The notes beneath the pieces are model-generated. The model had not been told where the DNA came from and did no database searches. It saw only the letters and a list, made by a program, of their open reading frames with translations. From the NCBI GenBank assembly GCA_000388065.2, contig KB932208.1: a DNA stretch of 64,000 nt, one strand, 5' to 3'. The stretch comes from Fonticula alba ATCC 38817 (lineage: Eukaryota; Protista; Nucleariida). Below, piece after piece: positions 1-64,000 of this stretch. How positions within the stretch are numbered: the first letter of the stretch is position 1; the number at the start of each line of letters is the position of its first letter. The position numbers and the translations under genes were made by a program.

Positions 1-282
1 GGGAAGAGGGTGTACTCGGCCTCGCCGGGGGAGGAGATGCTCCATCCTCCCCCTGCCTGGCCTGGCCTGTGAGAAGGCCGATATCTCATGCATACACGGC
101 CCCCCCCCCCCCTGCCGTGCGCGCATGCCCTCGACCGCTCGGGTCCATGCTTGCGGCGATGGTGATCGGTCACTCTGCCTCTTCTGAGTATTTGTGTATT
201 TGAAAAAAAGGGGGGACATGTGCCGCATGACGCATGGAAAGCACCTCGGCACTCTATGCGGGGAAAGAGGGGGGGAGAGAAA

Positions 283-316
<34 letters not shown>

Positions 317-1645
317 ATACATCGATCTGAAGGGGGAGAGAGGGGAGAGGGGGCGGCGTGCACGACGAAACCGCGGCCACGGCACAAAAGAGAGGCCATA
401 CACAGCCGGGCGCGCGTGTGCCGGGATTATGAAGAGAGAAAGGGGGTGGGGGGACGCGACAAGGCAGTACGCGTGCCCTCAAAGTGTGTGCATGTGCGCG
501 CGCGAGCGCGTGCCTACGTGATGTGTGTGTGTGTGTGGTGGGGGAGGGGGGGTGCGTGGATGTCCCCTGGGAGGCGATGCGTGAAAGGGGGAGAGGCGCC
601 CCCCTGAGCTGCTCTGCCCCCGCGGGGAGGGAGTCGAAGGGCCGGGGAGATCGAGGGCACTGAACAGGCCCACGGGAGGGAGCTGCCTTGCATGGTGGGG
701 GGGGGGGGGGGNNNNNNNNNNNNNNNNNNNNNNNNNNNNNNNNNNNNNNNNNNNNNNNNNNNNNNNNNNNNNNNNNNNNNNNNNNNNNNNNNNNNNNNNN
801 NNNNNNNNNNNNNNNNNNNNNNNNNNNNNNNNNNNNNNNNNNNNNNNNNNNNNNNNNNNNNNNNNNNNNNNNNNNNNNNNNNNNNNNNNNNNNNNNNNNN
901 NNNNNNNNNNNNNNNNNNNNNNNNNNNNNNNNNNNNNNNNNNNNNNNNNNNNNNNNNNNNNNNNNNNNNNNNNNNNNNNNNNNNNNNNNNNNNNNNNNNN
1001 NNNNNNNNNNNNNNNNNNNNNNNNNNNNNNNNNNNNNNNNNNNNNNNNNNNNNNNNNNNNNNNNNNNNNNNNNNNNNNNNNNNNNNNNNNNNNNNNNNNN
1101 NNNNNNNNNNNNNNNNNNNNNNNNNNNNNNNNNNNNNNNNNNNNNNNNNNNNNNNNNNNNNNNNNNNNNNNNNNNNNNNNNNNNNNNNNNNNNNNNNNNN
1201 NNNNNNNNNNNNNNNNNNNNNNNNNNNNNNNNNNNNNNNNNNNNNNNNNNNNNNNNNNNNNNNNNNNNNNNNNNNNNNNNNNNNNNNNNNNNNNNNNNNN
1301 NNNNNNNNNNNNNNNNNNNNNNNNNNNNNNNNNNNNNNNNNNNNNNNNNNNNNNNNNNNNNNNNNNNNNNNNNNNNNNNNNNNNNNNNNNNNNNNNNNNN
1401 NNNNNNNNNNNNNNNNNNNNNNNNNNNNNNNNNNNNNNNNNNNNNNNNNNNNNNNNNNNNNNNNNNNNNNNGGAGGGACGACGACCGGCGCGCGGCAGGA
1501 GTGGCGGCGGCAATGTGAGGAGGCGCATACAACAAATGGTGGCGGTTCACAGACGTCCGCCGTGCGGGCGAGCGTGCAATGGGGGCGGGGGGGGGGGGGG
1601 GGGGGGGGCGCGCGCGCGAAGGGGAGAAGCAGATCGAGGGCGTAC

Positions 1646-2664
1646 ACCAAGCAAAGTCCTTGATCACGCGCAGGGCGTCAACCTTGATGAACCAGTTGGC
1701 CACGACCAGGCCGGCGCCGAGGATCTGGCACCCGATGAAGGTGGCCCACCCGGCAGAGGTCACCGGGAGGGTCCAGTTGCCGAAGGCGATGAAGATCATG
1801 AAGAAGGAGGCAAAGTCCGACAGGAGGATGAGGTCGACGATGCCGCGGAACACGAGCCAGGCATTGTACTCGGTGGGCATGGACTGGGGACGCACACATG
1901 TGTACGTGTGTGTGTGTGTGTGTGTGTTTGTGTGAGTGTGTGTGTTTGTGTGAGTGTGAGTGTGTGTGTGTGTGTGAGTGAGTGAGTGAGTGGGGGGGTG
2001 GAGGGGGAGCCCGCGCGGGGGATGGGCGCGGAGTGTGAAGACACCCACACATCCACACACCCACACAATGTGTGTACGACGCACCTCGAAGTTGTAGGAG
2101 GCATCCATCTTCTTGGACAGCTGGTCCTTGACCCGGGCCACGAGACCGGGGTTGTTCTTGATAAAAGCATCATAGGCCCGGGTGAAGGACTGATGCTTCG
2201 ACTGGCTGGACAGCAGAGCACCGAGGCCAAAGTTGTAGGCCATGCGCCAGAAGGCGAAGGACAGCAGGAAGATGTAGGAGGGGGCGCCAGAGAAGAAGGC
2301 GAGGAGCTGTCACGGATACAGGGAGAGACGTGCCAAGAGAGAGATGGATAGAGAGAGATGGCGAGGGGGGGGGGGGGGGGCTGGGCCGGCGGGGGGGGGG
2401 GGGGGGCGAGCGGAGACGCACGCGTCCGCGCGCACGCGTGCTGCCCGAGGCCCTCCGGGGGAATGTCCGGGGGATCCCGACCACGGCACCGTCCCAGATC
2501 GCCACACCGTGGCCGCCGCCTCGCCATGCTTCCCCCCCCGGCCCAGGCGGAGCACAGACCGGCAGAGGGCGGGGGGCGGGCGGGCGGAGAGCGGGTTCGC
2601 TCGCCGGCCTTGAACCGGGCACGCCGGTCCCCGGCGCGGTGGCCCTCGTGCTACAGCGCCCCAT
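1646..2664 (-). CDS. CHO2: Phosphatidylethanolamine N-methyltransferase, Cho2/PEM1 type (5' part; continues through the gap and probably past the left edge)
   Basis: Exons 2306-2085 ([38 protein letters not shown]...YNFE) and 1883-1646 ([24 protein letters not shown]...[16 protein letters not shown]) join in frame at GT-AG. They match the Cho2 motifs MPxEYNxWLxFRxxVDLIL and VDAHRVIKDYAWYW. A putative first exon (ATG 2664) contains [10 protein letters not shown], resembling Cho2 DGTVFxVPxT. Confidence 0.88.
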
Positions 2665-3855
2665 TTTCACGCCCGCTCCAATGGGCTGGGGCACTTGCGC
2701 CCGCGGGCAGATGTTCGCGCCCGACAGTCACACCCCATCTTGATGTTGGGGGGGGGAGGTTGTGTAAGGTCCGCGGCCGCGTGCCCGGCGCATGTGTGCA
2801 GCCGCACTCGCCGCACCCTTGGCACCAAGACACCGTTACGGGGAGATCGCCCCCCCCCCCCCCCCCCCCCCCCCCNNNNNNNNNNNNNNNNNNNNNNNNN
2901 NNNNNNNNNNNNNNNNNNNNNNNNNNNNNNNNNNNNNNNNNNNNNNNNNNNNNNNNNNNNNNNNNNNNNNNNNNNNNNNNNNNNNNNNNNNNNNNNNNNN
3001 NNNNNNNNNNNNNNNNNNNNNNNNNNNNNNNNNNNNNNNNNNNNNNNNNNNNNNNNNNNNNNNNNNNNNNNNNNNNNNNNNNNNNNNNNNNNNNNNNNNN
3101 NNNNNNNNNNNNNNNNNNNNNNNNNNNNNNNNNNNNNNNNNNNNNNNNNNNNNNNNNNNNNNNNNNNNNNNNNNNNNNNNNNNNNNNNNNNNNNNNNNNN
3201 NNNNNNNNNNNNNNNNNNNNNNNNNNNNNNNNNNNNNNNNNNNNNNNNNNNNNNNNNNNNNNNNNNNNNNNNNNNNNNNNNNNNNNNNNNNNNNNNNNNN
3301 NNNNNNNNNNNNNNNNNNNNNNNNNNNNNNNNNNNNNNNNNNNNNNNNNNNNNNNNNNNNNNNNNNNNNNNNNNNNNNNNNNNNNNNNNNNNNNNNNNNN
3401 NNNNNNNNNNNNNNNNNNNNNNNNNNNNNNNNNNNNNNNNNNNNNNNNNNNNNNNNNNNNNNNNNNNNNNNNNNNNNNNNNNNNNNNNNNNNNNNNNNNN
3501 NNNNNNNNNNNNNNNNNNNNNNNNNNNNNNNNNNNNNNNNNNNNNNNNNNNNNNNNNNNNNNNNNNNNNNNNNNNNNNNNNNNNNNNNNNNNNNNNNNNN
3601 NNNNNNNNNNNNNNNNNNNNNNNNNNNNNNNNNNNNNNNNNNNNNNNNNNNNNNNNNNNNNNNNNNNNNNNNNNNNNNNNNNNNNNNNNNNNNNNNNNNN
3701 NNNNNNNNNNNNNNNNNNNNNNNNNNNNNNNNNNNNNNNNNNNNNNNNNNNNNNNNNNNNNNNNNNNNNNNNNNNNNNNNNNNNNNNNNNNNNNNNNNNN
3801 NNNNNNNNNNNNNNNNNNNNNNNNNNNNNNNNNNNNNNNNNNNNNNNNNNNNNNN

Positions 3856-4281
3856 NATCGCATCCCCCCCCCCACACCCGGGGCAGACCCTCAACTGCCA
3901 GCCTTTGCCCCCGGGCTCCGGCAAAAATTGCCCCCCTGCCACCTCCGCATGCGTGGTCGACCAATTAAATGCTGTCACGCCGCGCCGGTACCACCATGGC
4001 GGGATCATGAAAGCTTTGTCCCTCGCCCTCTCTCCGCCTCCGTCTCTGCCCCACATCGTGCATTCATGCACACACGTCCCCCCCCCCGCCCCCCTTCCCG
4101 CGTATGTGTGTGTGTGTGTACCGCCCCCTTGGCACCGGGGCATCGAGAGACAAGGGACCGGGCGGGGGGGGGCGGCGGCGGGTGGGCGCCCATCACTGTC
4201 CCGGTCCCCCCCCCCCCCCCTGTGCCGGGTGTAGGGAGGCCCGTTCCCGAGGGGGGAGTATATTTCCGCGGAGCGCCGTAG
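3856..4281 (+). CDS. Possible 3' exons of a small hypothetical gene, tail-to-tail with the SET gene
   Basis: Coding-like stretches (TLNCQPLPPGSGKNCPPA; GRPVPEGGVYFRGAP-stop at 4281) with poly-C before an AG. No motif recognised and the 5' part lies in a gap. Confidence 0.2.
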   Translation, partial: XRIPPPTPGADPQLPAFAPGLRQKLPPCHLRMRGRPIKCCHAAPVPPWRDHESFVPRPLSASVSAPHRAFMHTRPPPRPPSRVCVCVCTAPLAPGHRETRDRAGGGGGGWAPITVPVPPPPPVPGVGRPVPEGGVYFRGAP

Positions 4282-4317
4282 TTGTCGCCAAACAGCGCGC
4301 AGCACGTGATGGCCAAA

Positions 4318-6496
4318 TCACACACCAAAGTAGATGCCGTGACCGGCCTCGATTGCCTGGTCGAGCATGGCCGCCTGCGATCGAGCGAAGGCGGCCAGAG
4401 AGTGCAGCGCCTGCTGATGGGCCTCCACCGCCTCCGGGTGTGCTGCTTCCCGATGGTCGGCATCCAGGTCGGCCAGGTTGATGAGACTGCGCTGTCGCTG
4501 CAGGAGCTCGACGAGGAAGGCCGCCGCATCGTCACCGTGCCGCGGCGACACCGGGTCCGCCAGCAGACGCCGCAGGTGCTGGCGCCCGTGCCGGACTGGG
4601 GCATCGTCAGCAGGACACTCGCAGGCCAGCGCGCCACACTCCTCGCAGATGGCCGCCTGAAGGGCTTCCTGCAGGTGGAAAAACTCCGCAACGCGGAGTG
4701 TTTGAATGTCTGCACCGTGGTTTGGGGAGGATACATCAGTATGCGCAAGCGGCCGAGAGGCCAGTGGCCCCGATGCACAGGGGGGACCCCGACAAGGGCA
4801 GGGGAAATGCGCGACGGGCGGGCGCGAGGAGGCGGGAAGAGGGCGGTGGAAAGGCCCACTGGCACCGGCACACAAGCACACACAACCGCGGCAAATGGCC
4901 AATGCCCAATGGGGAGCGGGGGGGGGGGGGGGGGGGGAACCACGTACTCAGGGCCATCCGGCTCGTGGGATTCAGGGAAAAGCCCCGGCCCGAGGCAGCC
5001 CGCTCGAGGGTCAACCGGGGCGGAAGGCCAAGCGCCTGCATCAGGCCCTCACGGTGTGCCGGGAATTCGTCACCCCGGATGCCCACTCCCCCGCAGGCGG
5101 CGTCATCGGCGGCCAGGCTGTCCTGGAAGGCCATCGATTGGGCCAGTGCCTGGGGCCCGGCCACCGACAGGACCAGCCGATCATGGGGATTGGCCTCGGC
5201 CTCGGGGAAGAAGCCATACTGGAAGATCAGCTCGTCGGAGCCCTTATCACCGTAGGATGTCAGCAGGGGAACCAGAGCGCGCTCCTGGCCGGCTGGTCCG
5301 GCGGCCGCCGTCAGCACCGGGTCCGCCGAGTAGATGGTCACCCCGTCGAAGGATGCCTGCCACTGGGCAAAAAGGTGGTCGGCCGGCTGCCGCGAGGGGA
5401 CCGGTGCCGATGCCGCTCCTTCGGCGACCGGTGTCGATGCCGCTCCTTCGGCGACCGCTGCCGATGCGACTCCTTCGGCGACCGGTGCCGATGCCGCTCC
5501 TTCGGCGGCCGCGGCCGTGACTCGGCCGGTCGCCGCCACGCGATGATTGCAATAGTCCACCACGGGCACCAGGGCATCGACGATGGCTTCGCTCGGGCCA
5601 GTCCCAGGACTGCCGGCCAGGAAGGGGCCGCGGAAGACCCGCGACCGGAAGGCCCCATCCGCCCAGAGGAGATCCCCCGGGGCAAGGAGCTCCTCCCCGG
5701 CCAGGGGCCCAGCCGGGCAGCCCGGACCATCCAGCGCCAGCAGGCATACCAGCACCCGCAGCACCGGTAGCTCCAGGCCGAGCAAGTGCATGCGCTTGGT
5801 CAGAACCGCCGGGCCAAGCCCGGTGCCACGCAGCAGCCGAGACGCCAGCTCGCCGGCCGGTCCATAGAGGCAGGCATTCAGGCTCGGGGGGGTCGTCGGC
5901 CAGGCGGCCATCAGCACCGGCAGATACTCGATCAGATGGGCCTCCTCGGTGGGCTGGGCAGCCCCGGCACCGGCGTCGGGCCAGAAGCCCGGCAGCCCCG
6001 CGAAGGTGTCCTCGAAGGCGAGTGCCGGGGCGGCGGCCGTCGGGAGGAGGCCCTCCCGGCGGGCGTGCGCCCGTGCCAGCAGCAAGCACAGCAGGATGCC
6101 CAGGCGCGTGCGCAGGGGGGTCCCAGGGCGCAGCCGGTCCGGGTCGATGTCTTGCAGGGCGTCCACACAGCCGGGGTACAGGGCCACCAGGCGGTCGACC
6201 AGCGGGGCGTCCGTCCCCTCCAGCAGGGCATCCAGGCTGGCCAGGGCACGGCGGACTGGCCGGACACCGGTCAGCCGTTGGTCGGTGAGCACAAACTTCC
6301 CGGGGATGAAGCAGAGCGGGATGGCGGCATCATCGGTGCCTGCGGCGCCGCCAGGCGGAAGAGGCAAATTCATGAAGAGACCCATGCCACCGTGGGCATC
6401 GGCCGCGATACGCAGCTCCGGATGCAAGTAGGTCTCCGGATCCTGGAGGAGGGTCTCCACCAGACGGGCATGGCGCCGCTCAAGTGTGGGCCGCAT
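4318..6496 (-). CDS. SET-domain N-lysine methyltransferase (SETD3/SETD4/Rkm/Rubisco-LSMT-like class)
   Basis: ORF from MRPTLERR (6496) with LRIAADAHGGMGLF, LVPVVDYCNH and SYGDKGSDELIFQYGF (SET PxxDxxNH and YG...YGF motifs). One phase-1 intron (~4947-4711, GTACGT...TGCAG) joins a C-terminal exon ending GHGIYFGV-stop at 4318. Confidence 0.85.
5401..5508. repeat. 27-bp tandem repeat, 4 copies, coding (AEGAASAPV-like) inside the SET domain
   Basis: Units CCGGTGCCGATGCCGCTCCTTCGGCGA start at 5401, 5428, 5455 and 5482 with a few substitutions. Confidence 0.95.
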
Positions 6497-7519
6497 ATTT
6501 CGGCCGGGGCAAGTGAAGGGGGGCTCGGCAGGGGGCGAGGAGGGGGGGGGGGAGGCGGGGGAGGGAACGCAGGATGTGATCGGTGGGCATGTCCGTCCTT
6601 TGGCAGCGCCATCTTGAATAGAAACAGCAATCCCACTCCGCCGCCGTTCCCCCCGCCCCCCCCCCCCCGACCCGGTGCCATCGCCGCGTCCCGACGGGCG
6701 GGCCAATGTGGCCCCCCATGCGCGCACGTGCGCGTAGTCCCCGCNNNNNNNNNNNNNNNNNNNNNNNNNNNNNNNNNNNNNNNNNNNNNNNNNNNNNNNN
6801 NNNCCCCCCCCCTGCACTCCCCCCGGCCCTCTTCCTCCTCTTCCTCGCCGCGCGGCCTTCCCCTCCCCCCCGCTCAAAAAAGCGCTTGTTCTTGCTCAGC
6901 CTTCCGCATGGCACTGTACATCGTGTAGGAGGGGGCTGCGCCGGCTGCTGTGTGGGCTTCAATTTTTAAAGGAAAAAGGGGAGCAATCACAGGAAAGCTC
7001 ATCGCATGTGTGCCCCGAGAGAAAAGAGTGGCTCGCACTCTTCGTGTGTCTCGTGGGGGTGATCCGAAAATCACTCACGAATCTGGGGGGTGGAGCAAAG
7101 GCAGGAGGGAAAGGGGCGAAGAGTTAGATGAGGAGGCAGGGGGAGGAGGAGGAGGAGGAGGCAGCGAGATGTGATGTGGGATATCCTCAACTTCAAAGTT
7201 CTCAGTCATGGTTTTTTGTTTCAGACAGGGATAACTTGAAAAAATTCTTCATTGGTATGACGCAGCAGCAGGGCAAACAGGCGAGCATGGGGGGGGGGGG
7301 GGGGGGGGGGGGGGAAGGGACGCACGCGATGGAGAAGCGCAGAGAGTGGGCGAGGAAAAAAAGGCGAGGGCGGGAGGCCAAGCCGGGCCACGCATTTTGA
7401 GTGTGTGTCACCTGCCTGTGGGCCGGCCGCCGCCCACGCGGCCTAGTATGCCTGGGACATTTCCCCCCGATGCGCGGGCAAAAAGACGCGCCCTCAGAAA
7501 TAGCCTCGGGGCCGGGATG

Positions 7520-7531
7520 AAAAAAAAGAAA
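7520..7531 (-). terminator. Pol III oligo-T terminator of tRNA-Glu
   Basis: TTTCTTTTTTTT on the minus strand immediately 3' of the tRNA. Confidence 0.85.
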
Positions 7532-7604
7532 CTCCCATACCGGGACTCGAACCCGGGGCGCGTGGGTGAAAGCCACGTATCCTAACCACCTAGACCATAT
7601 GGGA
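7532..7604 (-). tRNA. tRNA-Glu (anticodon TTC)
   Basis: Reverse complement TCCCATATGGTCTAGGTGGTTAGGATACGTGGCTTTCACCCACGCGCCCCGGGTTCGAGTCCCGGTATGGGA(G). It has a 7-bp acceptor stem, anticodon arm CGTGG-CTTTCAC-CCACG and B-box GGTTCGAGTCC, with no intron. Confidence 0.97.
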
Positions 7605-8452
7605 TGGTTATGGTTGATACAACCAACCCGCTGGAATATGTACATGCGGTTTTCCACGGAGTTTGGGCCGCCGGTTGTCGATCGTGTCCTCCGGCGAGCC
7701 GGTGATTCCCCCCGCCCCCCGGACGCGCTGGGTGCGCACCTGTGGAATTCCCTCCACCTGGCCCCTCTCCTCGATACCACCGACCTGTGTCTGGCGGTGG
7801 TGCCTCGACTGCTCGCCTGCGGGAGCTCTCGGGCCTGTGCCCATTGTTGTGGCTGGTCGTGCTGAGCATGGTGTTGTTGTTTTTTTTTTCCCCCGCCGCC
7901 CCTCTTCAAACCATGCACCCGGGCAGGCACCACAGATTGCTCCTCCCGAGACGCCCTTTCCCCCCCAGTCCAGGCCAAGGGAGACACATGGCTTTCCTTC
8001 TCCGGACATTTATTCACCCGTGTATTGTCGTCACCAATCCGCGCGGTGCGCGCCGGGGGCGTGCCTTCAAAAATGCATGGTCTGGTGAGTCTGCGCACGG
8101 GCGCTCTCTCACACCCGCGAGCACAGGGGGCGCGCGGAGATGCCTTATGGTCCCCCCCCCCCGCCCAGCGAGCATCAAGGCGGAGGCCGGGCGGCGGGGG
8201 GGGGGGGGGGGGGAGGGGGCGGGGGGGGGGGGGGGGGGGGGGGGGAATGGGCGCGCGGAGGCAGGGGAGGGGCGAGAAAATAATGGCATTGTCCCCCCTC
8301 GCGGCTTCCTTCGCTCGGTCTTTTCCCTTCTTGGTGCTTCCTGTGCTCCGTGCTTTCTTTTGCCCCTCCGGCGTGGGCACTCCGAACCTGGCGCGCAAGG
8401 TGCTGGCCGCTGCCTGCTGCTCCCTTCCCCCACCGGCCGGAATAGCCGTTCG

Positions 8453-8483
<31 letters not shown>

Positions 8484-8546
8484 CGCTCGCTCGCTCGCTC
8501 GCTCGCTCTCGGCCCTGGGCGTGTGCCCTCCCCGATGGAAATGCCA

Positions 8547-10205
8547 TCACAGAAGCAGCATCATCACCACAGAGAGCGCCATCAGCCGAAGGGCAAGCAC
8601 CGACCGCATGGAGGCAGGCCCGCTGTTCGGGAACAGCGAGTCGTGGTAGCTGTACGTAAAGCGATTCAACGTGAGCGACTCATTGCGCCAGATCTGCGAG
8701 CAGCGGGCCCCACGAAAGATGGCATTCCCCACGGTGGCCCGAGGGCAGATGAGATCCGGCGTCGGGAAGAGGTCCAGCAGCTTGCAAATCTCGGCATAGC
8801 TGTTGCTCCGGGCGCTCTGGCACTGCATGATCTTCTTGATGGAGGAGGAGCACACGCGCGAGTTGCAAAACACCGGCGAGGCCAGGTGGAAATCAAAGTC
8901 ATTGTCCTGGAACTCGCACTGGCTGCGCACCAGGTTGTAGTGCCGGAGGAGGTTCTGATCGTCGCATCCCTCGGGCGGGTGCATCTCGGTGTGCTTTTCC
9001 GGGAAGAGGTAATTCACCGGGCAGTAGAGCTCCTCGTCCTCCAAATTGGTCGTGGCCACATGCGAATGCGGGGCCACCTTGATGCAATGCTTTTGGTAAT
9101 CCTCCAGGTACTTGGCACAGTGGCCGAAGCTCTGGTGGCGAGCCACCGGCATGCCGCCGGTCACCATGCCATTGAGTGTTCCGCAAATGGCAAGGTCCGC
9201 CAGGAAGGGCAAAATGTCCCGGCTGCAGGCGGCCCCGCGCAGGGTCAGCACCTTCACCATCTCGAAGCTTTCCATGTAGGCACGCCCACAGAAGGTATTT
9301 AACTGGGGGTCAAGGGTGGCGCGCGGTTCGCGCCGGTGGGGCGGCACCCGGGTGGGCCGGGTCCCTGGGGCGTCCACCTGCTCGACCACCTGGGGATTGG
9401 TGGCGTTGTCTGTGGAGGATGCCCCGAAGTGGCGTGCGGTTGATGCGGTCATGCGTTAGAGTCCGGCAGGCACATTGTCCCCGGAATGTGCACATTTGTC
9501 GGGCCATCGGCCTGCCCGCATGTGCATCTCTCTCTCTCTCTCTGTGTCTCTCTTCCTCTCTCTGTGCGTGTGGGTGTGTGTGTGTGTCTCGCTCTGCCAT
9601 CTGCAGCTCCCCATCACCATCGAGCACCAGGACGCGCGCGCGCGTGGTGCGCCATTCTGCGTGCACACGCGTGCTTGGGAGGGCCACCACGGGCAGGGGG
9701 GCGGGAAATACGCACGCGAACAGGGGGGGTGCTTCTCCAACAGTGCATCCAACTGCTGGAGCACCGCAAAGGTCCCGGTGATGTTGGCGCTGAGCAGCCG
9801 ATGCACAAGAGGGTCGAGCTCCATGGCGTCCAGGCGAAGGGCAGGGGCGCAGACAATAAAGCGACACGAGCTAGGAAGGCGAGAAGGGGGGCTGCAACGG
9901 AAGGGGGCCGACTCCGGAGAAGGTGAGGGAAAGGCGGGAGGACTTCTGGAGAGCCGCCACTCTCCCACACCACCAGGCCAGTGGCAGATATAAGCGCCTC
10001 TGCCGGGGATTCCCGGCGAGCCCAGCCATCGATCATGCCCAACAGAGGGCTTCCGCTCCGGCAGGTGCCGGCATTCCTTCCCGATCTCGGGGATGATGGT
10101 CCTGGTGCGGGATGGCCCATCCCCGTGGCAGGCAATGTCGTGCGAAGGAAAGGGCTGCAGGGATGAAGATCCGCCGGGCACCTGGGCAGGACGAAAGCAG
10201 CCGCC
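8547..10205 (-). CDS. Cysteine-rich hypothetical protein with hydrophobic C-terminus (possible GPI-anchored surface protein); 5' end uncertain
   Basis: The last exon (~9304-8547) is Cys-rich and ends ...NSGPASMRSVLALRLMALSVVMMLLL-stop. Likely upstream exons lie at ~9890-9715 (CRFIVC...MELDPLVHRLLSANITG) and ~10205-9975 (GCFRPAQ...DIACHGDG...ECRHLP...YICHW), with plausible AG/GT sites. Confidence 0.55.
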
Positions 10206-12024
10206 TGGGGGGGAAAAGTTTTGTGCGAAGTCCGGGCGAATGTCCAGACAAACGCTTCGCTCGAGGCAGGGCAGATGGCAGGGCAGGCTGTGTCACCAGC
10301 TCCCGCCCAAGGAAGAGGTGCAGAGCCGGCCCAACGGCGGCGGTCGCGGCAAAGGGAGGCGCAAGGGATTGCCGCTGCCCGCTTCTCGGCGATCCCGGTG
10401 CGCGATTGGACATTTGCATGGTCCCCCGATGCCGGCCATGGACGGCCGCGATTCGCCGGGCAAGATCGAAGGACCGGGCCGCCCGGCCAAAACGCCAGCA
10501 ACACGAAGCGGGCCGCCGGCCGCTTGGACTGGGGCCCCGGGTGGTATTCTCCCAGAGGGGCCACCAGGCCCGGAGGGCCCTGCACAGGGACCGGCTTCTG
10601 GTTCGAGCGAGGGCACCGGATCGCCGGTTATGGAGGCCTCTTAAGAGCGAGGAAGGGGGCCGGGCCGGGCCGGGCCGGGCCGGGGGCAGGGAGAGGGAGA
10701 AAATGGGAACACGATCGGGAAATGGGCCGTGCCTCATTTTGGCGATCCCGAAAATGGTTGTCCCAGGTCCGCTGCACATACCCCACAACGGCCCCCCCCC
10801 CTGGAGCCGTGAGGCGCGTCCGGGATCGGCTGGTTTCTCGGTGCGGCGCGAATGCCCGCGCGCATGCACGCACATGCGTCTCCCCGGGTGCGTGCGAATA
10901 ACGGGCAGGCCTGGAGGTGCGGCGAGGCCGCATCGGCAGCATCGCGGCCGTGTGGCCCTGCCTTCGCGCTTCACTTTCGCCAGGTCCGCCAGGGGAAAGC
11001 CACCCCTTCTTGTGAGCCCGAGAATTGCGTGTCGCCCTTGTGTGCTTCTTCTCCTTCAGCTGGGGGCTTCTTTAACTCGGTGCGCTTTTCATTAGCTCCG
11101 CATCGACCCGGGCGCCCGAGTCTATTCGCCTCTTCCGTCATTGACAGAGGGGGGGGGTATGCTGGTAGGGCACGCGCGGGCACGCGCGGGCGCGCGGGCG
11201 CGCGAGAGAGAGAGCGGGTTCTTGTGGGCGACTGACCAACCCGTAGGGCGGGCCGTCGCGACAATCGCCCTTTGCGATTGGTAGATGGCGGCACCGATGG
11301 TCAGGCTCAGCTGGAGGGGGGAGGCAACTCGGGCATAGGCCGCAGGAAGTTCGACCCCCCCCCCCCCCCCAGCACCCCGAGAGTCAGGAGGCGGCGCGCG
11401 GGGCGTGGACAAAGGGTGGCGGCCCTGCAGGTGGCAGGAGCCCCAGCTGCCCGGGGGGTCCACCCCTGCCTCCGCTCGTTCCGGCCGGCTCCCCGCGGAG
11501 AAGAAAACCCCCAGGACCGAGAAAGAGGACCGGTCTTCCGGGCTGAGGACCCACGCCAAGAGCAGCTCTGCCACACAGGGGCCCCGATGGGGCAGCAGAG
11601 CATCCCACGGGCCGGGGGCCGCGGACATGCGGCCCCGCGTGCACGGGTCGGCCACAAAAAGAAAGCCGGGGCAGGCAGTTTGTATATTGAGGATGTGAAG
11701 AGGAAAGAACTGGAGGCGCTGCGACAGGGGTCCCCCTGAGCACCGCCGGCCGACCGCGAGGGCGCGCCGCAAACACACGTACATGGGAGGGCGAGCTCCC
11801 CCAAAGAGCGAGGCACCCCATGGATCCCGCCACAGGGAGGAGAGAAAAGGAAAAAGAGACACCCGGCTCTCCATTTTCCCGGCCACCGGGAATGCACAGG
11901 TATAGGACGACGACCTGACGCCCGCATTCATTCCGGCGCCGGCTGCTGTCGGGACGGCCCCCGGTGCACATGGGGGCAAGGGAGGCGCGCGCGGCGCTGT
12001 CCGCGAGATGCGCGCGCGTCTAGT

Positions 12025-12113
12025 CTAGCACACGTCAAACTCAAGGGTCTTAAGCCGCTCCAGCTGCTGGGACACCTGCTCGCAGAACTCCGTCACCTCG
12101 GAGGGTCTTCATG

Positions 12114-12148
<35 letters not shown>

Positions 12149-14691
12149 ATGGGGGAGGGGGGCGGAGCAGGAAGAGGAGCGAGGAGCGAGGGGCACACAT
12201 GGCACGCAGGCATGCGCCAGCATACACCAGGTCAGTGGGAAGGCACACGAGTGATTGGATGCCTGCCGATCGTCAGTGCCCCAGCCTGCGATGGAGGGCC
12301 ACATAGCGTACCTGACGAGCATCTCCGCATGGCGGAGCTCCGGCTTCCAGATGAGCTTCAGGTTCGGCTGCGCCTCGATGTACTCGCGGACCTTGCTCGA
12401 GGGAACAATGCTGGATACAAGCACAGCCCCGAGGGGGCGACCAGGAGCAGAGGGGCACACGAGGGCACGTCCATGTGCAGACATGGCCACGCACGCACAC
12501 ACACACACACACACGCACGCACACGTCGTCATTGTCCCCCGTGCAGGGGGGGGGGAGGAGGGAAAGCGCAGCAGGAGCGTGTCAGGACCATGCACATGCC
12601 GCCTTGGCCGCCCTCCCGGGGGCTGCATAACAATGGATGGCGAGAGCCAGGACAGGCCGCCGGTCAGAGAGCGGCCAAATGCACGCACCTGTCCAGGCCC
12701 GACAGGAGGACCACCGTGTCAAGGTGCTCATGACGCTCGCCGGTGGCGACATCCTTGGCGTGGAGACTGCGCGTGGACAAGTCCTCCAGCCACAGCGAGC
12801 TGGAAATCCAATCGAAGTGCCGGCCAAGCGAGTAGGCGATATGGAGCTCGCGCGCCGCGCCATACCGCATGATGGCCTGCTGCCAGTCAACCGGCACACG
12901 GTGCAGGAAATTGTGCGCCACATCCGACAAGCAAAGGAGGAAGCACACCGGGTCCAGGAGCATCAGCCCGGCCACGCGCTCCGGGTGCAGTCGCGTCATC
13001 CAAGAGCAAGTGACTATATGGCGTCACAGCCCGGTGGCGGGGGCACGGTCAGTTTCACGGCCAAGGCCCAGGCAACCGGACACCGGAGGCGGAGGGGGGG
13101 GGGGGGGAAAGAAAGCAGGCAAGCCGAGCAGAGGGCCGGCAGGCCCCAAGGGCAACAGCGCTTGAACGGCCCAACAGGCCGGCATCAACGCACGACTTCC
13201 AATACTGTGGCCGATGAAGAGGGCGCGAGTCCGACGCCGGGTCGACGAGGCCCCGCCGGCCCCACGGGCGGCTGTGACGGCCCGCTGTGCGGGTGCCGAT
13301 GTGCCGGGCGCCACGGCAGTGGTCGTGGCGTCGGTCGGGCTGTCGGCATCGGCATCGGCATCGGCGGTCGGCGCGTCGAACTCCGACTCCAGCAGGGTGT
13401 CCAGGTCCCGGACCACCTCGCGAGCGGTGGGGTTGGCGTCCCAGAAGAGGCGCTGGGAGATTTGCGGCAGCTCCAGCGCCACGAAGCCCCGGCGCTGGGT
13501 CTTGGCCAGGCCGAGCAGGCGCCACACAACCAGGAAGTATGGCACCAGGCCCAGGCCGATGCCGTGGACAAAGACAATCGGCGTCGAGGGGGCCGGCTCG
13601 GCCGGGGCACCGGCCGGGGCACCGGCCAACGCGCCAGCCGGCTTGTAGATCCAATAGTACACACAGCCACAGCGCTTGGACTCGAGCCCGGCCCGACGCA
13701 GCACATGCGAGCAGAGCATCCGCACGAGGCTGACCACCGCATACCACACCAGTGGCCGGTGATGCACGACCACCGGGTCCAAGGACAGACGAAGGGTCCG
13801 CACCCCGGGGGTCCGTCCTGGCGGGAAGGTCCAACGTGTTTGGGTTTCAATTCGCTTGATCCAGGTGTCGACTTGAGCCTGTGTGTTCGGCGGCGAGGGC
13901 AGGGGCTGGGAGTCAGTGATCCGGCGGCCGGCCATGCAGGCACACCTGCCAGGCTTGGTCGGCCTCCCGGGCATGCGCATGTTGCCCCACGCAGGGGGGG
14001 GGGGGGGGGGGGGGGGCGAAGCAGGAAAGGGGCGCCTGGACACGCACCAGGCCCACCGGCGAAAGCTCCGACATCTCTGATCCCCAAAAGGCCCAGGCCA
14101 TCCAGTCGCCGAGATTGTCCCGTCCAATGGTCTCGAACGGGGCACCGAAGAACCAGTCGGTCAAAAACTCCCGCGCCTTTTCGGGCCGGCTGTTCCCGGA
14201 AAGGGCATACACCCGATTGAAGGTTTCGATGCGCTCGGCGTCGGTGCGCGCGCCTGGCGTCACGCGCCAGTTGTACTCGATCAAAATCAGCCGGCAGTTG
14301 AGATAGTGGCCGATTTCGAGGCAGCACCAGATGTCCACCAAAACCAGCAGTGTGGACATGATGAAGGGGAAGCCAGCCAGCTGCACGTGGATTCGGCCGC
14401 CACCGGGAGGGGGGGGGGGCGGGAGAGGGAGATGTAAGCGACAGGGCGGGCGGTGGTCGGGTCAATGCCGGGGCCGCCGGGGCCGAGGCCGGTGATGGTG
14501 GGCATTTCACGCACCCCGCCGCCGAAGTAGCGGAAGGAGAGCCACAGGAAACTCAGTGGGATGGGCGAAAAGCGCAGGAGGTACTCGCCGAGCTTGGTCA
14601 GGCCCAGGGCCATGAGCTGCTGCAGGCCGGGCGGCGGCACGGCCGTCGTGGGCGGCAGCGGCCCTGGCTTCTCGCTGGTTGATAGGGCCAT
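12025..14691 (-). CDS. Alpha/beta-hydrolase fold protein (fungal/protist HGIGxG-GHSxG family) with an N-terminal hydrophobic segment
   Basis: About six exons giving TDWFFGAPF...DWMAWAFW, PIVFVHGIGLGLVPY, FIGHSIGS (nucleophile elbow), LLDPVCFLLCLSDVAHNF, ELHIAYSLGRHFDW and VVLLSGLD. Stop TAG at 12027-12025. Confidence 0.82.
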
Positions 14692-16599
14692 GGCGTGCGT
14701 GTCTGTGTGTGCGTGCGTGCGCGCGCGTGCGTGTGTGTGTGCGTGTGTGTGCGTCTGCCGTGCCGGCGCGAGGGGCGCTGGAAGTGCAGGCGGATGGGCG
14801 TGCGAGGGTGCGGTTGCCGTCCCAGGGGAGAAGGGCAGGGGCGAGGGGTGATCGGTCGGGGTCTCGACGTCCGACGGCGGCTGTGGCGGCGATCGGTCGA
14901 AAGGGCATCGGTGAGCATGTGCACAAGCAGGGGCGCGGATGGGCAAGCACGGGCTTGGGCGAGCGCACCTTCGAAGCCTCAGCCGTGCTCCAGGTGGTGC
15001 GTGCAGCGTGGGAGTCACACAGCAGGGGAGGGCGAGGGGAGGAGCGGAGGAAAGAGCAGGGCGAAGCGGGGCGAGGCGAAGGAGGGCGCGAAGTGAGGGA
15101 TCGAGGCTTGCTGGCAGGGGCTTGGTGGGTCGGCCCTCAGGGGAGCGTGAAAAGTGTGCGACCGACGCCGGTGCCGGCGAATGTATGCCTCCCACCGGGG
15201 CTGGCGAGTGTGTCAGCTGGCAGGCGATCGTCCGGGCTCAGGCGGTGATATGGCAGGCCGCTACGGGAGCAGGCCCGGGGACGGCCGGGGGCAATCGGGC
15301 CGGGAGGGGGTGGCCGCGGGTGACAGTGCCCCGAGCAGCGTCCAACGGGCGTCGAGGAGGCTGTGATGTAGGTGCCGCCCGCTTGGCAGGGGGGGGGGGG
15401 GGGGGGGGGGGGGGGATGGTGTGGGATGTCCGTTCCAAGTCCGGGACAAAACACACACACACACACGCACATACACCTGGGGCGGAGACGGGGCGGGGGC
15501 CGGAGACGGGGCGTCAGGGCGGCAGGGCGGCAGGGCGGCAGGACGGCAGGGCGGCAGGGAGGAAGGCTGAAGGGGGCGGAGGTGCGAGAGCAACTCGCAT
15601 GGACTGGCCGGGGCGCGCAGGCAATGGGCCCGGGATTGGGTCAGATCGCCGATGAACACTTTGGCCACTGCGCCCGGGCCCGCCCGCCTTGCTGCGGGCC
15701 GCGGTGCCGGGGCCGGGCACATCGATCGGGAGCGCCTCGCCCTCTCCGCGGGCCGGGGGACCCCCTGCATCCGGTGCTGGCGCCATGTCAAAATGGACCT
15801 CCACACTGGTGGAGCCGTCCGTGGATCCTGCGAAGGATGCGGGGTGTGCCTGTCTTGCCTGCCCGCCGCAACTGCCTGTGCCCTGGAGGGCGGCCGAGCG
15901 GCCGGGCGAAGAACGTGGGGGACGCACAATGGCCCGCGATACAAAATCCCGCAAGCTAAGGCTGATGGCAAGCCAGGAGACCCTGGCGCAAGGCCGGCAG
16001 TGTCCCGGCCCCGGCCCGGCCCCGGCCCCTACTCGGGCAGGGTCCGAAGCGCGCAGTCACCCGGCCCATCCGCAGGCAGACGCGGCGGACCTAATTGCGG
16101 CGCTTGGCTCTCCTTAACAGAGGGCGAGTGGGCGCCGGGGCGCACCCTTCCGGCGTTCCGAGCCGTGTCCACGCGCGGGCCGGGGGGGGGGGGGGGGTGT
16201 TCGTTCCCGGCGACCGGACCCCCCCCCCCCTCACCCCCACGCCGTGCATCTGACAGGTGTGAAAAAGACCTCCCCCCCCCCCGCCCCCTCGCCAGCACTA
16301 CCCCCTGCCCTAGCTAATCCCGATCGCCTGGCCCCCCCCCCCCGCCCCCCGCTGGGACGTAACCCCCAGCGCGCCTAGTCACGGAGTCACCTGAAACACC
16401 CGTCCTCCGGGCCGGCCAATCTGCCCATCGTCATGCCTCACACCAAGGCCGGGGCGCGCTGAAGGTCGTTCCCCTCCCCTGCTCCCCGCGCCCGTCCATC
16501 CGCCCGACACACAGGCGGGGGGAGAACGCCCCGAGGTGGACCCGCGCCCGGGCGCAACACGGCGCTCCCGAGGGACACGCCCGGCCGCGCAGGCGAGCG

Positions 16600-17346
16600 C
16601 GGCCGCGATGGCTGAAAGAATGACACCTCGTGGTCATCACGTGGTAGGTCACACGCTCGTCTCGAAAATGTGCGTCTTATTGGCCCCGGCCAGCCGCGCC
16701 GGGGCGGACGGTGCTCACACATCGCCAATGTTGGAAAGGATGCCGGAAACTGTGCGCAGTGCGTGCGTGGACAAGACCGCCGTCCCCCGGGGGCCACCCC
16801 GCGACAATCCCCCACACGAGACGGCGGAGAGAAAGGGGGCAACGAGAAAGAGGGAGAGAGAGAGAGAAATGGAGCGAGTGGTGTTAAGAAAAACGAGCAA
16901 ACAAACAGGATCCCCGCAAAGAGGTGCAAGAGGGGGGAGAGGGGGCGGGAGGCGCGACAGAGAGGAGGAGGAAGGGGATGCACGTACGTTGCCGCAACAG
17001 GGTCAGAGTGGCCCGGATGACCAGCAGGACCTGCCGCGGATCGAAGGACTCGCCGGATTGCGACTGCAGCAGCAGGGCCACCAGGGTGAAAGGCCGCCGG
17101 GCCGAGCCCACCCACACCCGGGCCCCGGTCTCGAGGGTGCTCCATGTGGAGGAGGGAGGCGCCGGGCCGTGCGACCCCCCGGGCGCCAGCGGCGACCGCC
17201 GCGAAGGCTGGTGGTGCCCGAGGCCGGCTGGGCCCGAGGAGCCAGGAGCAGGCATGGCCGAGCCCCCGGGCCCACCAGCGCCGTCTCCCCGTGGCCGCGG
17301 GGGCTGCCCGCTGCGCCAATCGGCCACGAAGGCCGGTGCTCCGGGA

Positions 17347-17397
<51 letters not shown>

Positions 17398-17909
17398 GAG
17401 TGCTGCTCAGGGGGCTTGCTTCCGGCGCCGGCGCCAATGCTAGCCGGGCTGGAGTGGGACCGAGCGGCGGCCGCGGCGACTGTCGCGGTCTGAAGTCCCG
17501 ACGACGTTGGCAAGCCAGCCAGTCGGGCCGGCTCCGGGCCGCCCGGACTCATGGGGCCGCTCTGGCCTAGGTAGGCCGAGTGCAGGCGCGGCCCGGCCCC
17601 GATGCCGGAAGCCGTGCCCGGCAGATCGCGTGCATGCTGGCTGGCCGCCGCGGCCGCGCCCAAATACGCGGCAGCAGGCGACGAAAGGGCGACCGAATCG
17701 GCGGCCGTCGAGTGGTGCTGGTGGTGCTGATGGTGATCAGATGGCCCGGGCCCACTGTGCAGGCCACCGGCAGGCGAGCCGAAGGGCCCGGCATGCCCGG
17801 GGCCGGCCCCAGGCCGGCCGATGCCATTCAGGCTGAATGACAAGAGATCGGTCGAATCATTTCCAAGGGCATTCACTGGGACCAGGCAGGCAGACGGCGT
17901 TCCCGCAAA

Positions 17910-17953
<44 letters not shown>

Positions 17954-19612
17954 GAGGAGTCCAGGTTAGGTGGGGCGAATGGAATGGCGCGAAAGGGGCG
18001 GACAGGGGAGGGTCCACGCACGGACGTCGTCCGCCGCCGAAACCGCGGCGCCCAGGTTGGCTTCAATGGCCATGACATCGAGCGGCGGGGCATTGGAATT
18101 GCCCCCGGCCCCGGGGGACCCGCTGGCCCGGGCGATGTGTGCAATCCGCCCATGGTGGAAGAGGAGCACATTATCCAGGATAGGTGCTGCATCGTAGACT
18201 GGAGAGCGCGCGATGGGCATGGACGAGGGGGAGCGGGGCACATTTTGCGACAGAGCACAGGCATCAGTCAGGCCAGAGGGAGAGGAAGCCACACGGATGA
18301 AGGCATGGCAGGAGGAAGAGCGGGGAGGTAGGCCAGTGCAGGAAGGAGCACAACGCACGCTCGGTGACCGCCGTGTACATGGCACTCATGATGGACGCGC
18401 GAATGTCCTGATCGAAGGCATTGAACACACGCAGGTTGACAGCAGAAAAGCCATCAGTGGCATCCGGGCCGCCCTTTGCGAAGCGAGCCACGAAGTTGGC
18501 CAGGAAGGAGCGCGCCAGCAGGCTGAATGGCTGCGCATGGCACCGCGGCGGCAGCGCCGAAAAGTGTTCGGGCGCAGTCAGCGGGGTGGCCGAGTTCAGC
18601 AGATAACTGTGGAAGGGCAGGCCCAGGTGATGAGCACCCGGGCCGCCGGCAAGGGGTGCCAGGAGGTCGGCCGCTTCCGGACCGGCAAGGGCAGGCGCCG
18701 AGGCATTCGCCTCGGGCGCCGCGCCGGCCCCGGCCCCGGGCCCGGCCCCGGCAACCGGCCCCGGATCGACCGACCCCTCGGTGGCGGCCGACCCGCGTCG
18801 GGCCGCATACCGGCTGCTGGCGGCCGCCGTCTCGGCATAAATGTCGGCCTCATCCTCGGACAGCTGGGACTCCGGCTGGAGCCCGGAGGGGGCCGGGTAC
18901 GGCCGATTCGGCCCGGCCGAGGGGACATCCCCCCCGGTCGTCGGGCCCGGCACCAAGAGCGACCGGTCGTGCTCGGCATCCAGCGCAGGATCGAAGTCGT
19001 CGTCATCCGCGAAGAGGGCACAGGCCAGCCCGGAGTCGGGATCCGTGGTCACCGACACCACCAGGCGCTGGAAGCGCACCACTCGGATGTTTTGGTGCCC
19101 ATGCGTCGTGCGCCGGGCCAATGTCAGCAGAGCCACAATCAGCGATCCGGTGAGAGTCGGCTATGTTTGTGTTTGTGTGCGTGTGTGCAGGGAGAGAGAG
19201 AGAGGGAGAGGGGGGGGNNNNNNNNNNNNNNNNNNNNNNNNNNNNNNNNNNNNNNNNNNNNNNNNNNNNNNNGGGGGGGGGGGGGATGCATTCGCATATC
19301 AGCTCCTGCGACCCAGTCGACCATGGCGTCGCTGGACCAGCAGCCAAGGACCATGGGCCGGGCACAGCAGGTCGGTCATTTTCGCCCAGGGGGCATCTAA
19401 AAAGCAGACCAGGAGGCAGGTGCAAAGGGCGAGAGAGTGGAATATCCGGGGCGCTTCTCAAGGACAGGATGCACTTCGGCGTCGCGTGTCTGCGCGTGCC
19501 GGAAAGGGCCGCGCCTCGCAGATCTCGCTACAGGGCACGGGTCTATCTCCCCGAGCGGTGTTGCTTGCGCGTCTACTTCCCCCCGCTCCCCCCGCTGCTT
19601 CCTGAATGCCAT
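16600..19612 (-). CDS. Multi-exon hypothetical protein with low-complexity (Q/H/A/G) inserts; possible longin-like segments
   Basis: Coding-like exons at ~19120-18350, ~18250-18020 and ~17890-16985 (includes a poly-Q tract), separated by GT-AG introns with poly-C or (CT)n. Both ends are uncertain. Confidence 0.5.
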
Positions 19613-19649
19613 CTTGCCTGACAAGATGAAGAACCCCGGGGGCCGGGGC

Positions 19650-20390
19650 TTAAAAGGACTGGGGACACTCTTGGACCCGCTGCTGAAGCGCGGCCGCCTC
19701 CGGTCGGGTGGCATTAAATACCAAGGGCGCGCCACCTGCGCCGCCGGCGAACTCCCGCATCGGCGGGGCGACAACGATGTTGCCCAAATCCGGAAGGGTA
19801 TCGCCGACATCCCGGTGCAAGCGCTGCTGCATGACCAGCCGCTGGTGGTACCGCAAGATGGCCTCGGTCAGATCGATGGTCGTCGAGCCGGCAGGCGCAT
19901 CGGGGCAGGCCTTTTCCACGCCATGGCCCGAGGCGGCCGAGCCACGTCGGCTCTGCGACACCTGGGACAGGAGGAAGTCAATGCGCGCGGCGTTCGAGCC
20001 GACGGGGCCGCCCCCGGCCGGGCGGCCGGAGGTCGGGCCGATGGCCAGCGCGGCCAGGGTACTCCCCGGCCCGGCGGTGGCGTCCATGTCGGCGTAGCCA
20101 TCGCGCAGCCGGCGTTCGGCCACCGTTTCGTCCATGTGAAAGTGGCGATTCAGGACCACGCGCCTTTGGCGGGCCTTGATGAATATCACCACCAGGATGA
20201 CGATCGACAGGACCATGAAAAAGCCCAGGATCCCCAGGAGGATGGCCGCCAGCTGGGCATCGGACCCGGTGAACATCCCGTCGTTGGCCCCGCCATTGCC
20301 CTTGATGGTGGGCGGTGGCCGGGTGCCGGACGGCCGCGGCTCCGGCTCCTCGCCCGCCAAGCGGTCGTACTGCGTGGATGCATCGGGTGG
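19650..20390 (-). CDS. Single-pass membrane protein, hypothetical
   Basis: ORF with one strong transmembrane segment (LAAILLGILGFFMVLSIVILVVIFI) followed by the basic stop-transfer KARQRR. Stop at 19650; the start may be in an upstream exon. Confidence 0.6.
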   Translation of the reverse strand, partial: PPDASTQYDRLAGEEPEPRPSGTRPPPTIKGNGGANDGMFTGSDAQLAAILLGILGFFMVLSIVILVVIFIKARQRRVVLNRHFHMDETVAERRLRDGYADMDATAGPGSTLAALAIGPTSGRPAGGGPVGSNAARIDFLLSQVSQSRRGSAASGHGVEKACPDAPAGSTTIDLTEAILRYHQRLVMQQRLHRDVGDTLPDLGNIVVAPPMREFAGGAGGAPLVFNATRPEAAALQQRVQECPQSF

Positions 20391-21477
20391 ATGTGGTGTC
20401 CGCGGGCGGGCGAGTGACCCATGTGGCGGAGGAACGCGTCAGTTGGCCTGCTGTGCATAGGACGCCGCACTTGGTCGACCGAAACGCACATCGAGCGACA
20501 CATCTCCCGCCGCTGCGTCGAGCGCCACCGGCGACCTGCGAGCCGCCCACCGGATAAGCTGATCCAAGATGGGGCTATTCATTGGATGGGAAAAAAATGG
20601 GCATATGTCGGGGCATGAAGACAAGTGTCTCTGCCATTCGGCGATCCAGAAGGGCCCGCGAGGGAGGGCGCTTGTCGGACAGCTGCGAAGGGCTCGGCAG
20701 CCAACGAGATCAGACAGCGGTCGGCAGGGCAACGGGAGGCGAAGGGGCAGGAGGGTTGGGGAGCTTTGACCGTCGGGGCCACCAGACCCACCCCCAATAG
20801 CGGGTAATTTATATCCGCCCGGAGGAGACGTGGTGGCGAATCCCCCCCCCCCCCCCCCCCCTGCCAGCGTCACTCGACCGAGCACTGCCGACATCTGGGG
20901 CGCACCGGTGGGAGGGGCGGCCGGCCCCGATCTCGCGCTTGGTGCTGGCCGCCTCAGGAGGACGGTCGTCCCCAGGCGTGCCTCCTGGTCGCCCACTTCC
21001 GTGGGTCCGGGGCCTCTTGCCCCACGATCAACCGCGAGCCCGCCACTGCCAACGCAATGGCCGATCGCCCGGTCGCAACACCCGGATCGCGGACGCCCCG
21101 CCCCGTCTCGGTCGGGGGCGACATCGCGAGACCGCGGGGCGGCTGGGGCGGGGGGTGTCCGAATGTGGTCCAGGATTGGCCGCGAGACGGCGCGGTTATG
21201 GGGGCAGAGGGGGGGGGGGGGGGGGGGGGGGGGGATGGTGGGCAGAGCAAGAGCAGCATGCAATTTGGGGGGATATATTCTTGGGAGAGAGTGGTGCTGG
21301 CGGCAGCAGAAAAAAGAGAGAAAGAGAGAGGGAGGGAGGGAGATCGCGCAAACAGGCGGGAGGCATGTCCGTCTAATGGGGGAGGGATGTGCCTCTGCGG
21401 GGGGCGCGAGCAGGCACAGGGCCGCAGGGATTGTGGCCGAGTGCACCCCCCCGAACCCCTGGGAGCTCCCCCGCCGA

Positions 21478-21690
21478 TCAAGAGAAGACCCAGTTGGCGG
21501 CCAGGATGTAGGCGCCGACGAAGACCGCGCCACCGGACGCCAGGGTCATGGCCGTGCGGCCGATCACCTTGACCGGAGTCGGGATGCTGGACAGGATGGA
21601 TGGCTCGGAGGGGGCCGCGGCGCCTGCCGAGCCGGACACCGCAGGCAGGACACTCGTCAGCGCGTGCAGGAAGGAAAGCAGCAGCATCAC
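21478..21690 (-). CDS. Short hypothetical exon/ORF with hydrophobic C-terminus
   Basis: MLLLSFLHALTSVLPAVSG...AMTLASGGAVFVGAYILAANWVFS-stop, with strongly C/G-ending codons. No family recognised. Confidence 0.35.
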   Translation of the reverse strand: MMLLLSFLHALTSVLPAVSGSAGAAAPSEPSILSSIPTPVKVIGRTAMTLASGGAVFVGAYILAANWVFS

Positions 21691-21721
21691 ATGGAAGGGC
21701 GACTGCCGGAGGCGGGTCGAA

Positions 21722-21757
<36 letters not shown>

Positions 21758-22170
21758 NNNNNNNNNNGGGGGGGGGAGGAGAGGATGGGGTTGGCATTCT
21801 CGGCCAGGGACGCCTCGGCCCCCCCCGAGCGCCCCCTAAATAGATCGGCACCCCGGCGTGATCTTTCAGCAATGCGCCGGGCGTCGCGCCACCATGGCGG
21901 CGCTGCCCACGCATTGCCCCGATGCGGCCCCAGCCCGAGGAGCTGCGGGGGAGAAGAAAAAGGCCCGGCGCACACCGACGGGGCCAGAGGCGCGAAAAGG
22001 ATCCGCGCCAGGATCGCTCCCCCCCCCCCCCCCCCCCCCCCCCCGAGAGTGCTTTCCCCCGGCGATCTCCCCTCCATCCTCCCCCACCCGCTGCTTGTTC
22101 CTCCCTCCCCTCCCCCCTCCCTCCTGCCCGCCTCAACCGCCGCGCACAGGGACGACGATGTGCCGGCAGC

Positions 22171-24256
22171 ATGGCCGATAGCGTCCTTCCTCTTCTCGTG
22201 GTGTCGACCCCGGCACCGGCTGGGTCGGCCCCCCGGCCAGCCGTGTGGCTGTTGCTTCCCGCCGCCACGGTGCCAGCCATGGCCGCATCGGCCACCGACA
22301 CTGTTGTCGGGCCACACTGTGCACGCTTCGGCCGGAGCGCCCAGTGTGACATCCCCGTGGCCGGGGACGCGCACATCAGCCGCCAGCACCTGGCCTTCTG
22401 TGTGACGCGCACCGCGTGCCCCCCTTCCCCGGACCCTGTCGCGCACTTGGCCCCGCTCCCCGGGCTTGTGGTTTTCGACCTGGGCGGGTGCAATCCCCCA
22501 CGACACGCCAATGGCCAGGGGCTGGTGGCGCGCGGGGACCGCCGGGGGGTTCGCTTCGGCTCCTTGACGGAGCCTCTGCTTGTCGGCCTGTCCAGCGTGG
22601 CCTTTGGCCGGGCGCTGGTTCTGGCCCGAGCACCGGTCGAAAGGCTGGGCCTCCTGGATCCCGTTGTCCCCGGCCAGCCGGACGGTCGATCGGACGTCGG
22701 GTTCACACATCTGGTTCTAGACGCCCCGGAGCTGTCGCTGGCCGCTGCCAGCCAGGCCCCCCTCCAATTGGCTGCCATTGCCATGGTGCATGCCTCCGTC
22801 CTTCTTTCTTCCTTTCCCTCCCTCCCTCTCTCCCTCTCTCTCTCTCTCTCTCTTTCTCTCCCGCTTCTCTCGCTGGCTTGCTGACTCGCTGCACGTTTTC
22901 CCGTCTGACAGACCCTGCTGTGCGCACGCGCCGGCGCGCCCGTTGTCGCTGAGGCCTGGCTCGAGGGAAATGGAACCGGATCCTCCACGCTGGCGCGGTC
23001 TCTGAGCCCGGCATCCGAGCACCCGGTCCAGGTGACCCTGCTTGGAGGTGAGGCTCTGCCGGTGGACCGATTGCCGATCGCCGCTGCCGGACCCGGGGCC
23101 CTCCCCTTGGCCGGCCTGGCCTTTCACCTGCCACGCCTCTCGCAGGCCTTTTCCTCCATGTCTCTGACATCGCTCCTAATGTCCGAACCGGTGGGTCCCT
23201 CCCTTTTGCTCTGGTCCATCCCCACTTTCCGGCCGCCTTCCCCCCCCCCCTCCAATCCCTTCGTTGTCCGTCCTCAGTCTGCTAACCGGCTCCTTGTCCC
23301 AGCTGCTTCTTCTTTTGGCCAGCACCCTCGAGCGACTTGGCGCCCGGCAGCTCGATGTCTCGGATGTCGGGGCCCTGGGGCTGGAACACTTCTTCGTCCC
23401 GGCGGCCGTGCTGATGGTCTCCGCTACGGTGGGCCACTACTCAATGGGCACCCCGCGGGTTATCATGCCGATTGTCGAGTGCTTGGACTTCCTCCTGCGC
23501 GATGTGCTGCCTGAGCCCCTTCAATCGCTGCAAGCCGATGCATCGGCGGGTGGCGGTTCCTCCCGGGTGGAATCCCAGCCGACGGCGGCTTCCCCGGCCG
23601 ACTCCCAACGGCTGACCGAGCAGCTGGCCGAGCTCCCACCGGGGCTGCTTCCCAATCCGGCCCCCGGCCTGGCGGACGAGCCGATGGACCATCCGCCGCC
23701 CAAGCTCCCGCCCAGGCTGCTGGCGAGGCGCTCCCCGGAGCCGGAGCCGGAGCCGGAGCCGAAGCCCCAGCAGCCGGTGCATCTCCCCCCGAAGCCCATG
23801 GCCAAGCCGCTGACTGAGCCACGGGTTGGATCGCTGCCCAGGTCACTGCCTCAACCACCATCACACGAAAGCCCGGTCCAAGGATCGCCCCAAGCCCCCG
23901 ATCGAATGCCGCACTCTTCCCATCCCGAGTCACCTGGTGGCCGGCCCGCTGACCCCGGAGATGAGGCGCCTGCTGGGCCGGCGTCATCGCCCTCGCCAGC
24001 GCCAGCGCCAGCGCCATCGCCATCGCCATCGGCTTTGATGTTCGCCGCTTCGCCTCCGATGTCGGGCCTCCCCCCCCATGCCATGCCGGACACCCTGGCG
24101 CCCTCTTCAATGGAGGCTGACCCGGCCTCCGGCTGGCGCCCCTCGTACGCATCCCCTGCCGGTCGGATACCCTGCCTACGAAACCGGAAGATTTTCAAGA
24201 AGCGCCGGCCGATCCCCCTGCCCCGGACAACTGGGCGGCCCTCCCCCCTCCCCTGA
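22171..24256 (+). CDS. NBS1: Nibrin/NBS1/Xrs2-like protein (FHA + tandem BRCT + Mre11-binding-like motif)
   Basis: FHA motifs FGRSAQCDI...HISRQHL...VFDLGGCN. BRCT-like GFTHLVLD...|TLLCARAGAPVVAEAWL resembles NBS1 CTHLVM...TICALICGRPIVKPEYF. C-terminal RNRKIFKKRR resembles the NBS1 KNFKKFKK motif. Exons 22171-22785, 22912-23190 and 23301-24256, all phase-0 GT-AG. Confidence 0.72.
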
Positions 24257-25077
24257 CGCTCCCCGACTTCCAAGGGCATTCACTGGGACCNNNNNNNNNN
24301 NNNNNNNNNNNNNNNNNNNNNNNNNNNNNNNNNNNNNNNNNNNNNNNNNNNNNNNNNNNNNNNNNNNNNNNNNNNNNNNNNNNNNNNNNNNNNNNNNNNN
24401 NNNNNNNNNNNNNNNNNNNNNNNNNNNNNNNNNNNNNNNNNNNNNNNNNNNNNNNNNNNNNNNNNNNNNNNNNNNNNNNNNNNNNNNNNNNNNNNNNNNN
24501 NNNNNNNNNNNNNNNNNNNNNNNNNNNNNNNNNNNNNNNNNNNNNNNNNNNNNNNNNNNNNNNNNNNNNNNNNNNNNNNNNNNNNNNNNNNNNNNNNNNN
24601 NNNNNNNNNNNNNNNNNNNNNNNNNNNNNNNNNNNNNNNNNNNNNNNNNNNNNNNNNNNNNNNNNNNNNNNNNNNNNNNNNNNNNNNNNNNNNNNNNNNN
24701 NNNNNNNNNNNNNNNNNNNNNNNNNNNNNNNNNNNNNNNNNNNNNNNNNNNNNNNNNNNNNNNNNNNNNNNNNNNNNNNNNNNNNNNNNNNNNNNNNNNN
24801 NNNNNNNNNNNNNNNNNNNNNNNNNNNNNNNNNNNNNNNNNNNNNNNNNNNNNNNNNNNNNNNNNNNNNNNNNNNNNNNNNNNNNNNNNNNNNNNNNNNN
24901 NNNNNNNNNNNNNNNNNNNNNNNNNNNNNNNNNNNNNNNNNNNNNNNNNNNNNNNNNNNGCGACCTCAGGGGGGAGGCGCGGGGAGCGAGAGGACCGAGG
25001 GGAGGAACGGAGTCGCCGAACGGGGCAGCCCAGGCCGAGGGGGGTCAGAAAGTTGCTCGAGCAGAAAGGAAGGCAAG

Positions 25078-28000
25078 TCAATCGGCGTGGGAGATGCGCA
25101 CGTAGAGCGAGCTGCTTGCCTGCTCTGGGCCGCTGTTGGCCCAGGCCAGGATGAAGCCGGCCGCCACAAAGAGGAAAGTGATCATTCGATCGCGCGAGCT
25201 CAGTGGCCCGGGCCAGCCAAATCCAAGGGCCGACCGCGCGGCCGAGGAGGACCCCAGCGCGCCGGCCAGCGCCAGCGCCGCCCCACCGGCCAGGCCGCTG
25301 CCGCCGATGCTGCTCATCCCGGCCGACAGGGAGTTCAGATCCAGCCCGGACAGATCGCCACCGGCTCCCAGCAGGGCCGAGGCCATCTGCTGCTGGCTGG
25401 CAAGCATCTCCTCTTGGGAGGGGCCGGCCGCGGGCCGGGCGCCAGGCCGCGCGGCCGCGGCCCCACGGCCGGTGGCGGGCCCACTGGCAGGAGTGCCACC
25501 CACCCCGAGCGCCTTGAACATGCTGTTCATGCTCTGGCGGCTTTGGTCGGCGTCGGTATCCACCCCGGACATGGTCGGCATGGTGAAGGGCGACCCGGGC
25601 ATGTTGAAGGGGGTCAGGTGCTCGCGCGCGGTCGGGGCCGCCTGGTGGGCGTGCTGGCCGCCAGTCACCGCGGGCCCGGCAGCGGCCCCGGTGTCGGCCG
25701 GCTGCGCCGCCTCCGGCGGGGGGGTCCGGCTCACGCGCGACTCCACTCCGAGAATGCGCTGCATGCGGGACTCGCTGTTGCGCAGGAGGCGCTCGCGCCG
25801 GCGCTGTGCCGACCGCTGCGCCGGGGACATGGTATCGGCCACGGCATCGGCGGCCGTCGGGGCCGACACCGGCTGGGGGGCTGCGCGTGCGGCGGTTGAC
25901 GCAAGTGAAAAGGGCCGTCAGCGAAGGGGGGAGAAGGCGCAAAAGGAAGGTCCCCAAGCAAAGACGCACAGGCAGGCTCCTTCGGCGAGGGGGGAACCGA
26001 CGTGGCGGGGGAGGAATCTGATGCGGCAGGAGTGTCAGTGGGAACCGTCTTGTCGGTGGCGGTCACGGGCGAGTCGGTCGGCCAGTGGGCCGAGTCCGAG
26101 CCGGTCTCAGCCGCAGTGACGGCACCGGGGGTGGCGGTGGACATGGCCGCCGCGGCAGCCTCCGCCAATTGGACAGCCTCCACGGCCTCGGCCACCTCGG
26201 CCTCCGTGATCTCCACCAGGTCGGCAATGGTGGCGGTGGCCACCCCGGACTCCTCGGCCACAGTGCTCTCATCGACAGCGGCATCAGCTGCAGTGACCTC
26301 GGTAAAGGCCTCAGTGGTGTCGAGCTCGGGCGCGGTCTCGGTCTCGGGTGCGGTGATCTCAGGCTCAGGGACAGCCTCGGCAAGGGCTCCCGCGTCGCCT
26401 TCCGCCTCGACAGGCTCGGAGCTGTTGACCTCAGCCTCGAGCACGGTGGCCTCAGTGCCAATGCTCGGGATCTCAGTCTCGGCTCCGGTGACATCGATCG
26501 CAGCCTCAGCCTCAGTGATCTCTGCAGTCACAGCCTTGGTGCAGACCACCACAGCCTGGACCTCGGCCTCGACAGACTCGGTCTCCGCAATATCAGCCTC
26601 AGTGACGGCGACCTCAGCGGCCTCGGTGACCTCAGTGGCCTCAGGCTCGGTCCCGGTCTGGGTCTCGGTCTCGGTCTCGGCGGCCTCAGTGGCTTCGGTC
26701 AGAGCGACCTCGGCGACCTCGGCGACCTCGGCGATCTCAGCGACTTCAGAAACCTCAGTCTCAGCGATCTCAGTGACTTCAGCGACCTCAGCCACCTCAG
26801 CGGACTCAGTCTCGGCCTCGGTCTCGGTCTCGGCGACCTCAGTCTCGGCGACCTCAGCGACCTCAGTGACTTCAGTCTCAGCGACCTCAGTGACTTCAGT
26901 CTCAGTGACCTCAGCGACCTCAGTCTCGGTCTCGGCGACCTCGGTAACCTCAGCGACCTCAGCGACCTCAGTGACTTCAGCGACCTCAGTGACTTCAGCG
27001 ACCTCAGTGGACTGAGTGACCTCAGGAGCCTCAGTCTCGGCAACCTCAGTCTCGGCAACCTCAGTCTCGGCAACCTCAGTGACCTCAGCAGTCTCAGTCT
27101 CAGCGACCTCAGTGACCTCAGCCACCTCAGCCACCTCAGCCACCTCAGCCACCTCAGTCTCGGCCTCAGTCTCGGTCTCGGCGACCTCAGTCTCGGTAAC
27201 CTCAGTAACCTCAGTCTCGGTAACCTCAGTAACCTCAGCCACCTCAGCAACCTCAGCCACCTCAGCAACCTCAGTGACCTCAGCGACCTCGGTAACCTCA
27301 GTCTCGGCGACCTCAGCGACCTCAGCGACCTCGGTAACCTCAGTCTCGGCGACCTCAGCGACCTCAGCGACCTCAGCGACCTCAGCGACCTCAGCGACCT
27401 CAGCGACCTCAGCGACCTCAGCGACCTCAATGGACTCAGTGATTTCGGTGACCTCAGTAGACTCAGTGACCTCAGGAGCCTCAGTCTCGGCAACCTCAGT
27501 CTCGGCGACCTCAGTCTCGATGTCGGCGACCTCGGCGACCTCAGTGACCTCGGCAACCTCAGCCTCGGCGACCTCAGCGACCTCAGTCTCGGCAACCTCA
27601 ATCTCAGTGACCTCAGAGGCCTCAGTCTCGGTGACCTCAGTCTCGGCGACCTCAGTCTCGGTGACCTCAGTCTCGGCGACCTCAGTCTCGGTGACCTCAG
27701 TCTTGGCGACCTCAGTGGCCTCAGCAGTCTCAGTCTCAGCGANNNNNNNNNNNNNNNNNNNNNNNNNNNNNNNNNNNNNNNNNNNNNNNNNNNNNNNNNN
27801 NNNNNNNNNNNNNNNNNNNNNNNNNNNNNNNNNNNNNNNNNNNNNNNNNNNNNNNNNNNNNNNNNNNNNNNNNNNNNNNNNNNNNNNNNNNNNNNNNNNN
27901 NNNNNNNNNNNNNNNNNNNNNNNNNNNNNNNNNNNNNNNNNNNNNNNNNNNNNNNNNNNNNNNNNNNNNNNNNNNNNNNNNNGACCTCAGCAGCCTCAGC

Positions 28001-29404
28001 GACCTCAGCAGCCTCAGCGACCTCAGTCTCGGTGACCTCAGTCTCGGTGACCTCAGTCTCGGTGACCTCAGTCTCGGTGACCTCAGTCTCGGTGACCTCA
28101 GTCTCGGTCTCGGCGGCTTCGGTGACTTCAGTGACCTCAGTGACTTCAGTGACTTCAGCAGCCTCGGCAGACTCAGCAACCTCAGCAGCCTCAGCAGCCT
28201 CGGCAGCCTCAGCAGCCTCAGTGACCTCAGTCTCGGCGACCTCAGCGACCTCAGCGACCTCAGCGACCTCAGCGACCTCAGCGACCTCGGTAGCCTCAGC
28301 AGCCTCAGCAGCCTCAGCAGCCTCAGCAGCCTCGGCAACTTCAGAGGTAAGATCAGCCTTGACCTCGGTGCTGATGTCGATCTCAGCGTCAGAGACAACA
28401 CCATCCTCGGCAGCAGCCTCGGCCTCGGTGGCATCAGCGGCCTCGGACTCGGCAGTCTCGACATCCTGGGTCTCAGCCTCGACCTCAGACATGTCAACAG
28501 GCTCCGCGCTAACTTCATCGATTTCGGCACCAGCATCGGCAACAATCTCAGGCTCGGTCATGACCTGAGCCCCAGCGTCAACATCAGCCCCAGCGTCCGC
28601 ATGGCTGGTCTCAGTTCCAGCTGCTTCAGCGGTGGCCCCAGACTCGGAGTCAATTCCGGTGGCAGCCTCGGGATTCTCGGCCTTGTCGGCCTCAGAGATC
28701 TCGAGGGTTTCGCCACCAGCATCGGGCCCAGATGCCTCGGCCTCCTCGGCAGATTCGGTCACAGGCTGGCTCTCAGTCACGGGCTCGCTCTCAGTCACAA
28801 CCTCGCTCTCGGACTCGGCCACAACCTCGTTCTCGGACTCGGCCACAACCTCGTTCTCGGACTCGGCCACAACCTCGCTCTCGGACTCGGCCACAGCCTC
28901 GCTCTCGGACTCAGACTCAAGGGAGATGGAAGGGTGGATACCTGAATTGGGCGTGTCGACGGAGATAATTTCGGCGCCTGGGCGTGGGAGGAAAGACGGA
29001 GGAAGGGGTAAGTTAAGTCAGTCAGTGGCGGCGGGGAGCCATCGAGAACAAAGGAAGAGAAGACGAAGGGGGAAGGGAGGCGGGGGGAGGGAGGGAGGGA
29101 GGGAGGGAGCGCACTCGGCTGCGCGATGACCTCCACCGAAGGGGCCGCCTCGTCGGCGACCTCGGCCGCCACAGGGACATTCTCATTCTCCTGCTCGCTG
29201 ATCATCTCAAACCCGGACTCGCTGCCGGGAGAGCTGGGCTGGAAATCTGAGGGACATCAGGCAAAATGGCCAGGGGGTCAGCACGCGGGCGAGGGATTCC
29301 ACGCAGCGGAAGGGCACACACGCACCGCCATCCTCGAACTGATTGTCATCGTGGGGTGAGCTCGCTGGCGAGGGGGAGCCTTGCATATCGTCAAGGGGGC
29401 TCAT
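25078..29404 (-). CDS. GET2: GET2/CAML-like ER tail-anchor insertase subunit preceded by a ~1000-aa Glu/Ala/Thr/Val repeat region (3' end runs toward the gap at 24291-24959)
   Basis: SAQRRRERLLRNSESRMQRILG closely resembles the CAML N-terminal motif RRRKLLMNSEQRINRIMG, and a TM segment follows (MITFLFVAAGFILAWA). Upstream exons 29404-29326, 29246-29115 and 28977-25970 connect through three phase-1 GTGCG(T/C)...AG introns into this frame. Confidence 0.7.
26600..28340. repeat. Coding minisatellite of 9/15-bp units (GACCTCAGC; GACCTCAGTCTCGGT/C) encoding EVA/TEVAE/TEVTE on the minus strand
   Basis: Hundreds of near-identical ACCTCAG/GTCTCGG units, interrupted by an N-gap at 27743-27981. Confidence 0.95.
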
Positions 29405-30769
29405 GACAGAGGGCAATGCACCAAGGCGCGAGGGCGAAAAGGTATGGACGTGGAGCAGGTGCGCAACAGGTGGGAGGGCGGAAAGTAGACGGGAGGAGGG
29501 GGGCGGGGGATGGGCGGGGCGGGGAGAATGGAGGGAAGGAGGGGGATGGGTGCAGGGGTGCGCCAGACGGCCGCTCCGAGTCGGGAGCACTTTTGAGCGG
29601 TCCCCCGTCCGCGCATCCTCCCGCCGCAAGGTGCGGATGGAGCAAGAGCAGGCAACAGGAAGGGGGCCAGTGCGAGATACGCGAGACGTCGTGCTTTCGA
29701 GCATCATCTCATGTCCTTGCTGGACAAACGCCCCCCCCGGCCTCAGCNNNNNNNNNNNNNNNNNNNNNNNNNNNNNNNNNNNNNNNNNNNNNNNNNNNNN
29801 NNNNNNNNNNNNNNNNNNNNNNNNNNNNNNNNNNNNNNNNNNNNNNNNNNNNNNNNNNNNNCCTGGACTGGTGCGCAGTCATCTTTTGTCCCCTTGACTC
29901 GCTCTCCGTGCTGCCTTTTTCCCTTCCCACTCATGGCCCCCCCCCCCCCCCCGCGGTAGTCGCCGCAGCCGCCGCCGCAAGAACAGGGGGCAAATGCTCG
30001 TCCCTTTGTTAAATAAAATGCCGCAGATCGATCAGATGGTTGCCAGAGCATGTGCGTGGCCTCCCGGGCGCCGGCAATGTCACGTGTATCTATATTGTGG
30101 GTGATGCCCACTCCGGCCCGAGCCCCCCAGGCGCCCCCGATCCGGAACGCGCGCTGTCAAGCCAAGCAGGTCCGACGCGCCGGCCTGCCCATCTGAATGA
30201 TGTCCATATTCCAGGCCACGGCCAACCGGCTCACTGATTGCGCTTGCCTTGTGGCGGCCTGGCGTGGTGGGACCCCCCCGCGCGCACACACACACACACG
30301 CTCACAGGCCCCGATTGGGCCCTTTCGGTCTCCGCCCCCCCCTCCCCCCCCTCTCCGGCCTCCCGCGTCCGGTCACTCTCCTCGCACAGGCAAGAGAGGG
30401 CCGGCAGGCAAGGGACGACGCACTGGAAAGAAGCCAAGGGCAGTTGTGTCTGCCCCGTGCGACCGGGCCGAGTAGAGCTCCTTTGCCCACGGCACCATCG
30501 CGGCGGCCAGTACCCAACGAGCCGGGTGCCCCCGGTAGATTGGGAAACCGTCGCGCGGGCGAACGTGCAGCCTCGCCGGCACAACTGTGCAGTCGGCGAG
30601 GGAGATTGTGGCCAAGGGCAAAGCGCCTGCCAGGCATCCTGGATGCGCCATGGGCTCGCCGACCGAAGTTGCTTCTCCCTGCGGCAGGGTACATGAGCGG
30701 ACATGGCCCTATCCGTGTCTGGAGGCGGCCATACCTGCGGCTCTTGGGGATCCCCCTCCCGCGCCCGCC

Positions 30770-30810
<41 letters not shown>

Positions 30811-31548
30811 GTGGGGGTAGATGTTAAGCACGCCCGGCCGCCGGCGGAAAGGGCAGCCCTTTCCCCTGCCGCGAATGGCCGAGGATCCAGGCAGGACGGC
30901 CGCCGGCGAGGGGGGGATAAATCCACGAGCGATACCCGGTCCGACCGCCATGGGATCTTGGTCGGGTGGCGCGGCCGAGAGATGCCACGCAAGTTGTATC
31001 CGCGGGGGGGCGGGGGGGGGGCTCCGGGCCGGGCGCCGCACCCGGAGTCCATCCAAAAGGGCGGCCCCTTCGGCCTCCTGACTCGATGTGTGCTCATCCA
31101 GCCGGGGCCCCTGTGCATGAGCGTGGTCGCGCTGCGCAGGGCGCGGCGGAAATATTCCACTGCCCCTCATATGGAGTCCGTTCCAGATCGCCAGAGGGGG
31201 CAAGGCCCGGTCCCCTTGGTGGCCGCGGCAGCTGGACACCCCGGTGCCTTGGGGGGCCTATGGCAAAGGCACCCGCCTCCTGCGAGGTCCCCCCACACAC
31301 CCACACCCACACACTCACACGGTTCAAAGGGCAAGGACGGCACTATTAACAGCGAGGGAGGCAATTAATTTGCCCTTCCCTTGGCGGGTCCTGACCCGGG
31401 GGCCTTGGTGGAAGGACGACCCGGTGGCGCCCCGGCCTGCGCACATCTGGCAGCCTTTTTCGGGCGCGCGCGCGCGTGTGTGCGCGCGCGCATCACCGAC
31501 GAGGATGGTGCTGCTTTTCCGGGGATCGGGGCCGAGTTGCTTGGTCAA

Positions 31549-31566
31549 GCCAGCCAGCCGGCCGGC

Positions 31567-31633
<67 letters not shown>
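31549..31633. repeat. (GCCA)n tetranucleotide microsatellite
   Basis: About 20 tandem GCCA/GCCG units. Confidence 0.95.
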
Positions 31634-31635
<2 letters not shown>

Positions 31636-34554
31636 GTTGTGGCGCCAGATCCGACATTGGCCGGTGCAACGGTCCTCCGGCACACCTTACGCGGGGCTGT
31701 CTCGGCCCCTTCTTCGGGACCGCCCTCCTACTCGCCGCCACCGCCGCCCTGGACTCATGTGGGTCACGGCCTCCAAAGTGGCTCCAGAGCTGAACCTCCG
31801 CCCCCCCCCCCTCATGCCCATGACCCGACTGGGTAGAGGAGCAGACTCTCCAGACGGCCGACCAACCGTGCCTTTCGCTGACGGTCAAGGGGCCAGCCGC
31901 GCATCCTCTCGGGCGCGCCTTCCGGTACTGGTGCTCAGGTGGCGGCAGGCAGGGGCTATGCACCGCATTCAGGGTCCCGGGGGCAAATCCGGTCCTCCCA
32001 GAAGCGGCACTCCTCGCCGTAGAATAACCTTGCATTCGAGCGAAGCCCATGCTCGCACACGCACATGCGTCTTTGTACGGCCGTGAGGTGGGCCGCGGGC
32101 TCTTGCGCCACCCGAGTCGCATGCACAAGCCTTGTCCGTGCGAGCACCCCCCCCCCCCCCCACACACACACACATACATACACGCACGTGCTTCCCCAAA
32201 GTGACAGCGAATCCCCCTCTATTCCTACGTGCAAGATCCCCACAGACCGGGCGACCTGGGTCCTGGATGGGGGGGGGGGGGGGGGGGCAGGAGAGTGGTG
32301 CCGGCGAGGAGGACACCCGGCCTGGCTCGGAAGCAGCCCTTGGTGAGACGCCCGGGGGATGCTAAGGAGGCCGAAGATGGTTCCATCGCGTCATGTGTTC
32401 CCGAGCAGCCCCTGAGAGATGGATATGTGTTGCGCGATTTGACTCTGCCCATTCGCCAAGGCCGATCTGGCGGCCGATCCAGCGTTGTGCATCCCCGGAC
32501 GCGACACTGCTGGCGACTGGGGTGGCGATGACAGGTGCATGACCTTGCGCGCGCGCGCGCGCGCGCGCGATCGCGCTCAGGGCGTCTGGCAGGCTTGGAC
32601 GCCTGCGCCAAGGCCGCGTGCTTTCGACGCCAAGCGGCAGCACGCTCCCCCCTGCGGCTCCCTGCCGCGCATAGGTTTACTGGTGGATGGGGAGGCCCCG
32701 CCTCCCGGCCAGTCGGCAGAGAGGGGGCCATCTAGCGCACGGCAGAGCATGGTACAGGCGTGCGCTCGTGTGGCGGGGGCCCGGTGCACCGGCAACACTG
32801 GCGGCCCTCGGGCTGTGAGAAATTCAAGCGAGTTGGACAGGGGGCTGGCCGGGGAATTCGCACGGCCCGCACACCCGATGGCGAAGGCCCTCCTCGTCCC
32901 CCCCCCCACCCCACCCCACCCCACCCCCCAGCGGGCTGCGCACCTCGCCGGACGTTTCTGCCTCTAGAATGCGTCTTCCTGTGCTGCGCCTCGCCCGCTG
33001 ATTTCACGCCTCCCATGCCAGGCCTCGGGCCAGGACCTGGCTCCCCGCGCCAAGACCATGCCCTTCAGACGTGCGGGTGTTGCACCACCCAGATCGCCGG
33101 TCGAACATTGCCCTGGTGGGTGTATGTGCGTGGGAGTGTCACTTCGCGCATGTGCTGCCGCCAAGACCTCCCCCCCCCCCCCCCCCCCGCACTCGCGCCC
33201 CGCACCCGCTGCGGCCGCCTCAGCCCCAGGGAAGATCAATGTGAAAGGCCCTCGGTAGGGGGGTCATGCTGGGGGCTTTTGGGCTCGTTCCTGGAGGATC
33301 TTGCCCCTGGCACAACCTCCTGCCCGTATTAATGACCGGGGACTTTCAGCTCCCCGCCTGGCCCGGCCCTGGCTCACCTGCCCCTCCTTGGCGGATCTCA
33401 GCCTTTCGGGCAGGACACGCAGCTTGACGAGCTCAAAACAGATTGCACGGCCCTGGAAAGTGCCAGGAAGAGACGCCTGCGCACGGGCACACACGCATGT
33501 GTAAGGGCCAGGGCTGCCATTTAGTTGCCGGTGGGCCGATTCGCCCCCGGCCCCCCTCCTCCTTGGGTGGACGCAAGGAAGGGGGGGCTGCTGGGGGAAC
33601 AGGCATGGCCTCAGGCATGCTCCCAGCCGGCCCGTGTGCCCCCCGCCCCCCGCCCCCATCTCAGCTCAGCCCACTCGCGCCCCTGGGTACAAGACGCCCT
33701 CACCACGCCACCATCAGTGGGAGCCTCCCCCGCCAACACTCGCCCAGGACCAGGCAATCGCCCGCAATGATACGTTGCCGGGACCTGGCCCGGGCAGCAT
33801 CATTACCGGCATGGCGAGGCGCCGAAAGGGACTGATCGTGCGGTGCGCTGCCCCACGCCGTGTGTGGAATGCCTCGCCGCGACTCCCCCCTGTGCCCTTC
33901 CTCCCCCCCGGGGGCGGGGGAGGGGGGGGGGGGGGGGGGGGCAAGCCGGAGCCGAGGCGCGGGAGAGGCGGGAGGGGGCACATCCATCACGGCGTCGCGA
34001 AGGGCCGGGCAATGTGCCATCGTGCGCCGCACTTCTGCCCCATTTCCCGGCTGAGTGATCTTCCGCAACGTGCGCCGCACCTGACACACGCGGCGGCTAT
34101 AAAGGCATCCAGAGTGGCCGTTCCCTCGGTAGGAGGTCATGAAGACCCTTTGCCCCTGCCTTCCTCCCTCTCCAAGACCACACTTCATGCACCTTTCCCG
34201 CCTGCCTGCCTGCCCAGCCACACACCACCGCCTCGACTTCCATTGAGCCTCCTTTTCTCCTCCGCCCCCGGCAAGAGCGAGCACGTTCACGCTTCCGCGT
34301 GTACGTCCACATCCAATGCCCACCCCTCATGTGCCTTCCTCGGCGCACTCAGGCTCCACAATGGGCCACCGGGGTGGGACGCTTGAGAGGCTGCAAGAGA
34401 TCCAGCGAAAGAGGGAGAGCCAGGGAGAGAGATGCAAGAAGAGCAACGAGAAGAAGAGAGATACAGGGCAGGAAAGCACGAAAAGAGCAAGCCGAAAGAC
34501 TCACCCAACAACATCATAACGCCTCGCCCCCTCCCCCCCCCCCCCCCCCCCAGT

Positions 34555-35958
34555 ATGGATCCCAGCTCGGGACACCATCCAGAGCCGCAGCTTCTCTTCA
34601 TGAACGATCGGGGTCTTGTCAGCGGCCTGCCACTGCTGCACCCGGCACCGGGCCTGGCCAACGGGCTGCTGCCCCTCCCCGCGATTCCAACCATGCTTAC
34701 TTCGCAGCCCCAGGCCACTCTGCCACTGCAAGCTCAGCACTTCCCGCAACACCACCACCACCACCACCACCAGCCGCAGCTGCAGCCGCAGCCGCAGCCG
34801 CACCAGCAACAGCAACTGGCCCTGACGCACACCTACAATCTGGACATCATCAACGAGCAGCCCCTCGAGTCGGTAGTTCAGCTGACAGATGATGACATCT
34901 GGAATGGCCTTCGCCGATCCTGGGACCCGAGCCACACCCTCCTGGCCCTCGGGATTCTGGCGGAACTGCGCTCTGTCATGCGTTCCGGGTGCGCCTCTTC
35001 CGCATGTGCGAGGGAGATACATAGTTATATATATACAGGGCTTTTGGAGATGCCTGCCTCCTTTCGGCCCGGCAGGGGGCCCACTCGCGAGAGGGCCCCC
35101 CCTTCCGCCCCCCGCCCCCGCGCCAATATGCGATCCAAAGTGGCTGACATGGCAATTCCACCACATGGGCATTCCCCACGGCAAGCAGTCGTGAGCGCAT
35201 CGAGAGCGTCCTCTTTAACTTCGACAAAGTCCAGGACCAAGTCCTCCGCTCGGGATACCGCGCCCTGCAGGTTGAGGGAGGCGGCGGCACCACCCCGGCG
35301 GCCGCCGGGGCCACGCCAGCGGACTCCAGCGAGGCCAAGATCCCCATCGGGATGTATTACCAGAATTTGGCAGTCTTCGCGGCGGATCTCCACATCCGCC
35401 TGAGCTCGCTGCTCATCCAGTCCTTCTCCTCCTCGGCCGCCCTCATCGGGAGCCCGTTCTGCTCGCTTGCCGACAACCCGGCGGCCGCCGTCGTGGAGGC
35501 CGGGCATGCGGCCTTCCGCCTTGCTGCTGGCGCCGCCGAGGCAGCCCACCAGTCCGGGTACGCACATGCGGCCCACCATCCTGCTAGACTCTGTCCTTCT
35601 GCCCTCGCCACATGCGCATGGCGCAGCCCCCCGCTTTTGGCTCCTGCGCTCTGACACCGGTGGACCTGTGCTCGCCCTTTCCCGATTCCCGATTCCCGAT
35701 TCCCGATTGCCCCTCCCCCGGGCCAATCCATGTCGGCCACGAACACACGGCCCCTTGACGTAACCCAAGTCTCGACCGGAGCTGCCAAGTGATGCTGACC
35801 TTCGCGCGCCACGCCTTCTGCGCGGCTCTCCCCCCGGGCCAGGGCGACATTGTCTGGGCCCTGGGCCAGGCCCTGTGCGAGCGGTACTTGGCCCTGCGCC
35901 TTGGCAAGGCCTCGGGCAGCGGATCCGGCGTTGGGGGTGCCACCATCACCACCACCAT

Positions 35959-36000
<42 letters not shown>

Positions 36001-38121
36001 CAGCAGTGGCAGCAGTGGCACTGGCCTCGCGGTTGTGGATGCCTGCCGCACGCGCGACATCTCCCCCTCAGAAAGTCTGAAACTGGAGCAGGACCTTCGA
36101 GCCGGAGGCAGTGCCCTGCATGGGCGCCGGTGCCCGGCATCAGCCGCGGCCGCGGCCGCCGGCGAGTCCAGCCCCCCGCTTGCCGAGCTGAATGCCACCC
36201 TCAAGCTCCTGGACCGGGAGGCCCTCCGGCGCCTGGGCCTGGGACAAACCTGCCCGAACTTCTTCTCCGAGGGCTCTTACGACCCGTACCACCGGCTTCT
36301 CCCCGGCGCGGGGGGGCCGGCCTCGGCCGGCGGCACAATGGCCGCCGCCGTCGTCGCCGGCCATGGCAGCCTCCACAGCAGCATGGCCCCCGGCGGGGGG
36401 GGCCACTTCCACCACGCCGCCTACCATGCCCCCCACCACCACCACCACCACCACCCCCACGCCCACCAGCTCCACCCACCGCACCATGACCACCAGACCC
36501 TGGCCGAATGCTACGCCCGCTTCGCCGGGACCATCGTCGCCGCCGCCGCCGCCGGCCGGACAGCCTCCCCATCCCCTGGCAGCAAGGTATGCCCACAACG
36601 ACACACCCGGCCGCGGCGTCGTCGCCGCACGCGCCCGCCCCCGGGCGGACACCGCGCCAGAACGCATGGGGCGGGACTCCAGTTCAGTGTTCTATTAAGA
36701 CTTCTGGACATTAACTCGATCGCAGCTTGCTGGCTTGGCCGATCCCGGCCGCGTGGTGGGCCTCCGGCGCCTGGCCTTCGACTTCGGGGACTTTGAGAGC
36801 CGTACGTCAGCATGCGCGTGTGCGGCGTCCAGGCCGTGTGGGGTGTTCCCCTTTTCCTGGCATTTCTTTTTTTTTTCCGGCCATCCATACATTGCGCTCG
36901 GCGGTGGGGGGGCAGGGGAGGACCCTTCTCTCCCCTTGTCACTGGACTGTCCATGGCCGCATTGCCGAGCCTGCCAGCGGCCATCTAACTCCCGGTGCCG
37001 TGGCGGCTCCTTTGCCCGGCAGAATGCTTCCATGACACTTTTAAACGTGCCGCCGGCGGGTCGCTCTCCGTCAAGCGGCGGAACTCCGGCGAAGCGGCGC
37101 CCCCCGAGAAGCTGGCCAAGTCCCGGCGTCTTTCGGTCGTTCCCCCGGGCGGCGGCGGTGCCGGGTCTGGTGGACCGTCCGGCGGAGGGGGCGCCACCTC
37201 CACCGCGGACCCGGAGGACTTCTCCCATGACGAGCCGAACTCCATTGGCGAGACCCTGTCGGTGGAGTTCTACTCCAGCGACGCGCTCGAGGCCACGGAC
37301 TACCTGGGCTCCTCGCATGAGGACTCCCCCGACAAGAGTGCGTCTGCGAGAAGACCCACCCCACGGGGGAGACACCACGCCAGGGAGACCGGTCGAGAGG
37401 GGCCCGGGGGGAGGAGGGGGAGCGGTGGGCAGTGTGTCACCATCGAGCGGGCTCCCGTCCCAGGCAGGCGGGAGAAGGAAATGACCCTGTCCTGGCACGC
37501 GCATGTCCCTTGCTGACCCCCGGTGTGTGTGTGTGTGTGTGTGTGTGCCATGCTGCGCCCCTTCTGCTGTCTCTCACTGCGGGACGGGCTAACGGCCGCT
37601 GGTGGCTCTCTGCTCTGTTCCTCTCTCTCTCTCTCTCGTCAGACAAGGCAGGTGTGGCCGGCGGAACGACGTCTTCCTCCAACCGCGGGCCGGTGGTGGG
37701 GATCGTTGCCGGCATCCGCCACCCGGAGGACCACGGCCGGCCTCTGATCAAGTGGAACTTCCTGGACACCTATAGACTGATCGAGGGCGCGACAAAGGTG
37801 CGTCTGGAGCCTGGCCTCCAGTGTCCCCGTTTTCGCCCAAGGGGGGATATGCCTTCCGCGCAACCCGAAAGCAGGGGTGGAGGGCGTGCAAGGGGCAGCC
37901 CTTTTGCCCGGGAGGCGGCAGCGGGGATGGGGGTCCTCCCTCTACGCTCCCGAAGCCCCCTGCTCAGCTCCGGACGAGGGAGCATGGAAGGGATCAAGAG
38001 CCGGGCATGAGACGCGCATGCATGCGTGCCTGTGTCTGTGGGGGGGGGGGAGGCGAGCAGCCAAGAAAGCAGCGCAAGTCAGCACCCATCCAACGGCTAA
38101 CACCCCTCGGCGGCACATGAA

Positions 38122-38183
<62 letters not shown>

Positions 38184-40270
38184 AGCTCGGTACCAGCAGC
38201 TGGCAGCGCATCTTCGACTCGCCGGAGTTCGGCTTCGCCCACCGGTCCAACCCGCCCTTCGCAGTGAGCATGCTGCGTGACCGGTGGAAGACCCTGCACA
38301 AGCGCTTCCTGCCCGACTCGTCCGAGGGCGGCGGCGGGCCGCCGAGCCTCGACGAGATGGACGCCGCTCGGGCGGTCGGCCTCGACGGCGACGGGGCCGA
38401 CTACATGGCGTGGATTAAGATCCGCCGGGAGCGCCGCCGGCGCCTGGTGGTTCTGCTGCTGATGGCCGGCATCCAGGTCCCCTCGGAGTGTGAGACCTCG
38501 CGGCACTCGACGCGCCGGGCGCGCGGGGGCGGGGGGTCGGGTGCGGCCGCGGCCGCGGCCGCCGCCGCCGCCCGCCGCAGCGTGGCCATCTCCACCGACG
38601 CCGAAGCACACACGCTCCTGCGGGTGGCTCGGCTATATGCCTCGGAGACGCGCCTCGAACGGACCAAGCACCTGGCGGCGGCCGTCAGCGCCGGGGCGGA
38701 CCTCGGTCGGCCGGTGACCATCGCCGTGCGCATGGCCTTCGAGGAGCGCGTGCTTGAGATGTCGGCCGCCTGTGTGCCGCTCTCGGGCGTGGTCGGCGGC
38801 TACTCCGGGGCCGGGGTGGTGGTTGGGGTTTCCGGCGCCGCGGCCGCCGCCGCGTCCAACATCAACTCCCAGCTCCTGTCCCGCGCCAACGAGCTGATCA
38901 ATGTCATTCAGTCGGCCCTGCCGCGGGGGATCGCCGGTGCGGCCGGTGGTGGGCTCGGCAACGCCGGGCATGAGCACTTGCCGCCCGGCGGCGGGTCGGC
39001 CCTGATGCTGCCCCCCGTCGGCATGGTGGGCTCCGGTGGCGGTGCCCTGCACTCGTCACCCCTCAGCGGGGGCGGCATGGCCTTTGCCACGCCGGTGCCC
39101 CTGGCCCCTGGCGGGGGGCACTTCCCCGCAGGCTCGGCCTCTCCGTACAGCACCGGCGCCGGCGGGGCGCCGGCCGTAGGCGTGTCAGCGTCCTCTGCTG
39201 CTGCTGCCGCCGCCGCTGCCGCCGCCGCCGCTGCTGTTGCGAATCAGCAGCTCAGTAATTTTGACTCCTTGCCGGCGAGCGCCTCCATTCAGCCGGTGGT
39301 ACGTCACTCTCTACCTCCCCGCCCTCTCTCTTGGACGTGTTTCACGTCTGCCTCCTCGCCCGAGAAAGAGAGAGAGAGAGAACCACATGGCGACGGAGGG
39401 GCGAGGGGGGGCAGGCCTGCTCAAATCTGCGTGAGAGAATATCATCGTGAAGCAGGGGCCACAGGGGGGGAGGGGGTGCGGGCGCGGGGCGCACCCGGGG
39501 CAAGGGGTCAGGGGGCTCCTGAGTCGGCGGCCCAACAGCAGTCGAAGGACAAATGCTCCGAGAAATGCCGGTCATTGACATCCATGCCTGCTTCCTGCTT
39601 TGCGTCCATCCCCCCCACGTCCTCGCTACTGTCTTATGACGGGATCTCGAAAACGGTGCCCGCTTTGTCTGTGTGTGTGTGTGTGTCGGGGGGCTGGCGC
39701 ATGCGGCGTACCTTGTCACTTCCCTGTTTGGATGCGCTGCCCTCCCTCGCCAGTGGGACTACCCCTCCCACGGCTCCCAGATCACCGTCCCCTCCTCCTC
39801 GGGCTTCGCCCACTCCCATAGACCGGTCGACCGCCGGGGGGGCGGGGACGACTCGTATGTGACCACCGCCGCCGCGGCCGAGTCCGCCACCGGGTACCAC
39901 ATGCGGGCCGAGATGGCGCCGAGTTTTGACAAGAATCCCCATCTGCAGCAGCAGCAGCAGCAGCAGCAGGCGGGCCACCTGCTTGCTGGCGGCAATAATG
40001 GCGGCTTGGAGGCAGTGGCCGAGGCGGCCACGGCCCTCGACCAGTACATTTCCCCGCATCAACATGTCCTCCACATGATTGGAGGTGCTGTGGCTGTGCA
40101 CCAACACCAACACCAGCAGCAGCAGCAGCACGTCGCCCACCACCAACAGCCTCCACTAATGCACGCTGTCCACTCGGTGGAAGGCGGCGGCGAAACGCAC
40201 CAGCCGCAGCAGCTCCACGCCGGCCACAGCCACCCGGTCGGTGTGCATCTGCTCCACCACCACTCTCAGC

Positions 40271-40304
<34 letters not shown>

Positions 40305-40380
40305 CTCGCCGCACGCCGGGGGTGGATACTACGCCGAGGCGGAGACCGTGTCTGGGACCAATTTTCCCGAAACCATGTAA
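34555..40380 (+). CDS. Large low-complexity nuclear protein with a telobox (TRF-type) Myb/SANT domain
   Basis: The spliced junction 37797|38186 gives WNFLDTYRLIEGATK|LGTSSWQRIFDSPEFGFAHRSNPPFAVSMLRDRWKTLHK, with TRF-like W spacing and the telobox LKDKWR-like signature. Flanking exons carry poly-Q/H/S/A. That all exons belong to one gene is inferred. Confidence 0.7.
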
Positions 40381-40969
40381 CAGCCCGAATTCCCATCCAC
40401 CGAATCGCCACGCCTGTGAGCGCTCATGCGTATAAAGAACACACTTGGAGGCGTGTGGCGGGGTAGGTGCAGGGGCGTGGTGGCGCTTGTTACGCTGAAA
40501 AAATAAATCTAGACAACAACACCCAGGGCACCCCCCCCCCCTCCCACACACCCCGGCTCGACCATGGGGCAACACCCGGAGCTGACACACACGCGTAAGG
40601 CACACGTCTCCCCCTGAGGCCAGCCGCCTGGTTTTCTGGTCGAGCCCCAAAATTGAGGGGTGCACTGCTGTTGTTGCCTGCTTCCTTTTCCCCCCATCCG
40701 GAGAGGTGTGCTGGGGGGAGAAAGGGGGGTCGAGGGTCGAAAAGAGTGCGGCGGCCTACATTAATTGCGCTCCAGCGTGGCGGCAAGAGCGCACAGTGGT
40801 CCTGTTTCCCCGCGCACAAGGTGGGGCGCGGCCGCAACCGAGCCAACTGTAGGCGGGGGCGCCCTGCCAGGCCGAGGTGTGCGCCCAAAGGTAAGGGACC
40901 TGGGGGGGGGGGGGGGGGGGGGGGGGACTCAATCGAGGGAGGGTGGTTTGAAAGGAAAAAACCCGTGAG

Positions 40970-41345
40970 TCAGAATGCCAAGGTCCAGGTGTAACGCAGA
41001 GGATCAACCTTTGGCCCACCTGGACGCCCTGCGGGCCGGTGGTTTGTTTTGTCACGAACGACCACTTGGACACCATCGCCCCTTGGCCTTGCTCCTGGCG
41101 GCCCTGCAAATGGTCGCGACTCGACCCCCGGCATGATATACCTGCCCTCAATTCGGAAGTCCCAGAGTCGTGCCTCCTCCTCTCCGAGGATGGGCGGCCT
41201 GCCATTGGAGCGCGAGAGCGCCAACACCTCTATTGGCCCTCCTGAGACACCCTCCGAGAAGAGAGTGCCGTCCTCGGGGGGGGGGTCTGACCACTCTGCA
41301 TCTGGAAGAGAGCATAGACGAAGAGGAACCGCAATCGCCATGCGG
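40970..41345 (-). CDS. Possible terminal exon of a hypothetical gene
   Basis: Coding-like IEVLALSRSNGRPPILGEEEARLWDFRIEGRYIMPG...KVDPLRYTWTLAF-stop. No motif recognised. Confidence 0.3.
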
Positions 41346-41566
41346 CATCCTCCACCCGGCCTCATTTTCCTGCCCTGATCCCAGGGAGCATCGGCAGACG
41401 GATGAGCCAGCGAGAAAGGGAGAGAGNNNNNNNNNNNNNNNNNNNNNNNNNNNNNNNNNNNNNNNNNNNNNNNNNNNNNNNNNNNNNNNNNNNNNNNNNN
41501 NNNNNNNNNNNNNNNNNNNNNNNNNNNNNNAGCGAGCAGGGCCACAAGAGGATGGCAAGGCGCCAG

Positions 41567-41802
<236 letters not shown>

Positions 41803-42323
41803 AATATGGGCGGGACCGCCGAACGCCCCGCCACCCCCTCCCCCTGTCGCCCCACCCGGGGAACTTCCATCACACTCCGAGGAGCAGACCCCACAACAAG
41901 CGTTAGCCATAAGTCCCCACGGAGGTCGGCGACGGCCGGCGTGTCGCGAGTGCCAACCCAATGGCCCTTGGATATCACGCGAGGATTCATGTGTAGACCG
42001 GTGGGCCTGTTTCAGGGCTCGGGCGCGCTGCCTGGCCGGCTGGGGGAGGGGCCAGCCGGAAATCCTCCCGGAGCCCACGACGAAGTGCGCCCCACGCACC
42101 ACAGACCAGACAGAAAGAGAAAGCGGGAGGAAGAAGGAGGGGAGGAGATGGCACCTGATCCCATCGGCCCCAGCGCAACACTGCCCCCCTTCTCGCGCCC
42201 TACCTCTCCTCCTCTCGCCTCGCGCCTGCTCCGCACGCCCTCCTGCCGCCCTCCGCCCTCTTCGCCCCAGCTGCCGCACGCCGCACGCCACACACTCGCG
42301 CCACACATCCCGGCCACGAAAAG

Positions 42324-43344
42324 ATGGCCACAGCGGCCCCCGCACCGATGCCCGGGTCCGAGGTCACCCGGGAATATGCCCATCTGGACTTCCTGGACCT
42401 CGTTGAGCGGTCAGCACCATACATTTCGGTGGAGGCGCGCCCAATCGCCGAGGGGCCGACCTCACCCACGGCGGCGATGGCCCCGCCCACTGGCGGTGGC
42501 GGTGGCCCGGCCTTCACCAACATTCTGGGGCCCGTGGCGCCGCACCTGGCCGCGCTGATGGTGTCCCCGCTGAGCGCCGATCCTCGATCCCGGCACCGGG
42601 GCATTGATCGGTTCCGGCGTTTGCTCCGGGCATATCGGCCCTCGGAGGCGGAGGCGCAACAGCAGTCGCCGCAGCTGGGAGCCGCCTCGGTGCCGGGCCA
42701 GCCGTCGGGTGGGCACCCGGCCGGTCGCTTTGAGCCGGACTACTACGGCCCGGTCAGCCTCCCGGCCGGGACCTCGACCAATCACTACGCTTCGGACAAC
42801 ATGACCCTCGATGAGTGTGCGTCAAAGAGGGCCACACAGAGGGACCCGGCATCGCTGCGCACTTTGGCCGCCTCTCGTGGCGGCTGCTGTGGCTGCTCCG
42901 CCCCTGCTGTCCCCCCCCCCCCCCCCCCCCCCCCCCNNNNNNNNNNNNNNNNNNNNNNNNNNNNNNNNNNNNNNNNNNNNNNNNNNNNNNNNNNNNNNNN
43001 NNNNNNNNNNNNNNNNNNNNNCCCCCCCGGGGCCTTCCCGCTGCTGACCTTGCCTTCTCCCTCTCCCCCTCCCCCTCCCTCGGGCCGATCCGCGGCCAGA
43101 CGAGAAGTGCCGGCGCGACAGCGGCGCGGACAATACGCTCGTCTGGTTCGCCACTCCGCCGTACGACGCGGTGTCCGCGCTGTCGGGGCACATGCCGTCC
43201 GCCGAGTGGGTACACTTTTCGTCGGAGGCGGCGGCTGCTGCTGCCAGCACACCCGACTTCCTAGATGGCTGCTAGGGGCGTGGTTCCCACCCCTCGTGGG
43301 GGATGGTCCCCGCGTCTCTCGGGACTGACGAGCAGCCAATGTGA
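42324..43344 (+). CDS. Small hypothetical protein with an RDxxxxxxLxWFxxPP motif
   Basis: Exon 1 MATAAP...NMTLDE with a phase-1 GTGCGT donor. Exon 2 (from ~43100) YEKCRRDSGADNTLVWFATPPYDAVSALSGHMPSAEW. The last exon is uncertain. Confidence 0.5.
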
Positions 43345-43759
43345 GGAAATAAAATATGCGAGGGAGCAGGAGGACCTCCGCCCCCCTCTCGCTCGTTGCA
43401 CACGCACACGCACACACACACACACACACACCACAAGGAGGCACATGCGGGGGCGCAGGCCATGTGCCAAGGTATCCCCATCCGCCTGAGAGAAGGGGAA
43501 GGAGGAGCGAGCAGGGCCACAAGAGGATGGCAAGGCGCCAGGACGCGCGCCAACATGCGAGGCGGGAGCACATCCCCCCACAAACGAGGACATCGAGAAC
43601 CATGGCCTCGCCTGTGTGCATCGGCACACACCAAGGACAGGCGGCAAGAAGGCCCCCGGGCGCGGGAAGGCGAGGGGCCAAACGAAAAGGGGGAACGGGC
43701 GAGGGGAGAGGAGCAGGTGGTGGGGTCACACGCGGACACACGGACGACACAGACACGGT

Positions 43760-43796
<37 letters not shown>

Positions 43797-44227
43797 AGGA
43801 GAGAGGAGACGGAGAAGGCAAGACAGAGTGAGCACCACCACACAGAGGTGCGCGTGCGCACACAAGAGAGAGAAAGAGAAAGAGGGAAGACAAAAGGAGG
43901 GACACGGAGGAACAAGACAAGAATATGGTTCGACTGCAAGAGCAATGTATTGACTGTAGCATGAGACGGGGGGGGGGGCGCGCCAGGCGGAAAAAGGAGC
44001 GAGGCAGTGGGCATGCGCGCGCGCGCGCGCGCGCACACACACACCGGCGCAAACTCCAGAGTCCGGCCCGAGGCCCACCCCCCCGTCCCCGGCCTCGGTA
44101 TAAGGGAAGGACTGGGGGAGGGGGGTTGGTGGGGGAGGGCATGGATAGCTTCGCACACACACACACACACAGAGCGCAGGGGGAGAGAGGGAGAGCACTG
44201 AGGGAGGGAGGAGTGGATGCAAGAGCA

Positions 44228-45160
44228 TTAGCCGCCGCCGCCGGAGTAGGCCTTACCGAAGACGAGGACCTGGAGCTTGTCGTAACCGGCAAGGACACCA
44301 GCGCCAGCAACGGCACGGAGAATGTTGGCACCAGCACCCTTGAAGAGGGACTTGACACCGTCGTTCTTGACGATCTGCTGGAAGCAGTCGAAGGAGGACT
44401 TGTACTTGACAGCCTCACCGGAGGTCATCATCATGCGACGACGGACGGTATCCAGGGGGTAGGAAGCCAGACCGGCGGTGATGGTGACAGCCCAGCCAAG
44501 CATGAAGGTGGCGGCGAAGTTGTCGCGCAGGTTGACGGGGAGGGCAGGGCGGAGGGAGTCGTACAGACCGAAGTACAGACCACGGTAGACGATGATACCA
44601 ACGCAAGAGATGTTGAAGCCACGGTACAGACCACGGATACCATCGGAGGCGATGGTCTTGCGGTAGACGTCAACGAGACCGTTGAACTGGCGAGAGCCAC
44701 CCTTGGAGGCGGACTTGTTGTCGTTGGCCAGGCGGGTACGAGCGTAGTCCAGGGAGTAGACGAACAGCAGGGACAGGGCACCAGCCATACCACCGGAGGC
44801 CAGGTTACCCATGAACCACTTGGCGTAGCCGTCGCGCTCCTTGGAGAAGCCGAACATGCGCTTGATCTGCTCCTTGAAGGCGATGTTCAGGGCCTGGGTG
44901 GGGAAGTAACGCAGCACGTTGGCCACGTTACCGCGCCACAGGGAAGCGACACCCTCGGCGGCGGAGACGCGCTTGAAGCAGTCGACGACACCACCGTAGG
45001 GGCGGTCGAGGCGGCCCTGCTTGATGAGCTCATCCTGGTTCTGGATGAGGAGCTTGACACGCTCGATGGGGGCGGCAGCGGTCTTGGAGACAGCGGCGGA
45101 GACACCACCCATCATGAACTCGATGGCGAAGGTCATCGGATCGTTCTGCTTTTTCGACAT
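44228..45160 (-). CDS. AAC: Mitochondrial ADP/ATP carrier (SLC25 family), intronless, 310 aa
   Basis: [40 protein letters not shown]..., [22 protein letters not shown], the RRRMMM signature and [14 protein letters not shown]. Strong codon bias. Confidence 0.99.
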
Positions 45161-48100
45161 GGTTGACAAAGAATTCTGCGCGCGCGCCAAGGGGAGGGGG
45201 GAGAGGGGGGNNNNNNNNNNNNNNNNNNNNNNNNNNNNNNNNNNNNNNNNNNNNNNNNNNNNNNNNNNNNNNNNNNNNNNNNNNNNNNNNNNNNNNNNNN
45301 NNNNNNNNNNNNNNNNNNNNNNNNNNNNNNNNNNNNNNNNNNNNNNNNNNNNNNNNNNNNNNNNNNNNNNNNNNNNNNNNNNNNNNNNNNNNNNNNNNNN
45401 NNNNNNNNNNNNNNNNNNNNNNNNNNNNNNNNNNNNNNNNNNNNNNNNNNNNNNNNNNNNNNNNNNNNNNNNNNNNNNNNNNNNNNNNNNNNNNNNNNNN
45501 NNNNNNNNNNNNNNNNNNNNNNNNNNNNNNNNNNNNNNNNNNNNNNNNNNNNNNNNNNNCGGGGGTTGAGGGCCCCCCGCCCCCGGTGCCCTGCCCCCCC
45601 CCCCCCCAGCCCCCCGTCTCCCCGGTCCGGGTCCCCCTGTGCCGGGCCGACCCCCGCGCCTCGGCCGGGAGGGACACGACGCTGATGACAGTCCCCCCTC
45701 GGCCCGAGGCAGCCCGGGGGGGAGGGGCGAGTCCAGCACGGCCGAGGGAGAGAGAGGGAGAGAGAACGAGAGAGCGAGAGCAGGAACGAAGGTCGGGCTG
45801 TCGGGAGAAGGCCCACACTCTCGCCATGCCAACTGATACGCGCGTCTACCGCGACACGCCACCGGGGGGGGGGGGGGACGGGGCTTGCCCTGGGGCTCCT
45901 CCTCTCGCCCGGCGTGCAATCCCCGAGGAGACGACGGAAGATGGACCACGCGCGTACGCGCCAGATGCCGCCCCAGGACATGCGCCAGAGAGAGGGACAG
46001 AGAAACAGACAGGGAAAGGGGGAAAGAAGAGGCCGCAGGGACGGGCCTCCCGCGGGCAGAGAGAGACCCGCCGGCAGGGCCCGCGCCACGGCCGGGGTCG
46101 TTTAGGACACACAGCTCTGGCAGCTTCCCCTAGCCCGGTGAAGGCAGGTGTGCCGGCCTGCCCGGTTGCGCGCGCATCCGCCCCCACACGCACCCTTCCC
46201 CCCGCCCACCCGGATACGACCCCCAAGATGGGGGGGGGGGGGGGGGGAGTGGCACAAACACCAGAAGAAACGAGCACGCATGATGAGGCTGGCTGTCCAC
46301 CGGCGCCGAGACATGCGTATGCGCCCCGCACCGCACGTCCACGGACACGCGCACACACACACACACACGCGCGAGGAGACACCCTAGGGAGCCAGGGCGG
46401 CCGACGCACGAGGGAGGCGCGCTGGCCAGGGTTCGGGGTGTGTGTGTGTGTGTGCGCGCGCGCGGGATTCAGACAGGGGCTCACCGGACTTTCAGGTGCG
46501 CCGCGCACACGCGCGGGGCACCGACCGACCCGCCGGGCGCTTGCCGGCAAACGCCGGAGCGTCCTCCACATGCGCCGGCGGCGCACGCGCACACGCACGC
46601 ACGCACGGCACCGCGAGCAATCTGCCCCGGAGGCGCCTTGGCCAGGGAGAGCGCGGGCAGGTGCCGCAGCCAGGCGCGAGGCCCGCCCCCGCGGCCCGAG
46701 CCGAAGAGACCGCCGGCATATGCCTCACCTGGCCGGTTGCCCGGCCCCGGCCTGCCGGCGGCATGGGAGCAGCATGCGCCAGATGGGCGGGGCTGGCGCG
46801 CGCTCGCACACCCCCGCTCGAGCGCCAGCCGGGGGGCGCTTTTCCTCCCGCATATGGGGGGGCCCATATTGCCGGCTTGCGCCGCGCCTCCCCGATCCGT
46901 CCCCGCGAACATGCGACCACCCCGCGCCAGGAGGCGGGGGAACGGCCGGCCAGCCGGCCGCCGTGCCGCCGTGTCGCCGTGCCGCGGGACGCATGACGCA
47001 CCAGGCAGAACGGCCGCCCGGGCAACGGCCGCCTCCTTTGCCGGGTCAGCCGCGCCCATCCAAGAGGGGGCCAGGGGGCGAACCCCCGGGGCCAGGTATA
47101 TCAGCCGGCGCAGGGCACACTACCTACGAGCCCCCCCCCCCCCCCCCCCCGCCGGCGGCAAGGCCAGCTGGCGCACGCGAGTGTGAGTACAGACACACCG
47201 ACCGCGAAAGGGGCGCCGGCATCCGGCAAGCGGCGCGCAGGCCGTCGGCCCTCCCCACCCACACCCCGCCTGGCCGGTCTCCCCGCGCGCGCGCGCGCGC
47301 GCCGCGGGCAGCAACAGGCGGCGCGGCCCGGGCCGGGGAGCAAAAGCAACAAGATCACAACACATGTCCAAGGCATCCGCGCGACCCTGGCCCCTAAACC
47401 CAGCCCTAGGAGGGTCGACCGGCGCCGCCCTCGGGCGCGCGCGCGCGCTCCGACGCGGCGGGGTGGGGCATCCCTCGCCGGCTGGCGGCACAAGTGCCGG
47501 ACTCGCCAGATGCGCCTCGCCCCGCGGGCCGCACGACGCCCGCCTCGCTCCTCCGACAGTTAATGTGAAAAGCCCCGACCCGCGCCCGGGCCTCTTGGAC
47601 CCCAGCTCCCCCGCAAGCAGCGGTCGGCAGTCCCGGCAGATGACCCTCGGATGTGAATTTAATATTTGCTATTTATTGGCAAATGATAAACCCTCCTCCG
47701 CCGGGAGGACAGCCTGCTCCATGGCCACCAGCCGCGCCCCGGGGCCGGCCCGGCTTGCCGGAGGAAAGATTCTTCTCGCTCGGCCACAAACCCCTTTCTT
47801 CCTCGGGGGCCCTGTGCCCGCGCCCGGGGCCGCCCCCTTTTGGCCAGGCTGGCTGCCGCCTGGGCGTGGTGGTCGGGGCCCGGCCGGCCCCATCGCGCCG
47901 CCGCTGCTGCCGACGCCGGGCCAGCAGCACACGCGGCTCGAACCCCCCGACATTTTCACACCCGCGCTGAGATGATCAATCCGATGTCCGCGTCTTTCTT
48001 CTCGTGTTCCTCGGCCCCTCCCCCGCGCCGTGTTGCGCCGCGCCGCGCCGCGCCGCGGCCCGCCCCCGGCCCCCAGCCCGGCCGTCCAGACCCCGACCCG

Positions 48101-48984
48101 CGCAAATTTGAATGCCCTCGGGAAAATCCGCCCGGCACGACGAGTGGCATCGGTGGGCAGCTGCGTATCACACCATGGCCCTTTGGAGCCCGGGCGAAAG
48201 TGGCATCCGGCGCGCCCAGGGCACATGCTCGCGCGTGACACGCCCCGGCGGCCTGATCAGCTCGATCGTCTCCCCGGCCCCGGCGCGATCGTCTCGTTTT
48301 TTTTTCCCTCCCCGCCCCGACGACCCGTCTCGCCGCTCCCCGGCCCCCCCCCCGGCACAGTTGCGCCTCTCCTCCCCACTGTAGTTCTCCCTCCCATTTT
48401 TTTTTATACACGCCGCCTGCGGCTGCGCCTGTCACCAGGGCGCTGCACCTCTCCTTGCACGCGTTGTTGTTGTTGTTGTTGTTTTTCCCTCGCCCCCCCC
48501 CCTGCGGGCGGCGCCGGCGGCGTTGATCTCCCAACGGATGCGATTGTGGGCGATGTGCCCGCCCCCAGTGCCGGGGTGCTGCAGCATCGGAACGTCCGGC
48601 CCTGCGGGCGCCCGCGGCTCGGTGGCGCGATGCGTGTCCACCGCGCGCCGGCCAAGGGCGGGCCAGCCAGGGGAGGGGGGGGGGGGGTGATTACTTCACC
48701 GGGTGCTGGCGGAGAGATTGCGCACCGCGCGCGGGCACGCATGCCCCCGCGCCCGGGCCCGGCCCCCGAAGGTTCGGTCAAGATCCGGCAGTGTCTTTGG
48801 CTCTTTCGGCGGCCATCTTGGTTGGCCTGGCACCTGCCGCGAGCCACGCCTCGTTGCTTCGCCGTCCCCCGCCCGCGTTGCTCCTCCATTTTCTTTTTCT
48901 TTCCTGCGCTCCTCCCCCCTCCCCCCTGTCCCGCAACCCCCCCCCCCCTCCCCCCGCCTACCCTTCTCGCCTCCCAGCATCGAC

Positions 48985-51270
48985 ATGTCGCCGGCCACGC
49001 AGCCGCCGCAGGCGTCGGAGCCCGACGCCCCCGAGGTGTGCCCCCACCTCTCGCGGGCGGTCAAGCCCAACCCCGCCAAGAGGCAAATCCCCCACATCAA
49101 GGTCTTCGCCTGCCAGGAGCCGGACTGCTCCGCGTCGGCGAGCGACCAGGGAGGCGACATCTGGGTGTGCTGCGGGTGCGCGGCCCTCCTCTGCGCCGAG
49201 CACCAGGCCCAGCATGTCCAGCCCCCGGGGCATGTCATCTTCCTGCGGACCGAGGCTCGGGCGTTGGTGGTGCGTGTGCTTGATGCGGCAAATGCGGGTC
49301 CCGGCCGCTGGGGCCCGCATCTGCCCGAGGCCTCCCCGTGCCGCGCGGGTGGCTTCTCCCTCTTCCCCTCGTCCCCGCCACGCGCATCGCCCTCCCTCCG
49401 CCGCCCCGCTGACCTCCTTGTGCCCGTGCGCCCCCCCCCCCCCCNNNNNNNNNNNNNNNNNNNNNNNNNNNNNNNNNNNNNCCCCGCCCCGCCCCGCCCC
49501 GCCTGCCATCCTCGACAGTTGACGCGGCGTGCGCGCGGCGACTCCTCCGCGCCCTGGAGCCCCGCGACGGCCTGCCCTCCGTCCGGTTCGCCTTTGCACC
49601 GCTATGCTTCGCGCTACACACCCGGCCCGATGCGATCGCCCTGCGCCGGGAGTCGCTGCATTGGCTGGTACGCATGGCCCCGCGCATAGGGCGCGCCCTT
49701 TTGGCCGACGGCGACCCGCTCCCCGGGACCCCGGGCTTCGGCCCGGAGCACGCGGCCTTTGCCGCCTGCTTCGGGCCCCTCTTCCAATGTCTGGATCATG
49801 ACACCCTCTCGGTGTCTGCCTGCGGGGTGCTCATTCATGTGGCGCGTCCGTGGCACGCCAGTGCCTGGCGCACGCGCAAGGCCCGGCAGCTGTACGATCG
49901 CCGCGGCCGACCGCGTGCCATGGCCCCGCTGGTCCAACTGCTGGAATCCTGGTCGACAAACATGCGCCTGGGGGCCGCCGGCGTGGCACTGCACCTTGGG
50001 GGAGGACCCGTGGCCGCCACCGCCACAGCAAGCCTGGTCTCGCCCTCGTCGCACAGCATCACCACTTCCTCCGGCGGCGCCATCGCCCATGTTGACAGTG
50101 CGCAGCTTTGTAGCCCCGACTGCTCTTCTTTGCGCCCCTTCCCCGGCCATCGTCCAGCTGCGACTTCTCCTCCCCCTCCTCCTCACACATCGCCACATCC
50201 TTCCCACGGACCCCCCCCCCCCCCTCCACTAGGCCTCCATCTACAGCGTGCGCGCCTTGCCCACGCGCTTTCGGCGCTTACCCTGCACGATGAGCCCCGT
50301 CAGCCGGGGGCCGCCACGACCATCGGCCTGAGCGACCTCAGCTCTGCCCTCCATACCCCGAGCGACCCGCCGCCCAATTCCTTCACTCGATCGCTGACAG
50401 CCACCGTGGACTCGGCCTCCCTACATGCCTTTGTCCAGGCCATCGACGTGCGTCGCCATGTATGCGGGTACCCCCCCCCCCCACTCCCCATGTGTCCCAC
50501 CACGCATTAACACGCCTTGCCCTCCCTCTCTCCCCCCCGCCTGCCCGCTTCCGGCGTACACCAGGACCCCTTCTGGCTGCCTGCCATTTCGGACTTCCTT
50601 TCCACATGGGATGGCTGCCGCCTCCGGCACTCGGTCTTCCGATTGATCTCCCTGTGCCCGCCAATGGCCTTCGAGGGTGCGCATATAGACCCAGTGACCT
50701 TGCCGCCCCCTTTCCCCCCCCCCACCGCCTGACACCCCTTTTAACAAAACACAAACACAAACCCCAACAACACCACCCCAACACCGCCCCCTAGAGATCT
50801 ACACCTTCATCCTCAACCCGCTGCTCCACCTCTTCCAAAGTTCGGACACCGTGTGGAAGTGCACCCTGATCAACATGTACTCGACCTTGACGTCGCGCTG
50901 GTGTGCGGTCTTCATGGCCGAGGAGTCCATGGGGCTCGGGGCTGACCGGTATTTCGGCCTGCTGGCCACCATTCGCCTACTGGCCGCACATGTGGACCGA
51001 CTTTGCCTACACTCCATCATCTCCGAGCGTGCGCATCCCCTGGTGGAGACCACAGTCCGGGGGTACTTCCTCCGGCTGTTCCAGGCCCTTGAGGGCCACG
51101 ACTCGAGCAAGTATTCCGCCCTCGAGGAGGGGCCATCCGGACTCGATGACAGCCTCGACCCGTCGAACATCCTGCTGGGGTTTTCCCCGCGGTCGCTCGT
51201 CCTCCTCTCGGCAAACCCCAGCAGTGGCATTGGCCCGCTGGACCTTTCCCTCCTGGGCGGGAGGGGCTAA
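48985..51270 (+). CDS. CENPI: CENP-I/Mis6/Ctf3 inner-kinetochore protein with an N-terminal ZnF-UBP-type zinc finger
   Basis: Exon 1: CPHL...CQEPDC...IWVCCGCAALLCAEHQAQHVQPPGHVIFL (ZnF-UBP pattern). From 49519: RLLRALEP...ESLHWLVRM...CFGPLFQCLDHDTLSVSACGVLIHVARPWHASAWRTRKARQL. Then SLHAFVQAID|DPFWLPAISDFLSTWDGCRLRHSVFRLISLCPPMAFE|EIYTFILNPLLHLFQSSDTVWKCTLINMYSTLTSRW. These are colinear with remembered CENP-I blocks (RILKCMIP, FYRWLVAM, LYGFFFASLQDDALCPYVCHLL, LWDGLCCRSQFLQLVSWIP, FKCSVL). Confidence 0.8.
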
Positions 51271-52846
51271 GGAGGAGGGGCCTGGAGCGACCCGCCGTCC
51301 CTCCCCTGCCCCCGATCGCGCGCGCCTACGCACTGGAGGCATGGGCATGCGCAGTCGGCTGGCCATCCTGGAGCTCCCCGTCCTGCCTCCCGGAAAAGGG
51401 CGTATGTGGGCTGTGTAATATACTTTTCTATTGGCGATTTCGTCCGCCCGGCCGGCCTGCCGGTGTGCATACACGATCATGAGCCATCCGAGGCGTGGTC
51501 GCCATCGGCGACATACTCCTGGCTGACATATCCTCCGGCAACCCAGTCGGACTACGTACATGGGTACGTATATACGACGCGCGTGCGTGCGTGTGTGCGT
51601 GTGTGTGTGAGTGTGAGTGTACATTCATGCGCACATGCAGGGGCATGAGAGAGACACCGCAGCGGGAATTTGTGGGACGATCCGTGCCGGTGGCACGCGG
51701 ACAACAAAAGGGAGTGACGCGTACCCAGGTGACGGCTAGCCGGACGGACGTGTCGATCGGCCCGCCAGCTGGAACCTCGTCCGGCCGCAGGCTGTCGATC
51801 GACCGGCCTGATGGCACAATCGGTGCCTCGGCCAGGCGGGCACAAAGCTTGGCATGTTGGACGGCTGCCTGCTCCAGGCGCGCAACAGCGTCCGAGAGCT
51901 CTACCAGGAGCGGGTGCGGGGGGGGNNNNNNNNNNNNNNNNNNNNNNNNNNNNNNNNNNNNNNNNNNNNNNNNNNNNNNNNNNNNNNNNNNNNNNNNNNN
52001 NNNNNNNNNNNNNNNNNNNNNNNNNNNNNNNNNNNNNNNNNNNNNNNNNNNNNNNNNNNNNNNNNNNNNNNNNNNNNNNNNNNNNNNNNNNNNNNNNNNN
52101 NNNNNNNNNNNNNNNNNNNNNNNNNNNNNNNNNNNNNNNNNNNNNNNNNNNNNNNNNNNNNNNNNNNNNNNNNNNNNNNNNNNNNNNNNNNNNNNNNNNN
52201 NNNNNNNNNNNNNNNNNNNNNNNNNNNNNNNNNNNNNNNNNNNNNNNNNNNNNNNNNNNNNNNNNNNNNNNNNNNNNNNNNNNNNNNNNNNNNNNNNNNN
52301 NNNNNNNNNNNNNNNNNNNNNNNNNNNNNNNNNNNNNNNNNNNNNNNNNNNNNNNNNNNNNNNNNNNNNNNNNNNNNNNNNNNNNNNNNNNNNNNNNNNN
52401 NNNNNNNNNNNNNNNNNNNNNNNNNNNNNNNNNNNNNNNNNNNNNNNNNNNNNNNNNNNNNNNNNNNNNNNNNNNNNNNNNNNNNNNNNNNNNNNNNNNN
52501 NNNNNNNNNNNNNNNNNNNNNNNNNNNNNNNNNNNNNNNNNNNNNNNNNNNNNNNNNNNNNNNNNNNNNNNNNNNNNNNNNNNNNNNNNNNNNNNNNNNN
52601 NNNNNNNNNNNNNNNNNNNNNNNNNNNNNNNNNNNNNNNNNNNNNNNNNNNNNNNNNNNNNNNNNNNNNNNNNNNNNNNNNNNNNNNNNNNNNNNNNNNN
52701 NNNNNNNNNNNNNNNNNNNNNNNNNNNNNNNNNNNNNNNNNNNNNNNNNNNNNNNNNNNNNNNNNNNNNNNNNNNNNNNNNNNNNNNNNNNNNNNNNNNN
52801 NNNNNNNNNNNNNNNNNNNNNNNNNNNNNNNNNNNNNNNNNNNNNC

Positions 52847-53130
52847 CCTTCCCCCCTCCCTGTCGGGCGCTTCATGCAGCCCCCTGCCAATGCGACACCC
52901 CCACCCGGCCTGCTAAACGCTAACGGCCGTATTTTGCCTGACCGCGCGGCTAACACGATGAGCCAGATGAACTCGCCTGTGGGCGGTGCCGGGCCTGGGG
53001 CCGGCGGCAACTTCCAGCTCCCTCCGGGTGCTTGGGGGCAAATGCTTCCCCCAGGTGGGAATACCGTGCCCCCCACCGGGCATGGCCTTGTCCAGGGCCA
53101 CCCTGGCAGCCTGGGTATGGGGTTGGCAGC

Positions 53131-53161
<31 letters not shown>

Positions 53162-56100
53162 GCGACAGCCCCGAGCCCCGCCCCGGGAGGCATGCAGCAC
53201 CTCGGCCCCGGCGCCTTCCCACTGGCCAGCCCGCCAGCGAGTCCCAGGCCGCTGATGAGCATGTTTGCCCGACCGGTCGCCAATCCGACCGGCCTCTTTG
53301 CCGCTGGTTCCGGCCCCGGCGTGGTCCCCCTGCTTGGAGCCATTCCCCCGGCTGGATTGGTGAATTTCCACAGCCACCACTATCAACAGCAACAGCAGCC
53401 GCCGCCGCCGCCGCCGCCGCAGCAGCAGCAGCCACAGCAGTTACTGCAGTCGGTCTCCATGCTGCCGGTGTCCAGTCCTATCACGCCAGCTGTTGCAAGT
53501 TCGCCCCTCGACAATTCCGCAGCCGCGGCAGCAGCAACAGCAGCAGCTCAAATGTCGCCTGCGCCCTCGGCGGGGCCAGCGACAGGGGCCACGGCGTTTC
53601 CCCCTGGCCCTGCCCCAGCCCACGCGTCGGCGGATCCATCACCAGCTGGGACCTCGGCCCTTGCTTCAGCTCCGGCTGTGGATCTGGCCGTGACCCCGGC
53701 CCCGGTCCCGGCCCCGGTCCCGGTCCCGGTCCCGGCCTCGATCCCGACTCCGGCCCCAGTCCCCACTCGACAATGGTGGCACCCAGTGTCGGCCGAGGCG
53801 GCGGCCACCTTCCGGGAGCACCTTGTCCAGTGGCATGCTGCCTCGCTAGTAGAGCTCGCCGGGCCTGGGCACACTGCCTCACCGGCCATCCTGGCCCGGG
53901 CGCGTGCCCTCGCGGCCGACATTGCCCTTCCCCAGACAGCCGTCACTCTGGGCCCGGGGGGTGCGACACCGGCCGCCGTTCCCCAAGTGGCCCCGCTGTC
54001 GGTCCCGCTCCTGGCGCTGGTGATCGCGGTGCAGCATTATGGCGGCGCGGACCTGGTACGTTTCTCTCTCCCCCCCCCCCCCCCCCCCCCCCCCTCGGGA
54101 CGCTTCTCCCGCCCCCCCCCCCCCCCCCCCCCTGCCGTGCGCGTGTTTCCTGACCCCCCCTCCCGCCTGTCCCTGTCTGCTGAAAGGTATCCTCCACCGG
54201 GCTCTGGCCCGTGATTGCGGTTGGCCTGGCTCTGGGCATGGACCCGGCCGACTCTGCCAACTTGAGCCTTGTGACGTCACTGACCCCGACCCCGGCGGCG
54301 GCTGCCTCTCTTGGGGCCATCATCCGCGACCGGTGGCAGCGGTCCCTGGCGCCTGTGGGCCGGCTCTCCCTGGCCGAGGCCCTGAGCGGAGCGCAGCCCC
54401 TGCTGAACCTTGCCCGGCCCGGGGCGTTGCTGCTCGGCCGGGAGGAGACCGCGCATCTGGAGGTCCCCGCACCGCCTGTCAATTGCGGGGCCGGGGTCTG
54501 GCTCGAGCGGACCCAGGCCCTGCGCTACGCCATGGCCAACCCTCGGGACCGGTCGACGCCGGCCAGCATGGACGGGGCCTTCGCCGTGGAGTGGCGTGCC
54601 CAGGAAGAGGCGGCCGCATGGGGTGCGTCCATGGCATCCCCCCCCCCCCCGCCGCCGCCCGAACTCCAGTCCCATTCCTCTGTCGCTGCTGGCCTTGCAG
54701 TCGGCTGTCAACTAACCTCTGCCTGTCTCGAAGCCGCTCTCGGTCCGCGAACGCTGGTGGCCACGCGCCTGCGCATGGCACTCAAGTCGCGGCTATTTAA
54801 CGAGGTGACCTGGGCCCTGCAGGGTCTCCTGCGTCTGGCCTCGGTGGCTCCAGCCAACTGTTCGTTGACGACATGCCTTGCCCCCTCCCCCGACCCATCT
54901 TCCTTTTGCCCCCCCTTCCATGGGGGCCAGCGCCCTGCACATGTGCCTGTACTGACCGGGCCCGTGCCCCCTCCCCCCCCCCTTTTTTTTACTCCTCGAC
55001 GCTTAGCTCTCACCTCGTCCATCCGCTTGGCGGACCTCTTGGAGCCCATTTGCGTGGTCGGCGGCCTGCGCCTGGCCGTCTCGGATGCCGCATCTTCCGG
55101 TATGCACAAGCCCCCCCTCCCCCGCCCCGTCGATGGGCCGCGCCATGTACCTTGCCTCGGCTAACCTCCATGGGTCCTGTGCCCCCGCCCCTTCCCCCCC
55201 TGTGACCGCCGACTGGCAGCTCCCCTTTCGCGGGTGACGCTTCTGTCGGCCCGAGTGCTGGCCACCCTGGCCATGTCGGACCCGGCGCTGGTGGCCGGCA
55301 GCCGGCTGGCCGTGCGGGCATTGTTGGAACTGACCGACCTCGGCTGGGACGCCCAGGAGCCGGTACCTGGTGCCAACGCCGGCTCGGACACCGTTTCACC
55401 CACGACCTCGGCTTGGAGCGCGGCCTGGCTGGAGGTGCCGCTCGGCTTGTCGGACCGGGTGGCGGCGGCGGCGGCCGGGCGTGCCGGCCTCCTGGCACTG
55501 GTGAGCAGCGGGCACCCGATCGCCACCACGCCGGGGGACCACCGGCCGCCGGCCGCGACTACCGTGGCGGCCGTTCCCGCCGCGGGCGGTGCAGCCGCAC
55601 CGGCCCCCCCCGCTGCCAGCAAGCGCCTCCTCCCGTTGGTGGCCCAGCGGCGGCGGCGGCGGCGGCAGGCGCTTGCGGCGGGAACGGCCACCACCCAGGC
55701 TGGCGCGTCAGCCGAGCCGGGCGGCCGGGCTGGTGGCTCGCAGGATGCCGTGTCTCCGCCCCTGTCGCCCACTTCGCCAGCCCCGCCGGCCGACGATGCG
55801 GGGCCCGATGTCCCGGGTCTTTGTCCGATCCTGGTGCGTGTGGCTCATGCGATTGGTGCCCTGCGGCGGGTGGTCCGGGTCCGGGCCCGGGGCTCGGCCA
55901 AGCGGCCGGGCATTTCCTGCGGGGCTGAGCGCGACCATCACTTTGTCATGTGCGGCCCTGCGTCGCGCGACCGGGCCATTCTCCTGTGGGCGGTGGATGT
56001 GCTCGGCTGGCGGGCGGTCCATTCCGACGGAGACCTCCTGGATGCCGGAGTGTGGGGCCTGTCGGCAACCCACGCGCGGCGCTTTGACCGTGCGGCTGCC

Positions 56101-57026
56101 GGCTTTGTTTGCGCCCCGTCGGTCTGCCTGCCGGCCGGGGCCAGCCCCCCATCGGCCAACCCGAGTTTGGCCGATGGGTCAGACCCCGGGGCCGTTCGGC
56201 ACATGGTCCACGCGGGCGATGTTGCGCGCTTCCTTGGCGAGACGGCCCTCTCGGCGGCCAGCTGTGGGCGTTTCCCGCCCCCCCCCCCGCCCTGCTGTGT
56301 CTGTGCCCGATTCTTGGGTGCCCAGTTATTTGATTGACCACGGGATGCACTTACACACATGCTCCGGCCCCTCCCTCCCTCCCTCCCTCCCTCCCCACCC
56401 TCTCTCTCCCCGCCTCGCCACAGGATATGGGCCTGGTAGTGGCATGCTTGGCGACGATCAACCGCGCGGTGGCTCGCGGGCCACTGGCTGCCTCGGCCAT
56501 CATCGATACTCCCCTGTTCCAGGGCCCGGCGAGTGGCCTGGCCCCCGGCGGGGCTCCGGCCGCCGTGCTGCCCCTCAAGCAGCTCCTGGCATCAGGCACT
56601 ACCGCGCGCGAGGCGGGCCTGGATGGGCTGCTGGACGCCCTGTTCGCCGGGCCCCAGAGTCCCGCGGGCCAAGGGCTCCCCCCACCGGCCAAGGTGACCC
56701 TGGCAAGCTCGCTCTTGCGCTTGATGGAGGATGCGCAGCTTCATCTGAATACGCTGGACCAGCCGCGGCCGGTGTCGAGCGCGCCCGCGGTGGCCGCGGT
56801 GGCCGATGGCAAGGAGCTCATGCAGCGTCTGGTGCAGATGTCGGAGCCTGACGACGTGGCACATGGTGCCCCGATGCAGCCGCTGGTCACGGTGTCGGAG
56901 TCCCGCGACATTCGATGGCTCTCTCTCATGTGCGCACCTCTCTTTGCCTGTTTCCCTCGGTCTCGCCTGGGTTCGCCGCGGCCACCACCACCTGCTTCCC
57001 CTCCTTTCGCTGCTCTCCCTCCCTCT

Positions 57027-57073
<47 letters not shown>

Positions 57074-57591
57074 CCGCCCCCCTCTCCCGGCCAGCCATCG
57101 GCATTGGCGTACTCACACAGCGTGGCATTCACTCGCAGGGTCGCGCGCGTGGCCCGGCCCTGCCCTCGGTCTTCGCTCCCTTTGGCGGAGCTCTCCTCGC
57201 GGCTGATCACCCTGGTTGCCGGGCGCCTGGCTGCACTTGAGCAGCTCATCAACCAAGCCGAGGCCAACCCGTCCATGATGACCGGGACCCGTCTTACGCA
57301 CCTTCGTGCCCTCAGAGACGCGCTGCAGCGGCGCATCACTTTCACAACCTCCACCCCACACATCTCCGAAGCGGTGGCCCTTCTGTTGCCGGGGACCACG
57401 CTCGTGAACACCGGGCATTCCGAGGTCCTCCCGCCCGGCATTCCAGGCTTCCTGCATTTGGCCCTGCTGCCGGATGCCGAGCCCCTGGCTGAAGACGCGT
57501 GCGCAACCTTCTTTCTTTGCCCTCCCTTTCCATCGCCCCCCCCCCCTTCTTCCTCTATGTCTCCCTTTTCCCCTCTTCGGGCAGCGCCCTT

Positions 57592-57622
<31 letters not shown>

Positions 57623-58724
57623 GCACTCATCCACGCCCCCCCACAGACTGGTCAATGCCATCGAGGCCGCAGAGCTGGCGCAGCTTCCCGGCGTGCCATC
57701 GGCCGGGGCGCTTGCCTGCCCACTGGCGGCGGCGCGCACCTGCGACCAGAGCCGCCTCTCGCAGTCGGCCATGGCCGCACATCTGGCTACGGCCCATGGC
57801 CCGGGCAGCGGAGACCCCAAGGCCGGATCGCTCTGCGGCTGGAACGGCCAATGCCGGGCGGCAGTCCCATCGGCCGACCAGTGGCAGGCGCATCTGGCTG
57901 AGCACTATGAGTTGCCGGTGTCGGCCGATGCCCTGGCAGGCATGGCAATTGCCTTTGCCTCTCCGGACGGCTGTGCTCTCGGGGCCTCGCAGGTCGATCC
58001 TGGCCGCGCTAGCGACTGGTGCTTGCTGTATCCGCCATCCTTGTCGCGTGCGTTCCCCTCTCCTCCTCCTCCTCCTCCTCCTCCTCCAGCCACCTTCCTG
58101 CCACCTTCCTGCCACCTTCCTGCCGCGGCTGCCCCTTGCATTATGCACGCCCACCGGCTCCTCTTCCGGCTTTCTCTCTCTCTCCCCCTCTATTTCTTTA
58201 CTCCCCCTCCTGGTGCGCTGCTCTGACATACCTGGGGCCATGCTTCTCGGCCATGTACAGCCACGGCCTACCTAGCGGCGTGTATTCTGTACACGGCGTC
58301 TCGTCACGCGGATTCGCGGGCCGTGCACCAGGCGGCCGGTCCGTCACCCGCCGCCGGCACCGGAGCGGGTCTCTTCCATCAGCGCATGCGCCGGGCGGCC
58401 ACGCGCGCAGGCGCCGGGGCGGCCGGCCGGTCGCGCAGCACCGCCACGGCCCTGGTGTCGACACCGCTGGGCGGCGTGGCAGCCGTCCATGGCTCGCGTC
58501 TTCCTCGGCGGGTTGGGTCTTCGCAGGTGGCCCTCCCTCGGCGTGGTGACGCCCCGGGGGCCGGTTTGGCCGTCGACCGGCTGTATGAGCTGGCCACCGG
58601 GAGCTATTGCGCCCCCTCCGGCGTGCAGGTGAAGCTCCCGCCGGTGCAATCTTACGCGTGTGAGATTGCCGCCGCCCTGGCCGTCGCCCCCTCGTCGGCG
58701 GCCGCCGCGCAAATGAATGACTAG
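52847..58724 (+). CDS. ARID-domain SWI/SNF-family chromatin remodeller subunit (ARID2/Rsc9-like: ARID, ARM repeats, two C2H2 fingers); 5' end in or before the gap
   Basis: The ARID is split at 54055|54187: FREHLVQWH...PQV...LLALVIAVQHYGGADL|VSSTGLWPVIAVGLALG...AIIRDRWQRSLAP. RLRMALKSRLFNEVTWALQGLLRLAS matches the ARID1/ARID2/Rsc9 SLKSGLxxExxWAL block. CPLAAARTCDQ...HLATAH and CGWNGQC...HLAEH are C2H2-like. Stop at 58724. Confidence 0.8.
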
Positions 58725-59293
58725 CACGGGCGGTGTCCCNNNNNNNNNNNNNNNNNNNNNNNNNNNNNNNNNNNNNNNNNNNNNNNNNNNNNNNNNNNTC
58801 TATGTCTCTCTCTCTCTCTCTCTCATTCTCTCCCCCTCTCTTGTCTACTTCGTGTGGGTGCGAGTTCTCTCTGCCTGGGCCGGCTCTCCGCCTGGCTCGA
58901 CACACGCCCTGTGGAGGAGAGGCAGGGTAAAAATACAAGCTTCTTGATTCGCCGATATGCGCGTGTGCAGACCACCACCAGACCGGCTGGCACACTCGGT
59001 CGGATATGTTTTGCTCCTTCTCTCGTGGTGATCTCTATTCTATGTGTCGATCACACGGTGCGCCGCGACCCTGGCACATGAGGCGACCTGTGCCTTTTGC
59101 TGCCTCTCGCCGGTCCTCGCAAAGGGTGTCAGGAGGGAGGCATAGGATGCGGTGGCCGCCTTCGCGTGGGGGGAGAGGGGGGGGGGTCTCACCTCGCCGC
59201 CTCCTGCGCAAAGACCAGGCACATGCCGGCGACAGGGGCAATCACCAGCCTGTCACAGCGCGCGAGCAATGGGGGAATCCAGCACCTGGGCGA

Positions 59294-61285
<1,992 letters not shown>

Positions 61286-61484
61286 GTCGGGGCGCGAAGA
61301 CTGCAGGTGCAGGGGGGTGCGGGAGGGGGAGGGGGGAAGGGTCTTCTCTCTCGAGCCGGGCCCGGAGCCCGCCCGGGGCCTGGGGGGCCTTTTTATTCGG
61401 GGGCTGCCGGGCGGGAGGGCGCCACGGGCGCGACCGCCGGCCGTGACTCGTGTGGGGCAGATCTCCTCCCGGCCTCGGCTGCGG

Positions 61485-61529
<45 letters not shown>

Positions 61530-62055
61530 CGGNNNNNNNNNNNNNNNNNNNNNNNNNNNNNNNNNNNNNNNNNNNNNNNNNNNNNNNNNNNNNNNNNNNN
61601 NNNNNNNNNNNNNNNNNNNNNNNNNNNNNNNNNNNNNNNNNNNNNNNNNNNNNNNNNNNNNNNNNNNNNNNNNNNNNNNNNNNNNNNNNNNNNNNNNNNN
61701 NNNNNNNNNNNNNNNNNNNNNNNNNNNNNNNNNNNNNNNNNNNNNNNNNNNNNNNNNNNNNNNNNNNNNNNNNNNNNNNNNNNNNNNNNNNNNNNNNNNN
61801 NNNNNNNNNNNNNNNNNNNNNNNNNNNNNNNNNNNNNNNNNNNNNNNNNNNNNNNNNNNNNNNNNNNNNNNNNNNNNNNNNNNNNNNNNNNNNNNNNNNN
61901 NNNNNNNNNNNNNNNNNNNNNNNNNNNNNNNNNNNNNNNNNNNNNNNNNNNNNNNNNNNNNNNNNNNNNNNNNNNNNNNNNNNNNNNNNNNNNNNNNNNN
62001 NNNNNNNNNNNNNNNNNNNNNNNNNNNNNNNNNNNNNNNNNNNNNNNNNNNNNNN

Positions 62056-62093
<38 letters not shown>

Positions 62094-63119
62094 CGAGTGG
62101 ACGTGGGCACGACGGAGTGGGCCAAGAAGGTGAGAAAGGTGTCTCTCCCCGGGAGGATGAGAGAGACGCCCTTCTGCTTTGGGGGGGGAGGGGGGATGTC
62201 TTGACCGGCTGGGGATCTGGAGAGGGGAGGAAAAGCACGGAGAAGCAGATCCCCCCCCCCCTCCCGGCAGACTCAGGCCGGAGCGCGTGAGCGTGTACGC
62301 GCGCGCGCGCGCATGTCCTCCCTCCTCTGGCGGAGAGGGGCTGGGGCGCGGGGAGCGGCGCTGGTGCAGCGCACCGGCGAACAGTCCATCGCCGGGGCGG
62401 CTTTTCGGTGCCTCGCGGCCGTTGGCGGCCTTTTCGGACTGTGGCAGTCTGCGCGTGCACCGCGCTTGTGGCTCTTTGAGCCTTGTCACCGCCCCTGGAC
62501 AGGGGGGGGGGGGGGGNNNNNNNNNNNNNNNNNNNNNNNNNNNNNNNNNNNNNNNNNNNNNNNNNNNNNNNNNNNNNNNNNNNNNNNNNNNNNNNNNNNN
62601 NNNNNNNNNNNNNNNNNNNNNNNNNNNNNNNNNNNNNNNNNNNNNNNNNNNNNNNNNNNNNNNNNNNNNNNNNNNNNNNNNNNNNNNNNNNNNNNNNNNN
62701 NNNNNNNNNNNNNNNNNNNNNNNNNNNNNNNNNNNNNNNNNNNNNNNNNNNNNNNNNNNNNNNNNNNNNNNNNNNNNNNNNNNNNNNNNNNNNNNNNNNN
62801 NNNNNNNNNNNNNNNNNNNNNNNNNNNNNNNNNNNNNNNNNNNNNNNNNNNNNNNNNNNNNNNNNNNNNNNNNNNNNNNNNNNNNNNNNNNNNNNNNNNN
62901 NNNNNNNNNNNNNNNNNNNNNNNNNNNNNNNNNNNNNNNNNNNNNNNNNNNNNNNNNNNNNNNNNNNNNNNNNNNNGGGGGGGGGGCCTGTACCTGCAGG
63001 ACAGGTGCCAGGGGCACCTGCGGCCCGGGCGTGCATGCTCCCGTGTGCTCTTGTGTCATTCTCTTCTGGAAGCGTCATCTCCGTCACCATGCAATGGGCC
63101 CACCAGAATGAGGACTCTT

Positions 63120-63420
63120 TCTTGTGCGTCTCCTCTATTCTTCTTCTCCCTCCTCCCCTTCCCTTCCTTCTTTCCTCTCTTCTTTCCTTTCTTCTTTTCC
63201 TTCTTCTTTTCCTCCTTCTTTCGTCTTGTCCTCTTCTCCCCTCCTCCTCGCCCTTCTTTCTCCCTTCTTTCTCCCTCCTCCTCGCCCTTCTTTCTCCCTT
63301 CTTTCTCCCTTCTTCCTCCCTCCTCCCCTCCTCCTCTCCCTTCTTCCTCCCTCCTCCCCTCCTCCTCTCTTCCTCCCCTCCTCCTCTCTTCCTCCCCTCC
63401 TCCTCCCTCGCAATCCTTTC
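63120..63420. repeat. Near-pure polypyrimidine (C/T) low-complexity tract
   Basis: About 300 bp of CTT/CCT/CTCC repeats on the + strand. The poly-R/E ORF at 63135-63422 is its antisense shadow. Confidence 0.9.
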
Positions 63421-63637
63421 ACTCGACTCCTTTGCTTTGTTTTCGACTGGTCGCCTGTTTTGTTCTCAACCCCTTTCCATTAGGCGGTCTCCTACACCCG
63501 CCCTTCTTCCTCTCCTTGCGTCGTCCCGCCCCTCCGCCCCAACTTACCCCCCTGCCCCTCGTGCCCTCCTCTCCACGCAGGATTGGTTTGGTTTACCCCG
63601 GCTCTGCAAAGTCCCCCCTCAATTTTTCCCGTCCACA

Positions 63638-63881
63638 ATGTCCTCGCACGAAGAGATGCACCTGCCCGACTACGAGGAGGAGGAGACCCCCATCATCGCC
63701 ACCACCACCACCACCCTGGCGGCCGACGCGGCCGCCGGCACCGAGGCTCTGGCCACCGGCACCGAGGGCGACAAGAAGGGCACCCACGTGTCCATCCACT
63801 CGGAGTCCTTCAAGGACTTCCTGCTGGACAACCGCCTCTTCCGCGCCATCCAGGAGGCCGGTTTCGAGCACCCGTCCGAGG
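63638..63881 (+). CDS. SUB2: DEAD-box RNA helicase UAP56/Sub2 (DDX39), first coding exon; continues past the window
   Basis: [16 protein letters not shown]...[37 protein letters not shown], then a GTGCGT donor at 63882. This matches UAP56 [37 protein letters not shown]. Confidence 0.93.
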
Positions 63882-64000
63882 GTGCGTGTCCCCATGCCCT
63901 GCTCACTTTCATCCCTCGCCCTCCGGCTCCCCCCCCCCTCTCTCTCTCTCTCTCTCTCCTGCTCGCTCCCGCTGATGGCGTCGCCCTCATTCAGCTCACC

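What the first reader, a model, noticed from the sequence alone, without database searches (positions are those of the whole stretch)
48985..51270. Ubiquitin-binding-type zinc finger (ZnF-UBP) apparently fused to kinetochore protein CENP-I/Mis6
Seen: exon 1 carries an almost complete ZnF-UBP cysteine/histidine pattern. The CENP-I-like frame at 49519 begins right after an AG acceptor (CTCGACAG) and has no ATG of its own before the first conserved block. Two routes join them: a phase-1 donor at 49349 fits the acceptor directly, or the canonical phase-0 GTGCGT donor at 49270 splices to a micro-exon hidden in the 49445-49481 gap, which could supply the missing xCYxC end of the finger. Established: ZnF-UBP domains (USP5, HDAC6, BRAP) bind the free C-terminal diglycine of ubiquitin, and CENP-I is a HEAT-like CCAN subunit. 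I know of no CENP-I carrying this domain. Inference: a lineage-specific inner-kinetochore subunit that may read ubiquitin or UBL signals.
Basis: partly seen in the sequence, partly recalled or inferred. Interest (0 to 1): 0.8.

Follow-up and report, generated by a model that had tools for sequence, protein, structure and literature searches.

The report
Zinc finger possibly fused to CENP-I
A Fonticula alba kinetochore gene (CENP-I) sits just downstream of an exon encoding a ubiquitin-hydrolase-type zinc finger, but RNA shows that the exon or exons between them are missing from the assembly, so the fusion is plausible but unproven.

Summary
Both halves are real. Exon 1 (48985-49269) encodes a divergent ZnF-UBP-like finger. 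It scores below the Pfam cut-off, but its Cys/His pattern and its nearest database look-alikes agree. From 49519 the gene encodes a CENP-I/Mis6 orthologue: Pfam is above cut-off, the top fold matches are human CENP-I, and 27 homologues were found.

The locus is the public gene H696_04799 of Fonticula alba, which already models the fusion. RNA contigs contradict its junction (donor 49274 to acceptor 49518). Exon 1 ends at the GTGCGT donor at 49270 and continues into letters absent from the window. These read DLAHCTECDA in frame, which is the missing CxxC of the finger. Contigs entering the CENP-I exon at 49519 carry 192-247 upstream letters that are also absent from the window.

So the gap written as 37 N hides at least about 250-300 nt of exon. 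No contig links the two sides. I put a true fusion at about 55% and two separate genes at about 35%.

None of 27 other CENP-I proteins carries the finger. Five of the six HDAC6 residues that hold ubiquitin's C-terminus are not conserved, so ubiquitin reading is doubtful.

The scan noted this same stretch once more from an overlapping window (s1-065645).

The parts
48741..48790 (+). First exon of the public model H696_04799 (MPPRPGPAPEGSVKIR), joined to 48978. It is not supported here.
   Evidence: The public protein is rebuilt exactly from exons 48741-48790, 48978-49273, 49519-50097, 50233-50447, 50565-50675 and 50794-51270. The only RNA match is 25 GC-rich letters of an unrelated-looking contig.
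48985..49269 (+). Exon 1: ATG plus 95 codons, the N-terminal four fifths of a ZnF-UBP-like three-zinc finger.
   Evidence: Translation. Pfam zf-UBP profile 1-44/63 at 19.6-21.4 bits. Alignments to the HDAC6 and USP16 fingers. In the Atlas, 67 of 100 nearest clusters are zf-UBP. RNA contigs cover 49090-49270 and 49131-49270.
49270..49444 (+). 5' part of the intron after exon 1. Its donor GTGCGT matches the gene's other donors.
   Evidence: Contigs leave the window at 49269/49270. RNA depth is zero over 49288-49509 in all four runs. Donor strings are compared.
49445..49481 (.). Assembly gap written as 37 N. It must hide the intron's end, at least about 250-300 nt of exon, and the start of the next intron.
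   Evidence: Loose ends of 24 and 50 nt lie after 49270, and 192-247 unplaced letters lie before 49518. The 30 visible letters are absent from the whole window. All 16 gaps in the window have estimated lengths, and most sit at G or C homopolymers.
49482..49518 (+). 3' end of the intron before the first visible CENP-I exon, with AG at 49517-49518.
   Evidence: Three contigs from three runs begin at 49518 with no mismatches.
49519..50097 (+). CENP-I exon covering helices 2 onward of the N-terminal HEAT domain and a low-complexity linker. It enters in phase 1.
   Evidence: Contigs and the 50097/50233 joint. Collinear block P0001 189-269 matches homologues. pLDDT is 75-95 for residues 110-265. VIA aligns model 82-305 to human CENP-I 68-283.
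50098..50232 (+). Intron, GT..AG, 135 nt.
   Evidence: The joint is seen in all four runs.
50233..50447 (+). CENP-I exon (linker).
   Evidence: Contigs and the exon model.
50448..50564 (+). Intron, GT..AG, 117 nt.
   Evidence: The joint is seen in all four runs.
50565..50675 (+). CENP-I exon: start of the conserved C-terminal HEAT domain (the WDG motif region).
   Evidence: Pfam CENP-I hit at P0001 392-457. W395 and G397 are invariant or nearly invariant among 28 sequences.
50676..50793 (+). Intron, GT..AG, 118 nt.
   Evidence: The joint is seen in all four runs.
50794..51270 (+). Last coding exon: the rest of the C-terminal HEAT domain and the stop TAA at 51268-51270.
   Evidence: Contigs. 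VIA aligns model 373-526 to human CENP-I 422-615 with Z 16.8 and rmsd 3.4.
51271..51436 (+). 3' UTR.
   Evidence: Contigs of three runs end at 51435-51436.

Best explanation
One gene (public locus H696_04799 of Fonticula alba) encodes the organism's CENP-I/Mis6 orthologue with a ZnF-UBP-like three-zinc finger at its N-terminus. The middle of the mRNA is missing from the assembly. Exon 1 splices from the GTGCGT donor at 49270 to one or more exons hidden in the gap at 49445-49481. These hidden exons supply the last CxxC of the finger, a linker and the first HEAT hairpin of CENP-I, and then splice in phase 1 to 49519.

The CENP-I part is a shortened two-domain HEAT scaffold that should sit in the inner kinetochore (CCAN) with CENP-H/K-type partners.

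The finger lacks most residues that hold the free Gly-Gly end of ubiquitin. It more likely acts as a zinc-stabilised protein-protein contact module, as in the non-ubiquitin-binding ZnF-UBPs of Ubp8/USP22 or Sad1/USP39, than as a ubiquitin reader.

Shown: both domains, the splice sites, and the existence of hidden exon sequence on both sides. Inferred: that the two hidden stretches belong to one mRNA, and the function of the finger.
For: - Exon 1 and its continuation. The contigs run on in frame as DLAHCTECDA, completing a 12-ligand Cys/His pattern. With these letters added, the Pfam zf-UBP alignment extends from profile 1-44 to 1-55 of 63.
- The donor. The 49270 donor GTGCGT matches the three other donors of the CENP-I exons, GTGCG[TC].
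- The CENP-I side. Contigs entering at 49519 carry 192-247 unplaced upstream letters. These are not exon 1, because X1 and X2 have zero depth there.
- What is missing. Structure alignment places window residue 117 at about human CENP-I residue 100. The first HEAT hairpin is therefore missing from the window and fits in those 82 or more codons.
- Size. The 50 nt from the left and 247 nt from the right fit a single hidden exon of about 270-300 nt.
- Strand and spacing. Both flanks of the gap are C-rich on the + strand, like this gene's introns. The neighbouring genes called on the scaffold lie 3.6 kb and 1.7 kb away. A complete 3' end, intergenic spacer and promoter inside a gap estimated at 37 nt is therefore less likely than one exon.
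- Depth. RNA depth rises steadily 5' to 3' along the gene, and exon 1 continues that trend.
Against: - No contig or joint links exon 1 to the CENP-I exons.
- Exon 1 has depth 0, 0, 3.4 and 2.9 in the four runs, against 4.3-9.5 for the contigs entering 49519.
- Two independent contigs end 244 and 247 nt upstream of 49518. That could be a transcription start of a separate CENP-I mRNA.
- In some homologues, CENP-I starts close to the position matching 49519. P0008 and P0002 show offsets of 109-111 residues.
- None of 27 CENP-I homologues has a zf-UBP domain.
- The gap estimate of 37 nt is wrong under either model, so it constrains little.
- The finger is below the Pfam cut-off, and its single-sequence AlphaFold model is uninformative (pLDDT 44.8).
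Confidence: 0.55

Rival explanations
1. There are two neighbouring genes on the same strand. One is a small or larger ZnF-UBP gene whose remaining exons and 3' end lie in the gap. The other is an ordinary CENP-I gene whose promoter, start codon and first exon also lie in the gap. The public fused model would then be an annotation artefact made by bridging the gap in frame.
For: - RNA contradicts the public junction (donor 49274).
- No contig links the two sides.
- Exon 1 depth is two- to three-fold lower than the CENP-I exons, or zero.
- Contig ends coincide at 244 and 247 nt upstream of 49518 in two samples.
- The 82 hidden codons are about what is needed for a complete CENP-I N-terminus; homologues have 5-100 residues there.
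- No other CENP-I carries the finger.
Against: - The gap would have to hold a terminal exon, 3' UTR, spacer, promoter and first exon. That is about 0.7-2 kb against an estimate of 37 nt.
- Local gene spacing is 1.7-3.6 kb.
- A ZnF-UBP at the extreme N-terminus normally precedes a USP catalytic domain of 350 aa or more (general knowledge), which would need still more hidden DNA.
- The depth difference also fits ordinary 3' bias.
Confidence: 0.35
2. The scaffold join is wrong, or the hidden exons lie elsewhere in the genome. Exon 1 and the CENP-I exons would then not be neighbours at all. Alternatively, exon 1 belongs to a minor alternative-start isoform, and most CENP-I mRNA starts inside the hidden region.
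For: - Sixteen gaps lie in 64 kb, mostly at G or C homopolymers, which shows a fragile assembly.
- The missing letters are nowhere in the window.
- The depth step between exon 1 and the rest fits a minor isoform.
Against: - Both flanks look like + strand introns of the same gene type, and the donor consensus is shared.
- Scaffold joins based on read pairs are usually right (general knowledge).
- Nothing here points to another location.
Confidence: 0.1

Closest known systems
CENP-I / Mis6 / Ctf3 (Pfam PF07778), inner-kinetochore CCAN subunit
   Same: - Pfam hit above the gathering score (31.7 against 23 bits).
- Two collinear conserved blocks.
- The top four Foldseek PDB hits are human CENP-I chains.
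- VIA aligns model 99-528 to human 91-613, and the C-terminal domain scores Z 16.8.
   Different: - About 460 visible residues, against 650-770 in most homologues.
- The region after the conserved C-terminal block is about 120 residues, against 240-290.
- There are long low-complexity linkers.
- The first HEAT hairpin is not in the assembly.
- There may be a zinc finger at the N-terminus, which 27 homologues lack.
Three-zinc ZnF-UBP fingers of HDAC6 and USP16 (Pfam PF02148)
   Same: The ligand order and spacing are shared: CxH ... C..C ... WxCxxC ... C ... H...H ... H ... CxxC. The CPHL start, the W before the third Cys pair and the Asp after the last CxxC are also shared. These two fingers are the best PDB sequence matches.
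   Different: - The score is below the Pfam cut-off.
- The second pair is CxxxxC.
- The GRY(V) loop carrying R1155/Y1156 of HDAC6 is absent.
- W1182, Y1184 and Y1189 correspond to H, T and a non-Tyr codon (residue roles from bioRxiv 10.1101/268557).
- The loop before the last CxxC is four residues longer than I count in the human HDAC6 sequence as I recall it.
Non-ubiquitin-binding ZnF-UBP modules of Ubp8/USP22 and Sad1/USP39 (from my own knowledge, not tested here)
   Same: They share the fold type and an N-terminal position. They have lost the diglycine pocket residues and serve as assembly contacts within a larger complex.
   Different: Those proteins carry a USP catalytic or pseudo-catalytic domain after the finger. 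Here the partner would be a HEAT scaffold.
Public gene model H696_04799 (Fonticula alba, 575 aa, hypothetical protein)
   Same: It is the same locus. Its exons from 49519 on are identical to the RNA-supported ones, and it already joins the finger to CENP-I.
   Different: - Its junction (donor 49274, giving ..ALVV-L-DAAC..) is not the one RNA uses.
- It lacks the hidden exon or exons, at least 83-99 residues.
- Its first exon, 48741-48790, has no RNA support in these runs.

Membership tests
CENP-I / Mis6 (PF07778) | Pfam profile score above the gathering cut-off | tested here: met
   31.7 bits against a cut-off of 23, E 9.5e-8, residues 392-457 on profile 437-502 of 515. Only the C-terminal part of the profile is matched.
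CENP-I / Mis6 (PF07778) | Nearest relatives in sequence space are CENP-I proteins | tested here: met
   36 phmmer hits at E of 1e-3 or less in 1.84 billion representatives. Of the 28 aligned sequences, 27 carry PF07778: the query and 26 of its 27 hits, with best E 6e-72. Named sources include Mis6-domain proteins of Dimargaris and Halteromyces.
CENP-I / Mis6 (PF07778) | Two HEAT/ARM-like domains that superpose on solved CENP-I | tested here: met
   Foldseek ranks 1-4 are human CENP-I, E 1.4e-7 to 1.4e-5. VIA gives Z 16.8 for model 373-526 against 422-615, and Z 12.4-13 for the N-domain against 7pb4_I, 5z07 and 5z08. Generic ARM proteins score Z 11-12, so only the C-domain match stands clearly above background.
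CENP-I / Mis6 (PF07778) | Complete N-terminal HEAT domain, including the first hairpin | tested here: inconclusive
   Window residue 117 corresponds to about human residue 100. Model residues 82-115, which fill the first hairpin, are the mis-joined finger at pLDDT 45-51. The true hairpin is probably in the hidden 82 or more codons.
CENP-I / Mis6 (PF07778) | Kinetochore localisation and binding to CENP-H/K | not testable with these tools
   This needs microscopy or pull-downs.
ZnF-UBP (PF02148) | Pfam profile score above the gathering cut-off | tested here: not met
   19.6-21.4 bits against 22.7 for exon 1 alone, and 20.0 bits with the RNA-derived tail. The domain is truncated in the window and its last residues are unknown, so this is a near miss, not an exclusion.
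ZnF-UBP (PF02148) | Twelve Cys/His zinc ligands in the canonical order | tested here: met
   Ten ligands are in exon 1 and two are in the RNA tail (HCTEC). The ligand assignment comes from the alignment to HDAC6 and USP16 and from my knowledge of the fold.
ZnF-UBP (PF02148) | ZnF-UBP fold | tested here: inconclusive
   The single-sequence AlphaFold2 model has pLDDT 44.8. In the full-length model the region has pLDDT 28-50. Atlas feature search: 67 of 100 nearest clusters are zf-UBP, top score 0.93 with 192 shared features.
ZnF-UBP, ubiquitin C-terminus-binding subtype (HDAC6, USP5) | Pocket residues equivalent to HDAC6 W1143, R1155, Y1156, W1182, Y1184 and Y1189 | tested here: not met
   Only the W1143 equivalent (IWVCC) is kept. 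R1155 and Y1156 fall in an alignment gap. W1182 reads H and Y1184 reads T. The Y1189 position has a codon starting with C, which cannot be Tyr. Residue roles come from bioRxiv 10.1101/268557.

The most novel reading that the evidence does not exclude
Fonticula alba builds its inner kinetochore with a CENP-I that carries a degenerate ZnF-UBP finger at its N-terminus. This domain combination is absent from 27 other CENP-I proteins found here. It would add a zinc-dependent docking surface to the CCAN, for an unknown partner or possibly a ubiquitin-like C-terminus read through a remodelled pocket.
Probability: 0.5. Interest if true: 0.55.

Novelty: new variant of a known kind. Interest (0 to 1): 0.4.

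Why it matters
CENP-I is a conserved scaffold with no known accessory domains. In animals its stability at centromeres is controlled by SUMO and ubiquitin pathways (SENP6/RNF4; my own knowledge, not checked here). A lineage in which CENP-I itself carries a ubiquitin-system domain would be a natural experiment on that link. It would also be a marker for kinetochore evolution at the base of the fungal lineage.

The practical result is that the public model of this gene is wrong at its central junction and lacks at least 83-99 residues. Any comparative study that uses it inherits a fusion that has not been shown.

Tried and rejected
Neither is seen in any contig. Contigs leave the window at 49269/49270.
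- Recovering the hidden letters as proteins called on RNA contigs. A 100-aa query from 49521 and the finger region of P0001 found nothing beyond the public protein.
- Looking for the 30 visible hidden letters in the window with up to 3 mismatches, and in JGI metagenome contigs. No matches.
- Pfam on single exons of the CENP-I part. No hit at E below 1. Only the spliced protein scores.
- Fold test of the finger by single-sequence AlphaFold2. pLDDT was 44.8, which is unusable.
- Literature. No paper holds Fonticula with CENP-I and kinetochore, or CENP-I with zf-UBP. The two papers with Fonticula alba and kinetochore are unrelated.
- Earlier scan notes. They only repeat the same first-reader note.
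- A start at the internal ATG 49674. Rejected as the main start, because it would delete helices 118-178, which are modelled at pLDDT 61-88 (mostly above 80) and align to human CENP-I.

Full report
**What is there.** The window is a GC-rich (62-76%) eukaryotic stretch. The region matches one public protein, H696_04799 of Fonticula alba (P0001, 575 aa, named hypothetical protein). The tool shows 85% identity only because my query read through an intron. I rebuilt that protein exactly from window exons 48741-48790, 48978-49273, 49519-50097, 50233-50447, 50565-50675 and 50794-51270. That model bridges the assembly gap at 49445-49481 with an intron running from a donor at 49274 to the acceptor at 49518.

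**The finger.** The ATG at 48985 opens 95 codons. They carry CPH, C-x4-C, W-x-C-x-x-C, C, H-x3-H and H in the order of a three-zinc ZnF-UBP.
- Pfam zf-UBP aligns profile positions 1-44 of 63 at 19.6-21.4 bits (E 1e-3 to 3e-4). This is just under the 22.7-bit cut-off.
- The only PDB sequence matches to exon 1 are the ZnF-UBPs of HDAC6 (E 0.13) and USP16 (E 2.8), with the ligands in register.
- In the ESM Atlas feature search, 67 of the 100 nearest clusters are zf-UBP, with a top score of 0.93 and 192 shared features.
- phmmer against 1.84 billion representatives found no significant relative of this region, so the finger is very divergent.
- A single-sequence AlphaFold2 model was unusable (pLDDT 44.8).

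I call it ZnF-UBP-like: probable, but sub-threshold.

**The CENP-I part.** The evidence here is firm.
- On the spliced protein, Pfam CENP-I scores 31.7 bits against a cut-off of 23.
- phmmer gave 36 hits. Of the 28 sequences I aligned, 27 carry PF07778. The sources are early-diverging fungi (Cunninghamella, Basidiobolus, Dimargaris, Calcarisporiella, Halteromyces) and Diphylleia.
- Two blocks are collinear with homologues and with human CENP-I: P0001 189-269 and 374-509.
- An AlphaFold2 model built on that alignment is confident for residues 110-265 and 380-520.
- Its four best Foldseek PDB matches are human CENP-I chains, E 1.4e-7 to 1.4e-5.
- VIA aligns model 99-528 to human 91-613. The C-terminal domain scores Z 16.8 at rmsd 3.4.
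- The protein is short compared with homologues, especially after the conserved C-terminal block.

**The RNA evidence.** Four RNA runs from two samples of the organism hold the locus as assembled contigs.
- They confirm three GT..AG introns (50098-50232, 50448-50564, 50676-50793), the stop at 51270 and a 3' end near 51436.
- Depth is zero over 49288-49509.
- Two contigs cover exon 1 (49090-49270 in X3 and 49131-49270 in X4). They then run on for 24 and 50 letters that are unlike the window.
- The first 30 of those letters, read in phase after ..ALV, give D-L-A-H-C-T-E-C-D-A. This is the missing last CxxC of the finger, followed by the Asp typical of the family.
- With these ten residues added, the Pfam alignment extends to profile position 55 of 63. 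The score does not rise (20.0 bits), because the loop is longer.
- The donor used is therefore GTGCGT at 49270. It matches the GTGCG[TC] of the three other donors, whereas the public donor at 49274 does not.
- On the other side, three contigs (X1, X2, X3) start on the window exactly at 49518 and carry 192, 244 and 247 further upstream letters that lie nowhere on 48400-49517. They cannot be exon 1, because X1 and X2 have no depth on exon 1.
- The tool masks 49482-49512 as a repeat. An unspliced contig would still have matched 49513-49517, so the break at the AG is a splice.
- The 30 visible hidden letters are absent from the whole window.

The gap's 37 N therefore hide at least about 250-300 nt of exon plus intron ends, and the two sides of the gap are not continuous in the mRNA.

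**What the hidden part probably holds.** By sequence and structure, window residue 117 (the first codon at 49521) corresponds to about residue 100 of human CENP-I. The first HEAT hairpin (human about 60-100) has no true counterpart in the window. In the model that place is filled by the mis-joined finger at pLDDT 45-51. The 82 or more hidden codons before 49519 fit that hairpin plus a tail or linker.

**Fusion or two genes.** No contig joins the two sides, so the central claim stays open.

For one gene:
- The 50 nt from the left and 247 nt from the right fit a single exon of about 270-300 nt.
- Both gap flanks look like + strand introns.
- The donor consensus is shared.
- Neighbouring called genes lie 3.6 kb and 1.7 kb away. 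A full 3' end, spacer and promoter inside this gap would be unusual.
- An N-terminal ZnF-UBP normally precedes a large USP domain, which would need still more hidden DNA (my knowledge).

For two genes:
- Exon 1 depth is 0, 0, 3.4 and 2.9, against 4.3-9.5 for the contigs entering 49519.
- Two independent contigs end 244 and 247 nt upstream of the junction, as a transcription start would produce.
- The 82 codons are about enough for a complete CENP-I N-terminus. In two homologues the protein starts almost where 49519 does.
- None of 27 CENP-I homologues has the finger.

I put the fusion at 0.55, two genes at 0.35, and a misjoin or minor-isoform scenario at 0.1.

**Function of the finger.** In HDAC6 the free Gly-Gly end of ubiquitin is held by R1155, Y1156, Y1184 and Y1189, and stacks on W1143 and W1182 (bioRxiv 10.1101/268557). 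Here only the W1143 equivalent survives.
- The GRY(V) loop falls in an alignment gap.
- The W-C-Y positions read H-C-T.
- The Y1189 position has a codon beginning with C, which cannot encode Tyr.

The domain therefore probably does not read free ubiquitin ends. If fused, it more likely serves as a zinc-stabilised contact module, as in Ubp8/USP22 or Sad1/USP39 (my knowledge, untested here).

**Verdict.** The fusion rests on an annotation junction that RNA contradicts, and it remains unproven. If true, it is a new domain architecture for a known kinetochore subunit. If false, it is an ordinary CENP-I next to an ordinary zinc-finger gene, separated by a badly assembled stretch.

Noticed in passing
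window 712-62976 (16 gaps; e.g. 2876-3856, 42937-43021, 61533-62055): There are sixteen assembly gaps of 10-981 N in 64 kb. Most are flanked by long G or C homopolymer runs, so gene models that cross gaps in this genome deserve the same RNA check.
   Followed up: partly
window 48742-48766 and 51441-51461: In all four RNA runs, one contig of up to 1045-1430 nt matches only these two short GC-rich stretches (25 and 21 nt, one mismatch each), with 263 other letters between them. The two stretches bracket the public gene model almost exactly. This is probably a chance match of CCCGGCC-type low complexity, but it is unexplained.
   Followed up: no
window 48741-48790: The public model's first exon (MPPRPGPAPEGSVKIR) and its intron 48791-48977 have no support from these RNA contigs. 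The start codon may be the ATG at 48985.
   Followed up: partly
window 51575-51625: A GT/GTGC microsatellite lies just past the 3' end of the gene. The read tool masks it as a repeat.
   Followed up: no
window 52958-58724 (L001 12218-17984): The next gene downstream encodes a 1489-aa product with no Pfam hit on record. It has long Ala, Gln and Pro runs and begins just after a 920-N gap, so its 5' end may also be mis-modelled.
   Followed up: no
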